Shown piece after piece: positions 1 through 64,000 of a stretch of DNA of 64,000 bases. The notes under the pieces are model-generated. The model saw nothing but the letters and a program-made list of their open reading frames with translations. It searched no databases and had not been told where the DNA came from. Location of the stretch: the NCBI GenBank assembly GCA_900548005.1, contig URIZ01000001.1:93756-157755 (forward strand), given 5' to 3'. The DNA comes from an uncultured Eubacteriales bacterium. Lineage in GTDB: Bacteria; Bacillota; Clostridia; Christensenellales; CAG-917. Made by a program: the position numbers and the translations under genes. The first letter of the stretch is position 1; every line of letters begins with the position of its first letter.

Positions 1-1
1 T

Positions 2-1321
2 ATAAAAGCGTGGTGGGACGAGAACGGAGAACGCATCAAAGCGGCAGTCGTGCAAGCCTTGAAGATGGTTTGGAAATGCGTGAAAGAGGTCTTTTCGAAA
101 GTGCTTGCTATAGCCAAGAAAGTGTGGCCGCTCGTAAAGAAAATCGTACTTGATACAGTCAATGGAATCAAGACGTTTTGGGAAAAATACGGCAAGCAGA
201 TACTCAAAGTCGTCTCGGACGTTTTCACCCGTCTTTGGACGATTATAAAAAGTGCGTTTGACGTTATAAGCAATGCGGTGCTGAAATTCCTAAACTATGT
301 CGAACCGCTATGGGAGAAGATAAAGGCGCTCTTTGCATCGCTTTGGGATACAATAGTTGAACTATATCAACTCCTAAAGCCCGTGTTTGAGTTAATAGGC
401 AAAGTAATCGAAGTGCTGTACGGAGTGGTAGTCGGAGTGGTCAACGGAATCATCGCCGCGCTCGGACCATTTTTGAGCGCTGTCTTGGATGTGGCGAACG
501 CTATCATCGAAGTAATTAAATTCGTGTGTGCGATACTCAAAGGCGATTGGTCGGATGCGTGGACGCATATGCAGAACATTGCTACGAGTATTTGGAGCGC
601 TATTAAGAATATCTTCCTCGGTATTTGGGAGTTTATCAAAGGCTTTGGGCAAGGGTTCGTAGACTTCTTTCAAGGTATCGGTGTGAATGTGCTGGATATC
701 TTCCGCAATATTTGGACGGGTATCAGCGGCTTTTTCACGAATATTTGGAACGGGATCTGCTCGGTATGCGGTTGGATTTGGGATAAGATAACGGGATTGT
801 TTTCAAGTATCGGAGACTACTTTAACAACCTGTTCAAGCAAGCGTTCAACTGGGGTAAAAACCTAATTAATAATATCGGTGACGGCATAAAGAAAGCATG
901 GAGTAAAGTCGTAGATGGAGTAAAATCGGTCGGACAGTCGATAAAAGACTTTCTCGGTTTCGGCTCGCCGACAAAGAAAGGTCCGGGACATACGGCAGAC
1001 GAGTGGATACCGAACCTAATGGATATGATGGCAGACGGAATGTACGACAACACACCGATGTTACAGCAAGCGGCGGCACAGGTCGCGTCTTCACTGAACA
1101 TCACCGCATCGGCAAATCGCGCGGTAGTCGGTAGCGGAAGCAGTCCCTATGGAGATATGGTCAATGGAATGCTCCAAGGGATAGCGGCAATCGGCAATAA
1201 CGGTGGAGAAGAGCAAAAAGACATCGTTTTGGAGATTGACGGACAGCAGTTTGCAAGGCTTATTATGCCGAGACTGAACAAGGAATACAAGCGAAACGGT
1301 ATTGCTTTAAGGGAGGTGTAA
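2..1321 (+). CDS. Phage tail tape measure protein, C-terminal part (5' end outside the window)
   Basis: The frame is open from nt 2, with no stop upstream of the track's Met at 50. The sequence is repetitive and rich in Ala/Gly/Ile/Trp, with recurring I-W-x-x-I/F motifs typical of tape measure proteins. Tail-tip genes follow directly. Confidence 0.75.
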   Translation: MKAWWDENGERIKAAVVQALKMVWKCVKEVFSKVLAIAKKVWPLVKKIVLDTVNGIKTFWEKYGKQILKVVSDVFTRLWTIIKSAFDVISNAVLKFLNYVEPLWEKIKALFASLWDTIVELYQLLKPVFELIGKVIEVLYGVVVGVVNGIIAALGPFLSAVLDVANAIIEVIKFVCAILKGDWSDAWTHMQNIATSIWSAIKNIFLGIWEFIKGFGQGFVDFFQGIGVNVLDIFRNIWTGISGFFTNIWNGICSVCGWIWDKITGLFSSIGDYFNNLFKQAFNWGKNLINNIGDGIKKAWSKVVDGVKSVGQSIKDFLGFGSPTKKGPGHTADEWIPNLMDMMADGMYDNTPMLQQAAAQVASSLNITASANRAVVGSGSSPYGDMVNGMLQGIAAIGNNGGEEQKDIVLEIDGQQFARLIMPRLNKEYKRNGIALREV

Positions 1322-1322
1322 A

Positions 1323-1682
1323 GTGGCGGTTTTCTTTAAAATAAACAGTAAGACGATAAAAGCGCCGACCGAACTCACTTGCTCGACCGAAGTGTTGGAT
1401 AAGACGGAAAGGACAATGGACGGCACAATGGTCGTGGACGTTATAGGGCGAAAGAGAAAGGTCGAGGTCGCGTGGAAATATCTCTCGAAAGAAGATATGG
1501 GACTTTTGACTGCCGAAACGAAAAGCGGCTCGTTCGTAACGATTGACTACAACGATCCCGAAACGGGGAAGTTGACGTCTATGAACGCTCGCCCGCAGGA
1601 CTTATATTGTCAGCCACGATACGATTGGGTAAAAGGCAAGATAATGTGGGCAAGCGTTAGCGTTGCTTTTGTGGAGAGATAA
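1323..1682 (+). CDS. Small phage tail protein (in the distal-tail position, 119 aa)
   Basis: GTG start a few nt after GGGAGG, abutting the tape measure stop. The call rests on position only; no motif was recognised. Confidence 0.5.
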   Translation: MAVFFKINSKTIKAPTELTCSTEVLDKTERTMDGTMVVDVIGRKRKVEVAWKYLSKEDMGLLTAETKSGSFVTIDYNDPETGKLTSMNARPQDLYCQPRYDWVKGKIMWASVSVAFVER

Positions 1683-1685
1683 CCT

Positions 1686-3461
1686 ATGGAATATACGGAT
1701 AATCCACGAAAAATACTCGGCAGAGTAGACGTTATCTACTCGGATACAGAAATCAGTAAAGACATTCAAACAACGGAAAGCGGTAATTCGGCTATCAGCC
1801 ACCCGGACGAAGTGTTCGGCGCGCACCTTGTGCCGACAGTCAAAGGCTGTACGATGGACGGCAATGCGACAATGGACGGCTCCTTTCAGATGATGGACGA
1901 TTCGGTCGTTCTCGGTTGGTGGAGCGGTTCGTTGTCGGGTAGTGACGGTGTGTTTGCAAACGCGCCGTGGATCGAGATATCGTTTGTCAAGCGTCCGATA
2001 ATATCTTGGGTGGTATTGGGCGATGAAAAGCGGAATGAATACCCGGTCGACTTCATTTTGCAGTACAAACGAGACGGGAAGATTGTTCACTCGGATAGTG
2101 TGACCGTCAATAATCAGATACAGGTTCGATTGACTCCGCAGCTTGAAGACATTACATCCATCAGGCTGACGATAACAAAGTGGAGCAAGCCGAATGCCTG
2201 TGCGAAAATATTGAAGTTCTACGACCGAATGATGGAGCGGTACGAGGGCGATGCCATTGAAATGTTCGAAGTGTCCGAAGAGATGGGTGCGGCGGACGGA
2301 AACTACAACATAGTATCCGACACGATGACAGTAAACATCTTTAATAAGGGCAGAAAGTTCGATAAAGGCTATCTCCGTTCGCTCATGATACTCGACCGCA
2401 AACTGTTACCGAGCATAGGCATAGAAACGGACGGAGAAGTAAAATACCAACCGCTCGGCACATTCTATTCGGATGAATGGCAGATAAACCAAGACTCACA
2501 ATGGGTAAAGTGCAGTGCGGTGGACAGGCTGATGCGACTGCAGAAAAAGACCTATGTCGGTTTTCCGCTGACAGAGAATGCGTCGCTATACGATATAGCT
2601 GCCGACATTCTTTTAAATATCGGCGAAACGGCAGATACTTTCGTTATTTCAAACGACTTAAAGTCTGTAATCGTGCCGATGGCATTTCTGCCGAAAGGCA
2701 CGGCTTGGGACGCATTGCAGGAAATCGCCAATGCGGGACTATGCAAAGTGTTTGTAGACCGAGAAGATAAAATCAATGTTCGCTCGGAGAAAGAGCCGAA
2801 GACAACAACGGCGATAAGGATAGATAAAAGCAATATGTTTTCGTACTCATCGAGTGTTTCTCTGACCGAGTTTGCGAACCGTATTTCTGTGGAATACTGT
2901 GATGTATCCTTGTCGAACGATACGGTCGAAGCAGTATCGGTCGAACTCAATATAGAGCCGAACGCATCGCTTGAATTGACGCTCGATTATAATACCGAAG
3001 TTGCGTACCCTGCAATGGAAACGGATAACTTAAACGTGCTATTGACCGACTTCCAAGGTGGTGTCAACGCTTGCTCGGTCGTGGCAAAGAATAAAACGGC
3101 ACAAAAGCAAAAGGCGGTGCTGACGGTTACGGGCAAGGCAATCGAGATAACGACCAAGTCTTTGACGATGCAAGACGATGACAGTGTTAGAAACAACGGA
3201 GTGACCGAGTATTCGCACCCGTCAAGCGATCTTGTACAAAGCCATGCACAGGCGGAGTATATCGCAAGAATTTTGCTTGAAAAGATGCACGCAGGAGAAG
3301 GTGTCATAACTACGACTTGGCGAGGAAACCCGAAACTCAATCTCGGTGAAAAGTACGAGTCGGCAGATAGGTTCGGAGACAGTCAAGAACTCGTGTGCGA
3401 GTATAACAAGTTTACGTTTGACGGCGGATTGAAACAAGAGACGCGCGGAAGAACGATATAA
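1686..3461 (+). CDS. Phage tail-tip/baseplate protein (591 aa), possibly with a galactose-binding-like domain
   Basis: GGAGAG ribosome-binding site. It occupies the position after the tape measure and small tail protein. The segment ISWVVLGDEKRNEYPVDFILQYKRDGKIV...IRLTITKWSKP looks like a discoidin/F5-8 type C beta-sandwich, judged by eye only. Confidence 0.6.
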   Translation: MEYTDNPRKILGRVDVIYSDTEISKDIQTTESGNSAISHPDEVFGAHLVPTVKGCTMDGNATMDGSFQMMDDSVVLGWWSGSLSGSDGVFANAPWIEISFVKRPIISWVVLGDEKRNEYPVDFILQYKRDGKIVHSDSVTVNNQIQVRLTPQLEDITSIRLTITKWSKPNACAKILKFYDRMMERYEGDAIEMFEVSEEMGAADGNYNIVSDTMTVNIFNKGRKFDKGYLRSLMILDRKLLPSIGIETDGEVKYQPLGTFYSDEWQINQDSQWVKCSAVDRLMRLQKKTYVGFPLTENASLYDIAADILLNIGETADTFVISNDLKSVIVPMAFLPKGTAWDALQEIANAGLCKVFVDREDKINVRSEKEPKTTTAIRIDKSNMFSYSSSVSLTEFANRISVEYCDVSLSNDTVEAVSVELNIEPNASLELTLDYNTEVAYPAMETDNLNVLLTDFQGGVNACSVVAKNKTAQKQKAVLTVTGKAIEITTKSLTMQDDDSVRNNGVTEYSHPSSDLVQSHAQAEYIARILLEKMHAGEGVITTTWRGNPKLNLGEKYESADRFGDSQELVCEYNKFTFDGGLKQETRGRTI

Positions 3462-3472
3462 GGAGGGTATGA

Positions 3473-3652
3473 ATGGCAAATTGGAAAGAGCCAAAGAGCG
3501 ATTACAAAGCGGAAGACCAAGTAACGCCGGATATCTTCAATACACTTGCGGAAAACGAAAAACACTTGAAAGAGATTTCTTGCAAGGTAGAAAAGAAAAC
3601 AAAAAGCGGAACTACGACAACGATCTCCTCTATCGTTTTCGTAGAGCAATAG
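3473..3652 (+). CDS. Small phage tail-fibre-associated protein (59 aa), missing from the ORF track
   Basis: ATG at 3473 lies 6 nt after AAGGAGG. It translates to MANWKEPKSDYKAEDQVTPDIFNTLAENEKHLKEI..., a W-x-x-P / D-Y / N-x-L-x-x-N-x-x-x-L pattern common at phage fibre N-termini. The TAG stop at 3650-3652 abuts the next ATG at 3654. At 59 aa it falls below the track's apparent 60-aa cutoff. Confidence 0.6.
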   Translation: MANWKEPKSDYKAEDQVTPDIFNTLAENEKHLKEISCKVEKKTKSGTTTTISSIVFVEQ

Positions 3653-3653
3653 G

Positions 3654-3944
3654 ATGCTGAAAGTAGTCAAAGGCGATGTCTTTGAGTTCGGGTTATCGTT
3701 TGAGAACGTTGCTACGGAACTCATAGAAAAGGTGGTGTTCGCATGCAAAGAACTTGGAATCGAAGAAGAGGCGGATAGAGAAGAGGATGAATTCCGCATT
3801 CGAATACCGGGTGAAGTGACAAAGGACTTCAAAACAGGTTTTTTGAAATACGACATCATCGCCACCTTAATAGACGAGCAAGAGGTAACGCTCGTGCATC
3901 GTCAAAAATTAGAAGTTTTGGAGAGGGTGGGAAATGGCGGATAA
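3654..3944 (+). CDS. Hypothetical phage protein (96 aa)
   Basis: Tightly packed within the tail module and overlaps the next ORF by 11 nt. Acidic; no motif recognised. Confidence 0.5.
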   Translation: MLKVVKGDVFEFGLSFENVATELIEKVVFACKELGIEEEADREEDEFRIRIPGEVTKDFKTGFLKYDIIATLIDEQEVTLVHRQKLEVLERVGNGG

Positions 3945-4287
3945 AAACTACTACGGTAATCAGGAACATATAAAAGTTACGCCCGGTATTACCGTAACCT
4001 ACAACTACAACCGTCTAAAGAACAAACCGTCCATCAACGGGAAACCGCTTGACGGAAAAATGACGGCGAGTGACTTAAACCTATTGTCAAACAACGTAAC
4101 GGAATATGAAGAAATTAAGCTGGGAGTCGATAAACGCGACTCCTTTATTCTTGTCGTGGGAGAAAACGGCGAGACGAATAAAATAAAACTTGGCGAACTC
4201 GTCAAAGGGAAACTGCAGGCGGTTGACAAGATAACCGAAGATATCCCGGACGGCGATTTTGTATTCAAGAAAATGGAGGATAAATAA
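3934..4287 (+). CDS. Phage tail-fibre/baseplate-associated protein (117 aa)
   Basis: GGGTGGG ribosome-binding site. The motif YNRLKNKPSINGKPLDGKMTASDLNL matches the N-K-P-x-I-N-G-x-x-L-x-G repeat seen in Firmicute phage fibre proteins. Confidence 0.55.
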   Translation: MADKNYYGNQEHIKVTPGITVTYNYNRLKNKPSINGKPLDGKMTASDLNLLSNNVTEYEEIKLGVDKRDSFILVVGENGETNKIKLGELVKGKLQAVDKITEDIPDGDFVFKKMEDK

Positions 4288-4288
4288 C

Positions 4289-5398
4289 ATGGCTCAAACT
4301 ACAAACAAGTTCCAGATTATTCAAAAGGTCAGCGCAGAAGATACCGTACTTATCCATCCCGAAACGGAAGCGGAAGTAGTTAAGTATAAAGGTACAACGT
4401 CGGGTATTGCGGCGGAGAACGTACAAGGTGCAATCGATAAGGTCTACGAGCAAGTCAAAAACATTGAGAGTGGCGGTATCGTAACCGGGTTAAAGGGCGA
4501 TAAGGAAACAACTTACAGAAAAGGCGATGTCAACCTTACTCCAGCCAACATCGGCGCTGAACCGAGCGGAGCGGTGAACGCTCACAATACGTCCGGAACG
4601 GCGCACTCGGATATTCGTACCGCCGTAACTAATGCGCAGAACAAAGCAAACAGTGCGTATTCGCTTGCGGAAGGTAGAGCAAAAGCGGTTTCGTTCGATA
4701 CCATGGCTGCGATGACAACCGCATTGAAAGCGGCTACTAAAACCGACTACAAAGTGGGCGATAACATCTTTATCAAGGCTTTGGAGACGCCCGACTACTG
4801 GGTAAGCAAGGTTCTCGATAACAACACGGGTACTTACGGGTACTTTGAAATCAGCGCACTCGAAACACAAAAAGTTGACCTTGCCGCCTATCAGACGAAG
4901 ACGGACAACACGCTTGCAACCACGGCAAAGACAGTAGTCGGTGCTATTGGCGAAGTAAAAACGACTGCGGATGCGGCGAAGAGTCAGGCAAATACCAATG
5001 TCACAGAGATTGCTAACATCAAGAACGGAGCAACCAAAGTTGGCTCAGCGACGAAAGCGGATAATGCAACCAAGGCAGATACGGCAACAAGTGCGACTTC
5101 GGCAGGTAAGTGGACTACGGAGAGAACACTCGGTGTAAGCGTCAATTCGGGTGTCAAGAAAGACGGCTCGACTGCTATCAACGGATCGGGAAGTCAGAGC
5201 GTGGACGGCTCTGCCGATAAGACGATAGCAGTCACTTTGGGTGATAGCGGTGTAGCCGCAGGCACTTATTCTGCCGTTCAGGTCAATGCCAAAGGCATTG
5301 CTGTCGCAGGTGGACAGATGATTGAAATCGGAACGAGCGGTCAGACCACTCCGAGTGCGTCTCTTGCAACGGGCGGACTTTTCTTTAAGGTAGTATAA
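4289..5398 (+). CDS. Phage tail fibre protein
   Basis: ATG at 4289 follows GGAGGA; the track's earlier Met at 4259 lacks a ribosome-binding site. It contains an ATKADNATKADTATSATSA repeat. The C-terminal motif LGDSGVAAGTYSAVQVNAKGIAVAGG matches the widespread fibre repeat S-G-V-x-A-G-T-Y-x-x-V-x-V-x-x-K-G. Confidence 0.8.
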   Translation: MAQTTNKFQIIQKVSAEDTVLIHPETEAEVVKYKGTTSGIAAENVQGAIDKVYEQVKNIESGGIVTGLKGDKETTYRKGDVNLTPANIGAEPSGAVNAHNTSGTAHSDIRTAVTNAQNKANSAYSLAEGRAKAVSFDTMAAMTTALKAATKTDYKVGDNIFIKALETPDYWVSKVLDNNTGTYGYFEISALETQKVDLAAYQTKTDNTLATTAKTVVGAIGEVKTTADAAKSQANTNVTEIANIKNGATKVGSATKADNATKADTATSATSAGKWTTERTLGVSVNSGVKKDGSTAINGSGSQSVDGSADKTIAVTLGDSGVAAGTYSAVQVNAKGIAVAGGQMIEIGTSGQTTPSASLATGGLFFKVV

Positions 5399-5411
5399 GG
5401 GGGTATCGTGA

Positions 5412-5999
5412 ATGGCTTACAGACCGAAAATTAAGAATGCCAACGGCACTCTTACCGATTTGCCGTTGGAAGCCGAAACGTCGGTAAAACTAAAAACCGC
5501 AAGGACAATCGGTTTGTCGGGAGTTACTGCAACGGCTAAAAGTTTTGACGGGAGCGGAAACGTTACGATTCCTGTCACGGAAGTCCCGGTATCGCTTTTG
5601 ACGGGGTTACTTGAAAAAACATATCCCGTCGGAGCAATTTATATGTCCACGGTATATATCAGCCCAGCGTCAATCTTCGGAGGAACTTGGACAAGACTCT
5701 ACGACAGATTCCTCGTGGGCGGAGGTTCTGACTATTCCATAGGAAGTACAGGCGGCGAAAAAGCACATAAATTAACGACTACGGAAATGCCTGCGCATAC
5801 TCACTTTGCGAATAAATATAAAGACGGAATGAACTACATTGTGCATTACAGTTCTAATGAGACAACAGGCTTTAAAACTTCTGCGGGTAGTGGTGGGCAT
5901 GGTGTGTTGCTTGCTGGACTTGAGAATACGGGTGGTGGTAATGAACACAACAATTTGCCTCCGTATTTAGCAGTGTATATGTGGAAAAGAACGGCTTAA
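5412..5999 (+). CDS. Tail fibre protein with a phage tail-collar domain
   Basis: Contains PVGAIYMS...GGTWTRL...GGEKAHKLTTTEMPAHTH...GGGNEHNNLPPYLAVYMWKRTA, the hallmark of the tail-collar (MdpB-like) domain. GGGGG ribosome-binding site. Confidence 0.8.
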   Translation: MAYRPKIKNANGTLTDLPLEAETSVKLKTARTIGLSGVTATAKSFDGSGNVTIPVTEVPVSLLTGLLEKTYPVGAIYMSTVYISPASIFGGTWTRLYDRFLVGGGSDYSIGSTGGEKAHKLTTTEMPAHTHFANKYKDGMNYIVHYSSNETTGFKTSAGSGGHGVLLAGLENTGGGNEHNNLPPYLAVYMWKRTA

Positions 6000-6009
6000 G
6001 GAGGATAAT

Positions 6010-6468
6010 ATGGAAGTTTATAACAAAGAAAAAACACAAATTATATCGGATTATGACCTTTCAAAAGGACGCCTTGAGCGCGATGAACGTACGATTTATC
6101 ATGAGGAAATAAAGGAAGTGGTGGAACAATTTCATTATGAAGTGGTAAAAGAATACGAAAACGGCGGCAAGGACGTGGAAAAAGTGGTGGACGTCAAAGG
6201 AGTGCCGGGACGCGATGCCTACGAAGAAACGGAGGACATCTATGTTTTCATTCCATATACGGATGAAGAATTAAAGAAAAAAGAAGACGAAATTCTTTAT
6301 TCCGAATTAAGCGCTTGGTTCGATTGGTACGATATACAGGTAAGTCAATATGAAAGATCCAAGAGATTGGAAATAACCTTTGATAGAGACATCGCCACAT
6401 TGGACGCAGAGGCGGTTCAAAAAGCGGAGCAGATGAGAGAAGTTAAGGATAGATTGGGAATAGAGTAA
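6010..6468 (+). CDS. Hypothetical phage protein (152 aa, acidic)
   Basis: AAGGAGG ribosome-binding site. Lies between the fibres and the holin. The motif WFDWYDIQVSQYERSKRL recalls XkdW-like proteins of Firmicute phages; this is from memory and only weakly supported. Confidence 0.5.
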   Translation: MEVYNKEKTQIISDYDLSKGRLERDERTIYHEEIKEVVEQFHYEVVKEYENGGKDVEKVVDVKGVPGRDAYEETEDIYVFIPYTDEELKKKEDEILYSELSAWFDWYDIQVSQYERSKRLEITFDRDIATLDAEAVQKAEQMREVKDRLGIE

Positions 6469-6469
6469 T

Positions 6470-6766
6470 ATGATAGCAATAATTATGAGTATATGTGCGA
6501 GCATCATCAGCGGAATGGTGCTCTTTTTCTTGCAAAGATTTTTCAAGAAAAAGCAAAAGGTAGATGAAGAGCGAGACAGAGCTAAAGCCAAAGAGAACTT
6601 GCTGATACTAAAAAGTATAGATGCGGTCGGGAAATTGACGTATGCGGATGCGGTAGCCATTCGAGACGGGAAAACCAACGGCGAGATGAAAGAGGCGATG
6701 AAAGCCTATGCGGAAGTTAAGGATGAACTCTACGAGTATTTGCTCGAACAAAATTCCAAGAAATAA
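6470..6766 (+). CDS. Single-pass membrane protein, putative lysis accessory
   Basis: N-terminal TM helix (IAIIMSICASIISGMVLFFL) followed by a charged coiled segment. It starts 1 nt after the previous stop and lies immediately upstream of the holin. Confidence 0.5.
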   Translation: MIAIIMSICASIISGMVLFFLQRFFKKKQKVDEERDRAKAKENLLILKSIDAVGKLTYADAVAIRDGKTNGEMKEAMKAYAEVKDELYEYLLEQNSKK

Positions 6767-6780
6767 GGAGGGGAAGATAA

Positions 6781-7092
6781 ATGGAACAATACTTGAATTT
6801 AATCAGCGTCCCGGCGATTGCTGCGGTCGTGTACTGGACAATCAACGTCATTAAACATGCAGTCGGAGAGAACGAAAAGTTCAAGCGGTGTATTCCGCTT
6901 ATTGCAACGGCACTCGGAATCGTGTGTGGCATTATTTGTTTTTACGCTTTGCCGAGTATCATCCCCGCACCGAATATCGTGGTGGCAATCGTCATCGGCG
7001 GTGCGAGCGGACTGACGGCTACGGGAACGAACCAAATCATCAAGCAACTTGGCAAAAAGGACGATAAAGACGATGGAAAAACTAATAATTGA
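6781..7092 (+). CDS. Phage holin (resembles the A118/Hol118 type)
   Basis: AAGGAGGGG ribosome-binding site. Three hydrophobic segments, then GGASGLTATGTNQIIKQLGKKDDKDDGK, which resembles the Hol118 C-terminus ([23 protein letters not shown]) as I recall it. Confidence 0.75.
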   Translation: MEQYLNLISVPAIAAVVYWTINVIKHAVGENEKFKRCIPLIATALGIVCGIICFYALPSIIPAPNIVVAIVIGGASGLTATGTNQIIKQLGKKDDKDDGKTNN

Positions 7093-7174
7093 AAGCGTAT
7101 TAAAAAGCCTTTTGAAAAGGGGACTAATCACTTCGGCAGAGAAGGAAAGAATTATCAAAAAAGTTTCAGAATAA
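7073..7174 (+). CDS. Possible 33-aa SHOCT-like peptide
   Basis: Translates to MEKLIIESVLKSLLKRGLITSAEKERIIKKVSE, which fits the SHOCT pattern L-x-x-L-l-x-x-G-x-I-T-x-x-E. It overlaps the holin 3' end and has a weak ribosome-binding site. Confidence 0.3.
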   Translation: MEKLIIESVLKSLLKRGLITSAEKERIIKKVSE

Positions 7175-7216
7175 AGCAGTTTTTGTCTGGACTTTTATAA
7201 GTGAGCACGGTATTGT

Positions 7217-7254
7217 TTGTCCTGCCCGATAAAAAGGGCGGGACAAATTTTTTA
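7217..7254 (+). terminator. Rho-independent terminator ending the phage late/lysis operon
   Basis: TTGTCCTGCCC-GATAAAAA-GGGCGGGACAA (11 bp with one G-U pair), followed by ATTTTTT. Confidence 0.75.
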
Positions 7255-7311
7255 TCGCAGTTCAAGTCCAGTCGGCAGAGCCGAAAAACGAACGAGAAAG
7301 GAGCGTGAGAA

Positions 7312-8790
7312 ATGAATATTCAAGAGATACCTACAACAAGGAAGGAGAAACCACGGGTATGTGCGTATGTTCGTGTCAGCACCGATAGCGAAGCACAAGA
7401 AGATAGTTTCGCGTTCCAGTCCAATTATTGGCAGAAACGATTTGCAAGCGACGAATCCGTAGAGTATGTTGGCTTATTCTCCGATGAGGGCATCGGCGGT
7501 GCGTTTATGAAAAAGCGAGATGGACTTAAAAGGATGTTTCAAAAAGTACGAAATGGCGAAATCGATAGAATATACACGAAGTCGGTTTCGAGATTCGCTC
7601 GGAACAAGGTCGAGTTAATGGAAATAGTTCGAGAGTTCCGAGATATAGGTGTGGAAATCATATTCGAGTCCGAAAACATACACACCCTTGACCCCAAGTG
7701 CGGTTTAATTCTCACGGTTATGGCAAGTCTCGCCGAAGAAGAATTAATATCAATGAGTCAAAACCAAAAGTGGGCGGCACGGAAACGATTCGCAAATGGG
7801 AGTGTGGAACTGGCACGAATACTTGGATATGACATGGTCGATGGAAAGTTAGTGATAAACGAGAAAGAAGCGGTCATAGTGCGAAGAATCTTTGAACTGT
7901 ACCTGCAAGGCAACTCGTTTAGAACTATATGCCATATTCTCGAAAACGAAGGGTACACCCCAATGCATGGGGGACGATGGAGCAAATCGACAATAACGGG
8001 GATGTTACGAAATGAAAAATACTGCGGGGATAGTATTATGCAAAAATCATATAGCGTGATGAAAGTACAAAAATACAACTACGGAGAACTCCCCAAGTAT
8101 TATATCCAAGGCGATCACGAACCGATTGTGTCGCGTGAAGACTACCAAAAAGCACAGGAGATAATGATGGCACGTGGCAATAAATATAGACCAAGGGGGT
8201 CACCTACGGCATTATATCCGCTATCAGGAAAACTGATATGCGGAGAGTGCGGAACGAGTTTCAAAAGAAAAACTTCGGCACACGGAACTCCATATATGTG
8301 TATAAAATGGACATGTCGGAAAAAGGATGTTTATGGGGTAAAGAAATGCGCATCACATGACATCAAAGACGAAGTCGTTACAAGATTGCTGATTGAAGCC
8401 TACAACGAAAGCCTTGACGCGAATAATGATGTGAACGGCATAACGGAGCAAGAAGAGGTCTTGCGAAAACTTATTGCCAACGAGCAAGAACTGCGACAAC
8501 TACGAGCGAAAGGTTATATCTCCGAAAGTAAATGCCGAGAAGAAACCGATAAAATACTTATAAAGATAAAAGAACAAGAAACTCTCATAAAAAATCTACG
8601 AATGAGAGATATGGTAAAAGGGAAATATAAGAAATCGGATGAGCTGACGGAACAAATGGCGGAGTTCCTTGTAAAGGCAACAGTAAAAGACTGGACGATT
8701 ACATTCGAGTTCCAAAATGGATATAAGACAACGAAAGAATATACAAACGGGAGGGCAGGAAATGTCAATGGAAAACTGTGCAAACACTAA
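7312..8790 (+). CDS. Large serine recombinase (492 aa)
   Basis: N-terminal resolvase/invertase catalytic motif VCAYVRVSTDSEAQ and SVSRFARN. Recombinase domain, then a zinc ribbon (GKLICGECGTSFKRK...CIKWTCRKK) and a C-terminal coiled coil. AAAGGAG ribosome-binding site. Confidence 0.9.
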   Translation: MNIQEIPTTRKEKPRVCAYVRVSTDSEAQEDSFAFQSNYWQKRFASDESVEYVGLFSDEGIGGAFMKKRDGLKRMFQKVRNGEIDRIYTKSVSRFARNKVELMEIVREFRDIGVEIIFESENIHTLDPKCGLILTVMASLAEEELISMSQNQKWAARKRFANGSVELARILGYDMVDGKLVINEKEAVIVRRIFELYLQGNSFRTICHILENEGYTPMHGGRWSKSTITGMLRNEKYCGDSIMQKSYSVMKVQKYNYGELPKYYIQGDHEPIVSREDYQKAQEIMMARGNKYRPRGSPTALYPLSGKLICGECGTSFKRKTSAHGTPYMCIKWTCRKKDVYGVKKCASHDIKDEVVTRLLIEAYNESLDANNDVNGITEQEEVLRKLIANEQELRQLRAKGYISESKCREETDKILIKIKEQETLIKNLRMRDMVKGKYKKSDELTEQMAEFLVKATVKDWTITFEFQNGYKTTKEYTNGRAGNVNGKLCKH

Positions 8791-10396
8791 ACCCAAAATT
8801 ACGATTATCCCAGCCAAGACGAGAGTCGAACGACTTGACCCTTTGTCAATAGCGATGGGGCAAAAGCCAAAAATACGAGTGGCTGCATACGCACGCGTGT
8901 CGACCGATCACGAAGAACAGGAGAGCAGTTACGAGGCACAGGTAGACCACTTCACCAAACTCATAGCAAGCCATGATGATTGGACGATGGTTGACATTTA
9001 TGCCGACCCCGGCTTGAGTGGCAAGAATACCAAGCGAGTGCAGTTCAAACGAATGATAAAGGACTGCGAAGACGGAAAGATAGACCTTATAATTACGAAA
9101 TCGGTCAGCCGATTCGCAAGGAACACGCTCGACTGCGTACAGACCGCAAGAAAATTGAAAGCGGATGGTATCGGAATCATATTTGAGAAAGAAAACCTTG
9201 ACACGCTACAAGAGCGGAGCGAGTTCGTTCTTACGATAATGGCAAGCCTTGCGGAAGAAGAAAGTCGGAGCATATCCAATAATATAAGGTGGAGCGTCAA
9301 GAAAAAGTTCCAAGAGGGTAAGGTGATCCTTAACACGAAACACTTCCTTGGATACACGAGAGACAAGAAGGGAACGGTGCTGAAAATCGTGCCAGAAGAG
9401 GCAATAACGGTTAGAAGGATATATGCGGAGTTCCTTGACGGTAAAAGTCTGAAAGAAATCGCTGAAGGACTTGAGCGAGATGGTATAGCATCGCCGTCAG
9501 GCAGAGAAACATGGCATCCTTCCACGGTGAAGTCGATACTGCAAAATGAAAAGTACAAGGGCGATTGCCACCTGCAAAAAACATACCTTCCAGACTTTCT
9601 ATCCCCAAGGCGAATTAAAAACGAAGGATTCGCGCAGAGCTGGTATGTGGAAGATAGCCATGCGGCTATCATATCGAAAGAGACATTCGACATGGTACAG
9701 CAAGAGTTCCAAAACAGGCAGTCGCTACGAAGTACAGGTGAAACGGGATGCGGAAAGTTTTCAGGTAAATATCCGTTCAGCGGAATGATAGTATGCGGCG
9801 AATGCGGGGAAACCTACCGAAGACACCAACAGTACAACAAATATAAGAAGTACTACATATGGGTGTGCAAAAGACACGAAAACACAGGAGCTGAATACTG
9901 CAAGAGTCGACCTATCAAGGAAGAAGCCCTTGAGAAAGCGTTTGTAAGGGCATTGAATGAACTTATAGGAGACAAGGAACGAATACTTGAAAAACTGCAA
10001 AGTGCGACCGTGAGCGAAATAACGGACTCCTGTGCGACAGCGATAAATGAAGTGAATGCCGAGATAGAAAAGCTACAAGAGCAGATGATGGAACTGCTGA
10101 TGAAAAGGAACAACGGAGAGATTACCGATAAAGAATATGAACAGCAAAGTCAGCAGGTCGGAATGCAAATAGACCAACTGCTTATGAGAAAAGAAGAGAT
10201 ACTGTCCGAGCAAGGAAAAGTCCAACTCGCGTCGTACCGAATCGAAGAAGTGACCAAACTACTACAGACAGGAAAGATACTTGAAGAGTTTGATCGAGTG
10301 ATGTTCAAAAGCCTTGTGCGGAAAATCACTGTGCTGTCCAACAAGGAAATCGAAATCGAGTTCGAGTGCGGAATAACGGTAAGAGAAACTTTATAA
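8762..10396 (+). CDS. Large serine recombinase (544 aa), overlapping the upstream recombinase by 29 nt
   Basis: ATG at 8762 lies 7 nt after GGGAGGG; the track's Met at 8717 has no ribosome-binding site. Motifs: RVAAYARVSTDHEEQ, KSVSRFARNTLD, zinc ribbon GMIVCGECGETYRRH...WVCKRH, and a long coiled-coil tail. Confidence 0.9.
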   Translation: MSMENCANTKPKITIIPAKTRVERLDPLSIAMGQKPKIRVAAYARVSTDHEEQESSYEAQVDHFTKLIASHDDWTMVDIYADPGLSGKNTKRVQFKRMIKDCEDGKIDLIITKSVSRFARNTLDCVQTARKLKADGIGIIFEKENLDTLQERSEFVLTIMASLAEEESRSISNNIRWSVKKKFQEGKVILNTKHFLGYTRDKKGTVLKIVPEEAITVRRIYAEFLDGKSLKEIAEGLERDGIASPSGRETWHPSTVKSILQNEKYKGDCHLQKTYLPDFLSPRRIKNEGFAQSWYVEDSHAAIISKETFDMVQQEFQNRQSLRSTGETGCGKFSGKYPFSGMIVCGECGETYRRHQQYNKYKKYYIWVCKRHENTGAEYCKSRPIKEEALEKAFVRALNELIGDKERILEKLQSATVSEITDSCATAINEVNAEIEKLQEQMMELLMKRNNGEITDKEYEQQSQQVGMQIDQLLMRKEEILSEQGKVQLASYRIEEVTKLLQTGKILEEFDRVMFKSLVRKITVLSNKEIEIEFECGITVRETL

Positions 10397-10402
10397 GCAA
10401 AC

Positions 10403-10441
10403 GACCGACTGTGTTCATAAGAGTGTGGTCGGTCATTTTTT
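10403..10441 (+). terminator. Terminator after the recombinase pair
   Basis: GACCGAC...GTCGGTC stem followed by ATTTTTT. The loop is large (18 nt), with possible G-U extensions of the stem. Confidence 0.55.
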
Positions 10442-10620
10442 CGTTGATTAAGACAGAAGAAATCATACGCTCCTTATCGTGCAAAAATCCTTTTTGTGCA
10501 ATCGTTAAAGGCTTGCGACTTTCCAAAGCGAGTGAAGAACAAATCCCCACGGCGATGAGCGAAGAAACAACAAAAAGGGTAAACTACCATAAAAACGGCA
10601 ATTTACCCTTGTTTTACATA

Positions 10621-10670
10621 GAAAAAGACACACGCGTCGGAGTTTTATACGCTCCTTTTGCGTGTGTCTT
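10621..10670 (-). terminator. Terminator downstream of tRNA-Ala (minus strand)
   Basis: AAGACACACGC/GCGTGTGTCTT 11-bp stem with an inner CGGAG/CTCC pairing. The T-run on the minus strand is the complement of GAAAAA at 10621-10626. Confidence 0.7.
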
Positions 10671-10672
10671 GA

Positions 10673-10748
10673 TGGTGGAGACAAGGGGATTCGAACCCCT
10701 GGCCTTTTGAATGCCATTCAAACGCGCTACCAACTGCGCCATGCCCCC
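10673..10748 (-). tRNA. tRNA-Ala (anticodon GGC)
   Basis: The reverse complement folds as a cloverleaf: acceptor GGGGGCA/UGUCUCC with G3-U70, D stem GCGC/GCGC, anticodon stem UUUGA/UCAAA with loop AU-GGC-AU, variable loop AGGCC, T arm AGGGG-UUCGAAU-CCCCU, discriminator A, and encoded CCA. Length 76 nt. Confidence 0.95.
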
Positions 10749-10972
10749 ATGGATTTTGATTGCTTGATTATATTACATCATTTTTGAAAGATATACAAGC
10801 ATTTTTGATGATTTTGGTGGGGCGGGGCTGATTTTTCTACATAAACGTGCAAATTGTATGCTTAAAATATTTTAAGAATTGGGTTTTATGGTTGATTGTT
10901 TAGGAAAATGCTGTTAGAATAGAGACATAGCGTAGTTTTTGCGACGCTAAATAAAAGAAACGTGGTGAAATT

Positions 10973-12880
10973 ATGAGTGGAAATTCCGCACCTGAGAAGG
11001 TCGGAGCAAAGCAAAAGATCAATGGCTTTGTTCACAAACTTTTCGGTTCTACCCCCGGTGACGGCGAATTGCAACCAAAAGAAGGTTTCAGCTATTCGCT
11101 TTGCGGTTTCGGACAGAACCTTATCTGCACTATCATCGGATCGTATTTGACAGTCTTTATGACGGACGCAATCGGCTTCAACGCATTAGCGGTTGCGATT
11201 CTTATGTTGGCCGCGCGCGTATACGACGCACTCAACGACCCGATCATGGGCTCTATCGTTGACAGAACGCGCACGAAGTGGGGCAAATGCCGCCCGTACA
11301 TGAAGTGGATGGCGTTCCCGATTGCCGCGATGACGGCGATATGCTTCCTGCCGTGGTATCCAAACAACGACGGCGGTTTTGCGGCACTTTCCGTTATGTA
11401 CATAATTTGGGGTATGGTTTACACGGTTGCGGACGTTCCGTATTGGGGACTTTCCACCGCAATGAGCAACGACACGTATCGCAGGGGCAACTTGCTCACG
11501 ATTGCGCGTTTGTTCTGCACGGCGGGCGCAGGTCTTATCACCGTTTTCACCCCGATCATCACTCAAGCAGTCACCGCAACGGACAATGCAACCGTCACGG
11601 CAGTGCAAACTCTTATGAACACCATGAACGGCTCGGAAGTCGTTGCAGGCAACGCGGCGTTCTTTGAGATGTTCAGAGGCATTGAAAACGTTGGCGCGCT
11701 CATCCAAACTCAAACGGACAAGTATCAAGACGTGCTTGCTCTCTTCCAAGGCGCAAACATCGACATCAATCAAAGCGGTGCGGCTCTTCTCGAATTGAAG
11801 GCAACGGCAAGCGCAAGCATGATGGGCGATTTGAGATGGACATACTTCATCATCGCACTCGTTTGCTGCGCAGTGGCAGTTCCGCTTTTCTTCCTTGGCT
11901 TCAAGAACACCACCGAGAGAAACATCACAACGGAAAATCCGCCGTCTTTGGGACACAATCTCAAGCTTTTGTTCAAGAACAAACCGCTTATGCTCATCGT
12001 TTTGTCGGGTATCGGTGGCGCGGCGAGAATGTTGTTCACCTACACGGGCGGTCTCTACTTTGCAAAATATATCATGAACAGAGAAGCAATGTACGCTCTC
12101 TTCACTATGGCAATCGTCCCGGGCGGACTTATCGCGTCCTTGCTTGTGCCTTGGTGCACCAAGAAGTTTGGCAAAAAGAACACGTACATTTGGTCGCACG
12201 TGGTCGGCGGCGTGGCAATGCTCGTGGCGTTTATCGTTGGTATTGCGGCGGATAGAGGCAACTACACCAGCACCGCAACGACTGTCGTTCTTCTTATCGC
12301 GCTTGTCATCGCAGGCATTCCGTCCGGATTTGGCAACATCATCACCTACGCAATGATCGGCGACACCGTCGAATATCTCGAACTCAAGACCGGCGAAAGA
12401 GCGGAAGGCATCTGCTTTGCAATGCAAACGCTCATCAACAAAATCGGTATGGCAGTCGGCGCATTCGTGGGCGTGCTTGCATACTACATGGCAGGCGTCG
12501 AAGCGGGCAACGCAAGCGCAGTCACTCCGCAAGGCAAAGACACGATGTGGTTTATGCTTGTCGGCATCGCGGCAATCAGCTTCTTCTTGACGGTCATCCC
12601 GCTCTTCTTCTACAAGTTCAATGAAAAAGAGCAACAAGCGGCTGTTGCAGAGATTAAGAAGAGAAAGATCGCAAACGGAGAGCTCAGCCAAGACGAGATC
12701 GAGCTCGAAGAAGAAGACGGCGCACCGCTACCTTTGTTCCCCAACGAAGACAATCAAGCCGTCGCAGTCGACAACGAGAGCAAACACGGCGCAATCGAAG
12801 ACGACAACAAAGCCCTTGACGTTGCAACAAAAGACGATCCCGAGCAATCGGACGAAAGCGATGAAAAAGACGAAAAATAA
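10973..12880 (+). CDS. GPH-family (MelB/GusB-like) glycoside-pentoside-hexuronide:cation symporter, with a long central loop and an acidic C-terminal tail
   Basis: MFS/GPH hallmarks: LTVFMTDAIGF, RVYDALNDPIMGSIVDRTRTKWGKCRPY, and about 12 TM segments. The last ~85 aa are Asp/Glu-rich. Confidence 0.8.
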   Translation: MSGNSAPEKVGAKQKINGFVHKLFGSTPGDGELQPKEGFSYSLCGFGQNLICTIIGSYLTVFMTDAIGFNALAVAILMLAARVYDALNDPIMGSIVDRTRTKWGKCRPYMKWMAFPIAAMTAICFLPWYPNNDGGFAALSVMYIIWGMVYTVADVPYWGLSTAMSNDTYRRGNLLTIARLFCTAGAGLITVFTPIITQAVTATDNATVTAVQTLMNTMNGSEVVAGNAAFFEMFRGIENVGALIQTQTDKYQDVLALFQGANIDINQSGAALLELKATASASMMGDLRWTYFIIALVCCAVAVPLFFLGFKNTTERNITTENPPSLGHNLKLLFKNKPLMLIVLSGIGGAARMLFTYTGGLYFAKYIMNREAMYALFTMAIVPGGLIASLLVPWCTKKFGKKNTYIWSHVVGGVAMLVAFIVGIAADRGNYTSTATTVVLLIALVIAGIPSGFGNIITYAMIGDTVEYLELKTGERAEGICFAMQTLINKIGMAVGAFVGVLAYYMAGVEAGNASAVTPQGKDTMWFMLVGIAAISFFLTVIPLFFYKFNEKEQQAAVAEIKKRKIANGELSQDEIELEEEDGAPLPLFPNEDNQAVAVDNESKHGAIEDDNKALDVATKDDPEQSDESDEKDEK

Positions 12881-12905
12881 CAAATAATATTTGTTGAAAA
12901 CCGTG

Positions 12906-12936
12906 AAAGCGAGATGCAAAACGCATCTCGCTTTTT
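12906..12936 (+). terminator. Rho-independent terminator
   Basis: GCGAGATGC-AAAAC-GCATCTCGC followed by TTTTT. Confidence 0.8.
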
Positions 12937-13149
12937 CTATGTCGGGCTATAAAATAAGAGATGTAAGGGAGCGGTCGGCATGGCTTTTTTGCGGCGCGGC
13001 GAACACGGTGAAGAATAAGTGAAAAGCATTTTGCATATAAAAATGTGTGATATTGCGTGATTTTGATTAAAGATAGGGGATATTGCAGGCAAAATGCGTG
13101 GATTATCTATACAAATGTGCCGTTTTTGATTGATTTTGTTAACTTGTTA

Positions 13150-13178
13150 TTGAAATTGCGCAACACGTATGGTAAAAT
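13150..13178 (+). promoter_or_regulatory. Sigma-A-type promoter, possibly giving a leaderless marR transcript
   Basis: TTGAAA, a 17-nt spacer, then TAAAAT. The -10 ends 6 nt before the ATG at 13185, and there is no Shine-Dalgarno sequence. GTTAAC and TTGCGCAA palindromes overlap the promoter. Confidence 0.45.
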
Positions 13179-13184
13179 AAATAT

Positions 13185-13619
13185 ATGGATCTTAAAAATA
13201 CAGCAAATTATTTTGTCGCATTCAGAAAACTTCTTCGCTCCTACACAGACTACCAAATGCGTGAATTGAAAGATTATGATTTGTCTCCGAACGAGATTGT
13301 CGTTCTTTCAAGCATAGGAAATGTGGAGCTGGCAAGCGAGATTGCAGAGAATGCGTGCGTATCAAAGGCGCTCGTTTCGCGCAGCGTAAAACAGCTCAAA
13401 GACAAGGGGCTTATTACGGCAACCATTTCCACGGTGGACAAGCGAGAGCAGATGCTCAAACTCACCAAAGAAGGGGAGCAGGTCGCAGAGCGCATCGCCG
13501 ATGCAAATCACAAATTTTATACTGTGGCTTTCAAGCGATTTGAAGACAACGAAAAACGCGTTTTGCAAGCGTTGCTCGGGCTTATGCTTCAAAACCTCGA
13601 GAGCGAGGACGGGGGATGA
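13185..13619 (+). CDS. MarR-family transcriptional regulator
   Basis: Size of 144 aa and a winged-helix pattern (LSPNEIVVLSSIG...EIAENACVSKALVSRSVKQLKDKGLI...DKREQMLKLTKEG). Confidence 0.8.
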   Translation: MDLKNTANYFVAFRKLLRSYTDYQMRELKDYDLSPNEIVVLSSIGNVELASEIAENACVSKALVSRSVKQLKDKGLITATISTVDKREQMLKLTKEGEQVAERIADANHKFYTVAFKRFEDNEKRVLQALLGLMLQNLESEDGG

Positions 13620-14836
13620 AAACACTCATCGATCAAAAACAAAATGTTGCAAGACGTTCGGTTGAGAACATCAGATACGTTGCCGACAACTTCGGCGAAC
13701 GTGACGCGGGGAGCGTTGGGGAGAAACGCACGACTGACTTTTACACTTCGAGACTTCAAGATGCGTGCGATTTGATACAATCCGAAAGTTTCGACGTCTA
13801 TCCCGACGCGTATACGGGCTGGACGTACATCGTGGGTACGCTTTCTATACTTGCTTTGGTTTCTTATTTCTTTTCCGCGATGGTGTCACTGTTGCTGGTC
13901 TTGATTTCGCTCACGGTGTTTATCGTGCAATTCGTGCTGGGCAAAAGATTTCTCGATCCATTGTACAAAAAGGCGCAATCGCAAAACGTCACCGCACTCA
14001 AAAAGAGCGAAAATCAGCCAAAATGCAGGGTTTATTTCATCTCGTCCGTGGACGCGGCAAAAGAATGGACGCTCATAAGGCGATTGGGCGGCACTATGCT
14101 GACCATTCTCACGTGCGCGGTTTTTGCGGGGCTTGTGTACATCCTTGCAATCGACATCGCGCGCTGGGCAATCGTGGGCGAATTGGGCGCAAAGATAGCG
14201 ACGGGTGATATGCTTGTTGCAGGCTACGTCGCAATTGCGTTTGCTCCGTGTTTTCTTGCGCTGTTCTTCTTTGTCAATCCGCGCAAAACCGTTGAAGGTG
14301 CAAACGAGAATCTCAGCGGCTGTGAAACCGCGCTTGCAATCCTTGAAGAGATGAAAGCGCAGGGCAAGACGCTCAAAGACGTGGAAGTGGGCGTGATATT
14401 GACGGGCAGCGAGCAAGCAGGGCTTCGCGGCGCAAAGCATTGGTGCGATATGCATGCAAATGAAAACAAGGATATTCCCACATATTTCGTGCATCTGGGG
14501 GTTCTCAAAGAGCCAAAGTGCATCTGCATCAACACTCACGAGCGTTGCGGCTTGACAAAAGCGGACAAAACGCTTGCCGACATGCTTGTAAGTTGCGCAA
14601 ACGACGCAAACATCAAGTGCAAGAAGTCAAGGCTCGGTTTGTTTGGCACAACGGACGCGTCCGCAATGAGCGAGCGCGGCTTGAAGAGTGTGAGCATCAC
14701 GGGCTTTGACGGCGCAAAATGCCCCGAATATTTGCACACGAGATACGACACTGCCGACAACACGAGCGAATTTTGCATAGCCAACGCGTTTGAGATGTGT
14801 TGCTTGCTTTTGGACAAGTTGGACTGTGGCGAGTGA
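13616..14836 (+). CDS. M28-peptidase-like integral membrane protein with a divergent metal site
   Basis: ATGA overlap with marR. M28-like blocks are present (GERDAGSVGEKRT, GANENLSGCETALAILEEMK, GSEQAGLRGAKHW, EYLHTRYDTADN), interrupted by about 4 TM helices. Confidence 0.6.
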   Translation: MKTLIDQKQNVARRSVENIRYVADNFGERDAGSVGEKRTTDFYTSRLQDACDLIQSESFDVYPDAYTGWTYIVGTLSILALVSYFFSAMVSLLLVLISLTVFIVQFVLGKRFLDPLYKKAQSQNVTALKKSENQPKCRVYFISSVDAAKEWTLIRRLGGTMLTILTCAVFAGLVYILAIDIARWAIVGELGAKIATGDMLVAGYVAIAFAPCFLALFFFVNPRKTVEGANENLSGCETALAILEEMKAQGKTLKDVEVGVILTGSEQAGLRGAKHWCDMHANENKDIPTYFVHLGVLKEPKCICINTHERCGLTKADKTLADMLVSCANDANIKCKKSRLGLFGTTDASAMSERGLKSVSITGFDGAKCPEYLHTRYDTADNTSEFCIANAFEMCCLLLDKLDCGE

Positions 14837-15021
14837 GGCAATTTGCGGCGGCGATAAAGGCTTTAATCGATTTGCGGCTTGACAAAACCGCAATAGGTTG
14901 TAAAGAACGATACGGTGTGCAACAGCCGTAAAGAACGGCAAAAGGACGCAATATTCGGGGCATCGCAATATTCAAAAGAATATTGATTTGTTAGAACTTA
15001 TAAATATATATAATATAAAAG

Positions 15022-15048
15022 AAAAGCGGCGCGCCGCTTTTTCTTTTT
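15022..15048. terminator. Bidirectional terminator
   Basis: Perfect palindrome AAAAGCGGCG/CGCCGCTTTT flanked by A-runs and T-runs. Confidence 0.75.
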
Positions 15049-15169
15049 GTCGTGTTTTTATGAAATCTTTTGCGGTGTGAAAAATAATTCTTTTCATCGG
15101 CTTTTGCGTATGATACAATATATGTGTCGGCAAGATGCCGCGCACTCAACATAAAAGTAGGGCAGAAAA

Positions 15170-16078
15170 ATGAAAGTTTTGAAAGGTGTATTGTTCACGT
15201 TGCTTGCGATTGTGCTGATTTTGGTGATCGCTTTTGTGGTGGTCATCAATCTCACGCCAAGACAACTCGGCGCGCAGAATGTGAAAATCGATGGCAAAAC
15301 CATTGAAGAAATGGGCATTGCCGACACGAAAATCATCAATATTTACAAGAGTATAAAGTCGCTCTCCGCGGCAAAGGAAGACAAGATCGTCACCAACAAG
15401 TTTGACGAAACCGCCGAAAAGGACAAGTCGCAAGACAATTTTTCGGGCAGTTCGCTTGAAAACAAGGACGATTATTCATCCATAATCACCGATCCCGTTA
15501 TTTACGACACGAAAAAGATCGTGGAATACGACGACGTGACAATCGCCTACATCTTCAACAACGTGGTGCAAAACGCATCCGAAAGCAGTTCCGAGGCGAT
15601 CAAGGCTCTCAGAAATGCGAAGATTCAAATCAAGGAACTCACCATTTCTCTTGACGGAGAGAAGGGCAGGATGCGCATAGTGTCGCTTGTGGAGCTTGGT
15701 GAATACAAGGCGGAGATAGAAAACGCACTCGGCGCGGCAAAGGGACTTTTCAAAGTGCCGGACAAGGTGTTTATCGTCAGCGAGATTTCCTTCACGGTGG
15801 ACGGGACAAACGGCAAAATGGTGACAACGGGCGAGAGCGTGTACATCAACGACGGCAAGGACGATCCCGTCACCAAGGCGATTCTCGGCGTTGTAATGAG
15901 CAAGGTTGAAGGCATAAACAGCGTTGACGATCTCAACGACAAGGTGGGTGAAGCGGTGAGCGAAGTCATCTTCAATCTCGGCGGAATCGGCAGCGTTGCG
16001 ATGGACGAGAACATATACGTTTACGGAATGAGCGGAGTGAAAGACCATAAACTCATTCTCGTAACGCACGTAAAATGA
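15170..16078 (+). CDS. Hypothetical membrane-anchored protein (302 aa)
   Basis: N-terminal TM helix (VLFTLLAIVLILVIAFVVVI) followed by a soluble domain. No motif recognised. Confidence 0.6.
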   Translation: MKVLKGVLFTLLAIVLILVIAFVVVINLTPRQLGAQNVKIDGKTIEEMGIADTKIINIYKSIKSLSAAKEDKIVTNKFDETAEKDKSQDNFSGSSLENKDDYSSIITDPVIYDTKKIVEYDDVTIAYIFNNVVQNASESSSEAIKALRNAKIQIKELTISLDGEKGRMRIVSLVELGEYKAEIENALGAAKGLFKVPDKVFIVSEISFTVDGTNGKMVTTGESVYINDGKDDPVTKAILGVVMSKVEGINSVDDLNDKVGEAVSEVIFNLGGIGSVAMDENIYVYGMSGVKDHKLILVTHVK

Positions 16079-16132
16079 GAAAAGCAACAGGGATGTATCT
16101 CGACCGGTGAGATATTTCAAAAGGGGATAATT

Positions 16133-17440
16133 ATGAAAATAGTATTTATCGGCGCAGGGATGGCTTCGCTCGTTGCAAGCGAAAGACTTGCAAGAGCGGG
16201 CTTTGACGTATCGGTTTACGAAAAGCAGACCTACGACACACTCTCGTACGACTGGCACGATGACGTAAATCGCGACGCTTTCGATATGTTCTCTCTTCCG
16301 CTTCCGAAAGAAGGTACGTATTTTACGAAACGCAACTGGACGTTCGTTCCGCCGGCTGAGCGTATAGAAGTCAATCTCAATTTGCCAAAAGAGCAACTTG
16401 ACTGGTCAACGGAAAGAAGATTGCTTGCACAGCAATACGTTGACAGAGCAAAGGACGTCGTCGATTTTCACTTCGATGCAAAGGTTGACGCGCTTATCGT
16501 CGAAAGCGGCAAGGTGAAAGGAATCGTCGTCGGCGGAGAAAAAATATATGCCGACTTGGTGGTTGACAATTCGGGCGCACTGTCTCCGTTCAGAGCAATG
16601 CTTCCCGACGCCGCACATATCACGAAAACGCCGAATGAGAACGAAATATTCGTTGCCTATCGCGCGTTCTACAAAAAAGCGGAAGGCGTTGAAGATCCCA
16701 AAAACACCAACAGGGCGTATCTCAAACATCTCGGAGAAGAAGGCATAAGTTGGAGCATAATCGACCCGGCAGGCACGGTCAACGTGCTTATAGGAAGAGC
16801 AGGCAAATTGCCAAAAGAGACGTTTGATAATGCATTATCTGCACTTAAACGCTCGAATCCGATAATCGGTGACGAAATCGTGCGTGGCGGAATCAACTGC
16901 GTTATCCCCATAAGATACCCGCTCACGAGAATGGTTGCGGACGGATACGTCGCAATCGGTGACGCGGCGTTTATGACGATTCCGATGATTGGAAGCGGAA
17001 TCGAAAACTCTATGAAAGCGGCGTGTATTCTTGCCGATACGATTATAGAAAGCCACTCGGTGGACAAGAAAGACCTTTGGAAATATCAGGTGAAATACTA
17101 TCGTTTGCGCGGTGCGGACCACGTGGGAGTGGACGTGCTCAAACGCTGGCTTCTCGGTGCAAAACCGTCGGACCTTGATTGGTTGTTTGAAAAGGGAGTC
17201 GTTGACGACGGCAATATGGCGGCAGGCGCAACGGGCAGACTTATCGTGCTTTCGCCCAAAGATTTGGTGCAGAAAGTCGTGCGAGGATATACGAGACTTC
17301 CGCTTCTTCTCAAAATGAACTCCATGCTGATGCGCTCCAAAAAAGCCGCAAAAATCGCAAAGCGCATCCCGGAAGAGTATGACGAAAACAAGATTGCGAA
17401 GTGGGAAACGAAAATCGAAAAACTCGTTTATCACAAATGA
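16133..17440 (+). CDS. FAD/NAD(P)-binding oxidoreductase (geranylgeranyl-reductase/CrtI-like fold)
   Basis: N-terminal Rossmann motif KIVFIGAGMASLVASERLARAGFDVSVYEK and a later GDAAFMTIPMIGSGI block. GGGG ribosome-binding site. Confidence 0.7.
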   Translation: MKIVFIGAGMASLVASERLARAGFDVSVYEKQTYDTLSYDWHDDVNRDAFDMFSLPLPKEGTYFTKRNWTFVPPAERIEVNLNLPKEQLDWSTERRLLAQQYVDRAKDVVDFHFDAKVDALIVESGKVKGIVVGGEKIYADLVVDNSGALSPFRAMLPDAAHITKTPNENEIFVAYRAFYKKAEGVEDPKNTNRAYLKHLGEEGISWSIIDPAGTVNVLIGRAGKLPKETFDNALSALKRSNPIIGDEIVRGGINCVIPIRYPLTRMVADGYVAIGDAAFMTIPMIGSGIENSMKAACILADTIIESHSVDKKDLWKYQVKYYRLRGADHVGVDVLKRWLLGAKPSDLDWLFEKGVVDDGNMAAGATGRLIVLSPKDLVQKVVRGYTRLPLLLKMNSMLMRSKKAAKIAKRIPEEYDENKIAKWETKIEKLVYHK

Positions 17441-17665
17441 ATTGACAAAGCGTATCCGCAATCGTCACCTAATTGTAAGACGACGACGGATTTGCGCATA
17501 ATATTATCGGTGGACATTTCAAAAGCCCTTTGCTCGCAAAGGACTTTTGCTTTTGAAAGAGTTATTGCAATATTAAGACTATGGTGCTATAATATTTGCG
17601 AAAAAATGGCGAAAGCCGTACAACGAGATTATAGGACACGGTCAGACCGTGCAAGTGGTGAGAAA

Positions 17666-19423
17666 ATGAAAGAACACATCGAAAAATTGCAAAAATACGT
17701 TGTAGAGCAGGGCATTGACGCATACGTCGTGTTCACAAACGACGATCACGGCAGCGAATACGTTGTGGATCACTTCAAAGCTCGCGCTTTTTTGAGCGGA
17801 TTTACGGGCAGCGCAGGCACGCTTGTCGTCACCAAAGACGGCTCGTATTTGTGGACGGACGGCAGATATTTCCTTCAAGCGTCCACGCAGCTCAAGCTCA
17901 CGGACACAAAACTTATGAAAATGGGCGAGCCCGATTGCCCCGAGATTGCAAAATTCATCGCCGATTTGGCGGACGCGCCCACGGTTGCGTTTGATTTCAA
18001 GACCGCTACGGTTGAATTTGTCGAGTATTTGAAAAACGTATGCCCGAGTGTAAAACTTGTTGACGACGGTGCGATTATAGACGCCGTTTGGACGGACAGA
18101 CCGTCAATCGAATGTACAACCGCATATTATCTTGACGACAAGGTTTCGGGCGAAAGCGTGGCAAGCAAACTTGCCAATTTGCGCGACGACACAAAGCATC
18201 AAGGTTGCAACGTGGCTCTTGTTTCGTCCCTTGACGATTTTGCGTGGCTCTTCAACTTGCGCGGCAACGACATCGAATACAACCCCGTCAACTATGCCTA
18301 CGCAATCGTATCGCAAACGGAAACGGCGGTGTTTATCGACACTAGAAAAATCGATGACAAAATCGCAAAAGTATTCAAACAAAACAACGTGAAAACCTTT
18401 GAATACGATCAAGTGTACGAATATGCAAAGTCAATAAAAGATGTTGTGCTCGTTGACAAGGACAAGACAAACTATGCGTTGTTCTCCTGCATCGAGAGCG
18501 CAAAAGAGACCGCACTTTTCCCCACAACGTCACGCAAAGCGTGCAAAAACCCCGTGGAAATCCGCAATATCCGCAAAGCGCATGTGGAAGACGGTGTGGC
18601 TATGGTCAAATTTATGCGCTATCTCAAAGAGAACGTGGGCAAGGTGCAAATGAGCGAAATCTCGCTTGCCGACACATTGGAGGCGTTTCGCAGAGAAAGC
18701 AAAAACTTTGTGGAATTGAGCTTTGATACCATTTGCGGATATGCGTTAAACGGCGCAATCGTGCACTATTCCGCAACACCCGAAACCAACAAACAAGTGG
18801 GCAAAAAAGGCTTGTTGCTTGTGGACAGCGGCGCACAATATCGCTATGGCACGACAGATATCACAAGAACGTTCGGGCTGGGCAAACTCACCAAGGAAGA
18901 GAAGAGAGCGTTCACTCTCGTTCTCAAATCGCACATCGCGCTTGCTTGCGCGGTGTTCCCTTCGGGCACTCCCGGCGCAAGACTTGACGCTATTGCACGC
19001 GAGCCTATGTACGAATACGGCATGGACTTCAAACACGGCACGGGACACGGCGTAGGCTATCTTCTCAACGTTCACGAAGGTCCGCAAAACATCTCTCCGC
19101 GCGCAACCACATGGAAATACGCGCTCTATCCGGGCATGATCACGTCCAACGAGCCGGGCTATTACAAGGAAGGCGCGTTTGGCATCCGCCACGAAAATCT
19201 CGTGCTGACCGTTGAAAAAGAAAAGACGGAATACGGCACTTTCTGCGCTTTCGAGACAATCACGCTTGTGCCTTTCGACCTTGATTGCATAGACGCAAAA
19301 CTGCTCTCGGACAGCGAAAAAGAGTGGCTCAACAACTATCACAAGAAAGTGCGCGCAAAGCTCTCAAAGCACCTGACGGGCAAAGACTTGCGCTTCCTTG
19401 AAAAAGCAACGAGAGAGATTTGA
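17666..19423 (+). CDS. M24B-family Xaa-Pro aminopeptidase (aminopeptidase P family, long form)
   Basis: ATG at 17666 follows GGTGAG; the track's upstream extension looks non-coding. Creatinase/prolidase N-domains are followed by the pita-bread motifs DSGAQYRYGTTDITRT, HGTGHGVG, NEPGYY and GIRHEN. Confidence 0.85.
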   Translation: MKEHIEKLQKYVVEQGIDAYVVFTNDDHGSEYVVDHFKARAFLSGFTGSAGTLVVTKDGSYLWTDGRYFLQASTQLKLTDTKLMKMGEPDCPEIAKFIADLADAPTVAFDFKTATVEFVEYLKNVCPSVKLVDDGAIIDAVWTDRPSIECTTAYYLDDKVSGESVASKLANLRDDTKHQGCNVALVSSLDDFAWLFNLRGNDIEYNPVNYAYAIVSQTETAVFIDTRKIDDKIAKVFKQNNVKTFEYDQVYEYAKSIKDVVLVDKDKTNYALFSCIESAKETALFPTTSRKACKNPVEIRNIRKAHVEDGVAMVKFMRYLKENVGKVQMSEISLADTLEAFRRESKNFVELSFDTICGYALNGAIVHYSATPETNKQVGKKGLLLVDSGAQYRYGTTDITRTFGLGKLTKEEKRAFTLVLKSHIALACAVFPSGTPGARLDAIAREPMYEYGMDFKHGTGHGVGYLLNVHEGPQNISPRATTWKYALYPGMITSNEPGYYKEGAFGIRHENLVLTVEKEKTEYGTFCAFETITLVPFDLDCIDAKLLSDSEKEWLNNYHKKVRAKLSKHLTGKDLRFLEKATREI

Positions 19424-19495
19424 CAAGCTCAAATTGCGCAAAATCAAAGCATTGATTTTTGCCGAATTTGTCACAAAACCATATTTAATCAAACG

Positions 19496-19522
19496 AAAAG
19501 TAGGGCATAAGCCCTGCTTTTT
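19496..19522 (+). terminator. Rho-independent terminator
   Basis: GTAGGGC-ATAA-GCCCTGC followed by TTTTT. Confidence 0.75.
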
Positions 19523-19670
19523 GACTATTTGTTCGACTTGCAGATTTTTCAAAAGCCGTTGACTATACGCATTTTGTACTGTTACTCACATGTGCACGCA
19601 CGCGTATGGGCGCGTGCCTAAATATACTCACGCACAAACGCATGCGCGTTGCAGGCGTGGCAAAGTTTTA

Positions 19671-19805
19671 TGCTCATACAACGCAACGATCTACGCTCAT
19701 ATAAGCAATACAACAATCTCCGCTCATATAAGCAATATGATGTCGGCAACAAAATACGGCAGTGCATATATGCAAGCAAATTTATATCCGGCTCTATAAG
19801 CAATG
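19671..19805 (+). repeat. Iterated GCTCATATAAGCAAT-type direct repeats (2 exact, 2 degenerate)
   Basis: CGCTCATATAAGCAATA occurs at 19694-19710 and 19721-19737 (27-nt period). Degenerate copies are TGCTCATACAACGCAAC (19671) and GCTCTATAAGCAATG (19791). Confidence 0.7.
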
Positions 19806-20049
19806 AAAAACGCACGGCAATTGCACGTATCGGCAAAATGATAATTTCCATTGACAATTTGAAACGGTATTCAAACCGAGCGATTTTCAGTTGTGTTGCG
19901 TTTGGGAGTTAGGCAACAAGTGCGGAAGATTTTGAGAGCGAATTGTCGGGCAAAACGTATGACAATTTGATGTTTCACACGCATAATCCACGCTGCGTGT
20001 TTTGTGAAAAAAATTTTTTATGAAAATGTCAAATTGTGTCGTTTTTCGT

Positions 20050-20079
20050 TTGACATCGTCCTTCCGATTTGGATATAAT
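20050..20079 (+). promoter_or_regulatory. Sigma-A-type promoter of xpt
   Basis: TTGACA (20050-20055), an 18-nt spacer, then TATAAT (20074-20079), about 95 nt upstream of the xpt ATG. Confidence 0.65.
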
Positions 20080-20175
20080 GCCCATATCATTTAGAAGCAA
20101 CCAAAACAGCAACGCACAACCGACGGGGGAAAAATACCGTATACTCCACAAAATATTGTGGTAAAGGAGCGCGCT

Positions 20176-20751
20176 ATGAAGATTTTGGAGGAGCGTATCT
20201 TGAGAGATGGCAAGGTTAGACCCGGAAACATTCTCAAGGTGGGCGGATTTCTTAATCATCTTATTGACCATCAATTGTTGGACGAGATCGGGAAGGAAAT
20301 TTCTGCGCTCTTTTGCGGGGAAAATATCACTAAAATTCTAACCATAGAAGCATCGGGCATAGCCATAGCTTGTGCAGCCGCACAGCATGTGAATGCGCCG
20401 GTGCTTTTTGCTAAGAAAAGTAAGACGATAAATATCTCCAACGACTGTTATCACGCAGAAGTTTATTCCTACACTCATCAAGTTTCAAAGACCATCATGG
20501 TTGAAAAGGACTTCATCTCAAAAGACGACAGAGTCCTTATCGTTGACGACTTTCTTGCCAACGGCGCGGCGATTGCCGGGCTTATGAGCATTGTCGAGCA
20601 AGCGGGCGCAACGCTCGTGGGATGCGCGGTGGCGATCGAAAAGGGATTCCAAGGCGGCGGCGACGAGCTTCGTCAAAAGGGAGTCAAGGTTGAAAGCCTT
20701 GCGATCATCGACTCTATGGACGACGGCAAGATCGTGTTCAGACAACAATGA
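20176..20751 (+). CDS. xpt: Xanthine phosphoribosyltransferase
   Basis: Starts MKILEERILRDGKVRPGNILKVGGFLNH, with the PRPP-binding loop RVLIVDDFLANGAA. AAGGAG lies 7 nt upstream of the ATG at 20176. Confidence 0.9.
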   Translation: MKILEERILRDGKVRPGNILKVGGFLNHLIDHQLLDEIGKEISALFCGENITKILTIEASGIAIACAAAQHVNAPVLFAKKSKTINISNDCYHAEVYSYTHQVSKTIMVEKDFISKDDRVLIVDDFLANGAAIAGLMSIVEQAGATLVGCAVAIEKGFQGGGDELRQKGVKVESLAIIDSMDDGKIVFRQQ

Positions 20752-20825
20752 CGTTCCCGTCGCAAGACGTGAATATATCAAAAAAACAAAAATAATATGC
20801 CCAACGGCAAAATAAGGAGAAACGC

Positions 20826-22079
20826 ATGAAAAAGAAAGTATTGGCACTTGTGCTTTGCTTGGCTCTCGTAACCGCATTGGTTATCGGATTGGTTGCTTGC
20901 AACAATGATGCAGACGCAAAAGAGCTCGAATTGCCCGCATTCGAAGGAATCGCTAATCCGGACTATTCAAAAGTCGAAATCAAAAAGGATTTCAAGATTG
21001 GTATCATCTGCTTGCACGATGACTCTTCCACTTATGACAAGAACTTCATCGACGCTGCAAAAAAAGCTGTTGATGAGCTTGGTCTCAGCACCAAAACGAA
21101 CCTTATCTTCAAAACCAACATCAAAGAAAATGCAGAATGCACGACCGCAGCACAAGAACTCGTTGAAGCAGGTTGCGACGTTATCTTTGCAGACTCCTTT
21201 GGCCATGAGCAATTCTTGAAAGAAGTTGCAAAAGACAATCCGAATATCCAATTCTGCCACGCAACAGGCGTCAGCGCAGAAGAAAGCAAACTTGCAAACT
21301 TCCACAACGCATTTGCATCCATCTATGAAGGCAGATACCTTGCAGGCGTTGCAGCAGGTCTCAAACTCAACGAAATGATTGCAAACGGCACCATCACCGC
21401 AGAACAAGCAAAAATGGGTTATGTCGGTGCATTCACTTATGCAGAAGTTATCTCCGGTTACACTGCATTCTATCTCGGTGCAAAATCCGTTTGCCCCACT
21501 GTGACGATGGATGTCAAGTTCACGGGTTCTTGGTATGATCTTACTGCAGAAAAAGAAACCGCAGAAGCACTCATCCAAGGCGGTTGCAAAGTCATCAGCC
21601 AACACGCAGACTCCATGGGCGCACCGTCCGCATGCGAAAGAGCAGGCGTCCCCAACGTGTCCTACAACGGCAGCACCTTTGAGGCTTGCCCCGAAACCTT
21701 CATCGTTTCTTCCAGAATCGATTGGGCACCTTACTTCAAATACATCATCACTCAAACCGCACAAGGCAAAGAAATTGACACCAACTGGACCGGCACTTTG
21801 ACAACCGGCAGCGTCGTGCTCACCAACGTCGGCAGCAAAGCGGCAGCAGAAGGCACCGTTGATAAAATCGTCGAAGTGAGAACGAAACTTGCAAAGGGCG
21901 AAATCAACGTTTTCGACACCAAAAACTTCACCGTTAACGGTGAAAAAGTCTCCACCAAGGTTATCGAAGGACACGAAGTTATCGTCAACGGAATCTTCAA
22001 AGAATCCGATTTCCGTTCTGCTCCGTACTTCGATCTCAGAATTGACGGAATCAAACTTCTTAACGAAAAACTTGGCTAA
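20826..22079 (+). CDS. BMP-family (PnrA/TmpC-like) nucleoside-binding lipoprotein of an ABC transporter
   Basis: Lipoprotein signal with lipobox LVAC. BMP-family blocks (GYVGAFTYAEVISG, SWYD, ISQHADS) and the adjacent cognate ABC genes. Confidence 0.8.
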   Translation: MKKKVLALVLCLALVTALVIGLVACNNDADAKELELPAFEGIANPDYSKVEIKKDFKIGIICLHDDSSTYDKNFIDAAKKAVDELGLSTKTNLIFKTNIKENAECTTAAQELVEAGCDVIFADSFGHEQFLKEVAKDNPNIQFCHATGVSAEESKLANFHNAFASIYEGRYLAGVAAGLKLNEMIANGTITAEQAKMGYVGAFTYAEVISGYTAFYLGAKSVCPTVTMDVKFTGSWYDLTAEKETAEALIQGGCKVISQHADSMGAPSACERAGVPNVSYNGSTFEACPETFIVSSRIDWAPYFKYIITQTAQGKEIDTNWTGTLTTGSVVLTNVGSKAAAEGTVDKIVEVRTKLAKGEINVFDTKNFTVNGEKVSTKVIEGHEVIVNGIFKESDFRSAPYFDLRIDGIKLLNEKLG

Positions 22080-22094
22080 TTCTTAAAAAAACAA

Positions 22095-22133
22095 GGCATA
22101 GCGGAGCGAAAACTCCGCTATGCCGATTTTTTT
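22095..22133 (+). terminator. Intra-operon terminator/attenuator after the binding-protein gene
   Basis: GGCATAGCGGAG-CGAAAA-CTCCGCTATGCC (12 bp) followed by GATTTTTTT. Confidence 0.8.
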
Positions 22134-22176
22134 GCAAAAGCGCGCAAAGCGCATATTTTTATTTATGGAGATCGGC

Positions 22177-23946
22177 ATGGAATATACTTGTGCTGTAGAA
22201 ATGAAGGGGATTACAAAACGCTTCGGTGACGTTGTTGCAAACAGCAATGTCAATCTTGACTTGCGCAAAGGCGAAATCTTGTCCTTGCTTGGCGAGAACG
22301 GAAGCGGCAAAACAACCCTTATGAATATGCTTGCAGGCATATATTTCCCCGACGAAGGTCAAATCTTCGTCAACGGAAATGAAGTGGTCATTCGTTCACC
22401 GAAAGACGCTTTTGAAAACCATATCGGCATGGTGCATCAGCATTTCAAGCTCGTGGACGTGTTCTCGGCGGCGGACAACATCATTCTCGGCGAAAAAGAA
22501 GAGAAGTTGCCATATAAGGAAGAAAAACAACGTCTCATCGAAAACGCGCTTGAAAACAACGCAGAGTGCGACGAGTATGACAAGCAAGAACATAACGGCG
22601 TTCTTTCCTATCTCACCGCGCCCAAAAGAATAACGGATAAAGAACTCAAAAGGCAAATCTCGCTCTTGCCTTGGACAAGATTTGCAAGAAGTGCGCAATT
22701 CAACTGGCTCAGAAAGGATCGCGCAAAAGAATTGCAAAAGATTGCCGACAAATACGGGTTCGATATCGACTTAAACAAGAAAATATACGACATGTCTGTC
22801 AGTGAAAAGCAGACTGTCGAAATCATAAAAGTATTGTACAGGAAGGCGGATATTCTCATTCTTGACGAGCCGACCGCCGTTCTCACTCCGCAAGAGATCA
22901 CAAAACTGTTTTCCGTCATGCGCAAGATGAGAGAAGACGGCAAGTCAATCATCATCATCACGCACAAGCTCAACGAAGTTATGGAAATCAGCGACAGAGT
23001 GGCGGTGCTTCGCAAAGGCGAGCATATCGCAACCGTCGAAACCAACGACACCAACGAAAAACAACTCACCGAAATGATGGTGGGCAAGAAGGTGGATCTC
23101 AACATCGAAAGAGCAACTCCGCACGACGTGGAAGACAGATTGGTTGTCGAGCATCTCTCTGCTGTCAACCACGAAGGCGTCAAAGTGCTTGACGACGTGT
23201 CGTTTGCGGCTCGCTCGGGCGAGATTCTCGGCATCGCAGGCATCGCAGGAAGCGGTCAAAAAGAATTGCTCGAAGCAATCGCCGGACTTCAAAAACTCAA
23301 CAGCGGCGACATCATTTATTTCGATCCGTCAAAAAACAACGAAAAAGTGGACTTACGCTCCAAGACTCCCGTTCAAATCAGAGAGCTTGGCGTTAGACTC
23401 TCGTTCGTTCCCGAAGACAGACTTGGCATGGGACTTGTCGGCAACATGGACATCACCGACAACATTATGCTCCGTTCGTACAGAAAGGGCATCCCGTTCT
23501 TCCTTGACAGAAAGAATCCAAAAAAACTTGCAGAACAAATCGTTGACGAGCTTCAAGTCGCAACGCCCAACACGCAAACTCCCGTCAGACGTTTGTCGGG
23601 CGGCAATGTGCAAAAAATCCTTGTCGGACGTGAAATTGCGGCAGCCCCTACGGTGTTTATGGCGGCATATCCCGTTCGCGGACTCGACATCAACTCGTCT
23701 TACACCATATACCATCTTCTCAACGAGCAAAAAGAGAAGGGCGTGGCAGTCATTTTTGTCGGTGAAGACCTTGACGTGCTTATCGACCTTTGCGACAGAA
23801 TCATGGTCATTTGCGGCGGCAAAATCACCGGCGTCATCGATGGCAGACGCGCAATAAAAGAGCAAATCGGCTCGCTTATGCTCGGCAGAGAAATCGCCGA
23901 AAACGATGAAAACAACAAGGAGACAGCGCAAAATGAAGCAGAATAG
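22177..23946 (+). CDS. Nucleoside/sugar-type ABC transporter ATP-binding protein (two fused ATPase domains) with a ~60-aa insertion
   Basis: ATG at 22177 follows GGAG. Walker A GENGSGKTT, Walker B ILILDEPT, and a second domain with GIAGIAGSGQKEL, LSGGNVQK and a degenerate Walker B. Confidence 0.85.
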   Translation: MEYTCAVEMKGITKRFGDVVANSNVNLDLRKGEILSLLGENGSGKTTLMNMLAGIYFPDEGQIFVNGNEVVIRSPKDAFENHIGMVHQHFKLVDVFSAADNIILGEKEEKLPYKEEKQRLIENALENNAECDEYDKQEHNGVLSYLTAPKRITDKELKRQISLLPWTRFARSAQFNWLRKDRAKELQKIADKYGFDIDLNKKIYDMSVSEKQTVEIIKVLYRKADILILDEPTAVLTPQEITKLFSVMRKMREDGKSIIIITHKLNEVMEISDRVAVLRKGEHIATVETNDTNEKQLTEMMVGKKVDLNIERATPHDVEDRLVVEHLSAVNHEGVKVLDDVSFAARSGEILGIAGIAGSGQKELLEAIAGLQKLNSGDIIYFDPSKNNEKVDLRSKTPVQIRELGVRLSFVPEDRLGMGLVGNMDITDNIMLRSYRKGIPFFLDRKNPKKLAEQIVDELQVATPNTQTPVRRLSGGNVQKILVGREIAAAPTVFMAAYPVRGLDINSSYTIYHLLNEQKEKGVAVIFVGEDLDVLIDLCDRIMVICGGKITGVIDGRRAIKEQIGSLMLGREIAENDENNKETAQNEAE

Positions 23947-25171
23947 AGAGCCTTTGGTTCACCTTGTAAAAAGAGACAACATTGCGCCGTGGAAACCGTG
24001 GGTTATCAGAGCGGCAACCATTGTCGGCGGCTTGATTTTCGTTTGCTTGCTTTGCTTTGCGGAGTTGAAAATATCTCCTTTCAAAGTGCTCAAGTATATG
24101 TTTGTCGGCTCGTTCGGCTCAGAGTATAACGTGCTTGTTTTGTTCAGACAAATGTCATTTTTGCTCATCATCGCGCTTGCGATAACACCTGCCTTTAAGA
24201 TGCGATTTTGGAACATCGGCGCAGAAGGTCAAGTGCTTATCGGCGCGTTCGGTGCATGCGCGTGTATGTTCTATTGCGGCGGCAAAATGTCGGATGCGGG
24301 GCTTATCGTGCTTATGTTCTTCGTGTCCATTGCGGCAGGCATCGTTTGGGCGGTTATTCCTGCTCTGTTCAAAGCCAAGTGGAACACAAACGAGACGCTT
24401 TTCACGCTTATGATGAACTATATCGCAATGCAAATCGTGTTGTATTTCATCAAAGTTTGGGTGCCGGGCGGCACGGGTTCGCTCGATCCCATCAAATACG
24501 GCAACCTTCCGCCAATCGCAGGCGGCGACTACTATTTCACAATCATTTTCGCCGCAATCATAACTGTTGCAATGTTCTGCTATTTGCGTTTCAGCAAGCA
24601 CGGATACGAGATTACGGTTGTGGGCGAGAGCGTGAACACCGCAAAATATATCGGCATCAACGTCAAAAAGGTCATCATCAGAACGCTCATTCTTTCGGGC
24701 GCGATTTGCGGCATTGCAGGTTTCTTGATTGTTGCGGGCGTTGACCACATGATCAGCAAAAGCACCGTCGGCGGACAAGGTTTCACGGCGGTTTTGGTCA
24801 GTTGGCTTGCGCAGTTCAACCCGATTGGAATGATTTTCACGTCTTTCCTTGTCGCATTTCTCACTCGCGGAACGCAGGAAGTCATGACAAGCGCGGGCAT
24901 AACCAACAACTTCTTTGCGCAAGTGGTCACGGGCATCATGTTTATCATCATCTTGGCGAGCGAGTTTTTGATCAGATACAAAGTCGTGTTCAAGAAGAAA
25001 AACAAAGACGCAACTTCATCGACAGATGCTCCAAAAGATGAGTGCGTAGAGCAAATAGAAACCGAAATATTGACGGAACCCGTCGATATAGAACAAGTTG
25101 CCGACCAAACGCAACTGGCGGACAACTCCGCAGAAAATCCCGAGACGGCTTTAGACAAGGGGGTAAACTGA
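23933..25171 (+). CDS. ABC transporter permease (BMP-system, first subunit)
   Basis: ATG at 23933 lies 8 nt after AAGGAG and overlaps the ATPase 3' end by 14 nt. It is polytopic, with a branched-chain/sugar-type permease pattern and an acidic C-terminal tail. Confidence 0.8.
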   Translation: MKQNREPLVHLVKRDNIAPWKPWVIRAATIVGGLIFVCLLCFAELKISPFKVLKYMFVGSFGSEYNVLVLFRQMSFLLIIALAITPAFKMRFWNIGAEGQVLIGAFGACACMFYCGGKMSDAGLIVLMFFVSIAAGIVWAVIPALFKAKWNTNETLFTLMMNYIAMQIVLYFIKVWVPGGTGSLDPIKYGNLPPIAGGDYYFTIIFAAIITVAMFCYLRFSKHGYEITVVGESVNTAKYIGINVKKVIIRTLILSGAICGIAGFLIVAGVDHMISKSTVGGQGFTAVLVSWLAQFNPIGMIFTSFLVAFLTRGTQEVMTSAGITNNFFAQVVTGIMFIIILASEFLIRYKVVFKKKNKDATSSTDAPKDECVEQIETEILTEPVDIEQVADQTQLADNSAENPETALDKGVN

Positions 25172-25172
25172 T

Positions 25173-26126
25173 ATGTTTGTAAAATTCTTGACAAGCGCAA
25201 TCGCGTTGAGCTCCGTGTTCCTTTACGGCTCAACGGGTGAAATCATCGTCGAAAAAGGCGGACACCTCAACCTCGGTATCCCCGGCATCATGAGCGTCAG
25301 CGCGGCAGTCAGCGCGCTTGTTGAATACGCGCTCATAAAAGGCATGGGTACAAGCGCACCGGCTTTGCTTGTGATTATACCAATCATCGTAGCATTTCTC
25401 GTGGGCGGACTTATGGGTTTGCTATACAGCTTTCTCACCGTCACGCTCAGATGCAATCAAAACGTCGTCGGTCTTGCAATGACCACTCTCGGCGTAGGAC
25501 TTGCGGGCTACTACATGACAGGCGCAGGCTCAAAGATCATGATCGTCGCAAGAGCAAGCAAATATTTCGCCACGCTTTTCGATGTGTCGGGTGGCGGCGC
25601 ATTTGCCAAAATATTCTTCTCGCACGGCATCATGGTGTATCTTGCAATCATCATCGCCGTCATCGCGCAAATCGTGCTCAGCAAGACAAGAACAGGTCTC
25701 AATCTCCGTGCCGTCGGTGAAAACCCCGCAACCGCGGATGCTGCAGGCATCAACGTTTCAAAATATAAATATGTCTCAACCGTTATCGGTTGCGGTATAT
25801 CCGGTTTGGGCGGTCTCACTTGCGTTATGGACTATATGGGCGGCAACTGGGAATACGTTCTCGAAGGCTTTGGCTGGCTCTCCATTGCACTTGTCATTTT
25901 CACGCTTTGGAAACCCGCATTGTCAATTCTCGGCTCAATCATTTTCGCCGGTTTGTACATCGCATCCTTCTACGTTGAAGGCATCTCGTTTGCGCAAATC
26001 GAACTCATCAAACTCTTGCCTTACGTTGTCACCGTTCTTGTGCTTATCATCACCAGCATGATCAACAAGCGTGAAACGCAAGCACCGGCGGCGCTGGGGC
26101 AGTCGTATTATCGCGAAGACAGATAA
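25173..26126 (+). CDS. ABC transporter permease (BMP-system, second subunit)
   Basis: Starts 2 nt after the previous stop, following AAGGGGG. Polytopic, with the motif TRTGLNLRAVGENPATADAAGINV typical of this permease family. Confidence 0.85.
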   Translation: MFVKFLTSAIALSSVFLYGSTGEIIVEKGGHLNLGIPGIMSVSAAVSALVEYALIKGMGTSAPALLVIIPIIVAFLVGGLMGLLYSFLTVTLRCNQNVVGLAMTTLGVGLAGYYMTGAGSKIMIVARASKYFATLFDVSGGGAFAKIFFSHGIMVYLAIIIAVIAQIVLSKTRTGLNLRAVGENPATADAAGINVSKYKYVSTVIGCGISGLGGLTCVMDYMGGNWEYVLEGFGWLSIALVIFTLWKPALSILGSIIFAGLYIASFYVEGISFAQIELIKLLPYVVTVLVLIITSMINKRETQAPAALGQSYYREDR

Positions 26127-26251
26127 AAACGCGCTATTGAGCGAACAACTTCGGCAGAGCCATGCTCCCGTCAACTCATGTACTAAATGTACATTAGGGT
26201 TGCCGTTAGCGTGGCTCTTTCTTGTTCTTCATCTCAATATCGCGTTTTTAT
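26123..26251 (+). repeat. Long-hairpin element, copy A (129 nt)
   Basis: Near-complete palindrome centred at 26186. Outer stem ATAAAAACGCG/CGCGTTTTTAT, then TATTGAG/CTCAATA, GAACAA/TTGTTC, AGAGCCATGCT/AGCGTGGCTCT, and apical ATGTAC-TAAAT-GTACAT. Confidence 0.85.
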
Positions 26252-26362
26252 AGTTTTGATTTGTTAGATTTTTATCTCACTAACCGCGCCGAAAATCTTT
26301 GACAGTTCTATCACGGGCAAAAACTCCAGCCGCAATTTCGCAAGATTGTCGGCTTGGTGATT

Positions 26363-26455
26363 GTAGGGTGGGACACCCACACCCGATTTAGAATAATCGA
26401 CAATTATCAAATTATCCGTGTCATTCTGAGCGTAGTCGAAGAATCTAGCGTAGCG
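26363..26455 (+). repeat. Modular intergenic repeat unit (GGGTGGGACACCCACACCC ... GTCATTCTGAGCGTAGTCGAAGAATC)
   Basis: About 93% identical to the reverse complement of 53712-53806. A second same-strand copy lies at 26618-26720. Confidence 0.85.
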
Positions 26456-26617
26456 AAAATGCGCCTGACGGCTAGATGTTTCGACAGGCTACTCGCAACT
26501 GCTATGCTTGCGCATAGAACCTGCGGTTTCGCCTTTTTCAAAGGCGTTGCTACGTGAATACATACGCTACGCAACCCTTGCAAGCAAGTTGCTCCGCTTT
26601 GCATTGACAACATGGTG

Positions 26618-26720
26618 GTAAGTGTGGGACACCCACACCTGATTGAAAATATTCTGTAGGGTGGTATAAATTATCCTTGTCATTCAGAGCGTAAGCGAAG
26701 AATCTCGTGGAAACGAAACG
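26618..26720 (+). repeat. Modular intergenic repeat unit, second copy
   Basis: GTGTGGG-ACA-CCCACAC perfect hairpin, then GTCATTCAGAGCGTAAGCGAAGAATCTCGTGGAAACGAAAC. The tail matches the reverse complement of 53712-53730. Confidence 0.8.
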
Positions 26721-26767
26721 ACAAACTTTTTCTGCGCTCGTGTCACAATTATTCATTATTAATTAAC

Positions 26768-26790
26768 AAAAAAAAGCACCGAAGTGCGTT
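26768..26790 (-). terminator. Terminator of the 62-aa gene (minus strand)
   Basis: The minus strand reads GCAC-TTCG-GTGC followed by TTTTTTTT. The stem is short but GC-rich, with a UUCG loop. Confidence 0.5.
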
Positions 26791-26797
26791 TTGGTCA

Positions 26798-26986
26798 TCA
26801 CCAGTCTTCTCGGTGATTGATTTTGACATCGTCATAATACTCAAAATACTTTTGCTTGTATCTTTGAGTTTCGTTGCGGTGACGTTTCAGTTCTTCACGA
26901 GCGTGTTTTTGCGCTTCGGTGAGTTCGGATTCGTCTTTTTCCGCTTTTTCATTGAGCGGTGTAAGTCTTGCTTTTTCGTAGTCCAT
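26798..26986 (-). CDS. Hypothetical Lys/Glu-rich 62-aa protein
   Basis: The ORF is followed by a hairpin plus U8 on its own strand. No Shine-Dalgarno sequence or motif was recognised. Confidence 0.4.
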   Translation of the reverse strand: MDYEKARLTPLNEKAEKDESELTEAQKHAREELKRHRNETQRYKQKYFEYYDDVKINHREDW

Positions 26987-27129
26987 TATTATGCCGTTAT
27001 ATTCGCGTTTCGACTGATTTTTCTTGCAAAACGCCTTATTGTTCGTTTGCCTTGAAAAACGCTTTATTGTTGTTTTGTCGTGACAACGCGCTGTCGCTTA
27101 TCGAAAAGGGATAATGCGATGCGAGATTG

Positions 27130-27423
27130 TCAGAATACGATATGTTCCACGTCGTCGCGCGACGAGCGTCTGTATATAACAACTTTGTTCCCGATTGCCG
27201 TGACAGGTTCTGCACCGGTGAGTGCGCAAATTGCGTTCAAAACGGTTTTTGCGTCCGTTTCTGCGTTGCGAAGCACGGATATTTTGATAAGTTCGTGCAA
27301 ATCGAGAGCGGTGGAGATGTCGATAATCTGATTGTCACCGATGCCGTTTTTGCCGATTTGGAATATGGGGGTTATGTTTTGCGCCATACTGCGAAGATGC
27401 GCGCGTTGTGTTGATGTAAGCAT
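27130..27423 (-). CDS. yhbY: Ribosome-assembly RNA-binding protein YhbY (CRM domain)
   Basis: MLTSTQRAHLRSMAQNITPIFQIGKNGIGDNQIIDISTALDLHELIKISV aligns with E. coli YhbY (KQKQHLKGLAH...GSNGLTEGV...ALEHHELIKVKI). AAGGAG lies 8 nt upstream of the ATG at 27423. Confidence 0.85.
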   Translation of the reverse strand: MLTSTQRAHLRSMAQNITPIFQIGKNGIGDNQIIDISTALDLHELIKISVLRNAETDAKTVLNAICALTGAEPVTAIGNKVVIYRRSSRDDVEHIVF

Positions 27424-27478
27424 ATATTTCTCCTTGTGTGTATACGATGATAGCATTTTTGCGTGCGGAATGCAACCG

Positions 27479-28660
27479 CTATGCCATTTTTCTGTCCATA
27501 TCTATGACGAAATAGTATTTTGTTTCGTCGTTTTCAAACTCTTTTTCGCAAGCGGAATGAATGTCGTTGAGCGTGATTTTGCTGTCGTATGGCACAACGA
27601 CGTCGAAGACGAGATTGACGTGCGTATCGCCGTTGACCATTCTGAAATCGTGGATGCTGAGATCGGGCTCGAGCTTTGCGATGACGTTGCCAACGCGCTC
27701 TTTCAGGGCGGCGAGTTGCTTGTTTTTGGTGTCTATGGGGTCCATGTGGATGTTGAGCCTGACGTGCATCTCGTCCCACATATCGTGCTCGATGTTGTCG
27801 ATGATGTCGTGGCTTTTTACGATATCGACGTCTGCGGGCACTTCCACGTGCGCCACCACAAAACAATGGCTTGCGCCGTAGCTGTGCACGACAAGATCGT
27901 GCACGCCGATCACTCCGTTGTATGAGAGAATCTTTGCCGTGATCTTGTCCACGAGTTCCTTGGGCGGTTTTTCGCCGAGCAGGGGAGATATCGCGTCTTT
28001 GAGCAAAAGTATGCTTGACACGATGATAAACAGCGACACCGCTATACCCATGATGCCGTCAACGCTGACTTTGGGGCTTATTCTGTCGCCGCACACGTCA
28101 ATGATTATGGTGGAGATAAGCACGGCGAGCGTCGTGAGCGAGTCGTTGCGGCTGTCTTGTGCGCTGGCTTTGAGCGCATTGGACGAGATCGCTTTTGAAA
28201 AGTCCTTGTACACGAGCATTTGCACGAGTTTCATCACAATGCTGATTGAAAGCACGACATAGGTGAAGACGCTCACGTCAACTGGCGTGGGAGCGACAAC
28301 CTTTTCTATGGACGATTTCATCAGCGTGATGCCCAAAAACAGCACCATCATAGACACGAGAAGTCCCGTGACGTATTCGTACCTTGCGTGTCCGAACGGG
28401 TGGTCTTTGTCGGGCGGAATGCTTGAAAGCTTGAATCCGACAAGTGTCACAATGCTGCTGCCCGCGTCCGACAAGTTGTTGATTGCGTCCGCGATGATGG
28501 TTATGCTGCCGCCGATGATACCGGCAACGATTTTTATCACGAACAAAATCGCGTTGCTGACAATGCCGATGATGCCGGCACATATACCGTAGCGATTGCG
28601 CACCTTTGGATCGGACACGTTCTCGTAGTCCTTTATAAACGCTTTGCGAAACAGTTTCAT
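27479..28660 (-). CDS. Cation diffusion facilitator (CDF) family metal efflux transporter
   Basis: Six TM helices with IIADAINNLSDAGSS and HARYEY-type motifs. The C-terminal cytoplasmic domain contains HDLVVHSYG...HVEV. Confidence 0.8.
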   Translation of the reverse strand: MKLFRKAFIKDYENVSDPKVRNRYGICAGIIGIVSNAILFVIKIVAGIIGGSITIIADAINNLSDAGSSIVTLVGFKLSSIPPDKDHPFGHARYEYVTGLLVSMMVLFLGITLMKSSIEKVVAPTPVDVSVFTYVVLSISIVMKLVQMLVYKDFSKAISSNALKASAQDSRNDSLTTLAVLISTIIIDVCGDRISPKVSVDGIMGIAVSLFIIVSSILLLKDAISPLLGEKPPKELVDKITAKILSYNGVIGVHDLVVHSYGASHCFVVAHVEVPADVDIVKSHDIIDNIEHDMWDEMHVRLNIHMDPIDTKNKQLAALKERVGNVIAKLEPDLSIHDFRMVNGDTHVNLVFDVVVPYDSKITLNDIHSACEKEFENDETKYYFVIDMDRKMA

Positions 28661-28731
28661 AGCTTTCTCTCTCAAAATTGTTTATAAATAAGATACTATT
28701 ATATATACTTTAAGTCAACAAAAATCGTGCA

Positions 28732-28759
28732 AGAAAAAAGGACGGCAAGCCGTCCTTTT
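28732..28759 (-). terminator. Terminator of the pot operon (minus strand)
   Basis: The minus strand reads AGGACGG-CTTG-CCGTCCT followed by TTTTTTCT. Confidence 0.75.
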
Positions 28760-28774
28760 GTGTGGAGTGTGTGG

Positions 28775-30247
28775 TTATTTAATTTTGCGGGGGCGGAGTT
28801 TCAGAGCTTCTACTGAGAAGTAGAGTGCAACGCAAACGCCCACTGCAAGCACGATTGCAAGGATGACAAACCAAAGGTTTGAATCCACGTGCGCGCCCGA
28901 TTTGGCTCTTTGCCACATATTGACCACAACGTCGTTGCGATCGCCGAAGTCGCGCATGACGCCGAGAGTGTCGTCAATGACGGGGTAGCGACCTTCGTTG
29001 TCGAAGTATTCGTCCACGTCATACTCGTTGTCCTTGATGTATTCCACAACGTCGGCGTTCGCTCTGAGCACTTCTTTTGCGGCGGCAGACGTATAGCCGA
29101 TTGCCATGGAGTTGCGTATCGAGCTCGTTGGATTTGCCATGTAGTCGATAAACATCATTGCGGCGAGCTTGTTGTTGACGCTTGTGGGGATGCACCAGCC
29201 GTCATACCAGATATTGCTTGCTTTTTTGGGCACGTAATAGCCGAGTTGGTAAGTGTCGGTCTCCTCGTCATAGTCGCCTTCTTCGATCGCCCAAAGCGCG
29301 TCGCCGCTCCAAGCAAAGTCGGCATACACGATCTCGTTGATCATATCGTCCTTGCCGAAGTCCACTTCATAGCCCGAGATATGTTCGCGCTGATCGGTGA
29401 GTACTTTTTCTGCGGCGTTGACCATTTCGTCATCGGTGCAGTTGATGAGTTGTTGCACGGTGTAGTCTTTGTATTTTTCGGGCAACTTGCCGTACTCGTA
29501 CATATAGAAGATAGCCGCCGCATAGGTGTCGCGCACGCTGTCTTTCATGAGAGTTTTGTTTTCGAGACGTTCGTTTTTCTGCTCGTTCCAAAGCACGCCC
29601 CAGCCGTATTGTTCGAGTTCTTCAATGCTGACGACTTTCGTGTTGTAGAGAATGCCGAGCGTTCCGTACATATACGGCACCATATATTCGGTCATGTCGT
29701 GCACCTTGCCGTCCTTGGTCTTGATTGCGCCGAACATGGACTTGATCGTGTCCATAACGCTCGGTTCGATGCTGCCCCAATTGGTGTTCGTAATCGCATT
29801 ATACGGGGTTAAACTGCTCATATTGTCAAGTGAAATGCCGTATTTGTCAAGTTGGGGTTGCAATTCTTCTTTCAAAGTCTTGTGGTTGAGAAGGCAACCT
29901 GCGGTGAGCAATTTTTCGATTGCGTATTCGCTCGGGCAAATCAAATCGACGTTGGCGTCGCCTTTTAGCACCTTGGTCATCATCGTTTCGTTGGTGTCGA
30001 AAGTTGTGTAGGTGATAGACAGCGTGCGCCCCGTCATCGCTTTGTAGTAGTCGGCAAATTCGTCAAGAAGGCGTTTGCCGCTTTCTTCGTCTTTTGATGT
30101 GTCGATATAGTCTTCCCAGTTGTAGATCACAAGTTTGTCGCCACCCGATTGCGTCACGCCGCCTTGCGAGTTGCACGCAGACAGGACGGGGAGCAAAACG
30201 CAGATTGCAACCAAAGATAAAACTATGAGATATGCAAATCTTTTCAT
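28775..30247 (-). CDS. potD: Spermidine/putrescine-type ABC substrate-binding lipoprotein (PotD/PotF-like, enlarged to 490 aa)
   Basis: Lipobox LSAC. Shows the solute-binding family 1 pattern (VIYNWEDYID, ...PSEYAIEKL, WCIP) and operon context with potABC. Confidence 0.7.
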   Translation of the reverse strand: MKRFAYLIVLSLVAICVLLPVLSACNSQGGVTQSGGDKLVIYNWEDYIDTSKDEESGKRLLDEFADYYKAMTGRTLSITYTTFDTNETMMTKVLKGDANVDLICPSEYAIEKLLTAGCLLNHKTLKEELQPQLDKYGISLDNMSSLTPYNAITNTNWGSIEPSVMDTIKSMFGAIKTKDGKVHDMTEYMVPYMYGTLGILYNTKVVSIEELEQYGWGVLWNEQKNERLENKTLMKDSVRDTYAAAIFYMYEYGKLPEKYKDYTVQQLINCTDDEMVNAAEKVLTDQREHISGYEVDFGKDDMINEIVYADFAWSGDALWAIEEGDYDEETDTYQLGYYVPKKASNIWYDGWCIPTSVNNKLAAMMFIDYMANPTSSIRNSMAIGYTSAAAKEVLRANADVVEYIKDNEYDVDEYFDNEGRYPVIDDTLGVMRDFGDRNDVVVNMWQRAKSGAHVDSNLWFVILAIVLAVGVCVALYFSVEALKLRPRKIK

Positions 30248-31071
30248 GCGTTTTTCTCCTTTGCTTTTTTCTTTTCGCGGGAAATCTTGACGAGATTGAT
30301 TGAGAGCACGGCGGCAAGAACAACGACGAAGATGATTGAGAAGATAGCATACCAGAACGGTTCGAGACCTTGCACTCTCGCGTCGGAGTAGATGAAAGTG
30401 GACAGCGTGTTGATGCCCGTTGCCGCGCCCTTGTTGATTTGGGTGATGATAAAGTCGTCCATAGACATGATAAACGCCATCACAAAGCCGCTGACGATGC
30501 CCGGGGTGATGATGGGGATCATAACCTTTGTCAAAGCCTTGAAGGGATTTGCGCCAAGGTCGAGAGCCGCCTCGTAGATGTTGGGATCCATGGATTCGAG
30601 CTTTGGCAAGACGCTGAGCACGACGTAGGGGGTGCAGAAAGCGATGTGCGCGATGATAAGGCGCAGGTAGCCTTCGGGGAAGGAGAACGTCACAAAGAAC
30701 ACCATCATGGAAACCGCCATGACGATCTCGCTGTTGATAATCGGAAACTGATTGACGTTTTCAACCACGCGTCTTGCACGCTTGCCGAGGTGGAAGATGC
30801 CGATTGACGCAAAAGTGCCCATGATTGTCGCAATAACGCTTGATATGCTTGCGATGATGAGCGTGTTGGCAATCGCGCTCCAAAGTTCGGGCGATTTGTC
30901 CGACTTGAATATGGAGATATATGCCTCAAAGCTGAAACCGTTTTCAAAGTTGAAGTTGGAGCTGTTTGAGAACGAATAGATGATGAGCAGAATTATCGGC
31001 GCATACAAGATGGCAAGGACGATGAGCAGATAAAACTTTTCAAAAAAGCTCTTGATTTTTTCTTTTACCAT
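30244..31071 (-). CDS. potC: Spermidine/putrescine ABC transporter permease PotC
   Basis: The true start is [10 protein letters not shown] at 31071, overlapping the potB stop. It has the EAA loop motif YEAALDLGANPFKALTKVMIPIITPG. The track's 462-aa ORF is an upstream read-through of non-coding frame. Confidence 0.85.
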   Translation of the reverse strand: MVKEKIKSFFEKFYLLIVLAILYAPIILLIIYSFSNSSNFNFENGFSFEAYISIFKSDKSPELWSAIANTLIIASISSVIATIMGTFASIGIFHLGKRARRVVENVNQFPIINSEIVMAVSMMVFFVTFSFPEGYLRLIIAHIAFCTPYVVLSVLPKLESMDPNIYEAALDLGANPFKALTKVMIPIITPGIVSGFVMAFIMSMDDFIITQINKGAATGINTLSTFIYSDARVQGLEPFWYAIFSIIFVVVLAAVLSINLVKISREKKKAKEKNA

Positions 31072-31865
31072 AGCGATCTCCTTACCGCATTGTTGTTGCG
31101 ATTGAATTTGTTCATCACAAAGTTGGACAAAAGCACGAATACGAGCATGACCAAACTCATGATTGATCCGACGCCATACATGCCTTGCTCGAAGCTGAGC
31201 TGTATGGAATCGCCGAAAAGGAATATCTTGCCGTTTGAGAGCAGTTGTGATATTGCATAGGTTGAGATTGTGGGGATAAACACCATTGTGATGCCGCTCA
31301 GTATTCCGCTCACGGACAAGGGGAGCGTCGTCTTCAAAAACACGGTGGTTTTGTCTGCTCCAAGATCCTGCGCTGCCTCGGCATAACTCTTGTCGATGCC
31401 AGACAGCGTCGTGTGCAAGGGCAGTATCATAAAGGGCAGATAGTTGTACACCATGCCGAAAATCACCGTGCCCATGCCAAGCTCTATGCCAAGAGCGATG
31501 AAGATCGCTTTGGTTGCGAGCGTGCGGATAAGGAAGTTTACGCCCATAGGAATGATGTAGAGAAGCACAAGAATTCTGCCGCTGGACATCTTGGACAAGA
31601 AGTATGCCACCGGATATCCGATGAGAAGGCAAAACGCGGTGGTGATAAGCCCCACAAGCAGCGAGTTGCCAAGCACGACAAGGCTTGACTTTGACGTGAA
31701 GAACGTCTTGAAGTTGTCAAGCGTCAGGTTGTTTCCGTTGTCGAGAAACGCGTTCACGAGAATGAGAACGAGCGGTATCACGACAAAGAGCAGAAGAAAA
31801 ATGATGTACGGAATGGAAAACACCTTTTTCGTCAGCCTCAGTTTTTTGACAGCAACTTTTTTCAT
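31065..31865 (-). CDS. potB: Spermidine/putrescine ABC transporter permease PotB
   Basis: Six TM helices and the EAA motif [31 protein letters not shown]-type overlap with potA. Confidence 0.85.
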
Positions 31866-33496
31866 TCCGCTTTGTTCTCCTTGGCATCGTCAACGTCTTC
31901 GAGCACAAATTCGTCTTGCTCGTGGGATTCGATGATTTCTTCCACGGCGTCGAATTTTTCGGGTTCTTCAAGACGCGCTTTTTCGACGGCCTCTTGTTCT
32001 TCTTTGGTGAGAGTCTCGTCTTTTACGACTTTTTGCACGGGTTCTTCTTCCACGTCGCGCTTTTCGATGAGAATCTTTTCGGGCGCGATCTTGATGCCTA
32101 CGCGGTCGCCTTTGAGCCAATCGTCGTCGGTGTCGGCAAAGAAGTTGTAGTGATCGTCGGTGGAAAGGATGGCTTGATAATAGCTGCCTTTGTAGATGGA
32201 CGAAAGCACGTTTGCGCCGATGACGCCGTCTTCTTCGTCGTCGGTGATTTCAACGTCGTCAAAGTCAACAAGCACTTTGACGGGCGTGCCGACGGGAAGA
32301 TCGGTCTTGCACTCGAAGTCCGCTCCGCAGATCTCCACGAGATTTTCGCCCGTGATGAAGGTGTCGATCTCGTTGATGATGCGAGTCTTGTGCATGATGT
32401 GAAGGTCAAACGGCTTGATGTAGATGCCCACGGTTTCGCCCACGTCATAGGTGTCGGTGTCGTGCGCAACGATTTCGTTGCCGTTTGCCATAAGCGTGAT
32501 TTGATAGTGGTCGCCCTTGAACACGGACGAGAGCACTTCTGCGGTGAGAATGGTGCGCTTGTCGTCCACTTTCTTGATTTTCACGTCTTCTGGGCGGATG
32601 ATGACGTCGATAGGCTCGTTGTGTTTGAAGCCCTTGTCCACGCAGTCGAAAACGGTGTCGCAAAACTCAACCTTGAAGTCTTCAAGCATCGTGCCCGAAA
32701 GAATGGTGCTCTCGCCGATGAAGTCCGCAACAAAAGCGTTGGCAGGCTCGTCATAGATCTTTTCGGGGGACGCGATTTGTTGGATTTCGCCCATACGCAT
32801 AACCACGATTTTGTCTGACATGGTGAGTGCTTCTTCTTGGTCGTGAGTGACGTAGATGAAAGTGATGCCCAAACGAGAGTGCATATCCATAAGCTCGAGC
32901 TGCATATCTTTGCGCATTTTAAGGTCGAGCGCGCCTAGCGGCTCGTCAAGGAGCAACACTTCCGGCTCGTTGACAAGAGCGCGAGCGATTGCCACTCTTT
33001 GTTGTTGACCGCCGCTGAGCGAAGACACGTTTCTGTGACCGTAGTCTTCAAGGTCAACCATTTTGAGCGCGTTGTTGACTTTTTCTTTTATCTCGGCTTT
33101 GGTGTACTTTCTGAAAAGTTGCACGGTATCGCCATTCCTATTGACCTTCGTGCCGTTGGGGATAACTTTGAGTTTCAAGCCGAAAGCGATGTTGTTGAAA
33201 ACGTTCAGATGCGGAAAGAGCGCGTACTTTTGGAACACGGTGTTCACGGGGCGCAAGTGGGGCGGAGTGTCGGTGATGTCTTTTCCGTTGAAGATGATTT
33301 TTCCGCTCGTGGGCATTTCAAAGCCGGCAATCATACGCAAAGTGGTGGTTTTTCCGCAACCGCTAGGACCTAACAGGGTGACGAATTCGCCGCGTTTTAT
33401 CGTTAGACTTGCGTTCTTGACGACTTGCTTTCCGTCATACTCTTTGTAGACGTTGCGAAGCTCGATGATGTTGTCAACTGGTGTCTTGTTTGTCAT
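31862..33496 (-). CDS. potA: Spermidine/putrescine ABC ATPase PotA with a duplicated TOBE-like domain and an acidic tail
   Basis: ATG at 33496 follows AAAGGAA. Walker [10 protein letters not shown], signature LSGGQQQRV, Walker [12 protein letters not shown]. Two similar C-terminal segments follow ([15 protein letters not shown]... and [15 protein letters not shown]...). Confidence 0.85.
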
Positions 33497-33667
33497 TTTA
33501 GCATTCCTTTCGGAGTCGCGCTCCGAGTTGTTGTTTTTTATATAGATAAACAAATGTTATTATATTTTATATATTCTTTTTTTGTTGTGCCGTTTGCGTG
33601 TCGCCGCTCAAATCGGCGTTTTATACCGTCAAAACGAGCTTGTAAACGCTCAATCTTGCCATTTGCA

Positions 33668-34201
33668 TCAAAAAGTGGGCGGGGACGCTATCCACAGCAC
33701 CACGGCTTTTTCACCCGTGCGATTTTCAAGGTGATGCACCTTTGAAGACGAGAAATAAAACACTTCCCCCTTCTTGACGCAGTAGGCTGCCTGACCTATG
33801 TTTAGCCACACTCTGCCCGAGAGAACGTAGCCGAATTCTTCGCCTTCGTGGGGCACGTCTTCTTCAAGCGCGGTGTGCGGCTCGAGCGTAACGCGGATGG
33901 GCTCCATCTCGTTCTTTTGCGCGTTGGGCACAAGCCATTCTATCTTGTGCCTTGCGTCGATTTTCTCAATGAACTCCGCCTCGGTGAACACCACTTTTTC
34001 TTCTTTCTCGTCCTTGAAGAAGTCCGCAAAAGTCGTGCCGAGCGCATTGAGAATGTCTTCGAGCGTCGTGATAGAGGGGGACGTCAACTCGTTTTCAAGC
34101 TGCGAGATATAACCTTTTGTAAGTTCGCAACGGTCGGCGAGTTCTTCTTGCGTGAGATTTTTTTGCAATCTCAACCTTTTGATTTTCGTGCCAAGTTCCA
34201 T
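33668..34201 (-). CDS. XRE-family HTH regulator with a C-terminal cupin domain (PuuR-like)
   Basis: ATG at 34201 follows AAGGAG. HTH region LGTKIKRLRLQKNLTQEELADRCELTKGYISQLEN. Cupin region GEEFGYVLSGRVWLNIG...GEVFYFSSSKVHHLEN. Lies upstream of potABCD on the same strand. Confidence 0.8.
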   Translation of the reverse strand: MELGTKIKRLRLQKNLTQEELADRCELTKGYISQLENELTSPSITTLEDILNALGTTFADFFKDEKEEKVVFTEAEFIEKIDARHKIEWLVPNAQKNEMEPIRVTLEPHTALEEDVPHEGEEFGYVLSGRVWLNIGQAAYCVKKGEVFYFSSSKVHHLENRTGEKAVVLWIASPPTF

Positions 34202-34515
34202 ACAAACTCCTTGCTGCAAAAAATGCACGAATCGTGCGTTCCGTTTAGGCTGACTAAACTTTCGGTACAGTTTAGGCAAAAACAACCGCGAGTTTAGCAA
34301 GTTTTGCAATTTCTAACAAAAAGTTTAGCACTGCTAAACATAATTGTCAAAAAAGATTATATATATTTGCATGCGCCGTGTCAATTAAAATGCAATAGTT
34401 TTCGACAAAATTTTACGTTTTGCAAGAAAAAATAAAAAATGAAAGAAGTCCTGCTTTTTGGCAAGACTTCCAAGGGGGAGCAACGAGTCGTTCGTTGCAA
34501 GATTTTTGAAAAAAT

Positions 34516-35769
34516 TTAGTCGGATTTTCGCTTTGAAACGCTTTTTGCACGCTTTGCGTGGCGCAGGCGAGAGTGGCGATAGCTCTTTGCAAGTCCGCCG
34601 CCCGACGTTTCGCGATAGCGCACGTTGATGTCTTTGCCCGTCTGATACATCGTTTCCACAACCGCGTCAAAGGAGATTTGTCTTGACGTTGTGAGAAAAC
34701 TTGCAAGGGATACGGCGTTTATCGCGCGCATTGCGGCAACCGCGTTTCTTTCTATGCAAGGGATTTGCACGAGCCCGTCCACGGGATCGCAAGTGAGCCC
34801 GAGATGATGCTCCATGGCAACTTCCGCGGAGTATTCGATCTGATCGAAGTCCATGCCGAACAGTTGCGCAAGAGCCGCCGCCGCCATAGAACATGCCGTG
34901 CCGCATTCCGCCTGACAGCCGCACTCTGCGCCCGATATGGACGCATTGGTCTTGACGATGTTGCCGATGATTCCCGCCGTGCAAAGAGCGTCTATGATGT
35001 CGTCCGTTGTCAAGCGGTGCACTTCTTGTTCATAGCGAAGGACAGCGGGCACAATTCCGCATGCGCCGCAAGTGGGGGCTGTGACAATCACCTCTCCCGC
35101 CGCGTTTTGCTCGCTGACGGCAAAAGCATAGGCGCACACAAGGCGATTTTCTTTGGTTTGCGGGGTTTCGTCTATATGGCGTTGTTGGTACAGCACTTTG
35201 GCGCGCCTTTCGGTGTTTAGACCGCCGGGCAGAACGCCGCTTGCCTTCAAGCCTTGTTTGATTGCGTTTTTCATCGCGTCCCACATAGTCGAGAGATATT
35301 CGCGGATTTGACTGCCTTCAAAACGCTCCACGTATTGCGGAATGGAGATTTCTTCCTTGTCGCAGTATTCGCGGATTTGCTCGAAAGTGTGGTGGGGGTA
35401 GACGTCTTTTGGCTCTATGGCTTTTTCGCCTTCCACTTCGATTGCTCCGCCGCCAACGCTGTACACTCTCCACGAGTCGATCACTTTGCCGTTGATGTCG
35501 ATGGCAAACAGATCCATAGTGTTTGGGTGTTTCAGGTGAGTGTTTTCAAAGTCGAAAACAACGTCCACGGGTTTTGTGAACGTCTTTTGCAACACGACGT
35601 CCGTGCCGTGACCTTTGCCGGTCTTTGCGAGCGAGCCGTACAGCACCACTTTGAAAGAAGTGGCGGTTTTGTTGCGCTCGGAGAAGAGCTTTGCGGCTTT
35701 TTCGGGTCCCATCGTGTGAGATGAAGACGGGCCGCGTCCAATTTTGTACAATTCGGTCAGGCTTTTCAT
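34516..35769 (-). CDS. sdaA: L-serine ammonia-lyase (iron-sulfur dependent, single-chain form)
   Basis: N-terminus MKSLTELYKIGRGPSSSHTMGPEKAA matches the SdaA signature (FKVGIGPSSSHTVGPM). Cys-containing blocks CGACG and SGAECGCQAECG are present. Confidence 0.85.
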   Translation of the reverse strand: MKSLTELYKIGRGPSSSHTMGPEKAAKLFSERNKTATSFKVVLYGSLAKTGKGHGTDVVLQKTFTKPVDVVFDFENTHLKHPNTMDLFAIDINGKVIDSWRVYSVGGGAIEVEGEKAIEPKDVYPHHTFEQIREYCDKEEISIPQYVERFEGSQIREYLSTMWDAMKNAIKQGLKASGVLPGGLNTERRAKVLYQQRHIDETPQTKENRLVCAYAFAVSEQNAAGEVIVTAPTCGACGIVPAVLRYEQEVHRLTTDDIIDALCTAGIIGNIVKTNASISGAECGCQAECGTACSMAAAALAQLFGMDFDQIEYSAEVAMEHHLGLTCDPVDGLVQIPCIERNAVAAMRAINAVSLASFLTTSRQISFDAVVETMYQTGKDINVRYRETSGGGLAKSYRHSRLRHAKRAKSVSKRKSD

Positions 35770-36067
35770 AAAGACTCCTTATTGACGGTATTATACCATA
35801 ATCGCGATTTTTATCAATAGTTTGTTGGATTTATTGCTCAAAAAATGTAGAAATTTTGCGATATTCCACTCAACGATTTGCCAAGCGTATAAAAAGTGTG
35901 TTAATATATCAAAAGTTTTATAGAAACAATAAGAAATATATATAGCAACTATACAAAAATAAGAAACAACAAAAACAAAATAGGCAACAATAAACAGACA
36001 ACAAACAGAAGATATATTCATACATCGGCGACATGGACATGCGCTCGCCGAAAAAGAAGGCTCAGTT

Positions 36068-37897
36068 ATGGTTAGAAACGATTTGAGAAACATTGCAATC
36101 ATCGCTCACGTCGACCACGGCAAAACAACGCTCGTGGACGGCATGCTCAAACAATCGGGTACGTTCAGAGAAAATCAACAGGTGGCAACTTGCGTCATGG
36201 ACTCGGGCGATATAGAAAGGGAAAGGGGCATCACCATTCTCGCAAAAAACACGTCCATACACTACAACGGCACGAAGATAAACATCATCGACACCCCCGG
36301 ACACGCCGATTTCTCGGGCGAAGTGGAGCGCGTGCTCAAGATGGTCAACGGCGTCGTGCTTTTGGTTGACGCACAGGAAGGCCCTATGCCGCAAACTCGT
36401 TTCGTCGTTGAAAAAGCACTTGCTTTGGGACTTAAAATCATCATCGTCGTCAACAAGATCGACAAGCCGGACGCGCGTCTTGACGAAGTGGGCGACGAAG
36501 TGCTTGAACTTCTTCTCGACCTTGACGCAAGCGACGAACAGCTCCAAAGCCCCATCTTGTATTGCAGCGGCAAGCAAGCGACGGCAACCCGTGATTATCA
36601 CGTGCCCGGCACCGATCTCAAACCGCTTTTTGACACCATAATCGACTATATCCCCGCTCCCGAAGGCGACGAAAACGGCGATCTTCAATTGCTTGTGAGC
36701 GCAATCGACTACAACGAGTACGTCGGACGTATCGGCATCGGCCGTATCGAGCGCGGCAAAGTGGATATGGCAAAAGAAGTTGTCGTGTGCGACTATCACA
36801 GCGGCATCTCTCCATACAAGAGCAAGATCGTCAACCTGTTCCAAATCGAAGGTCTCAAAAGAGTGCCTGTCGAGAGCGCAATGGTGGGCGACATCGTGTG
36901 TTTCAGCGGCATCGAGAATATAACGATCGGCAACACCATTTGCTCTCCGCAAAAGATAGATCCCGTGCCTTTCGTCAAGATCGGCGAACCTACGATTGAA
37001 ATGAACTTCTCGGTCAACGACAGTCCGTTTGCAGGCAAGGAAGGCAAGTACGTCACATCTCGCCACCTTCGCGAAAGGCTCTTCAAAGAGCTTCTCAAAG
37101 ACGTGTCGCTCAGAGTGTATCAGACAGAGAGCGCAGACACCTTCAAAGTGTGCGGCAGAGGCGAAATGCACCTTTCCATTCTCATCGAAACAATGCGCAG
37201 AGAAGGATACGAGTTTGGCGTAAGCACCCCCAAGGTCATCTTCAAGGAGATTGACGGCGTAAAGTGCGAGCCTATGGAGAAACTTTTCGTTGACGTGCCA
37301 AGCGAGTGCGTCGGCTCTGTTATGGAGCGTATGGGCACAAGAAAAGGCGAGCTTGTCACAATGACACCATCGGGTAGCCGTATTCGTATGGAATTCAAGA
37401 TCCCCGCTCGCGGACTTTTCGGATTCAAGAACGAGTTCTTGACAGACACCAAGGGCGAAGGCGTCATGAACCAACTTTTTGACGGATATGCGCCGTACAA
37501 AGGGCCGATTCCGCGCAGATTTACAGGCTCTCTCGTTGCATACGAAACAGGCGAGGCGGCGGCATACGGTCTTTTCAACGCCCAAGACCGCGGACAACTT
37601 TTCATCGAGCCGCAAACCATGGTGTACGAAGGCATGGTGGTGGGTATGTCCCCCAAGAACGAAGACATCCGCGTCAACGTCTGCAAGCGCAAACACGTCA
37701 CCAATATGCGTGCGGCAGGCTCTGACGAGGCACTTAGACTCAACACTCCGCGCAAATTCTCTCTCGAAGAGGCAATCGAGTTTCTCAACGACGACGAAAT
37801 GCTCGAAGTCACGCCCAAGAATATCCGTATCAGAAAGAATATTCTCTCCGGTGCAGAACGTTTGAAACTTGCATTCGGCTCAAAATCCAACAACTAA
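36068..37897 (+). CDS. typA: Translational GTPase TypA/BipA
   Basis: IRNIAIIAHVDHGKTTLVDGMLKQSGTF, DTPGHADF, NKIDK, and full-length EF-G-like architecture (609 aa). Confidence 0.95.
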   Translation: MVRNDLRNIAIIAHVDHGKTTLVDGMLKQSGTFRENQQVATCVMDSGDIERERGITILAKNTSIHYNGTKINIIDTPGHADFSGEVERVLKMVNGVVLLVDAQEGPMPQTRFVVEKALALGLKIIIVVNKIDKPDARLDEVGDEVLELLLDLDASDEQLQSPILYCSGKQATATRDYHVPGTDLKPLFDTIIDYIPAPEGDENGDLQLLVSAIDYNEYVGRIGIGRIERGKVDMAKEVVVCDYHSGISPYKSKIVNLFQIEGLKRVPVESAMVGDIVCFSGIENITIGNTICSPQKIDPVPFVKIGEPTIEMNFSVNDSPFAGKEGKYVTSRHLRERLFKELLKDVSLRVYQTESADTFKVCGRGEMHLSILIETMRREGYEFGVSTPKVIFKEIDGVKCEPMEKLFVDVPSECVGSVMERMGTRKGELVTMTPSGSRIRMEFKIPARGLFGFKNEFLTDTKGEGVMNQLFDGYAPYKGPIPRRFTGSLVAYETGEAAAYGLFNAQDRGQLFIEPQTMVYEGMVVGMSPKNEDIRVNVCKRKHVTNMRAAGSDEALRLNTPRKFSLEEAIEFLNDDEMLEVTPKNIRIRKNILSGAERLKLAFGSKSNN

Positions 37898-37978
37898 TCG
37901 CAATTTTCACAGGTGTTACGCTTATTTGCGTGTCGCACTTGCTAGTGTGTCGCACCTGAAAACATAATTGCCAATATA

Positions 37979-38009
37979 CAAAAAACGCACGAAACATCGT
38001 GCGTTTTTC
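37979..38009. terminator. Bidirectional terminator between typA and the convergent gene
   Basis: AAAAAACGCACG-AAACAT-CGTGCGTTTTT, with A-runs and T-runs on both sides. Confidence 0.8.
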
Positions 38010-38071
38010 TTTGTATCGACCTTTGTATCGAGAAGTGTTTTAGTTTTTTGGTTTAGATGCGATTTTGGCAA

Positions 38072-38602
38072 TCACTTGTTGTTCTTGTCGTCAAGGTTGA
38101 TCATGCGGCCGCAAAAGTCGCATCTGACTTCTGTCGGGTTGTCCGATTCCGTCACGCCGCCGCAAAACGGGCATTGTATGGAGAATTTTTGGTCGGCTTT
38201 GGGCGCATAAAATTGCTTGATTTGCGTGCCGTCCACCGTAAAGCCTTTCAGATAGCGTTTGTTTATGCAGAAGTTGACCGCTTCGAGTGCTTCTTCGGGC
38301 TTGATTGCAAGGTGGCGAGCAACGTCGTTTATATCTCTAAATCCTTCTTCGGTCACGGCAAGGATGATGCGTTGATATTTCTTTTGTTGCCCGTATTGAA
38401 TCCACGAAATGGGTGCGCCGTAAAAGCCGAGCACCACGCCTACGATGCCGATTCCGAGCAACACTTTGAACAGTGCGCCTTCTTCCATTCTCGTGCCGCC
38501 CACAACCGCAAGCGCAATGCCCACGGGGAAGCCGATTGTGAGAATTATGCTGACAATCAATTTTGCAGTCAATGTTTTTTTGAGAGAATCTTTCTGTTTC
38601 AT
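38072..38602 (-). CDS. Hypothetical membrane protein with a C-terminal zinc ribbon (176 aa)
   Basis: Three predicted TM helices, a soluble middle segment, and CPFCGG...CDFCG four-Cys pairs. Confidence 0.6.
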   Translation of the reverse strand: MKQKDSLKKTLTAKLIVSIILTIGFPVGIALAVVGGTRMEEGALFKVLLGIGIVGVVLGFYGAPISWIQYGQQKKYQRIILAVTEEGFRDINDVARHLAIKPEEALEAVNFCINKRYLKGFTVDGTQIKQFYAPKADQKFSIQCPFCGGVTESDNPTEVRCDFCGRMINLDDKNNK

Positions 38603-38811
38603 ATCTCAATTTTATGCCAAAATCTCGCCATAGTCAACGATTGAAACGTACAAACATATATGGACGGAAAATTTTTTCGTGTGATTTATCATACACAATG
38701 CACGATATTTGATGTTTTTGCTACAAACGTTAAATTCGGTATTGAAATGAGAACTTTTTTAATGTACTATAATATTATATTTTGATGCGCAAAAGCGCGA
38801 AAGGGAAAATT

Positions 38812-40488
38812 ATGGCAGACTTAACCAAGCAGAAAAAGAAAGGCGCACTTACCGCAAATATGTGGATTTACGCGCTCGGTCTTATGGGCATCAATCTCGG
38901 CATCGGGCTCATAAACAGCTATCAGGCGGAGTTTTTCAACAAAATTCTTCAAGCCGATTTGATGGCGGTTGCGGGCATCATTCTCGCGGCGAAATTCATC
39001 TCGATTGTTGCGGACTTCGTTATCGGCAATCTCATCGACAGAGCCAACTTCAAGGCGGGCAAAATGCGCCCGTGGATACTCTTCTCGGCGTTTCCGCTTG
39101 CGATTCTGACGATGATTTCTTTCGTGTTTATTCCCTTCACGAGCACGGCGGGCAAGTATGTGTACATAATCTTTGTCGTTGTGCTTTGGAACATAAGCAT
39201 GACAATGGCGGACATTCCGTCGCAGGGCATGCTTTCGCTCATCTCAAAGAGCAGTGAAGAAGTCAACAATGCGGCAGGGCTTGGCAATACGCTCAAATCC
39301 ATTGCTCTTGCAGCACCCGGCGTGTTTGTCAGCTTTGTGTGTATTCTCACGGGCAGCGGCGGCGCGGTGGGACAAAAGGAATATCTCATCACAGCAGGCA
39401 TAATGGCGGGACTCGGGCTTATCTTCCAGCTCCTTATGTATTTCAAGTGCAAGGAAGTGGTCAAGTCCAACTCGTCGGCAGGCATGAGTTTCAAGGAGAT
39501 GTTCAGAGAGCTGAAAAACAACAAGATGCTTCTCATCGTTTTCGGCACGTACCTTCTCGGCTTTGGCAGAAACATCGGTCTGGGCATAGCGGTGCAAGCA
39601 ACATGTATTCTCGTGCGTGACGGCATAGACCTTTCCCTCATCGGCATGGGTACGCTCTACGGCGACGCGTGCAGCTGGGCAATCGGCATAACAAGCGCGA
39701 TTTCAAGCATGGTTACGATCGTTCTCAACCCCGTCATCAACAAGAAAATCGGCGAAAAGAAATATTTTATCATCGCAGGCTTCTACGGCTTTATCGTCAC
39801 GCTCGTATCCACGCTTGCGTACGTGTTCTCGCCCGACGGCGGATTTGGCAGGAGCATTTGGGCGATTTGGATCTATCAATTCTTCCTTGGTTTTGCATAC
39901 GGTCCGAACGGATATTTGCCTATGGTTATGACCGCCGACATCGTGGACTATCAGGAGTGGAAGACGGGCAAACGCACCGAAGGCACGCAGTTTGCAATCC
40001 TTTCTATGTCCAACAAGCTCTCAAACGCGCTCTCGGTGTCGCTTGGCATCATGTTTATCGGCGTCATCGGCTACAATGCGGCAACTTATGCCCAAGTTTC
40101 GTCAGTCGGCGTGCAGGGCAGTGCGGAAAATCTTGCGTCCATTGCAAGTTATATCACGCGCGGCATGCAAAACAAAGCGTGGATTATCTATTTCTTGTTG
40201 CCCGGTCTTTGTATGCTTGCAAGCTCGTTGCTTATGTTCTTCTACAAGATTGACGGCAAGACCAAGAAGTTGATGAGAGAAGAGCTTGCCGCAAGACGAG
40301 AAGCGGACAATCCCGCAACGGATACCGCACTCGGCGAAGACGGCGGTGAAAGCGGCGATGAGCAACATGCAAGCGAAGACGATGTTTGCAACGCTCAAAT
40401 CGAGCAAGGGGAAACGCTTGACGAAATCACCGCCGAAAAACTCGACAGAGATCTCGAAACACCGAGCGACAGCGGCAGGGAGAAATAA
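38812..40488 (+). CDS. GPH-family glycoside/cation symporter (second copy) with an acidic C-terminal tail
   Basis: ATG at 38812 follows AAAGGGAAAA. GPH blocks: IVADFVIGNLIDRANFKAGKMRPW and DIVDYQEWKTGKRTEG. Confidence 0.8.
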   Translation: MADLTKQKKKGALTANMWIYALGLMGINLGIGLINSYQAEFFNKILQADLMAVAGIILAAKFISIVADFVIGNLIDRANFKAGKMRPWILFSAFPLAILTMISFVFIPFTSTAGKYVYIIFVVVLWNISMTMADIPSQGMLSLISKSSEEVNNAAGLGNTLKSIALAAPGVFVSFVCILTGSGGAVGQKEYLITAGIMAGLGLIFQLLMYFKCKEVVKSNSSAGMSFKEMFRELKNNKMLLIVFGTYLLGFGRNIGLGIAVQATCILVRDGIDLSLIGMGTLYGDACSWAIGITSAISSMVTIVLNPVINKKIGEKKYFIIAGFYGFIVTLVSTLAYVFSPDGGFGRSIWAIWIYQFFLGFAYGPNGYLPMVMTADIVDYQEWKTGKRTEGTQFAILSMSNKLSNALSVSLGIMFIGVIGYNAATYAQVSSVGVQGSAENLASIASYITRGMQNKAWIIYFLLPGLCMLASSLLMFFYKIDGKTKKLMREELAARREADNPATDTALGEDGGESGDEQHASEDDVCNAQIEQGETLDEITAEKLDRDLETPSDSGREK

Positions 40489-40555
40489 GCGATAAGAACA
40501 ATAAATCTATAATAAAATAGAATAAAACACAATAAAAAACAATAAAAGCACAATC

Positions 40556-40585
40556 AAAAAGACGCTCGTTTTGAGCGTCTTTTTC
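40556..40585. terminator. Bidirectional terminator
   Basis: AAAAAGACGCTC-GTTTT-GAGCGTCTTTTT. Confidence 0.8.
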
Positions 40586-40653
40586 GTTGCATTTTTGTTA
40601 CATCTTTCGTTGCATTTTTCCTTGCTTATCATTCATTTGTGTCACGGCGAAAA

Positions 40654-41571
40654 TCAGTTGATGCGCAAATCTTTGCCGTTCATTTCGATGATTTTTGAGC
40701 GTTGCTTGTGGCTTAGGCGAGAGTAGATGCGCTCGCCGTAGCGCAAGAGTATGCCGTCCGTGTCGAGATTGGTGGTGACAAGCGTTGCGCGCCCTTTTGT
40801 CTGTCTTTCTTCGATGACGAGAAGAAGATATTCCACCGTCACGTTTTTCAGCATCGGCTCTGTGCCGAGATCGTCGATCAGCAGCAAATCGGCGGTGATG
40901 ACGTCGTGGATCAAAGCGTTGCGCTCGGCAATGGGGGACGTGTGTATTTTGAGCATAAGAGCGTTAAACTCATACGCGCTCATGATTTTTGCCGCATATC
41001 CTTTTTCCACAACGGCGCGAGAGATTGCGCTTGCAAGGCAGGTTTTGCCCGTTCCCACGCCGCCCGAAAGCACAATGGTAGAGCAGTCGGATTTGGGAAA
41101 CTTCGCAACGTACTTTTTCATCGCCGCATACAGCGTTGCAAGGTTTGCCTTTTGCGCCTCGTCTTTGACTTTGTCAAGGTCGCAGTCGTCAAACGAGAAC
41201 TTGGCAAGAGAGTCCACGTTGCACTCTTTTTTGAGATTTGCGATATACTCGTCTTTTATGCATTTGCACATCTTGCCTTTCACCACGCCCATGTCGTTGC
41301 ACAGCGGGCAAATGGTATGATATTCAAAGTCGTTTTGATCAAATCCGTACTTTTTCAATGCGTTTTGATATGCTAAACGTGCTTTTTCGACAATTTTGTC
41401 ATGCTCGGCATCATCGCTCGGCGCAAAAGCCAAGCGCGCGTATTCGCTTTGCGCACGCGAAATTTCGTCAATGGAAAGCGCAGCTTGCGCGCGTTGCAAC
41501 GCCGCCTGTTTCGCCCTGTCGATCTTGATCGAACGCTCTTTTTTCGTCTTGTTGAAAACTCTTTTTCTCAT
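40654..41571 (-). CDS. dnaI: Replicative helicase loader (DnaI/DnaC-type AAA+ protein)
   Basis: N-terminal Cys cluster CPLCNDMGVV...CKC, Walker A GGVGTGKTCLA, and Walker B LLIDDLGTE. Directly downstream of a DnaD-domain gene, as in the Bacillus dnaB-dnaI arrangement. Confidence 0.8.
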   Translation of the reverse strand: MRKRVFNKTKKERSIKIDRAKQAALQRAQAALSIDEISRAQSEYARLAFAPSDDAEHDKIVEKARLAYQNALKKYGFDQNDFEYHTICPLCNDMGVVKGKMCKCIKDEYIANLKKECNVDSLAKFSFDDCDLDKVKDEAQKANLATLYAAMKKYVAKFPKSDCSTIVLSGGVGTGKTCLASAISRAVVEKGYAAKIMSAYEFNALMLKIHTSPIAERNALIHDVITADLLLIDDLGTEPMLKNVTVEYLLLVIEERQTKGRATLVTTNLDTDGILLRYGERIYSRLSHKQRSKIIEMNGKDLRIN

Positions 41572-41572
41572 A

Positions 41573-43015
41573 TTACCACTCGATGTCTTTTAGGCTGTCG
41601 ATGCTTGTTATCACCGACTGCAATTCTTCGTGAGAATACTCTCTTTCTTCAAATGTTTTTTCGTGCGATTTGTTGTCGCTCTTTGGCGCAAACTTCTTTG
41701 CTTGTTCAACGCTCGTGACGTTTTGCGACTTAAATTGCGACAACAGTTGATTGATGTAAGGGGTGGGGTAGGTTTTTCCGACCGCTTGCTCTGCCGCATA
41801 CAAAATCACGTCGTCGTCAAAGCCCCAGGTTACGCTCCAGGTGTGGTAGTACTCTCTATCCGTGCCTGTCACCGAGCGAGAGCGTCCTGTCTTTTCGATG
41901 ATCTTCTTAATCTTGCCGTCAAGCGCGATTTGCGTTGAGATATACTCGTCTATGCTGTCCGAGGTCAGCAAGCCTTGTTTGTAGAATTTTTCAACCACGT
42001 TGTTCATGCCCTCAAGCGTTCTTACGTTGCTGACAAAGCAGTTGTGCGCAATCTTTTTGAGTGCGTCGTCTTCAAAACCTTTCGCCGTCCACGGCACGAT
42101 GTACACTTCGATCTCATGTTCAAAGGATTCGTAGTACACGCCCAAGTTTTTGTTGACGGCAATCGCAAGGTCTTTGAGATGCTCGCGATGCGCCTGATAG
42201 TCAAGCATTTCTTCTGACGTGAAGATGGAAAGGCGATAGAAATCATCGAGTTTTTGATCGAGTTTCTTGAAAGTTTTCGTGCCTTTGAGCGTTTTTGCCG
42301 CCGTGAGAACGGCATCAAGCTCGTATCCCCACGATCTTGTCCATTTGAGCAGCATTTGCTTTTCTTCAAGCTCCGCTCCGCCTTTTCTTGCAAGGGCGGC
42401 AAGCACCTTTTGCATATCGCCGGATTGCTTGTCGTATTCGCTAAGTTTGTCTTCAACGTCGCTTGCCGTGCGCACTCCGTCCGCCACCCAGTTGCGAGCA
42501 ACGGTCAGCACGTAGGGGTATCTCACGCTCATGCCTTTGAGATTGATGCAGTATTGCACGATCATAAGCATTGCGTCCTGCTCGATCTTGCTCTCGTCTA
42601 TGAACATGTAGTATTCGTTGTATTCGTTGGGAGTGAGCATGCGCTCGGGGAAGAGCTGTTGCAGATGCACGTTGAAATCGTTCCACTTCTCGCTCTTGTA
42701 TTTTTTCGGAGTTTGCATGGAGCGTTTAAGGCTGAGATATTTCACTTCCAGCGGCTGCTTTGACACGATTTGCACAAGCCCCATATCTTCAAAATAGCCG
42801 TATGCGGACACAATCTCGCTCTCGGTCATATCCAGCCTTGCGCACAGCTCGGCAATCGAGTTGTCGTTTGCGGGATTGGAGCAAAGATACAGCCCGTACA
42901 GATAGACCTTGATCTGCTTTTCGTCACAATAGGGCAGATGCTCGTTGATGAACAGATTGTCCACGAGCGTAAACGTTTCCATAAGAAAGTCGCTTGAAAA
43001 TTTTGCAAAACTCAC
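41573..43015 (-). CDS. DnaD-domain replication initiation/membrane attachment protein (Bacillus DnaB-like)
   Basis: 480 aa with repeated DnaD-like segments (NEYNEYYMFIDE..., LLKWTRSWGYELDAV, YHTWSVTWGFDDDVILYAAE). Operon partner of dnaI. Confidence 0.7.
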   Translation of the reverse strand: MSFAKFSSDFLMETFTLVDNLFINEHLPYCDEKQIKVYLYGLYLCSNPANDNSIAELCARLDMTESEIVSAYGYFEDMGLVQIVSKQPLEVKYLSLKRSMQTPKKYKSEKWNDFNVHLQQLFPERMLTPNEYNEYYMFIDESKIEQDAMLMIVQYCINLKGMSVRYPYVLTVARNWVADGVRTASDVEDKLSEYDKQSGDMQKVLAALARKGGAELEEKQMLLKWTRSWGYELDAVLTAAKTLKGTKTFKKLDQKLDDFYRLSIFTSEEMLDYQAHREHLKDLAIAVNKNLGVYYESFEHEIEVYIVPWTAKGFEDDALKKIAHNCFVSNVRTLEGMNNVVEKFYKQGLLTSDSIDEYISTQIALDGKIKKIIEKTGRSRSVTGTDREYYHTWSVTWGFDDDVILYAAEQAVGKTYPTPYINQLLSQFKSQNVTSVEQAKKFAPKSDNKSHEKTFEEREYSHEELQSVITSIDSLKDIEW

Positions 43016-43200
43016 GATACAAACACTCCTTTATATGTGGAGTTTAATGATAACATACAATTTGAAAAAACATAACCGAAAAAAGCAACAAATTTGTCAA
43101 GGGCAATATATAGTGTGTCATAAAAAATAGAAAACTATTTTAAAAACTCGCCGCGCGCGTGCGATTTGTCCCAAAGATGTGAAAAATCGCATATTTGCCG

Positions 43201-43230
43201 TTGACTTAAAGGACAAAATCCGCATATAAT
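43201..43230 (+). promoter_or_regulatory. Sigma-A-type promoter
   Basis: TTGACT, an 18-nt spacer, then TATAAT, 34 nt upstream of the ATG at 43264. Confidence 0.55.
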
Positions 43231-43263
43231 ATAAGCGAAAATATCACATTTTAGGAGTCAATT

Positions 43264-43734
43264 ATGCATAGATTTGAAGATTTGTCATGCCTTGACACCG
43301 CGCTCAACAGCGGCGCGTTTCTTTGCTCGGGCGACAACATAATGGTTGCAAGCTGGGGTATGATCGGCGTCATGTGGGGTAAGCGTGTGTTTGTCGTGCC
43401 GGTCAGAGAGTCGAGATACACAAAAGAGTTTCTCGACAAGACGGGCGAGTTTACAATCAGCGTGCCCTATCCGCACGAGATGAAGGACGCAATCAAGTTT
43501 TGCGGCACAAAGAGCGGGCGCGAATACGACAAGTGGGCGGAGTGTATGCTTGACAAGGTCAAGGCAAAACACGTGGATTCCTTTGTCGTCGGCGGTTGCC
43601 AAAAATATTTTGAGTGCAAGGTCATAGGCGTCGTGCCTATGGGCGAAGACTTTGACGTGTCAAAGGTTGCCGAGTGGTATCCGCAAGGGGATTTGCACAC
43701 CTTCTATTTTGGAGAGATTGTTGGAGAGTACTGA
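43264..43734 (+). CDS. Flavin reductase-like (FMN-binding split-barrel) family protein
   Basis: SGAFLCSGDNIMVASWGMIGVMWGKRVFVVPVRESRYTKEFLDKTGEFTISVP fits the flavin-reductase-like domain pattern. AGGAG ribosome-binding site. Confidence 0.6.
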   Translation: MHRFEDLSCLDTALNSGAFLCSGDNIMVASWGMIGVMWGKRVFVVPVRESRYTKEFLDKTGEFTISVPYPHEMKDAIKFCGTKSGREYDKWAECMLDKVKAKHVDSFVVGGCQKYFECKVIGVVPMGEDFDVSKVAEWYPQGDLHTFYFGEIVGEY

Positions 43735-44018
43735 TGAAAATTTGGGCAAAAGTCATGGTGGGGGACAAGATCAAAAAGGACGTTATCTATGAAAATGACC
43801 TATCTCTCACACCGAGCAATTTTCAAAAAATGTTGCAGGAGATATCCTACCAAGTGGACGTTGCAACGCCCATAACCTTGCCGTCGCACTTCAAGCATTT
43901 TGAAAAGTTCAATCGAGTCAAATACATTCCGCGCGACTTCATAGAAGAGTGCGACTTCACGTCTTTCGTGCTCGAAAGAGTGATAGAAAACAAAAAGCCG
44001 AAGCAGTACTATATCTGA
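43734..44018 (+). CDS. Hypothetical protein (94 aa)
   Basis: ATGA overlap with the upstream gene, and a terminator follows. No motif recognised. Confidence 0.5.
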   Translation: MKIWAKVMVGDKIKKDVIYENDLSLTPSNFQKMLQEISYQVDVATPITLPSHFKHFEKFNRVKYIPRDFIEECDFTSFVLERVIENKKPKQYYI

Positions 44019-44062
44019 AGTATTACACTGATATTTTACCGCAACAGACAGTTTATGTTGTC

Positions 44063-44091
44063 AAAAAAACGCGTTTCAAACGCGTTTTTTG
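44063..44091 (+). terminator. Rho-independent terminator
   Basis: AAAAAACGCG-TTTCAA-ACGCGTTTTTT. Confidence 0.8.
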
Positions 44092-44162
44092 TCATTTACG
44101 GACAAAATTGACAAATCCCGCGATTTGAGAATACAAGCACGTTTTTGAAAGATACTATCACT

Positions 44163-44687
44163 ATGCAATTAGGAATCGTGAGAAGAATCGACGAGCTCGG
44201 ACGTATCGTCATCCCAAAAGAAATGCGCCGCACTATGCGATTGCAAGTTGGCGACGAGATGGAAATTTGCGCGGATGACGAGTGCATTGTTTTGAAAAGG
44301 CGCAGCGGTTTTCAAAGCGTATTGCCCGTTGTCAAAGGCGTTGCAAAAACGCTTTGTCAATACACCGAGGCGGACGTGTTGTTTGTCGCTTGCTCAAAAG
44401 TGGTCGTGTGCGAGGGCGTCAACAAAAAGCACTATCAGGGCGCGAGCGTAAGCGACAAATTTGTCAAAATCGCAAATGAAAGAAAGACGGTGATTTTGCA
44501 CGGCGGCGTGCTTGACGGCTTGTTTGACGACAGGTCTATGCTTTGCAACTATTGCGTTGTCGAGCCCATCGTTGCGTGCGGTGACGTTGTGGGAGTCGCC
44601 GCGCTTTTGATTGACGGATTGCCAAGCGACGTTGCAAGGGCATACCTGCATTTTTGCGTGGAACTTGTGTCAAAGAGCCTTGAATGA
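44163..44687 (+). CDS. spoVT: Stage V sporulation protein T (AbrB-type N-domain plus GAF-like C-domain)
   Basis: MQLGIVRRIDELGRIVIPKEMRRTMRLQVGDEMEI aligns with B. subtilis SpoVT (MKATGIVRRIDDLGRVVIPKEIRRTLRIREGDPLEI). Length is about 175 aa. yabM and mazG homologues follow, as in Bacillus. Confidence 0.9.
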   Translation: MQLGIVRRIDELGRIVIPKEMRRTMRLQVGDEMEICADDECIVLKRRSGFQSVLPVVKGVAKTLCQYTEADVLFVACSKVVVCEGVNKKHYQGASVSDKFVKIANERKTVILHGGVLDGLFDDRSMLCNYCVVEPIVACGDVVGVAALLIDGLPSDVARAYLHFCVELVSKSLE

Positions 44688-44688
44688 T

Positions 44689-46344
44689 ATGCCCCAAAAG
44701 AAGAAAAATTTGACAGTTTCTGCGGCTTGCAACGCTTGTGACGTCAAAAGCGAGCAAAAAGCCGAGCGAAGAAGAAAAATCGCTTCCGGCGCAGGCGTGC
44801 TTGCCGTTGGCAGCGTCGTTGCAAAGATGCTCGGCGCGCTCTATCGTATACCGCTCACCAACGTGTTGGGCGCGCAAGGAATGGGCATGTATCAGCTCGT
44901 TTTTCCCGTGTACGCATTGTTTATGGTGCTCTCAACCATGGGTATTCCGACTGCGCTTAGCAGAATAGTGGCGGAAAAGCGTGCGCTTTGCGAGCCGAGC
45001 AAGAAATATTTTGCCGCCGCGATGCTCACGCTTGCCGTGCTTGGCGGCATTTGCTCGATTTTGACGGCTGCGCTTGCAAGAGTTTTTGCCGTGTGGCAGG
45101 GCAATCCCGACACGTATCTCGGCTTTCTCGTCATATCGCCCGCCATATTTTTCGTGGGGCTGATTTCGGGTTTTCGCGGCTATTTTCAAGGCGAAATGTA
45201 TATGTTGCCCACAGCCGTTTCCAACGTGGTTGAGCAAGTTTTCAAGCTTGCAATCGGCATATCGCTTGCCGTTTTGCTTAAAGGCAAAGGCTTGATATAC
45301 GCAGTGTGCGGCGCGCTTTTTGGCGTGGTATGCTCCGAGCTTGTCACGCTTTTATATATGTTGACAACCTATTTCGTGCGCGCGGCAAAAGCAGAAAAAC
45401 ACGGCGAAAAGGAGCTGAGAGCGCGGCTTACACGGCAGGAGAGCAAAAGTGCCATTCGCATTGCTTTTCCCATTGCGGTGGTTGCAATCCTTATGCCGCT
45501 TTCGGGCTTTTTTGACAGTATGATTATTGTCAATATGCTACGTCTTCACGGTGAGAGCTCGGCGGTTGCGACGGCATGGTACGGCTTGTTGTCGGGGCCC
45601 GTGCAGTCGCTTGTCAACATGCCCGTTGTAGCAATCATATCGCTCGGCGTTGCAATCGTGCCCTCCGTTTCGTATTCAAGAGCAACGCACGATGCAGACG
45701 CAATTATGCTAAAAAGCAGGCTTTGCGTCAAACTGTGCTATCTTTTGGGCATACCGTTTGCATTTTTCTTTGCGGTTTTTGCAGACGACATATTGCATCT
45801 CGTATATCCGTCTTTGAGCGCGTCGAGCCTTTTGATTGCCACGAATTTGTTGAGAATTTCCGCTTTCAACGTTGTCACTTTTTCGGCAATGCAAATCTAT
45901 GTTTCGCTCTTACAGGCACTTGACAAGACCAAATGGGCGGTATTAAGTCTTGTTTGTGCGATTATAGTCAAAACGGTGCTGTCTTTGACGCTTGTGAGAT
46001 TTATAGGCATTTTGGGCGGCGCAATTGCGTCTTTGGCAATGGGGGCGGTGGCTCTTTTTGCGGCAAACTTTGCGTATTTCAGAATATGCGGTCTACATCT
46101 TGAAAAAAACGTTGGCACAAATCTCGTTGTTGGTGTTATAATGGCTCTGACAGGCGTTGGCGTCAAGTCGCTTTTGCATGGCCACTTATCCGCATTTTTG
46201 GTGGGCGGCGCGGTGTGCGTTGTGGTGTACGTGTGGTTCTCATTCCTTTTCGGACTTGTCGGAAAAGACGAGATCCCGCACCTTCCGATGCAGCGACTTT
46301 TGTGGACGCTCCATAGGCTCATACGTTTTTGGGACTATGGTTGA
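44689..46344 (+). CDS. MOP-superfamily flippase (YabM/SpoVB/MurJ-like polysaccharide biosynthesis protein)
   Basis: Polytopic (about 14 TM helices). N-terminal block VAKMLGALYRIPLTNVLGAQGMGMYQLVFPVY is typical of the family. Synteny with spoVT. Confidence 0.8.
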   Translation: MPQKKKNLTVSAACNACDVKSEQKAERRRKIASGAGVLAVGSVVAKMLGALYRIPLTNVLGAQGMGMYQLVFPVYALFMVLSTMGIPTALSRIVAEKRALCEPSKKYFAAAMLTLAVLGGICSILTAALARVFAVWQGNPDTYLGFLVISPAIFFVGLISGFRGYFQGEMYMLPTAVSNVVEQVFKLAIGISLAVLLKGKGLIYAVCGALFGVVCSELVTLLYMLTTYFVRAAKAEKHGEKELRARLTRQESKSAIRIAFPIAVVAILMPLSGFFDSMIIVNMLRLHGESSAVATAWYGLLSGPVQSLVNMPVVAIISLGVAIVPSVSYSRATHDADAIMLKSRLCVKLCYLLGIPFAFFFAVFADDILHLVYPSLSASSLLIATNLLRISAFNVVTFSAMQIYVSLLQALDKTKWAVLSLVCAIIVKTVLSLTLVRFIGILGGAIASLAMGAVALFAANFAYFRICGLHLEKNVGTNLVVGVIMALTGVGVKSLLHGHLSAFLVGGAVCVVVYVWFSFLFGLVGKDEIPHLPMQRLLWTLHRLIRFWDYG

Positions 46345-46399
46345 GTGCTTGCAAATATGTCAAATCACCGCCGACAATTCGGCAATATCGGAGATACAA

Positions 46400-47455
46400 A
46401 TGAAACTCGATCAAATTCTCAAAGGCTCGTATCAGCGTTATAGGGCAGCCGATTTTTTGGCAACGAAATTTTTTAACAAGCGTATCGCGCTCGTCGTTGA
46501 CGGCGCAAGCGAAGACGATATCCCCAAGATAAAGGACAGACTTCTTGACGCATACGGCGACGTTGAAGTCACGCTTGAAAAGGACGGCGAAGACAAGCTC
46601 GCAAAGGTGAGCGACATCGACTCGGCTTTTGACACGCTCGTGATCGATCCTATCGCGCTTGTGGATTGCAAGCGTTTTGATTTTTCCGACCTTGAACAAA
46701 TCATGCATCGCTTGCGTGCGGACGACGGTTGCGAGTGGGACAGAGCGCAAACGCACGAGAGCATCCGCATCAATCTCATCGAAGAAGCCTACGAACTTGT
46801 CGAGGCGATAGATATGAACAATGCCTCCATGATGCTCGAAGAAACGGGCGATATTCTCATGCAAGCCGTTTTCCACGCCGAGATTGCGCAAAAAAACGGT
46901 GAATTCAATTATACGGACATGGTGAGCGGTCTTTGCAGAAAACTTATCGACCGCCACACGCACATATTCGGCATCAACCACGCCGCCGATGCAGACGAGG
47001 CTCTCGTGTTTTGGGAAGAGGCAAAGAAGAAGGAGAAAAAGTACACTTCCGCATCCGACGAGATGAGCCGTATTCCCAAGAATTTGCCGAGCCTTCTTTA
47101 TGCCGAAAAATTGCAAAAGAAAGCGAAAAAAGTGGGCTTTGATTGGGATTGCGTGGACGATGCTTTTGCAAAAGTGGTTGAAGAAAGCGAGGAGCTCAAA
47201 TCCGCAGACGATGCTCACAGACAAGAAGAGGCAGGCGATTTGCTCTTTGCGGTGGTCAACGTCTTGCGCTTCTACAAGATAGATCCCGAGATGGCGTTGC
47301 ACGAGGCAAATCTCAAGTTCTACCGCCGTTTTTGCGCCGTGGAAAAGGCAGTCAAGGACAGTGGCAGAGAGATGAAAGATTGCACGCTCGAAGAGCTTGA
47401 CAGCGTGTGGAACGAAGTCAAACTCAAAGAAAAATTATCAAATAAGGATAAATAA
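46400..47455 (+). CDS. mazG: MazG-family nucleoside triphosphate pyrophosphohydrolase (YabN-like)
   Basis: ATG at 46400 follows GGAGA. CEWDRAQTHESIRINLIEEAYELVEAID and a second MazG repeat EEAGDLLFAVVNVLRF. Confidence 0.85.
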   Translation: MKLDQILKGSYQRYRAADFLATKFFNKRIALVVDGASEDDIPKIKDRLLDAYGDVEVTLEKDGEDKLAKVSDIDSAFDTLVIDPIALVDCKRFDFSDLEQIMHRLRADDGCEWDRAQTHESIRINLIEEAYELVEAIDMNNASMMLEETGDILMQAVFHAEIAQKNGEFNYTDMVSGLCRKLIDRHTHIFGINHAADADEALVFWEEAKKKEKKYTSASDEMSRIPKNLPSLLYAEKLQKKAKKVGFDWDCVDDAFAKVVEESEELKSADDAHRQEEAGDLLFAVVNVLRFYKIDPEMALHEANLKFYRRFCAVEKAVKDSGREMKDCTLEELDSVWNEVKLKEKLSNKDK

Positions 47456-47470
47456 TATAATACATAGCGC

Positions 47471-48400
47471 ATGCTCACCATAGGCGACGTACAACTGAAA
47501 AACAATTTGGTCTTTGCGCCAATTGCCGGCTTCTCCGAAGTCGGTTTTCGTCATCTATGCGCAAAATACGGCGCAGGGCTGACGTACACCGAGCTTGTCA
47601 GCGCAAAAGGTCTTGTCTACGGCAACAAAGGCACGGAAGAATTGCTCGCCACCACGGATATAGAAACTCCGTGCGCCGTGCAGATTTTCGGCAGCGATCC
47701 CGAGTTTATGTACAAAGCCGCAAAAGACGACAGACTTGCCAAATTTGACATCATCGACATCAATATGGGCTGTCCCGTCAAGAAAGTTTTCGGCAACGGC
47801 GACGGCAGCGCGCTTATGAAAGATCCTATGCTCATCACCGAAATCGTGCAGGCGGTCAAGGAAGGCGGCCGCCGTTCCGTAACCGTGAAAATGCGCGCAG
47901 GCATCGAAATCGGAAAACCGCTCGCAGTCGAATGTACGCTTGCCGCTCAAAAAGGCGGAGCGAGCGCAGTCACGGTTCATGCAAGGTATCGCGAACAATA
48001 TTACAGCGGCGAATGTGACCACACGATAACAAAAGCCGTCAAGGACGCGCTTGACATTCCCGTCATCGCCAACGGCGACATCGTGGATAGGCAATCGCTT
48101 GACAAGGTTGCGGCAATTACGGGTGCGGACGGATTTATGATCGGGCGCGGCGCGCTCGGAAAGCCGTGGATTTTTGCCGAGCTTCAAGGCAAGGACGATT
48201 CGCATGATATAAAGTCGCTCATATTGGAGCATATCGAAGTGCTAAGAAGATTTATGCCCGACTTCACGGTGGCAAACGTCATGAAACTACAACTTTGCTA
48301 TTACGCTCGCGGCGGTCGCAACGCAAAAGCCGTGCGAGTTGAGATTGGCAAAGCAAAATCTCTTGACGACACGTTTAGGATAATTGACGAGTTGTTTTGA
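47471..48400 (+). CDS. tRNA-dihydrouridine synthase
   Basis: LVFAPIAGFSEVGFRHLC, DINMGCPVKKV, KMRAG and HARYREQYYSG are Dus-family blocks. Confidence 0.85.
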   Translation: MLTIGDVQLKNNLVFAPIAGFSEVGFRHLCAKYGAGLTYTELVSAKGLVYGNKGTEELLATTDIETPCAVQIFGSDPEFMYKAAKDDRLAKFDIIDINMGCPVKKVFGNGDGSALMKDPMLITEIVQAVKEGGRRSVTVKMRAGIEIGKPLAVECTLAAQKGGASAVTVHARYREQYYSGECDHTITKAVKDALDIPVIANGDIVDRQSLDKVAAITGADGFMIGRGALGKPWIFAELQGKDDSHDIKSLILEHIEVLRRFMPDFTVANVMKLQLCYYARGGRNAKAVRVEIGKAKSLDDTFRIIDELF

Positions 48401-48500
48401 TACTATGCAAAAAAACGTGCGATTTGTCGCAGACAACATCGGCGCGTTCATCGTTTGAAAAACACGTGAGCAAATAGAAAGTAGGACAAAAGGAAAGAAA

Positions 48501-49055
48501 ATGGCATTCAACATAGTTTTGGTAGAACCGGAAATTCCGCAAAACACGGGCAACATCGTGCGAACAGCCGCCGCAACAGGCTGCAAGGTGCATATCGTAA
48601 AACCCATCGGCTTTGACATCAGCGACAAAGCGTTGAAACGCGCGGGGCTTGACTATTGGCATTTGACGGATTTTATAGTTTATGAAAATCTCGAAGAGTT
48701 CTTTGAAAAGAACGCGCAAGGGCGAGTGCATAAGGACGAGAGTGGCAATTGGCATTTAGACGGTAACGCAATGGACGGACAAACACCGCATTTCTATTTT
48801 TGCTCCACAAAAGCGAGCGTAAGATACGATCAGGCTCATTTTTCGCCAAACGACTTCTTGTTTTTCGGCAGAGAATCCAAAGGGCTTAGAGAAGATTTGT
48901 TGCACGATAATTACGATATGACAATCCGTATTCCGATGGTCAAAGAGGCAAGATCGCTCAATTTGTCCAATTCGGTTGCAATCGTCGTGTATGAAGGGAT
49001 GCGTCAACTCGGCTTTGACAACTTGCTTGAACAAGGTCATTTGACTCAATTTTAA
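48501..49055 (+). CDS. trmL: tRNA (cytidine/uridine(34)-2'-O)-methyltransferase TrmL (SpoU family) with a ~22-aa insertion
   Basis: NIVLVEPEIPQNTGNIVRTAAATG, KRAGLDYW and IPMVKEARSLNLSNSVAIVVYEGMRQLG align with E. coli TrmL. Confidence 0.85.
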   Translation: MAFNIVLVEPEIPQNTGNIVRTAAATGCKVHIVKPIGFDISDKALKRAGLDYWHLTDFIVYENLEEFFEKNAQGRVHKDESGNWHLDGNAMDGQTPHFYFCSTKASVRYDQAHFSPNDFLFFGRESKGLREDLLHDNYDMTIRIPMVKEARSLNLSNSVAIVVYEGMRQLGFDNLLEQGHLTQF

Positions 49056-49114
49056 GTGCACTGCAAAATTTGAATAAAACACGATAGGTGTTGCAAAATA
49101 TAGCATTTTGACGG

Positions 49115-49140
49115 AAAACGGCGAGAAATCGCCGTTTTTC
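49115..49140 (+). terminator. Rho-independent terminator
   Basis: ACGGCGA-GAAA-TCGCCGT followed by TTTT. Confidence 0.8.
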
Positions 49141-49311
49141 ATATATTTCTAGCATATATAAAACACGATACATATTTTGTATTCTGCAATAATAACACAT
49201 ATCGTGTTTTATCTTTTTGCGCTTTTGCCGATTTTGAAAATCCGCTCAAAAATCCGCCTTGCAAAAATTGCAACAATGCAACGGAGAAATGCGGCAGTTT
49301 GGCAAATTCTA

Positions 49312-49340
49312 TTGTAATTTTTGCGCGCGTGTGATATACT
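49312..49340 (+). promoter_or_regulatory. Sigma-A-type promoter of pgk with an extended -10
   Basis: TTGTAA, a 17-nt spacer, then TGATATACT (TGn plus TATACT), about 75 nt upstream of the pgk ATG. Confidence 0.6.
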
Positions 49341-49416
49341 ACTATCGCTAAAAATGTATTGATATAATACCTTTTGGCTCAAAATCGTAATTTTATTTTC
49401 TTAAAGGAGAATATCT

Positions 49417-50733
49417 ATGGCAAAAATGACAATCCGCGACGTAGACGTCAAAGGCAAAAAGTGTTTGGTGCGTTGTGACTTCAACGTGCCGATGGTTGAC
49501 GGTGTTATCACCGACGAGAACCGCATCAACGGCGCTCTTCCCACCATCCAATATCTCGTTGATCACGGCGCAAAAGTGATCCTTTGCTCGCACATGGGCA
49601 AGCCTCACAACATCTTCACGGAAGGTTTCGGCCTCAACAAGAAGGAAAAGAAGGCTGTTGAAGCTCTTCCCGAATCCGAGCAAGCGGCTGCAAAAGCAGA
49701 ATATATTGCAAAAGCTCTCAAAAACGATCAAAAGAAATTCACTCTCAAGCCCGTTGCGGACAAACTCGCCGAGCATTTCCCCGGCAAAGTCACATTTGCA
49801 ACCGATTTGGTTGGCGAAGACGCTCACAACAAAGTTGCCGCTCTCAAAGACGGCGAGATTGTTTTGCTTGAAAACACTCGTTTCTATGCAGGCGAAGAGA
49901 AGAACAGTGAAGACCTTTGCAGACAACTTGCAGACTTCTGCGACATCTATGTCAACGACGCATTCGGCACGGCTCACCGCGCTCACGCAACCACCGCAGG
50001 TATCGTTCAATACGGTTTCGCGCCCGTGGCTGTGAGCGGTTTCCTTATCGAAAAAGAGCTCAAATTCCTTGGCAATGCAATCGAACACCCCGTTCGTCCG
50101 TTCGTTGCGATTCTCGGCGGCGCAAAAGTTGCCGACAAGCTCAACGTCATCGACAATCTTCTCAACAAATGCGACACGCTCATCATCGGCGGTGGCATGG
50201 CATACACCTTCATCAAGGCTCAAGGCGGCAGCGTCGGTCTTTCTCTCGTTGACGATGAAAAGATCGATTATTGCAACACCATGCTCGCAAAGGCAAAAGA
50301 GCTCGGTAAGACCATTTATCTTCCCGTTGACACCGCAACTTGCGCAGGTTTCCCCGATCCTATCGACGCACACGTTGACATCGAATATTGCCCCAGCGAC
50401 GCAATCCCCGCCGACCGCGAAGGTCTTGACATCGGCCCCAAGACGCAAGAGCTCTTTGCTCAAGCCGTCAAGTCCGCAAAGACTGTCGTTTGGAACGGTC
50501 CTATGGGCGTTTTTGAAAATCCGCAACTCGCAGCCGGCACGAACGCCGTTGCAAAAGCCATGGCAGAAACCGACGCAACCACGATCATCGGCGGTGGCGA
50601 CTCCGCAGCAGCCGTTGCTCAACTCGGCTATGCCGACAAGATGACTCACATCTCAACCGGTGGCGGCGCATCCTTGGAATTCCTTGAAGGTAAGGTTCTG
50701 CCCGGCATCGCCTGCCTCAACGACAAGCACTAA
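49417..50733 (+). CDS. pgk: Phosphoglycerate kinase (with a ~37-aa insertion after the GKP motif)
   Basis: [28 protein letters not shown] and [14 protein letters not shown] are present. AAAGGAG ribosome-binding site. Confidence 0.95.
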
Positions 50734-50846
50734 TCGGCGAACAACTGCGTCAAATCGTTTTTTTCGCCCGTCACGTACGCAAAGTACGTTGGGCGGGTGA
50801 AAAAAACACTTTTCCTTGTTCTTCATCCGATTATCGCTGTCGTTGA
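50717..50846 (+). repeat. Long-hairpin element, copy B (130 nt), overlapping the last 5 codons of pgk
   Basis: Palindrome centred at 50781: TCAACGACA/TGTCGTTGA, TAATCGG/CCGATTA, GAACAA/TTGTTC, TTTTTTTCGCCCG/CGGGTGAAAAAAA, and ACGTAC-GCAAA-GTACGT. Confidence 0.85.
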
Positions 50847-50898
50847 CACGTGACAATATGAAGGGACAGAACATTCAATTTTCGCAATCGTTCGACAA

Positions 50899-51010
50899 GC
50901 ACTAATCGGCGAACAACTGTGTTAAATCAGTTTTTTCACTCGTCACGTACGACAAGTACGTTGGGCGAGTGAAAAAAGCAGCTTTTCCTTGTTCTTCATC
51001 AGATTAGCGC
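50899..51010 (+). repeat. Long-hairpin element, copy C (tandem to B)
   Basis: Centred at 50953: GCACTAATC/GATTAGCGC, GAACAA/TTGTTC, TTTTTTCACTCG/CGAGTGAAAAAA (12 bp perfect), and ACGTAC-GACAA-GTACGT. It is preceded by a 17-nt copy of the pgk 3' end. Confidence 0.85.
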
Positions 51011-51084
51011 GTGCGTTTTATACCTAGCGGAATAGGACGGAACAAAGGAAAAAACATATTGAAAATAAATTTTTGGAGTATATT

Positions 51085-51834
51085 ATGAGAAAACCCATTA
51101 TTGCAGGCAACTGGAAAATGAACAACACCATCGCTGACACAAAAGCACTTATCACCGATCTTGCTCCGCTCGTCAAAGACGCGGCTTGTGACGTGGTTAT
51201 CTGCACTCCGTACACCGATTTGGCAACTGCGGTTGAAATGACCAAAGGCACAAACATCCATGTCGGCGCAGAAAACGTGCACTGGGCAGAAAAAGGTGCT
51301 TTCACCGGTGAAATCTCCGCAAAAATGCTTGTGGAACTCGGTGTCGAATACGTCATCATCGGTCACTCCGAGCGTCGTCAATACTTTGGCGAAACCGATC
51401 AAACCGTCAATGCTCGCGCAAAGGCTGCTTTGGCTGCAGGGCTCAAACCCATCATCTGTGTGGGTGAAACTCTCGAAGAGAGAGAAGGCGGCAAGGTTGA
51501 AGAAGTGCTTGTCCGTCAAACCAAGGGCGCATTCGAAGGCATCGACAAAGACGATCTCGACAACGTTGTCATCGCATACGAACCCGTTTGGGCAATCGGC
51601 ACCGGCAAGACTGCAACCGCAGAAGTTGCAAACGAAACCATCGCAATCATCCGCAACACCATGGCAGAGCTTTATTGCCCCAAGTGCGCAGAAAACCGCG
51701 TCCGCATCCAATACGGCGGCAGCATGAACCCCAAGAACGTTAAAGAACTCATGGCTATGCCTGAAATCGACGGCGGTCTTATCGGCGGCGCATCGTTGAA
51801 AGCAGTTGACTTCTCACAAGTCGTAAACTACTAA
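51085..51834 (+). CDS. tpiA: Triosephosphate isomerase
   Basis: MRKPIIAGNWKMN, IIGHSERR, AYEPVWAIGTGKTAT and YGGS are present. GGAG lies 8 nt upstream of the ATG at 51085. Confidence 0.95.
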   Translation: MRKPIIAGNWKMNNTIADTKALITDLAPLVKDAACDVVICTPYTDLATAVEMTKGTNIHVGAENVHWAEKGAFTGEISAKMLVELGVEYVIIGHSERRQYFGETDQTVNARAKAALAAGLKPIICVGETLEEREGGKVEEVLVRQTKGAFEGIDKDDLDNVVIAYEPVWAIGTGKTATAEVANETIAIIRNTMAELYCPKCAENRVRIQYGGSMNPKNVKELMAMPEIDGGLIGGASLKAVDFSQVVNY

Positions 51835-51843
51835 AAATCAATC

Positions 51844-51881
51844 ATCTAACCGCCCAAATTTTACGGACGGTTAGATTTTTC
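51844..51881 (+). terminator. Rho-independent terminator after tpiA
   Basis: ATCTAACCG...CGGTTAGAT (9 bp) followed by TTTT. Confidence 0.7.
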
Positions 51882-51895
51882 AAAAGGAAAATAAT

Positions 51896-53461
51896 ATGAA
51901 AAAACTTGTTTTAGTCGTTATGGACGGCGTTGGCAAGTCCAAGACGGGACTCGGCGATGCCGTAACTTTGGCAAACACTCCGACGCTTGACGCTCTTCTC
52001 AAAGAATGCCCCAACACCTACATCAAGGCGCACGGCACGGCGGTCGGTCTTCCCAGCGACGACGATATGGGCAACAGTGAAGTCGGTCACAACGCGCTCG
52101 GTTGCGGTCAAGTCTATTCGCAAGGCGCAAAACTCGTTGAAGAAGCAATCGAAAGCGGCGATATTTTCAATTCTGCCGCATGGAAAGAGCTCAAAGACAA
52201 CTGCGTTGCCAACTCGTCCACGATGCACTTCATCGGCTTGCTCTCGGACGGCAACGTGCACAGCAACATCGGTCACCTTATCGCTCTTGTCAAGGGCGCA
52301 AAGGAAAGCGGCGTAAAGCACGTTCGCATCCACGTTTTGCTTGACGGCAGAGATGTCCCCGCAACAAGTGCGCTCGTGTATGTCGATATGCTCGAATCCG
52401 CTCTCAAACAGCTCAACGACGACAACTTTGACGCATGCATCGCAAGCGGCGGTGGCAGAATGGTCATCACTATGGACAGATATTTCGCAAACTGGGATAT
52501 GGTCAAACAAGGCTTCTACACCCACGTTTACGGACATGGTAGAGGCTTTGCATCCGCAACGGACGCAATCGAAACCTACCGCGCGGAAAATCCCGGCGTC
52601 ATCGACCAAGATTTGCCCGCATTTGTCATCGTCAAGGACGGCAAGCCCGTCGGCGCAATGCACGACAACGACAGCGTCATCCTTTTCAACTTCCGCGGCG
52701 ACCGCGCAATCGAAATCTCTATGGCGTTTGACAATGACGATTTCAGCGGCTTTGATCGCGGAAATATGCCCAAAGTGCTTTACGCAGGTATGCTTCAATA
52801 CGACGGCGATTTGCATCTCCCCAAGAGATTCCTTGTCGAGCCGCCGCAAATCAAATATACGCTCAGCGAATTTCTCGTCAACCATGGCGTGAAGTCCTAC
52901 GCTGTGTCCGAAACGCAAAAGTACGGCCACGTCACGTATTTCTGGAACGGCAACCGCTCCGAAAAATTCAGTGACGCTCTCGAAGTGTGGGAAGAAGTCC
53001 CCTCCGACAAAGTGTCCTTCGATCAACGTCCGTGGATGAAGTCCGCAGAAGTCACCGACAAGGTCATCGACGCGATCGAATCCGATGAGTACGGATTTAT
53101 CCGCTGCAACTATCCAAACGGTGATATGGTCGGTCACACCGGCAATCTCGATGCCACAATCATCGGTGTCGAGGCAGTGGATCTCGCTCTTGCAAGACTC
53201 CTTCCCGTCATCAAGAAAAACGACTATGCTCTCATCGTCACCGCCGATCACGGCAACGCCGACGAGATGCTCGAAAAGAACAAAAAAGGTCAAGTTGCCG
53301 TGCGTACCGCGCACTCGCTCAACCCCGTTCCTTTCATCGTCTACAACTATGATTGCACCATCGCCGACGGCTCTTTCGGACTTTCCGATGTAGCCGCAAC
53401 GGCAGTGAAGATTATGGGGTTTGAGCCGGATGCTCACTGGGACCCGTCCATAATCCGCTAA
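51896..53461 (+). CDS. gpmI: 2,3-bisphosphoglycerate-independent phosphoglycerate mutase
   Basis: LVVMDGVG, GNSEVGHNALG, LSDGNVHS and TADHGNAD are iPGM hallmarks. Length 521 aa. Confidence 0.95.
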   Translation: MKKLVLVVMDGVGKSKTGLGDAVTLANTPTLDALLKECPNTYIKAHGTAVGLPSDDDMGNSEVGHNALGCGQVYSQGAKLVEEAIESGDIFNSAAWKELKDNCVANSSTMHFIGLLSDGNVHSNIGHLIALVKGAKESGVKHVRIHVLLDGRDVPATSALVYVDMLESALKQLNDDNFDACIASGGGRMVITMDRYFANWDMVKQGFYTHVYGHGRGFASATDAIETYRAENPGVIDQDLPAFVIVKDGKPVGAMHDNDSVILFNFRGDRAIEISMAFDNDDFSGFDRGNMPKVLYAGMLQYDGDLHLPKRFLVEPPQIKYTLSEFLVNHGVKSYAVSETQKYGHVTYFWNGNRSEKFSDALEVWEEVPSDKVSFDQRPWMKSAEVTDKVIDAIESDEYGFIRCNYPNGDMVGHTGNLDATIIGVEAVDLALARLLPVIKKNDYALIVTADHGNADEMLEKNKKGQVAVRTAHSLNPVPFIVYNYDCTIADGSFGLSDVAATAVKIMGFEPDAHWDPSIIR

Positions 53462-53574
53462 ATCGCGAATAGCATCGGCAAAGCCCCTTGCCCATCAACT
53501 CATGTACGATTTGTACATTAGGGTTGCTGTTCAAGGGGCTTTTTCTTGCTCTTCATCGATTTATCGGATTATGG
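53448..53574 (+). repeat. Long-hairpin element, copy D (127 nt), overlapping the last 4 codons of gpmI
   Basis: Palindrome centred at 53510: CCATAATCCG/CGGATTATGG, TAAATCG/CGATTTA, AAGCCCCTTG/CAAGGGGCTT, and ATGTAC-GATTT-GTACAT. Confidence 0.85.
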
Positions 53575-53635
53575 CGTATATATAATTTTTGCGTTATTTT
53601 TCTGATTGCGGATTATGGGGGCTTAAAACAATTTT

Positions 53636-53669
53636 GTCATTGCGAGCCGACTTGTTCGGCGTGGCAATC
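53636..53669 (+). repeat. GTCATTGCGAG...GCAATC hairpin module (variant of the GTCATTCTGAGCG module)
   Basis: ATTGC/GCAAT stem enclosing an inner GCCGA-CTTGT-TCGGC hairpin. The frame (GTCAT..GAGC....ATC) matches the ATTCT/AGAAT modules. Confidence 0.6.
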
Positions 53670-53711
53670 TCGCGGTAGCGGAATGATGTGAAATGACATA
53701 TATATAGTGCT

Positions 53712-53806
53712 GTTTCGTTTCCACGAGATTCTTCGACTACGCTCAGAATGACACGGAAAATTTGATAATTGTCGATTTTTCCAAATCGGGTGTGGGTGTC
53801 CCACCC
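53712..53806 (-). repeat. Modular intergenic repeat unit (inverted copy of 26363-26455)
   Basis: GTTTCGTTTCCACGAGATTCTTCGACTACGCTCAGAATGACACGG...CGGGTGTGGGTGTCCCACCC is the reverse complement of the 26.4-kb unit, at about 93% identity. Confidence 0.85.
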
Positions 53807-53810
53807 AACT

Positions 53811-53915
53811 GTCATGTTGAGCATAGTCGAAACATCCAGCCGCAAGGCGCATATCTTGTTTTTTCTTTTCGCTACGCTAGATTCTTCGATGCTCTCAGAA
53901 TGACACGGAATATTG
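53811..53915 (-). repeat. Second modular block (inverted counterpart of 26420-26502)
   Basis: GTCATGTTGAGCATAGTCGAAACATCCAGCCGCAAGGCGCAT...CGCTACGCTAGATTCTTCGATGCTCTCAGAATGACACGG aligns at about 80% with the reverse complement of 26420-26502. Confidence 0.75.
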
Positions 53916-53997
53916 GAATTTTACCGCTTAAAGCAAGCGATGCCGTTGCCGCGATGACGGCTTTTGTTCATTATTCATTATTTATTACTAATTAAGT

Positions 53998-54028
53998 AAA
54001 AAAACACACTCAGTTAAGTGTGTTTTTT
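53998..54028. terminator. Bidirectional terminator (serves the convergent antiporter gene)
   Basis: AAAAAAACACACT-CAGTT-AAGTGTGTTTTTT. Confidence 0.75.
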
Positions 54029-54052
54029 GTGTGTTTAGAATATCCCAAAAAC

Positions 54053-55453
54053 TTATTTTTCGTCGTTTTTGAGCGTTGAATCGTCTTGCGATTGATTGGA
54101 TAAATCGGAAGTGGCTGACGTGGTGTTGTCGGTGGGAGTTCCGTTCGGGCTGTCCGAAATAGTGGGGGCTTGCGAGCCGTTTGAGCCGTCCGACAGGGCG
54201 GGGGTGAGCGGTTGATTGAGCACGGTGTCCGGTAGTTCCTTGCGATAGGAAAGCTTCAAGAGCAAGGGGGTGAGCAAGGACGATACGATGATGAGAATAA
54301 GCACGAAGGGCATAATCGAGTCGTCCACGATGCCGCTGTCCACGCCTTTCTGGGTGCAAACGAGCACGACTTCCGCTCTTGCCATCATACCGATGCCGAC
54401 TCTGAGGCTGTCCTTGAAAGAGTATTTGCACGATAGTGCGCCAAGACCGCAACCGAGCACTTTGCCCACAAGACCTGCTGCTATGAAAGCAAAGCCGAAG
54501 CCTACGATGTGGGGGCTGATGCCTGTGAAGTTGGCGTTGATGCCGATGTTGGCAAAGAACACGGGGGCGAAAATCATGTAGTTGCTCACTTCGACTTTTC
54601 TGTCGATATAGCCCGATTCCGTGAGAGTGGAGAGCATGATACCCGCAACGTATGCGCCCGTGATATCCGCAACGCCGAACCATTCTTCTGCCGCATAGGC
54701 GAAAAGGAAGCACATTGCAAAGCCGATGATGGGGATACGTCTGTGGTGTTCGGGGTGGCGTTTGAGATAGTGTTTCAAGCAAAAGTGCGCCACGACGCCC
54801 ACAGCGATAGCCGCCGCAAAGAAACCGATCATTTTACCGATTGCGATACCCACGCCGCTCAAATCTTCGCCCTTGTCAAGACTTATGAAAAGGGAGAGAA
54901 GAATGACGCCGATGATGTCGTCAAGGATAGCAGCGGCGATGATTGAAGTGCCGACTTTGGAGTTGATTTTGCCGAGTTCTTTGAGCACTGCGACGGTTAT
55001 GCTGACGCTGGTTGCGGCAAGGATTGCGCCGTAGAACAGGTTGGTGATGACTTGGTGCTGGCTCATATTGACGAAACCGCCGTTGAAAGCCGCCGACACG
55101 ATGAAACCGAGTCCCACGGGGAAGATGACGCCCAAAGACGTGATGATGACGGACGGCAAGCCGCAAGTTTTGAATTGTTTGAGATCTGTTTCAAGACCTG
55201 CCGAGAACATGATCAATATCACGCCGATTTTGGCAAGGAAGGAAAGACCTTCTATCGTATCCTCGGTGAAGATGGTTTGGTTTGGGATGTATTTGATAAA
55301 TCCGAGCAAAATGCCTGCAATGAGCATGCCCACCACTTGCGGAAGTCCCAACTTTTTGCCGAGCAAGGCGAAAAACTTGGTTGCGAGCAAGATGAGAGCG
55401 AGCGGCAGCAAGATCTCGAAATAGTTTATTTGCGATAGCGATTGAGCAAACAT
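54053..55453 (-). CDS. Cation:proton antiporter (CPA2/Kef-NapA type)
   Basis: About 12 TM helices. N-terminal LGLPQVVGMLIAGILLG, a SAGLETDL block and AAAILDDIIGVILLS are typical of the Na_H_Exchanger family. Polar C-terminal tail. Confidence 0.8.
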   Translation of the reverse strand: MFAQSLSQINYFEILLPLALILLATKFFALLGKKLGLPQVVGMLIAGILLGFIKYIPNQTIFTEDTIEGLSFLAKIGVILIMFSAGLETDLKQFKTCGLPSVIITSLGVIFPVGLGFIVSAAFNGGFVNMSQHQVITNLFYGAILAATSVSITVAVLKELGKINSKVGTSIIAAAILDDIIGVILLSLFISLDKGEDLSGVGIAIGKMIGFFAAAIAVGVVAHFCLKHYLKRHPEHHRRIPIIGFAMCFLFAYAAEEWFGVADITGAYVAGIMLSTLTESGYIDRKVEVSNYMIFAPVFFANIGINANFTGISPHIVGFGFAFIAAGLVGKVLGCGLGALSCKYSFKDSLRVGIGMMARAEVVLVCTQKGVDSGIVDDSIMPFVLILIIVSSLLTPLLLKLSYRKELPDTVLNQPLTPALSDGSNGSQAPTISDSPNGTPTDNTTSATSDLSNQSQDDSTLKNDEK

Positions 55454-55753
55454 AGTATCATCTCTTTTGCATTTTTCAATGCCGTACTTTTAATATTTTT
55501 TTAACTACAATGTTATACGCTCTTTGCGACGATTTCGTCAAGCGGTTGATGAAAAGTTGACAGCGAAAATACACACTTCGTCGAATAATTATGCCGATAA
55601 TGTACGTTTGTAGCGCAAAAACGCGCTTATAAACCCTCGCAAATCGCAATATTTGGTTTTTATTTGACAAGATTATATATAATTGATAAAATTATAAAGT
55701 AAATGCGCAAATCGTATTGACAACACAACACTTGTTTTGCGCAAGGAGAAGAA

Positions 55754-56179
55754 TTGGATTTTCTATCGTTCCTGACACAAGTGATAGGCTATCTCGTCGG
55801 TTTTGCAAAGACGATAGCGGGGCTTGTGGCAATAGCGTTGATATTTATGCTGATAAGATGTTTGCCAAGTCGAATGCGCGCCTTTGTGTCTACGTGCGCG
55901 ACTGTGGTGATCACTTTCGCATTGTTCAAAACTTCTGTTGAAAACTTCGGATTGTTCGTCGTCAAGACGGCTATCATACATTTGGCAATAGCGGGTATCG
56001 TGACGATCACGGTGCTTCGCGTGCTTATAGCAATCGTGGCGTTTTTGCCGCGCAGATTCGTCCAAGGGCAGACCGTGGCTATCCCAATAGAGATACGGCA
56101 TCGGCGTCTTGCGTCTTCGAGGCGAAGCATCATCGCGTCCAACGCGTATTTGCAAACTTCCCCAATCATCATTCAATGA
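55754..56179 (+). CDS. Hypothetical small membrane protein (141 aa, TTG start)
   Basis: AAGGAG lies 5 nt upstream of the TTG. Four hydrophobic segments are followed by an Arg-rich tail. It is overlapped by antisense ORFs of similar length, so it is uncertain. Confidence 0.4.
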   Translation: MDFLSFLTQVIGYLVGFAKTIAGLVAIALIFMLIRCLPSRMRAFVSTCATVVITFALFKTSVENFGLFVVKTAIIHLAIAGIVTITVLRVLIAIVAFLPRRFVQGQTVAIPIEIRHRRLASSRRSIIASNAYLQTSPIIIQ

Positions 56180-56284
56180 GAACTTTTTGACACTCGTGCA
56201 AACGGGTGATTTTGACGTGTTGCGCGCGTATGTGCGCACGCGTATAAGCATGCTTTACCATGCAAAAATACAACAGGAGATAAT

Positions 56285-57142
56285 TTGATTATGTTAAAAG
56301 TTGAAAACCTTGTAAAAAAATATCCAAAGAGCGACAGACTTGCAGTCGACAACATTTCTTTTGAATTGAGACCGGGCGAAATCTTCGGATTTCTCGGACA
56401 AAACGGCGCGGGTAAATCCACGACCATAAAGTGCTTGACGGGCATTTTGCCTTTTGACAGCGGCACGATCACCATTTGCGGACACGACATCGTCAAAGAG
56501 CCTATCAAGGCAAAAATGGAGATGGGCTACGTCCCCGACAACCACTCCGTCTACGAAAGACTCACGGGCAGAGAATACGTCAACTATGTTGCCGACCTTT
56601 ACAAAGTGCCCGCGCTTGTGAGAACGGAGCGTATCGACCGTTATGCCAAGCTCTTCAAGCTTGAAAACGCAATCGACAGACAAATCAAGTCCTACTCGCA
56701 CGGCATGAAACAAAAGATTTGTATCATCGCCGCTCTCATCCACGATCCGAAACTTTGGGTGCTTGACGAGCCTATGATGGGACTCGATCCGCAATCCACG
56801 GCGGAAATCATCTCGTATATGAGAGAGCATTGCGCAAAGGGCAACACCGTATTCTTCTCAAGCCACAACCTTGACCTTGTCAAGAAACTTTGCCACAGAG
56901 CCGCAATCGTCAACGACGGACATCTCATTGACGTCATCGACCTTGCAGGCAACGAAGCGAACAAGGCAAACCTTGAAGAGACCTTCTTCAAAGTCACCGG
57001 CACGTACGAACAAAGATTGTTTGAAGACTACATTGCCCAAGAGAGCGCGGATATGCGCCCCGAGATGCCGAGCGAAAATAACGAAGCGCAAAGCATCGAA
57101 GAATTTGTGGAATCAACCGAAAACAAGGGGGACGAGCAATAA
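56285..57142 (+). CDS. ABC transporter ATP-binding protein (ABC-2/DrrA-like)
   Basis: Walker A GQNGAGKST, signature YSHGMKQK, Walker B LWVLDEPMMGLD, and an acidic C-terminal tail. The start is either TTG at 56285 or ATG at 56291, after AGGAG. Confidence 0.9.
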   Translation: MIMLKVENLVKKYPKSDRLAVDNISFELRPGEIFGFLGQNGAGKSTTIKCLTGILPFDSGTITICGHDIVKEPIKAKMEMGYVPDNHSVYERLTGREYVNYVADLYKVPALVRTERIDRYAKLFKLENAIDRQIKSYSHGMKQKICIIAALIHDPKLWVLDEPMMGLDPQSTAEIISYMREHCAKGNTVFFSSHNLDLVKKLCHRAAIVNDGHLIDVIDLAGNEANKANLEETFFKVTGTYEQRLFEDYIAQESADMRPEMPSENNEAQSIEEFVESTENKGDEQ

Positions 57143-58848
57143 TGAAAGGCGAATTCTCCATGCAGAGTGTGAGAACGCTCTTCCGTCTCGATCTCAAATC
57201 GAGATACGGCGTGACAAACACCGACAAGAAGGCTTGGAAACAAAAGCTCGGACAAGTGGGCAATGCGTTTTTCTTCCTTCTCGTGTATGCGGTTCTTATC
57301 GTTGGCATTTATTATCTTACAAACTTGTTCGTGACTCGCTCGGGGCTTAGAATCGAATTTTTGGTCATCGTTGCGACGTTTACGATCTGCCTTGCGACGA
57401 TAATCGCAACGGGCAGCGTTATAAAGAACCTATACCAGAACGGCGACAACGAGATGCTGCTGCGATTCCCCGTCAGCGGAAAGGAAATTCTCGTTGCAAA
57501 ATCCATCTACTGCTATTTGCACAACCTTGTGGTGTGCTTGCTCTTGATGTTGCCTTTCTACATATCCTTCGGCGTGATCACCAACGCGTCGGTGGGCGAC
57601 TACTTTGCGTATATCGGGATTGTGTTGTTCTCAACGCTCTTCCCGTTCTTTATCGCAAACATACTCGCAGTGCCCGTCATGAAGGTCATGAACGCGGTGA
57701 AGAACCAATTCCTTCTCGTGCTCATCTTCACGATCATCATCGTGTGCGCGGTGTTCATCTTGTATCTCGTGTCCCTGTCCAACGTTTTGAACTATCTCAA
57801 AAACAGCAAGCAGAACATTTTCTCTGCGGACATGATTGAAAGATACCGCAAATTTGCCGAATTTGCCTATCCGTTCAAGTGGTATGCCGAGATTCTCAAC
57901 GGCATGAAGTACGGCGGACTTTCGGGCGGACAATACGCGCTCCGTTTCTTGTATCTCATTCTCATCAACGTAGTGTTGGGAGTGGGGGCGTACTTTGTTT
58001 CGACAAGAGAGTATTACAAGACGATCCTTTATGGCATCGAAACGCAAAAAGCGTCTTTCAAAAAGAAAATCAAAGACAAACGCCGTCCCGTCGGTTATGC
58101 GCTTTTCAGACGGGAGTTCTATCTCATTTTGAGAAGTTTCAACTATTCCTTCCAATATTTCGCAATGGCATGCGCCGCGCCTGTCATGGTGTTCTTCTGC
58201 AACCGCCTTGCCGCAACTATGGGAACGGAAAGCATCGGCGCTGGCATTATGCCGGGACTTACGCTGATGGTCATTGTCATCTTCATCACGATCATCGTGT
58301 CGTTTGCCTCAACGTGTATCTCAAGAGAAGGCTCGAGTTTCTATCACACAAAGGTCATTCCCGTCAGCTACACCAATCAAATTCTCGTCAAATTCATCCT
58401 GTATTCGCTCACGGGCACGATCTCGGTTGCGCTGTGCTGCGCGATTTCGGGCGGCTACTATACGAGCGATATGGGCAAACATCTGCTCACTCCGCTTGAC
58501 GTAGGCGCAATATTCGGTATTGCGGAAATGCTTGTCATCAGCTTGACTTGTCTTAGTATGGTGGCGGACATCAAGTCTCCGACGTTCAACGTGTCGGGTG
58601 ACGGCGAGCTTGTCGCGGCAAACAAAAACGTTGCTCTTGCAATGATCGTGGGCATCGTGGTTGCCATCGCATACGGTTTGTTTGCAATGGTGTTCAGCTT
58701 CCTTCCGCTTCCGTTCGGCTACATCGGCGGCAGCAAGATGGGCACAATCTATCTTGTGCTTGCAATAGTGTCGATCGTGTTGCTCGCTTGCTCGATTACG
58801 GCTCTTTTCGTAAACTTGAACAAGCGTTATCAAAAGATCATCCCGTAA
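57142..58848 (+). CDS. Large polytopic ABC-exporter permease (putative ABC exporter family, 568 aa)
   Basis: One-nt overlap with the ATPase stop. At least 10 TM segments in two halves. No canonical EAA loop, which is consistent with ABC-2/exporter-type permeases. Confidence 0.7.
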   Translation: MKGEFSMQSVRTLFRLDLKSRYGVTNTDKKAWKQKLGQVGNAFFFLLVYAVLIVGIYYLTNLFVTRSGLRIEFLVIVATFTICLATIIATGSVIKNLYQNGDNEMLLRFPVSGKEILVAKSIYCYLHNLVVCLLLMLPFYISFGVITNASVGDYFAYIGIVLFSTLFPFFIANILAVPVMKVMNAVKNQFLLVLIFTIIIVCAVFILYLVSLSNVLNYLKNSKQNIFSADMIERYRKFAEFAYPFKWYAEILNGMKYGGLSGGQYALRFLYLILINVVLGVGAYFVSTREYYKTILYGIETQKASFKKKIKDKRRPVGYALFRREFYLILRSFNYSFQYFAMACAAPVMVFFCNRLAATMGTESIGAGIMPGLTLMVIVIFITIIVSFASTCISREGSSFYHTKVIPVSYTNQILVKFILYSLTGTISVALCCAISGGYYTSDMGKHLLTPLDVGAIFGIAEMLVISLTCLSMVADIKSPTFNVSGDGELVAANKNVALAMIVGIVVAIAYGLFAMVFSFLPLPFGYIGGSKMGTIYLVLAIVSIVLLACSITALFVNLNKRYQKIIP

Positions 58849-58860
58849 GGAGAGAACCAC

Positions 58861-61800
58861 ATGAAAAAAGCTATGGTCGGTATTCTCATCCTTATCCCGA
58901 TCCTGATCCTTGTCATTGTCGCAATGGTGTCCAACATCGTGTCCATGCAAGCGTGGATAAGCGTCGAAGACTTGCTCATCACGGAGAAGGGGACGGAGCG
59001 TGCCGCAGACACTATCACTTTGTCGCTTGACGCAATCAGGGGCAAGACCGTCAGCGTTTTCGATTACGTGGACGTCAAAGTGCTTCCCGAGAAGGCGAAC
59101 AAGTATACGATAGAGTGGAAAGTGGACAGCAACGTCACCTATACGGATGAAGACTACCAAGAAAGATACGCCGCGTATCTTGTCGAGTACAATCGCGTAA
59201 GGGCGGAGATCGAAGGGGAATATCCCACCTTCTCAACCCCCGAAAAACAAAACGCGTACAACTTGGCAAAACTCAAATACGCGTCCGACTCGACAAAGAT
59301 CATCGACGAGATGACTCGCTCGCTTGTTGGAAGGATGTCACCGGCGGTTGCTTTTGTGGGGGATGACGGCTTCACGGTCGATTCCAACTCCACGGGCAAG
59401 TTTGTCGCCTCGTCCTATTGCAATTTCACCGTCAAGGTGGTTGCAGAAAACGTTTCAAAAACTTTGTCCGTTTCCGTTGTCGGTGACAACGTAGAAAGAG
59501 TCACTCTCGGCAATTTGAACGGCGAAGACAACAATATCAAGGTTGGTCAATCAAGACGTCTTGTACCGACCTACACTCCGATTGACAGCATAGTCAATCA
59601 CACCGTGTGGCAAAGCGACAAGCAAGACGTTGCGACAGTCGATCAAAACGGCGTTGTCAAGGCTCTCAAAGCCGGCAGCGCAAACATCACCGTCAAGGCA
59701 AGCGTTCACTCCACCGAGAAAGGTGAAATCGCATACGTTGAGAGCGGCAAGTACACAATCAACGTCACGGCGGACGGCGCAAGCAGCGTGTACGGAGATA
59801 CGCTTTATACGGCGGCTCGCAGCCGCAGCTTGACGCTCGCTCAATTGGGACTTTCAAGCGGCGCAACGGCTGTTGAAGGTTGCGAGATTTCGGGCAATGA
59901 AGTCAAAATAACGGCGGAAAAAGCCGTCATTCGCACGGCAAACGGCGATTTTGTCGTATATGCAGTGGAAGACGGCGCAATCTCGATCGAAAACGCAAGT
60001 TTCTTTGAAAACAAGGAAAACGGCTATGTTTTGGCAGTGGGCGATCACACGCTCAAGCTCTCGGCTGTATTTGCGGATCAACTTGCAACTTCCGCCGTTG
60101 GCAACGTGAATTGGACGTCTTCGGACACCGACGTGGCAACCGTTTCGGCAAACGGTGAAGTCAAGGGCGTCAAAAACGGATACGTCACCGTCACCGCAAC
60201 CGCGGACAACGGCAAGAGCACGTCCATAACTCTCAATGTGCGCAACAAACTTGCATCCCTTCAACTTCGCACTTCCGACTCGTCACTTGCGGTCGGTATG
60301 GCAAAAGAAACCGTGTTTGCAAGCGAAAGATACAAAAACGGCGCATTTGAAAAAGAAGCCAACTTCATGAACGTGGTCGTTCAAGGCGAGCCGAGAGATG
60401 CAACCGAGGCTCAACTTGCCGATTTCTACGAATCATACAAGTTCGAGATCGTGTCGGGCGGCGAATATGCGCATTTCGATACTACTGTGGCAAACAAGCT
60501 CGTGTTTGACTCCGCTCTCGAAGGCAAGATGAAACAGAATATTGTCGTGCGCGTGAGCGCGCGCTATCCAAAGCATGAAGGCATGAGCAAGTTCACCACC
60601 GAAGACGTGACAATCACTGCCGTTTACGGTGTGAGCGTATCCGACATCGATCAGCTGCTCAAAGCCGTGCAAGAGCAAAAGGCGTATGCGTACAAAGAAG
60701 GCAACTTCGTCCCCGCAGTCACCCGCTTTCAACATCAGAACGGCGATGACAAATACATCGTGCAAGAAAACGAGAGTTCTCTCAACACCTATGCGGTGTG
60801 TCTCACTCAAAACTGTGCCTACAAAGTCGTGTATGACGAAAACGGCAAGGTCGTGGGCATCGGCGACAGAGAGGGCAGAGCTCAGTTCTACGGCGATTTG
60901 TATGGCAACAACCACATGATCTCGGCAATCACGGGGCAGGTGGATCACCAACTAATCCGCATATCTTGGAGCAATTTGACCGTGTCCAACGTCATCTTGC
61001 GCGGAAACTCTTCTCCCGAAGACAAGGAGATAAACAACGCGCAGGACACAAAGTCGTTCAAGGGCGATTTGGTCATTCTCGGCAGCGACGTGCATTGGGA
61101 CTATTATAGATTGGTCAACGTCAAGTTCGAGTACTGCATTTTGGAAAACGGCGTCAACGGTTTCTCCTGTCGTAACAACGATTTGCAACTTAACGGCTGC
61201 GTCATCCGCAACTTGCTCGCATCGGGCATAACCACGCCGCAACGCGTGTGTTACAGGGATGAAGACAAAGCAAATCACCCGTATTATTCGCACGTGAAAT
61301 TGCACAATCTCGTGTTTTCCAACACGCTCGGCTCGCTGCTTGTCATCACCAATGAGAAGTTTGCCGTCAAACCGACTGCGGACGGAAAAGGCGAATATCG
61401 TTTCGTCCCCGGCGACGAAGAGGCAAACTACAAATACGCCATAGAACATTTCTACAGCAAAGGCATCAACTGCGAAGTGGAGCAAACGGGATTCTTGGAA
61501 GCGTACAACTGGCAAGACGTGTCCAACGCCAAATTGTTCTTCACGGGTGACGACTACTACGATTTGCTCATTCAACAGGCAAGCGAGGCGGTGCTCAGAT
61601 TCAACAGCGCGTTTGAAAACTATCGCTACGTAGACTCAAACAACACTTGCTGGTTGCACGTTGCGATCGTGGCGGCGGGACTTTCGTTTGACGGCACGGG
61701 TATGTACACCGAAGTGCCTATGCCCAAGATCTCTCTTGCCAACATGGAAGACTACTACACGCTCGACACTCGCACAATGAAGGTGGAAAGCAAAGAATTC

Positions 61801-61932
61801 CTCGGCATTGCCGCCGAAAAACTTCTCATGGGTATGCCGTTCTTTGTTTACGGCTATCCCAACAATGCAAAAATCATGCCGTATTCGACCTACACGTTGA
61901 ATGCCGCATTTATCGACAGAATGCACAACTAA
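58861..61932 (+). CDS. Membrane-anchored surface protein with Big_2 (bacterial Ig-like) domains and a possible C-terminal beta-helix (1023 aa)
   Basis: AAGGAG ribosome-binding site and an N-terminal TM anchor (VGILILIPILILVIVAMV). Big_2 signatures: VATVDQNGVVKALKAGSANITVKA and VATVSANGEVKGVKNGYVTVTATA. The C-terminal part has beta-helix-like repeats (NLTVSNVILRGN...), judged by eye only. Confidence 0.75.
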   Translation: MKKAMVGILILIPILILVIVAMVSNIVSMQAWISVEDLLITEKGTERAADTITLSLDAIRGKTVSVFDYVDVKVLPEKANKYTIEWKVDSNVTYTDEDYQERYAAYLVEYNRVRAEIEGEYPTFSTPEKQNAYNLAKLKYASDSTKIIDEMTRSLVGRMSPAVAFVGDDGFTVDSNSTGKFVASSYCNFTVKVVAENVSKTLSVSVVGDNVERVTLGNLNGEDNNIKVGQSRRLVPTYTPIDSIVNHTVWQSDKQDVATVDQNGVVKALKAGSANITVKASVHSTEKGEIAYVESGKYTINVTADGASSVYGDTLYTAARSRSLTLAQLGLSSGATAVEGCEISGNEVKITAEKAVIRTANGDFVVYAVEDGAISIENASFFENKENGYVLAVGDHTLKLSAVFADQLATSAVGNVNWTSSDTDVATVSANGEVKGVKNGYVTVTATADNGKSTSITLNVRNKLASLQLRTSDSSLAVGMAKETVFASERYKNGAFEKEANFMNVVVQGEPRDATEAQLADFYESYKFEIVSGGEYAHFDTTVANKLVFDSALEGKMKQNIVVRVSARYPKHEGMSKFTTEDVTITAVYGVSVSDIDQLLKAVQEQKAYAYKEGNFVPAVTRFQHQNGDDKYIVQENESSLNTYAVCLTQNCAYKVVYDENGKVVGIGDREGRAQFYGDLYGNNHMISAITGQVDHQLIRISWSNLTVSNVILRGNSSPEDKEINNAQDTKSFKGDLVILGSDVHWDYYRLVNVKFEYCILENGVNGFSCRNNDLQLNGCVIRNLLASGITTPQRVCYRDEDKANHPYYSHVKLHNLVFSNTLGSLLVITNEKFAVKPTADGKGEYRFVPGDEEANYKYAIEHFYSKGINCEVEQTGFLEAYNWQDVSNAKLFFTGDDYYDLLIQQASEAVLRFNSAFENYRYVDSNNTCWLHVAIVAAGLSFDGTGMYTEVPMPKISLANMEDYYTLDTRTMKVESKEFLGIAAEKLLMGMPFFVYGYPNNAKIMPYSTYTLNAAFIDRMHN

Positions 61933-61943
61933 GGAGCGACACG

Positions 61944-64000
61944 ATGAAAAAAGTAATGATAGGAATGCTCATCTTGATACCGATTCTCATCCTTGTGATA
62001 GTTGCGCTCGTTTCAAGCATCATATCCATTCAGGCATGGATAAGCGTTGAAGACATAATTCTCAAACACAAGGGCACGGAAAACGTTGCCGAAGATATAT
62101 CTTTCAACTTTGCAAACGTTGCCAACAAGACGATAAATCTCTACGATTATATCGACGTCAAGGTGCTGCCAGACAAGGCGAACAAGTACACTGTTGAGTG
62201 GCACATCACAGGTGACGTCATCTGCACCGATGACGAGTATCAAGCAAAATACGAAAAGTACAAACAAGATCTTTCCGCTCTCAAATCAGAGCTTGAAAGC
62301 GAATATCCCAATTTCACCGATCCCGAACGCAAGAACGCGTACAAGACGGCAAAATCCCAATACGGCGACGACTCTGTCAAGATCATCAACGCAATGGCGG
62401 ACACGCTCTTGACAAGGGTTTATCCTGCCGCAAGTATGGTTGACGGAGAAGGCAATGACGTTGCGTCCAACACAACTGCGAAAATGGTGATCGGCTCATA
62501 CTGCAACTTCACGATCAAGGTCGTTGCAGAGACCGTTTCCAAGACGCTCAACGTGTCGGTTGTGGGCGACAATGTCGAGAGAGTCACTCTTGGCAATTTG
62601 GCAGGTGAAGACTCCAACGTCGCAGTGGGCGACAGCAAGCGTCTTGTGCCAAGCTACACGCCCATTGACAGCATCGTCAACTACACGATCTGGCACAGCG
62701 ACAACGAAGAAGTGGCAACAGTCGATCAAAACGGCGTTGTCAGCGCGCGCAAGGCAGGCACGGCAAACATCACCATGCAAGCAAGCGTGCACTCAACAGA
62801 AAAAGGCGCGTCACAATACGTCACGTCCGCTCCGTACACAATCACCGTCACGGCAAACGGCGCAAGCAGCGTGTTCGGCAAGGCTCTTTATACGTCCCGA
62901 AAGTCCTTCACGTTTGAAGAACTCGGAATTGACGCAAGCTCCACCGAAAAAGAAGGTTGCACCATTTCGGGAGATAACGTCACGATAACGGGCGATAAAG
63001 CCGTGATTCGCACGGCAAACGGCGATTTTGAGATTTTCTCGGTCGGCGCGGATTCTATCGTGATAGAAAACGTGGACTTCTATTCCAAGCAATCGGGATT
63101 TGTTCACGCCGTGGGCGAGCATACGCTCAAACTCAAAGCGATTTTTGCCGATGAACTTGCCACCGACACTCTCGGCGCAATCGAATGGTCTTCATCGGAT
63201 ACGGACGTTGCCACCGTCAACGACAATGGCGAAGTCACGGGATTGAAGAACGGCACGACAATCATAACCGCAAAGAGCGCGACCGCCACCACGAGCATCG
63301 AGATTCACGTGCAAAGCAAGATTGCGTCCATGCAACTGCGCACGTCCAATGCGCGCCTTGCAATCGGTCTTGCAAGAGAAGCGGTGTTTGCAAGCGAAAG
63401 ATACGTCAACGACGCTTTTGAAAAAGAGCCCAACTTTGTTGACATCGCAGTGCAGGGCGAGCCGAAAGACGCAACCGCGGAAGAGCTTGCGCTCTTCTAT
63501 TCCGCATACAAGTTCGAGATTGTGTCTGGCGGAGAATACGCGCACTTTGACGAAACAGTCGCAAACAGACTTGTGTTCGATTCTGCTCTGGAAGGCAAGG
63601 GCAAACAAAACATCGTTGTCCGCGTGAGCGCGCGCTATCCCAAATATGAAGGATTGAGCAGATTTACAACCGAAGAAGTGACAATCACTGCCGTCTACGG
63701 CGTTGCCGTCAAGAACATTGCCGAGCTTCGCAATGCTGCCAATTTCCAACAATCATACGCTCGTGCCGAAGGCAACTTCATCGGGCCCGAAATGACGTTG
63801 GATCTCAATCCCGAAGGCGGAAGATACTTTGTGTACACTCAACACGGATCGCACAAAACCTATGCGATTTGCCTTGAAAACAACATCGAGTTTGACAAAA
63901 ATTCGGACGGCACTCCCGTGCCTATCACTGGTGACAATAATATTAGACTGTATGGCAATTTGTACGGCAACAACCACATGATCTCATCGCTCAAAGGGCA
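61944..64000 (+). CDS. Paralogue of the preceding surface protein (3' end outside the window, absent from the ORF track)
   Basis: ATG at 61944 lies 8 nt after AAGGAG. The frame is open to the window end. Its translation, MKKVMIGMLILIPILILVIVALVSSIISIQAWISVEDI...VATVDQNGVVSARKAGTANITMQA..., is about 60-65% identical to 58861-61932 throughout. Confidence 0.85.
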   Translation, partial: MKKVMIGMLILIPILILVIVALVSSIISIQAWISVEDIILKHKGTENVAEDISFNFANVANKTINLYDYIDVKVLPDKANKYTVEWHITGDVICTDDEYQAKYEKYKQDLSALKSELESEYPNFTDPERKNAYKTAKSQYGDDSVKIINAMADTLLTRVYPAASMVDGEGNDVASNTTAKMVIGSYCNFTIKVVAETVSKTLNVSVVGDNVERVTLGNLAGEDSNVAVGDSKRLVPSYTPIDSIVNYTIWHSDNEEVATVDQNGVVSARKAGTANITMQASVHSTEKGASQYVTSAPYTITVTANGASSVFGKALYTSRKSFTFEELGIDASSTEKEGCTISGDNVTITGDKAVIRTANGDFEIFSVGADSIVIENVDFYSKQSGFVHAVGEHTLKLKAIFADELATDTLGAIEWSSSDTDVATVNDNGEVTGLKNGTTIITAKSATATTSIEIHVQSKIASMQLRTSNARLAIGLAREAVFASERYVNDAFEKEPNFVDIAVQGEPKDATAEELALFYSAYKFEIVSGGEYAHFDETVANRLVFDSALEGKGKQNIVVRVSARYPKYEGLSRFTTEEVTITAVYGVAVKNIAELRNAANFQQSYARAEGNFIGPEMTLDLNPEGGRYFVYTQHGSHKTYAICLENNIEFDKNSDGTPVPITGDNNIRLYGNLYGNNHMISSLKG

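Follow-up and report, generated by a model that had tools for sequence, protein, structure and literature searches.

Tandem copies of a dispersed imperfect palindrome between pgk and tpiA in an uncultured Eubacteriales bacterium

Why should pgk and tpiA, neighbors within an essential gene cluster, be held apart by two large and similar hairpins, the second of which begins with a copy of the end of pgk itself? An earlier note on this DNA viewed the pair as a regulatory hairpin specific to this locus, duplicated once and then diverging in a structure-preserving manner. As considered here, the hairpins instead belong to a family that is found well beyond pgk, and whose members tend to be built upon the stop codon of whatever gene they follow.

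Elements B and C and their duplication

The window, i.e., the whole stretch of 64,000 nucleotides that was analyzed, carries on its + strand an open reading frame for phosphoglycerate kinase (pgk, 49417..50733), homologues of which carry PF00162, and, 351 nt 3' of the pgk stop, one for triosephosphate isomerase (tpiA, 51085..51834; PF00121 in orthologous loci). Between them, also on the + strand, are elements B (50718..50845) and C (50893..51022), both predicted to fold as long, imperfect hairpins (-57.2 kcal/mol, z = -7.75 for B; -42.4 kcal/mol, z = -3.78 for C). The last 13 coding bases of pgk plus its stop codon are at the same time the distal part of the left outer arm of B. That arm, of an outer stem described here as P1 (50718-50736; CAACGACAAGCACTAATCG), thus contains the stop at 50731-50733, and is followed by a left box (50737-50745; GCGAACAAC), by a variable stem in which T7-CGCCCG (50758-50770) pairs with CGGGTG-A7 (50794-50806) around a tip of the form TCA-CGTAC-loop-GTACG, by a right box (50815-50827; CTTGTTCTTCATC), and by the right arm of P1 (50828-50845; CGATTATCGCTGTCGTTG). 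In C the left arm is the copy of the pgk 3' end (50893-50908), with a left box at 50909-50917, a stem of T6-CACTCG (50931-50942) paired with CGAGTG-A6 (50966-50977), a right box at 50988-51000, and a right arm at 51001-51022 (AGATTAGCGCGTGCGTTTTATA).

The sequence CGACAAGCACTAATCGG at 50721-50737, which consists of the last pgk codons, the TAA stop (50731-50733) and four bases beyond, recurs exactly 172 nt downstream, at 50893-50909, as the earlier note had pointed out; the exact match indeed extends over 27 nt, reaching 50747 and 50919. A 22-mer within this repeat occurs exactly twice in the 64 kb, versus zero times as expected from shuffles. Repeat search aligned B with C over 93 nt at 87% identity and over a further 45 nt at 80%, at a spacing of 172-173 nt, and pairwise alignment agrees, so that the previously given identity of about 85% falls within the 80-87% measured. 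The homology takes in left arm, element, right arm and a trailing 'ggac(a/g)gaaca' segment, with the duplicated units together found at 50721..51044 (+ strand; unit 1 at 50721-50892, and unit 2 from 50893, homology continuing to about 51044). That is, a 172-nt unit comprising the pgk 3' end as left arm, the element, and trailing spacer was duplicated in tandem, and C was born already possessing its copy of the end of pgk.

Tandem duplication as previously proposed therefore stands, though not as a single event. The B-C spacer (50846..50892, + strand) retains the right end of what was a third family element, X: a right box, now degraded, with ...gaacat as its last letters (50870-50874), and a right outer arm (50875-50892; TCAATTTTCGCAATCGTT). 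The same arm is present in the intact X of locus L121 of a relative, a closely similar element is found in L122, and a remnant is found in L040. With X degraded in the window and intact in L121 and L122, the history must have involved more than one duplication.

Three independent assemblies (L131, L135 and L136), all encoding an identical PGK, display the same two-copy layout, and the duplication consequently is not an artefact of assembly. Strains with this identical PGK protein have either a pair of copies, a single recombinant of B and C, or the T·G intermediate described below. The recombinant, L134, has exactly one unit fewer, with the left arm and center of B joined to the right arm of C, and L121 combines a C center with a B right arm. 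Unequal recombination between conserved parts of adjacent copies is what alters copy number and yields such chimeras. Counting copies in the pgk-tpiA spacer, a check that the earlier note had suggested, gives one or two within the species and zero to at least three among relatives (PGK 91-95% identical), the spacer being 27 nt long in L124, which is empty, 97 in L125, 233 in L040, 351 in the window, 415 in L121 and 590 in L122. A further scaffold, L133, has an N-gap exactly at the pgk-tpiA elements.

Within the central helix, B has CGCCCG (50765-50770) opposite CGGGTG (50794-50799) and C has CACTCG (50937-50942) opposite CGAGTG (50966-50971). Helix position 4 and its partner are C:G in B and T:A in C, i.e., a two-sided change, and at position 2 the G·T of B corresponds to A:T in C. 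As had been claimed, both arms thus differ with pairing kept, the one G-U pair is lost in C, and the C helix, taken with its T and A runs, is a perfect 12 bp (12 nt, 100% complementary, 50931-50942 with 50966-50977). As direct support for selection, however, a single pair in two paralogues is weak, with strong support coming instead from covariation across the family (see below). The proposed direction of change, from C:G to T:A, fared less well: An outgroup copy, L121-el2, bears the C-type stem, and going by this sequence T:A probably is ancestral and C:G derived. Linkage between the paired substitutions is also partly broken, as L132 has CACTCG together with CGGGTG, the T·G intermediate.

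A simple scan of the + strand from pgk to tpiA returned no terminator-like site, consistent with what had been noted earlier; the promoter and terminator scanner was not built for hairpins this large, and is used solely for this absence of a classical terminator. B is without a U-tract while C has GTTTTAT. The elements are found inside of an essential cluster, pgk-tpiA-gpmI, in which no + strand terminator is predicted, and a terminator role within the pgk-tpiA operon is unlikely as transcription must read through from the one gene to the other.

A family of palindromes anchored at stop codons

B and C belong, as neighbors in tandem, to a family of imperfect palindromes of about 127 nt that is dispersed over many loci. 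The layout of these consists of a locus-specific outer stem, a GCGAAYARC box, a variable stem, a TCAYGTAC-loop-GTAC tip, a CTTGYTCTTCATC box, and then the outer stem's other arm. P1, about 17 bp, varies by locus, its consensus being TAAAAnnGCGCTATTKA with TMAATATCGCnnTTTTA. The boxes by contrast are highly conserved as well as asymmetric (left GCGAAYARC-TGCGTCA; right CTTYCTTGYTCTTCATC), forming a 7-bp helix with one fixed mismatch, and conserved too is the tip, TCAYGTAC-loop-GTACRYT, which the variable stem encloses.

The box pattern matches four times in the window versus zero expected, and a family model recovers exactly those four copies, scoring 93-130 bits on the + strand versus 21-41 bits on the - strand (for B, 106.6 versus 21.5; for C, 92.7 on the + strand). 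All are found on the + strand, following a permease gene, pgk (two copies) and gpmI. The first, E26k (26124..26250; 130 bits), is found after an ABC-transporter permease gene (25173-26126), the protein of which matches PF02653, and its P1 pairs TAAAAACGCGCTATTGA with TCAATATCGCGTTTTTA, with the stop codon at its start. An identical copy is seen on a 294,846-nt gut metagenome contig, and relatives with 88% and 73% protein identity lack E26k. The last, E53k (53448..53574; 130.3 bits), follows gpmI (51896-53461), with P1 pairing CCATAATCCGCTAAATC with GATTTATCGGATTATGG and the last gpmI codons and stop (53459-53461) inside of the left arm. In L121 the counterpart of E53k, G2, stands behind another copy, G1; the window is without G1, and gpmI there is fused to the left arm of G2. 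Re-templating of the right arm on the gpmI coding sequence, as considered from comparison of the window with L040, was rejected on this basis: L121 already has the arm pair as a second element, which a deletion then fused to gpmI.

Beyond the window, the family is found at no fewer than 118 loci (i.e., at least 118) in GTDB species genomes, most of them in gut Clostridia MAGs among the matches listed, with other hosts among those same matches being three Opitutales MAGs, one Verrucomicrobia MAG and one Deltaproteobacteria MAG. MAG labels of the 'cleanbin' type (Phascolarctobacterium, Butyrivibrio, Barnesiella, Treponemataceae and others) were left out as evidence of host range since they are mutually inconsistent, with L067 and L070 sharing nearly the same gene and element. 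Host records are labeled as 'Christensenella sp.', CAG:475 or UMGS, which are small-genome, uncultured gut Clostridia. A search of viral contigs gave two matches, of 84 and 106 nt, and no sign of an association with phages.

A hairpin specific to pgk and tpiA, duplicated once, as the earlier note had envisaged, does have in its favor that B and C are adjacent, are 80-87% identical, and have the pgk 3' end in common. The same architecture nonetheless is found after the permease gene and gpmI in the window, dozens of unrelated genes elsewhere precede the element, and one relative with a 93% identical PGK has no element between pgk and tpiA. With four copies in the window and at least 118 loci elsewhere this reading is refuted, and we give it next to no weight. 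The idea of the hairpin as the selected unit thus survives for an element that is family-wide, and not for a unit belonging to pgk.

What these copies share is a position. A co-oriented open reading frame ends at the element in 63 of 75 copies, versus two of 75 with a convergent reading frame alone, and the left box begins 15-17 nt after the first base of the stop codon. In 56 of 67 copies the right arm carries an exact mirror of the stop codon, and in only 14 of 67 one of the last sense codon. The polarity of an element therefore is that of its upstream gene, and the outer stem normally starts at that gene's stop codon. Both rules are seen as well with copies from Opitutales, Deltaproteobacteria and other non-Clostridia. 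Of the proteins encoded by upstream genes, 82 match 111 Pfam families, which are housekeeping or metabolic (L1, PGK, aldolase, LysRS, GDH, hydrogenase), and mobile-element genes number zero among the 25 families listed. Syntenic core genes are among those found upstream, i.e., rplA, fba, lysS and pgk-tpiA-gpmI, the latter being present in all relatives, with or without elements.

Might the elements then be elaborate intrinsic terminators? The consensus outer stem does resemble one, with a GC-rich stem base between an A-tract and a T-tract, and 35 of 81 copies have TTTT in the right arm, in the range +10 to +22. More than half of copies, however, are without TTTT, and across the 81 its presence does not track the direction of the next gene, be this co-directional or convergent, i.e., the U-tract is unrelated to downstream context. 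B, without its U-tract, is found inside of an operon, the hairpin, of about 55 bp, contains internal loops that are conserved, and intrinsic termination gives the conserved boxes no part to play. We consider this reading, along with that of integron attC sites as taken up further on, to be very improbable.

Base pairing and possible roles at the mRNA 3' end

Covariation across the family is extensive. Two-sided changes are seen in 36 of 42 consensus pairs, and these number 1171 versus 354 in shuffles. Pairing is present in 92.7% of pairing cells, versus 65.2% in shuffles and 39-45% when partners are slid. The box helix has one covarying pair, A-T in 81 copies and G-C in 19, and overall it is the loop sequences that are invariant and the stems that covary. 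Of what kind, though, are the pairs? Among 4342 stem cells there are 3968 that are Watson-Crick, 99 A·C and 59 G·U. As a test of selection at the RNA level, an excess of G·U on the sense strand was looked for in these stems and none was found, A·C being the more common of the two. With G·U pairs nearly absent, Watson-Crick palindromy may be upheld at the level of DNA rather than by RNA selection, and selection on the sense RNA as the sole force shaping the structure fits poorly.

The explanation that we favor, and which we hold to be reasonably probable, is that of a stop-anchored dispersed repeat, similar to REP/BIME, ERIC or Correia elements, that would also serve as a barrier at mRNA 3' ends. 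That assignment of class, to interspersed palindromic repeats that are REP/BIME-, ERIC- or Correia-like, is one that we infer. Element DNA, as so envisaged, would spread or be exchanged within the genome and would share the transcript of the upstream gene. At the very end of the reading frame the mRNA would then carry a predicted interrupted hairpin of about 55 bp. This could act as a barrier to 3'-to-5' exonucleases, or instead as a processing site, in either case setting the stability of the upstream cistron, and such a role is probably the likeliest of effects. REP elements, for comparison, stabilize upstream mRNA. Liang, Rudd and Deutscher are said to have found in 2015 that the translation of an upstream gene is affected by a REP within about 15 nt of its stop codon. 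Conservation of the unpaired boxes implies a specific binding partner, putatively a mobilizing enzyme or an RNA- or DNA-binding protein. Two aspects sit less comfortably with a dispersed repeat as such. Strict gene polarity and stop anchoring are foreign to REP, ERIC and Correia elements, pointing to a constraint that is read through transcription or translation and which the repeat reading leaves unexplained. Conservation of the boxes in at least two phyla suggests, in addition, a dedicated function rather than a repeat that is simply tolerated.

From a different perspective, therefore, the element might be viewed as a cis-acting RNA that is coupled to translation termination, its boxes read by a conserved protein. 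Such a device would report upon upstream translation, e.g., as a switch that has a closed state resistant to nucleases and an open state. A ribosome with a stop codon in its A site covers about 15-17 nt of downstream mRNA, which is about where the left box is found, so that a terminating ribosome would melt P1 and yet spare the boxed core. Consistent with termination coupling are the mirrored stop codon, the constant distance from stop to box, the strict sense polarity, the fact that the rule holds in other phyla, and invariant loops on covarying stems, along with the ordinary terminators of the window starting anywhere from 6 to 30 nt past stop codons, i.e., unanchored to these. The same shortage of G·U (59 versus 99 A·C) nevertheless argues against it. 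So too do the gain and loss of elements between close relatives and strains within an essential operon, implying no fixed requirement, and the tandem, truncated and nested copies, which resemble the dynamics of repeats more than a tuned regulator. No partner protein is known, nor an Rfam family. We regard termination coupling as a possibility to be taken seriously if not as the probable one.

About as tentative is the broader suggestion that these elements represent a new class, one in which a closing stem is built upon the host's stop codon. Such a class could take either of two forms. It could be the RNA device just described, with a conserved protein partner sensing translation of the upstream cistron. 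Alternatively, it could be a mobile core that makes its own closing stem as an inverted copy of the gene 3' end, and does so without target-site duplication. For the latter there is, first, that the same core is found with different, self-complementary outer stems: 104 cores fall into 57 clusters at no less than 88% identity (>=88%), and core subfamilies carry different outer stems at different loci, implying that copies exchange modules. Second, the right arm of B is the complement of no fewer than 8 nt within the pgk coding sequence (CAACGACA), which encode a Leu-Asn-Asp(-Lys) C-terminus that is conserved across the clade, and the empty site in L124 retains most of this as gAACGACA. At pgk, unlike at gpmI, this complementarity to native coding sequence stands. 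Orthologous pgk elements, of the window and of L040, have kept their outer stems with centers that are unrelated. Presence and absence of elements could for their part be explained by deletion and tandem duplication alone, and the loci compared did not yield an empty and a filled site clean enough to define an insertion event.

Relation to known repeats and mobile DNA

Rfam 15 at gathering threshold finds one tRNA in the whole window and nothing for the element, and E-value scans of B plus C and of E26k gave only chance-level microRNA-precursor matches (E > 1). A by-eye comparison of the boxes with K-turn, loop-E, hammerhead, C/D-box, cre and dif motifs led to rejection of all of these as fits. 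No description of the element was found in the literature, in a search that covered subscription journals thinly and by which novelty thus is not proven.

Of described systems the REP/BIME/REPIN repeats are alike in being interspersed palindromes of transcribed intergenic regions and of the 3' ends of genes within operons, often as tandem clusters with polymorphic copy number. A REP, though, is a unit of 20-40 nt with a GTAG-type head and is found in both orientations, versus here a single interrupted palindrome of about 127 nt, lacking a GTAG head, with conserved sequence that is internal and asymmetric (GCGAAYARC, CTTGYTCTTCATC), with a locus-specific outer stem, and with strict gene polarity and stop-codon anchoring. 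ERIC/IRU elements of Enterobacteriaceae and Vibrio, going by their description, are likewise imperfect palindromes of about 127 bp that are transcribed, intergenic, and variable in presence among strains, but are found in both orientations, without a tie to stop codons, and in another host phylum; we know of no sequence similarity between ERIC and the element. The Correia repeats of Neisseria (NEMIS/CREE), and MITEs generally, are 100-150 bp hairpins with inverted ends that are co-transcribed with their neighbors, that sometimes supply stop codons, and that form subfamilies and mosaics. Insertion of Correia elements nonetheless duplicates a TA target, and their terminal inverted repeats are of fixed sequence and 26 bp. 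The outer stem here has a consensus and differs between loci that share an identical core. Target-site duplications (TA, TAA or generic) were not seen; in 76 copies, direct repeats of 2-4 nt flank the palindrome about as often as chance would give. The base following the mirrored TTA displays, by eye and uncounted, no A or G bias.

Could the palindrome be a substrate rather than a signal? That is, it may be a single-stranded DNA hairpin that is moved by an HUH enzyme (RAYT- or IS200-like) or other structure-specific enzyme, with the boxes being putative recognition and cleavage sites and polarity reflecting access to the non-template strand of transcribed genes. Stems that are almost purely Watson-Crick, with few wobble pairs, would be accounted for, as would core subfamilies that are common to several loci and a hairpin flanked by conserved, asymmetric boxes. 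Group 1 RAYTs, furthermore, have been described from Clostridia, and from 21 bacterial classes (PMC5581495). Against this, no transposase-like reading frame was seen next to any copy, and phmmer, over the 0.93 Mb surrounding elements (6782 ORF segments, E <= 1), returned no match to a mobilizing enzyme, including none to a Y1 transposase; with IS200 TnpA, E. coli RAYT and IntI1 as queries, this is a weak test. RAYT genes typically are flanked by their repeats. The element also is about four times the length of a REP unit with no GTAG-type head, no pair of copies in inverted orientation flanking a gene was seen, and polarity tracks the gene (63 versus 2) where HUH elements are known to track the direction of replication. 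We thus think mobilization of this kind rather unlikely.

Integron attC sites, with the upstream gene as cassette, share with the element an imperfect palindrome right after the stop, a fixed orientation, paired boxes with AAC and GTT (triplets found in the boxes of about 80% of copies), an unpaired spacer and a variable center. The boxes, however, are GAAYARC/GYTCTTC rather than the RYYYAAC/GTTRRRY of attC, the purine/pyrimidine pattern being inverted, and there is an extra 17-bp stem outside of them. Upstream genes are core genes in conserved synteny (pgk-tpiA-gpmI, rplA) and no cassette array was found, nor, by the same weak test, any IntI-like integrase match in the 0.93 Mb around elements. 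The favored repeat reading has its closest relatives in REP/BIME, ERIC and Correia elements, and a hairpin based on a stop codon, of fixed polarity and found in several phyla, is something that these do not explain.

Should a core in fact make its own closing stem, then this would be an insertion chemistry unlike that of known bacterial MITEs. Whichever reading applies, the element is an abundant, structured and strain-variable marker of uncultured gut Clostridia and Opitutales, the non-coding DNA of which is essentially unexplored, and could be used in strain typing as well as toward spotting problems of assembly, since tandem copies invite collapse or gaps, as with L133. Whether interspersed repeats are tied to the termination of translation, or to metabolism at the 3' ends of mRNA, becomes directly testable. 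Strains with zero, one, two or three copies within the essential pgk-tpiA-gpmI cluster indeed represent a natural experiment, from which effects on operon expression could be compared.

The repeat is a hazard for annotation as well, as it remodels the C-termini of genes. PGK tails in the clade vary after CLND/E, the gpmI product of the window ends ...SIIR, and LysS along with the product of an unrelated gene have in common a PL(K/R)* ending that is encoded by the repeat.

The repeat pair between pgk and tpiA

The pgk gene ends in ...CTC AAC GAC AAG CAC TAA (stop codon at 50731-50733), and CGACAAGCACTAATCGG, found at 50721-50737, occurs a second time at 50893-50909. This is the 17-nt repeat described in an earlier note along with two hairpins and their central-helix differences, a description with which the sequence agrees. 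A 22-mer inside this pgk-end repeat occurs exactly twice in the window and not at all in shuffles. The two plus-strand hairpin elements, B (50718..50845) and C (50893..51022), are matched by repeat search over 93 nt at 87% identity plus 45 nt at 80%, spaced 172-173 nt apart, with which their pairwise alignment is consistent. C arose, that is, together with the pgk 3' end, by tandem duplication of a 172-nt unit, just as had been proposed.

The entire 125-130 nt of each element is a single interrupted palindrome, i.e., larger than the central hairpin alone, with predicted fold energies of -57.2 kcal/mol for B (z = -7.75) and -42.4 kcal/mol for C (z = -3.78). In the outer stem of B, CAACGACAAGCACTAATCG, which spans the final pgk codons, the stop and the three bases after it, pairs with CGATTATCGCTGTCGTTG. 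Its right arm is complementary to CAACGACA, the part of the pgk coding sequence that specifies the conserved C-terminal Leu-Asn-Asp. The central helices read CGCCCG/CGGGTG (B) and CACTCG/CGAGTG (C). One pair thus differs on both sides (C:G versus T:A) and one G·T of B corresponds to A:T in C, whose helix is a perfect 12 bp once the T and A runs are counted in; the structure-preserving divergence that had been claimed holds. A terminator scan predicts no classical plus-strand terminator between pgk and tpiA, also as noted earlier.

PGK of this clade (window pgk, 49417-50733, and homologues P0001-P0120) is 433-440 aa long, with an N-terminal extension of ~40 residues relative to the 397-aa core that served as the query. 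Its C-terminal tails after CLND/E vary (nothing, K, KD, KH, KQ, AK, RAN, A or G), a pattern compatible with the repeat having remodelled the gene end repeatedly. A simple 13-bp hairpin, ATCTAACCGCCC...GGACGGTTAGAT (51844-51876), lies in the 61-nt spacer between tpiA and gpmI and scores as a terminator on the minus strand only; it is the same in the relative L121, with other sequence in its place in relatives L122 and L124.

Recombination among copies in strains and relatives

Contigs encoding a PGK protein exactly as in the window come from seven samples. B and C are arranged as in the window in L131, L135 and L136, and as these are independent assemblies the arrangement is no artefact, a possibility that the earlier note had raised. 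L134 (GCA_964315185.1) carries, in a 179-nt spacer, one element that joins the left arm and centre of B to the right arm of C, as unequal recombination in the right box would produce. The scaffold L133 (ERZ28574839 scaffold_1051) is interrupted by an N-gap, its flanks duplicated, at precisely the site of the tandem elements; the repeat thus disturbs assembly of short-read metagenomes. In L132 the left strand of the first element's central helix reads CACTCG but the right strand CGGGTG, which places a T·G wobble at the covarying position. Linkage of the two substitutions therefore is not invariable, and a wobble intermediate exists. Between the window and L131, L133, L135 and L136, the homopolymer runs extending B's central helix (50758-50764 and 50800-50806) vary over T6-7 and A7-9. 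The GTAC tip helix is broken by a C-to-G change in two strains.

For relatives, PGK homologues at 91-95% identity were traced to their own contigs, and copy number between pgk and tpiA varies from the empty L124 to the multi-element L121 and L122. The L124 spacer is 27 nt and lacks an element, with the pgk sequence complementary to B's right arm largely kept (gAACGACA), and that of L125 is 97 nt with a small, unrelated hairpin. L040 (UMGS1331) has 233 nt, with one element combining B's outer stems with an unrelated centre, then a remnant of a third element, X, and a second copy of CGACAAGCACTAA. The window has 351 nt, consisting of B, an X remnant (within 50846..50892) and C. In L121 (415 nt), X lies immediately 3' of pgk; next come an element with the left arm and centre of C and the right arm of B, a remnant of X, and C in truncated form. 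L122 (590 nt) combines a B-like element with X in intact form, the first part of a degenerate C and an unrelated repeat. The second pgk-end copy, from these contents, predates these species splits. As the second element of L121 has the stem CACTCG/CGAGTG, the C-type stem is probably ancestral and the C:G of B derived. Recombination between copies, that is, alters copy number and yields chimeras. Another repeat, gacggaacNcgagccgcaNNgcggcgag...cgccgaNcttgacgNaNagtacaagcgactgcgccgt, lies downstream of family elements in both L122 (~5590-5700) and L040 (5160-5254), with no match in the window at up to three mismatches.

A dispersed palindromic family anchored at stop codons

B and C, in tandem here, belong to a structured palindromic family with dispersed copies. 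Conserved short stretches of both are found again after a permease gene (26126) and after gpmI (53461), and the pattern GCGAAYARC-N60-85-CTTGYTCTTCATC has four matches in the window, all on the plus strand, with none expected. A covariance model taking 104 copies as input likewise finds exactly four (B, C, 26124..26250 and 53448..53574), at 93-130 bits on the plus strand versus 21-41 on the minus, and the element thus has a clear polarity. Among GTDB species genomes (one per species) the box pattern occurs at at least 118 loci, most of the listed matches being from uncultured gut Clostridia. Listed Clostridia include 'Christensenella sp.' UBA7588, UBA767, UBA6880 and UBA7571, Firmicutes CAG:475 and CAG:238, UMGS1170, 1331, 1366 and 1042, and the complete 1.65-Mb chromosome CP091723.1; listed matches outside Clostridia include three Opitutales MAGs, one Verrucomicrobia MAG and one Deltaproteobacteria MAG. 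A few Pseudomonas and Acetobacteraceae matches fall within coding sequence and are due to chance. L067 and L070, from 'cleanbin' MAGs labelled Barnesiella intestinihominis and Treponemataceae, carry nearly the same gene and element, and typical Clostridia-type copies occur in several gut 'cleanbin' bins whose labels read Phascolarctobacterium, Butyrivibrio or Anaeroplasmataceae; taxonomy labels or binning in that data set look unreliable.

The outer stem, P1, is 16-18 bp (consensus TAAAAnnGCGCTATTKA/TMAATATCGCnnTTTTA), with one fixed C/T mismatch and sequence varying from locus to locus. The box helix, P2 (GAAYARC/GYTCTTC), has a fixed central mismatch and is flanked by conserved unpaired TGCGTCA and CTTYCTT. 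A variable stem of 12-18 bp, P3, leads to a conserved tip, TCA-YGTAC-loop-GTACR-YT(RGG).

Polarity relative to the upstream gene is strict: a same-strand ORF of at least 90 codons ends at the element in 63 of the 75 copies with enough flanking sequence, and a convergent ORF alone is seen in two, one being a spurious antisense ORF adjoining C. P1 begins 0-4 nt upstream of the stop codon's first base, and the left box starts 15-17 nt after that base. The right arm contains the exact reverse complement of the stop codon in 56 of 67 copies (TAA/TTA 42/50, TGA/TCA 12/14, TAG/CTA 2/3) and mirrors the preceding sense codon in only 14, so that the palindrome's outer edge is the stop codon itself; copies from Opitutales, Deltaproteobacteria and a MAG labelled 'Alistipes' follow the same rule. 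Ordinary terminators of the window start 6-30 nt after stop codons, and the anchoring thus is a specific trait of this family. The genes upstream have ordinary housekeeping functions, 82 proteins matching 111 Pfam families (L1, PGK, aldolase, LysRS, GDH, Fe-hydrogenase and NrdD included). At some loci the ORF runs into P1: LysS and an unrelated gene share a PL(K/R) ending encoded by one P1 variant, and the ...SIIR ending of the window's gpmI is encoded by the element's left arm.

The family is modular. At ≥88% identity, the 104 cores fall into 57 clusters, the largest of 11 members, and members of one cluster stand behind different genes with different self-complementary outer stems. Behind gpmI, L121 carries a pair of elements (G1, G2), of which the window has lost G1, its gpmI being fused to the left arm of G2; L124 has a nested or recombined pair, and L125 no element. 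The element after the permease gene is missing from relatives with 88% and 73% protein identity; in L128 (2155-2300), a run of small hairpins (TTGCGC...GCGCAA or AAAAGCG...CGCTTTT) instead lies 3' of the orthologous gene. No direct target-site duplication was found flanking the palindromes, and phmmer searches with TnpA(IS200), RAYT and IntI1 queries gave no match in the 0.93 Mb surrounding the elements, a weak negative.

Pairing, possible roles and neighbouring repeats

Two-sided changes occur in 36 of 42 consensus pairs, one covarying P2 pair being A-T in 81 copies and G-C in 19, and 92.7% of cells pair, versus 65.2% in shuffles and 39-45% when the partners are slid. Had the structure been shaped by compensation step by step in a sense RNA, G·U pairs should be many and A·C pairs few. 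The family census instead has 3968 Watson-Crick, 59 G·U, 99 A·C and 216 other pairs, with one-sided wobble changes very rare, a pattern that fits arms kept or made as exact inverted repeats in DNA. The interpretation in the earlier note stands in part: duplication and structure-preserving divergence are confirmed, but the element is a family-wide repeat, and wobble pairs are nearly absent, which weakens the case for RNA-level selection as what preserves the helix.

The transcript presumably forms a 3' hairpin, which most likely would act as an exonuclease barrier or processing site, and not as a terminator within pgk-tpiA. TTTT is present in the right arm of 35 of 81 copies, and its presence is unrelated to the orientation, co-directional or convergent, of the gene that follows. 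The stop-to-box distance of 15-17 nt is about the length of mRNA that a ribosome covers downstream of its A site; judging from this footprint, a terminating ribosome would melt P1 only. The conserved boxes are probably a binding site for a partner. That stop-codon anchoring reflects a new mechanism we regard as rather improbable. The family may be viewed as akin in kind to REP/BIME, ERIC and Correia repeats, whereas actual membership in REP/RAYT, MITE/Correia, attC or Rfam families fails on defining features. Rfam scans of the window and element regions returned no family matching the elements, and a literature search found no description of the family. The sole Rfam gathering-threshold match in the 64-kb window is a tRNA gene (10676-10748, minus strand).

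A second repeat family, GGGTGGGACACCCACACCCGATTT...AATCGACAATTATCAAATT.TCCGTGTCATTCTGAGCGTAGTCGAAGAATCT..., is found at 26366-26460 and 26622-26720 (plus strand) and at 53700-53830 and, partially, 53880-53920 (minus strand), all copies sharing intergenic regions with stop-anchored elements. Its 17-mer GGGACACCCRCACCCGA occurs three times versus 0.01 expected. L129 has a related motif, GGGCGGGGACACCCGCACCCGA, after its permease gene, and downstream of the window's gpmI element the hairpin-like motif gtcattgcgagccgacttgttcggcgtggcaatctcgcgg (53636-53680, plus strand) is similar to the 'GTCATTSYGAGCG...GAATC' part of this second family.
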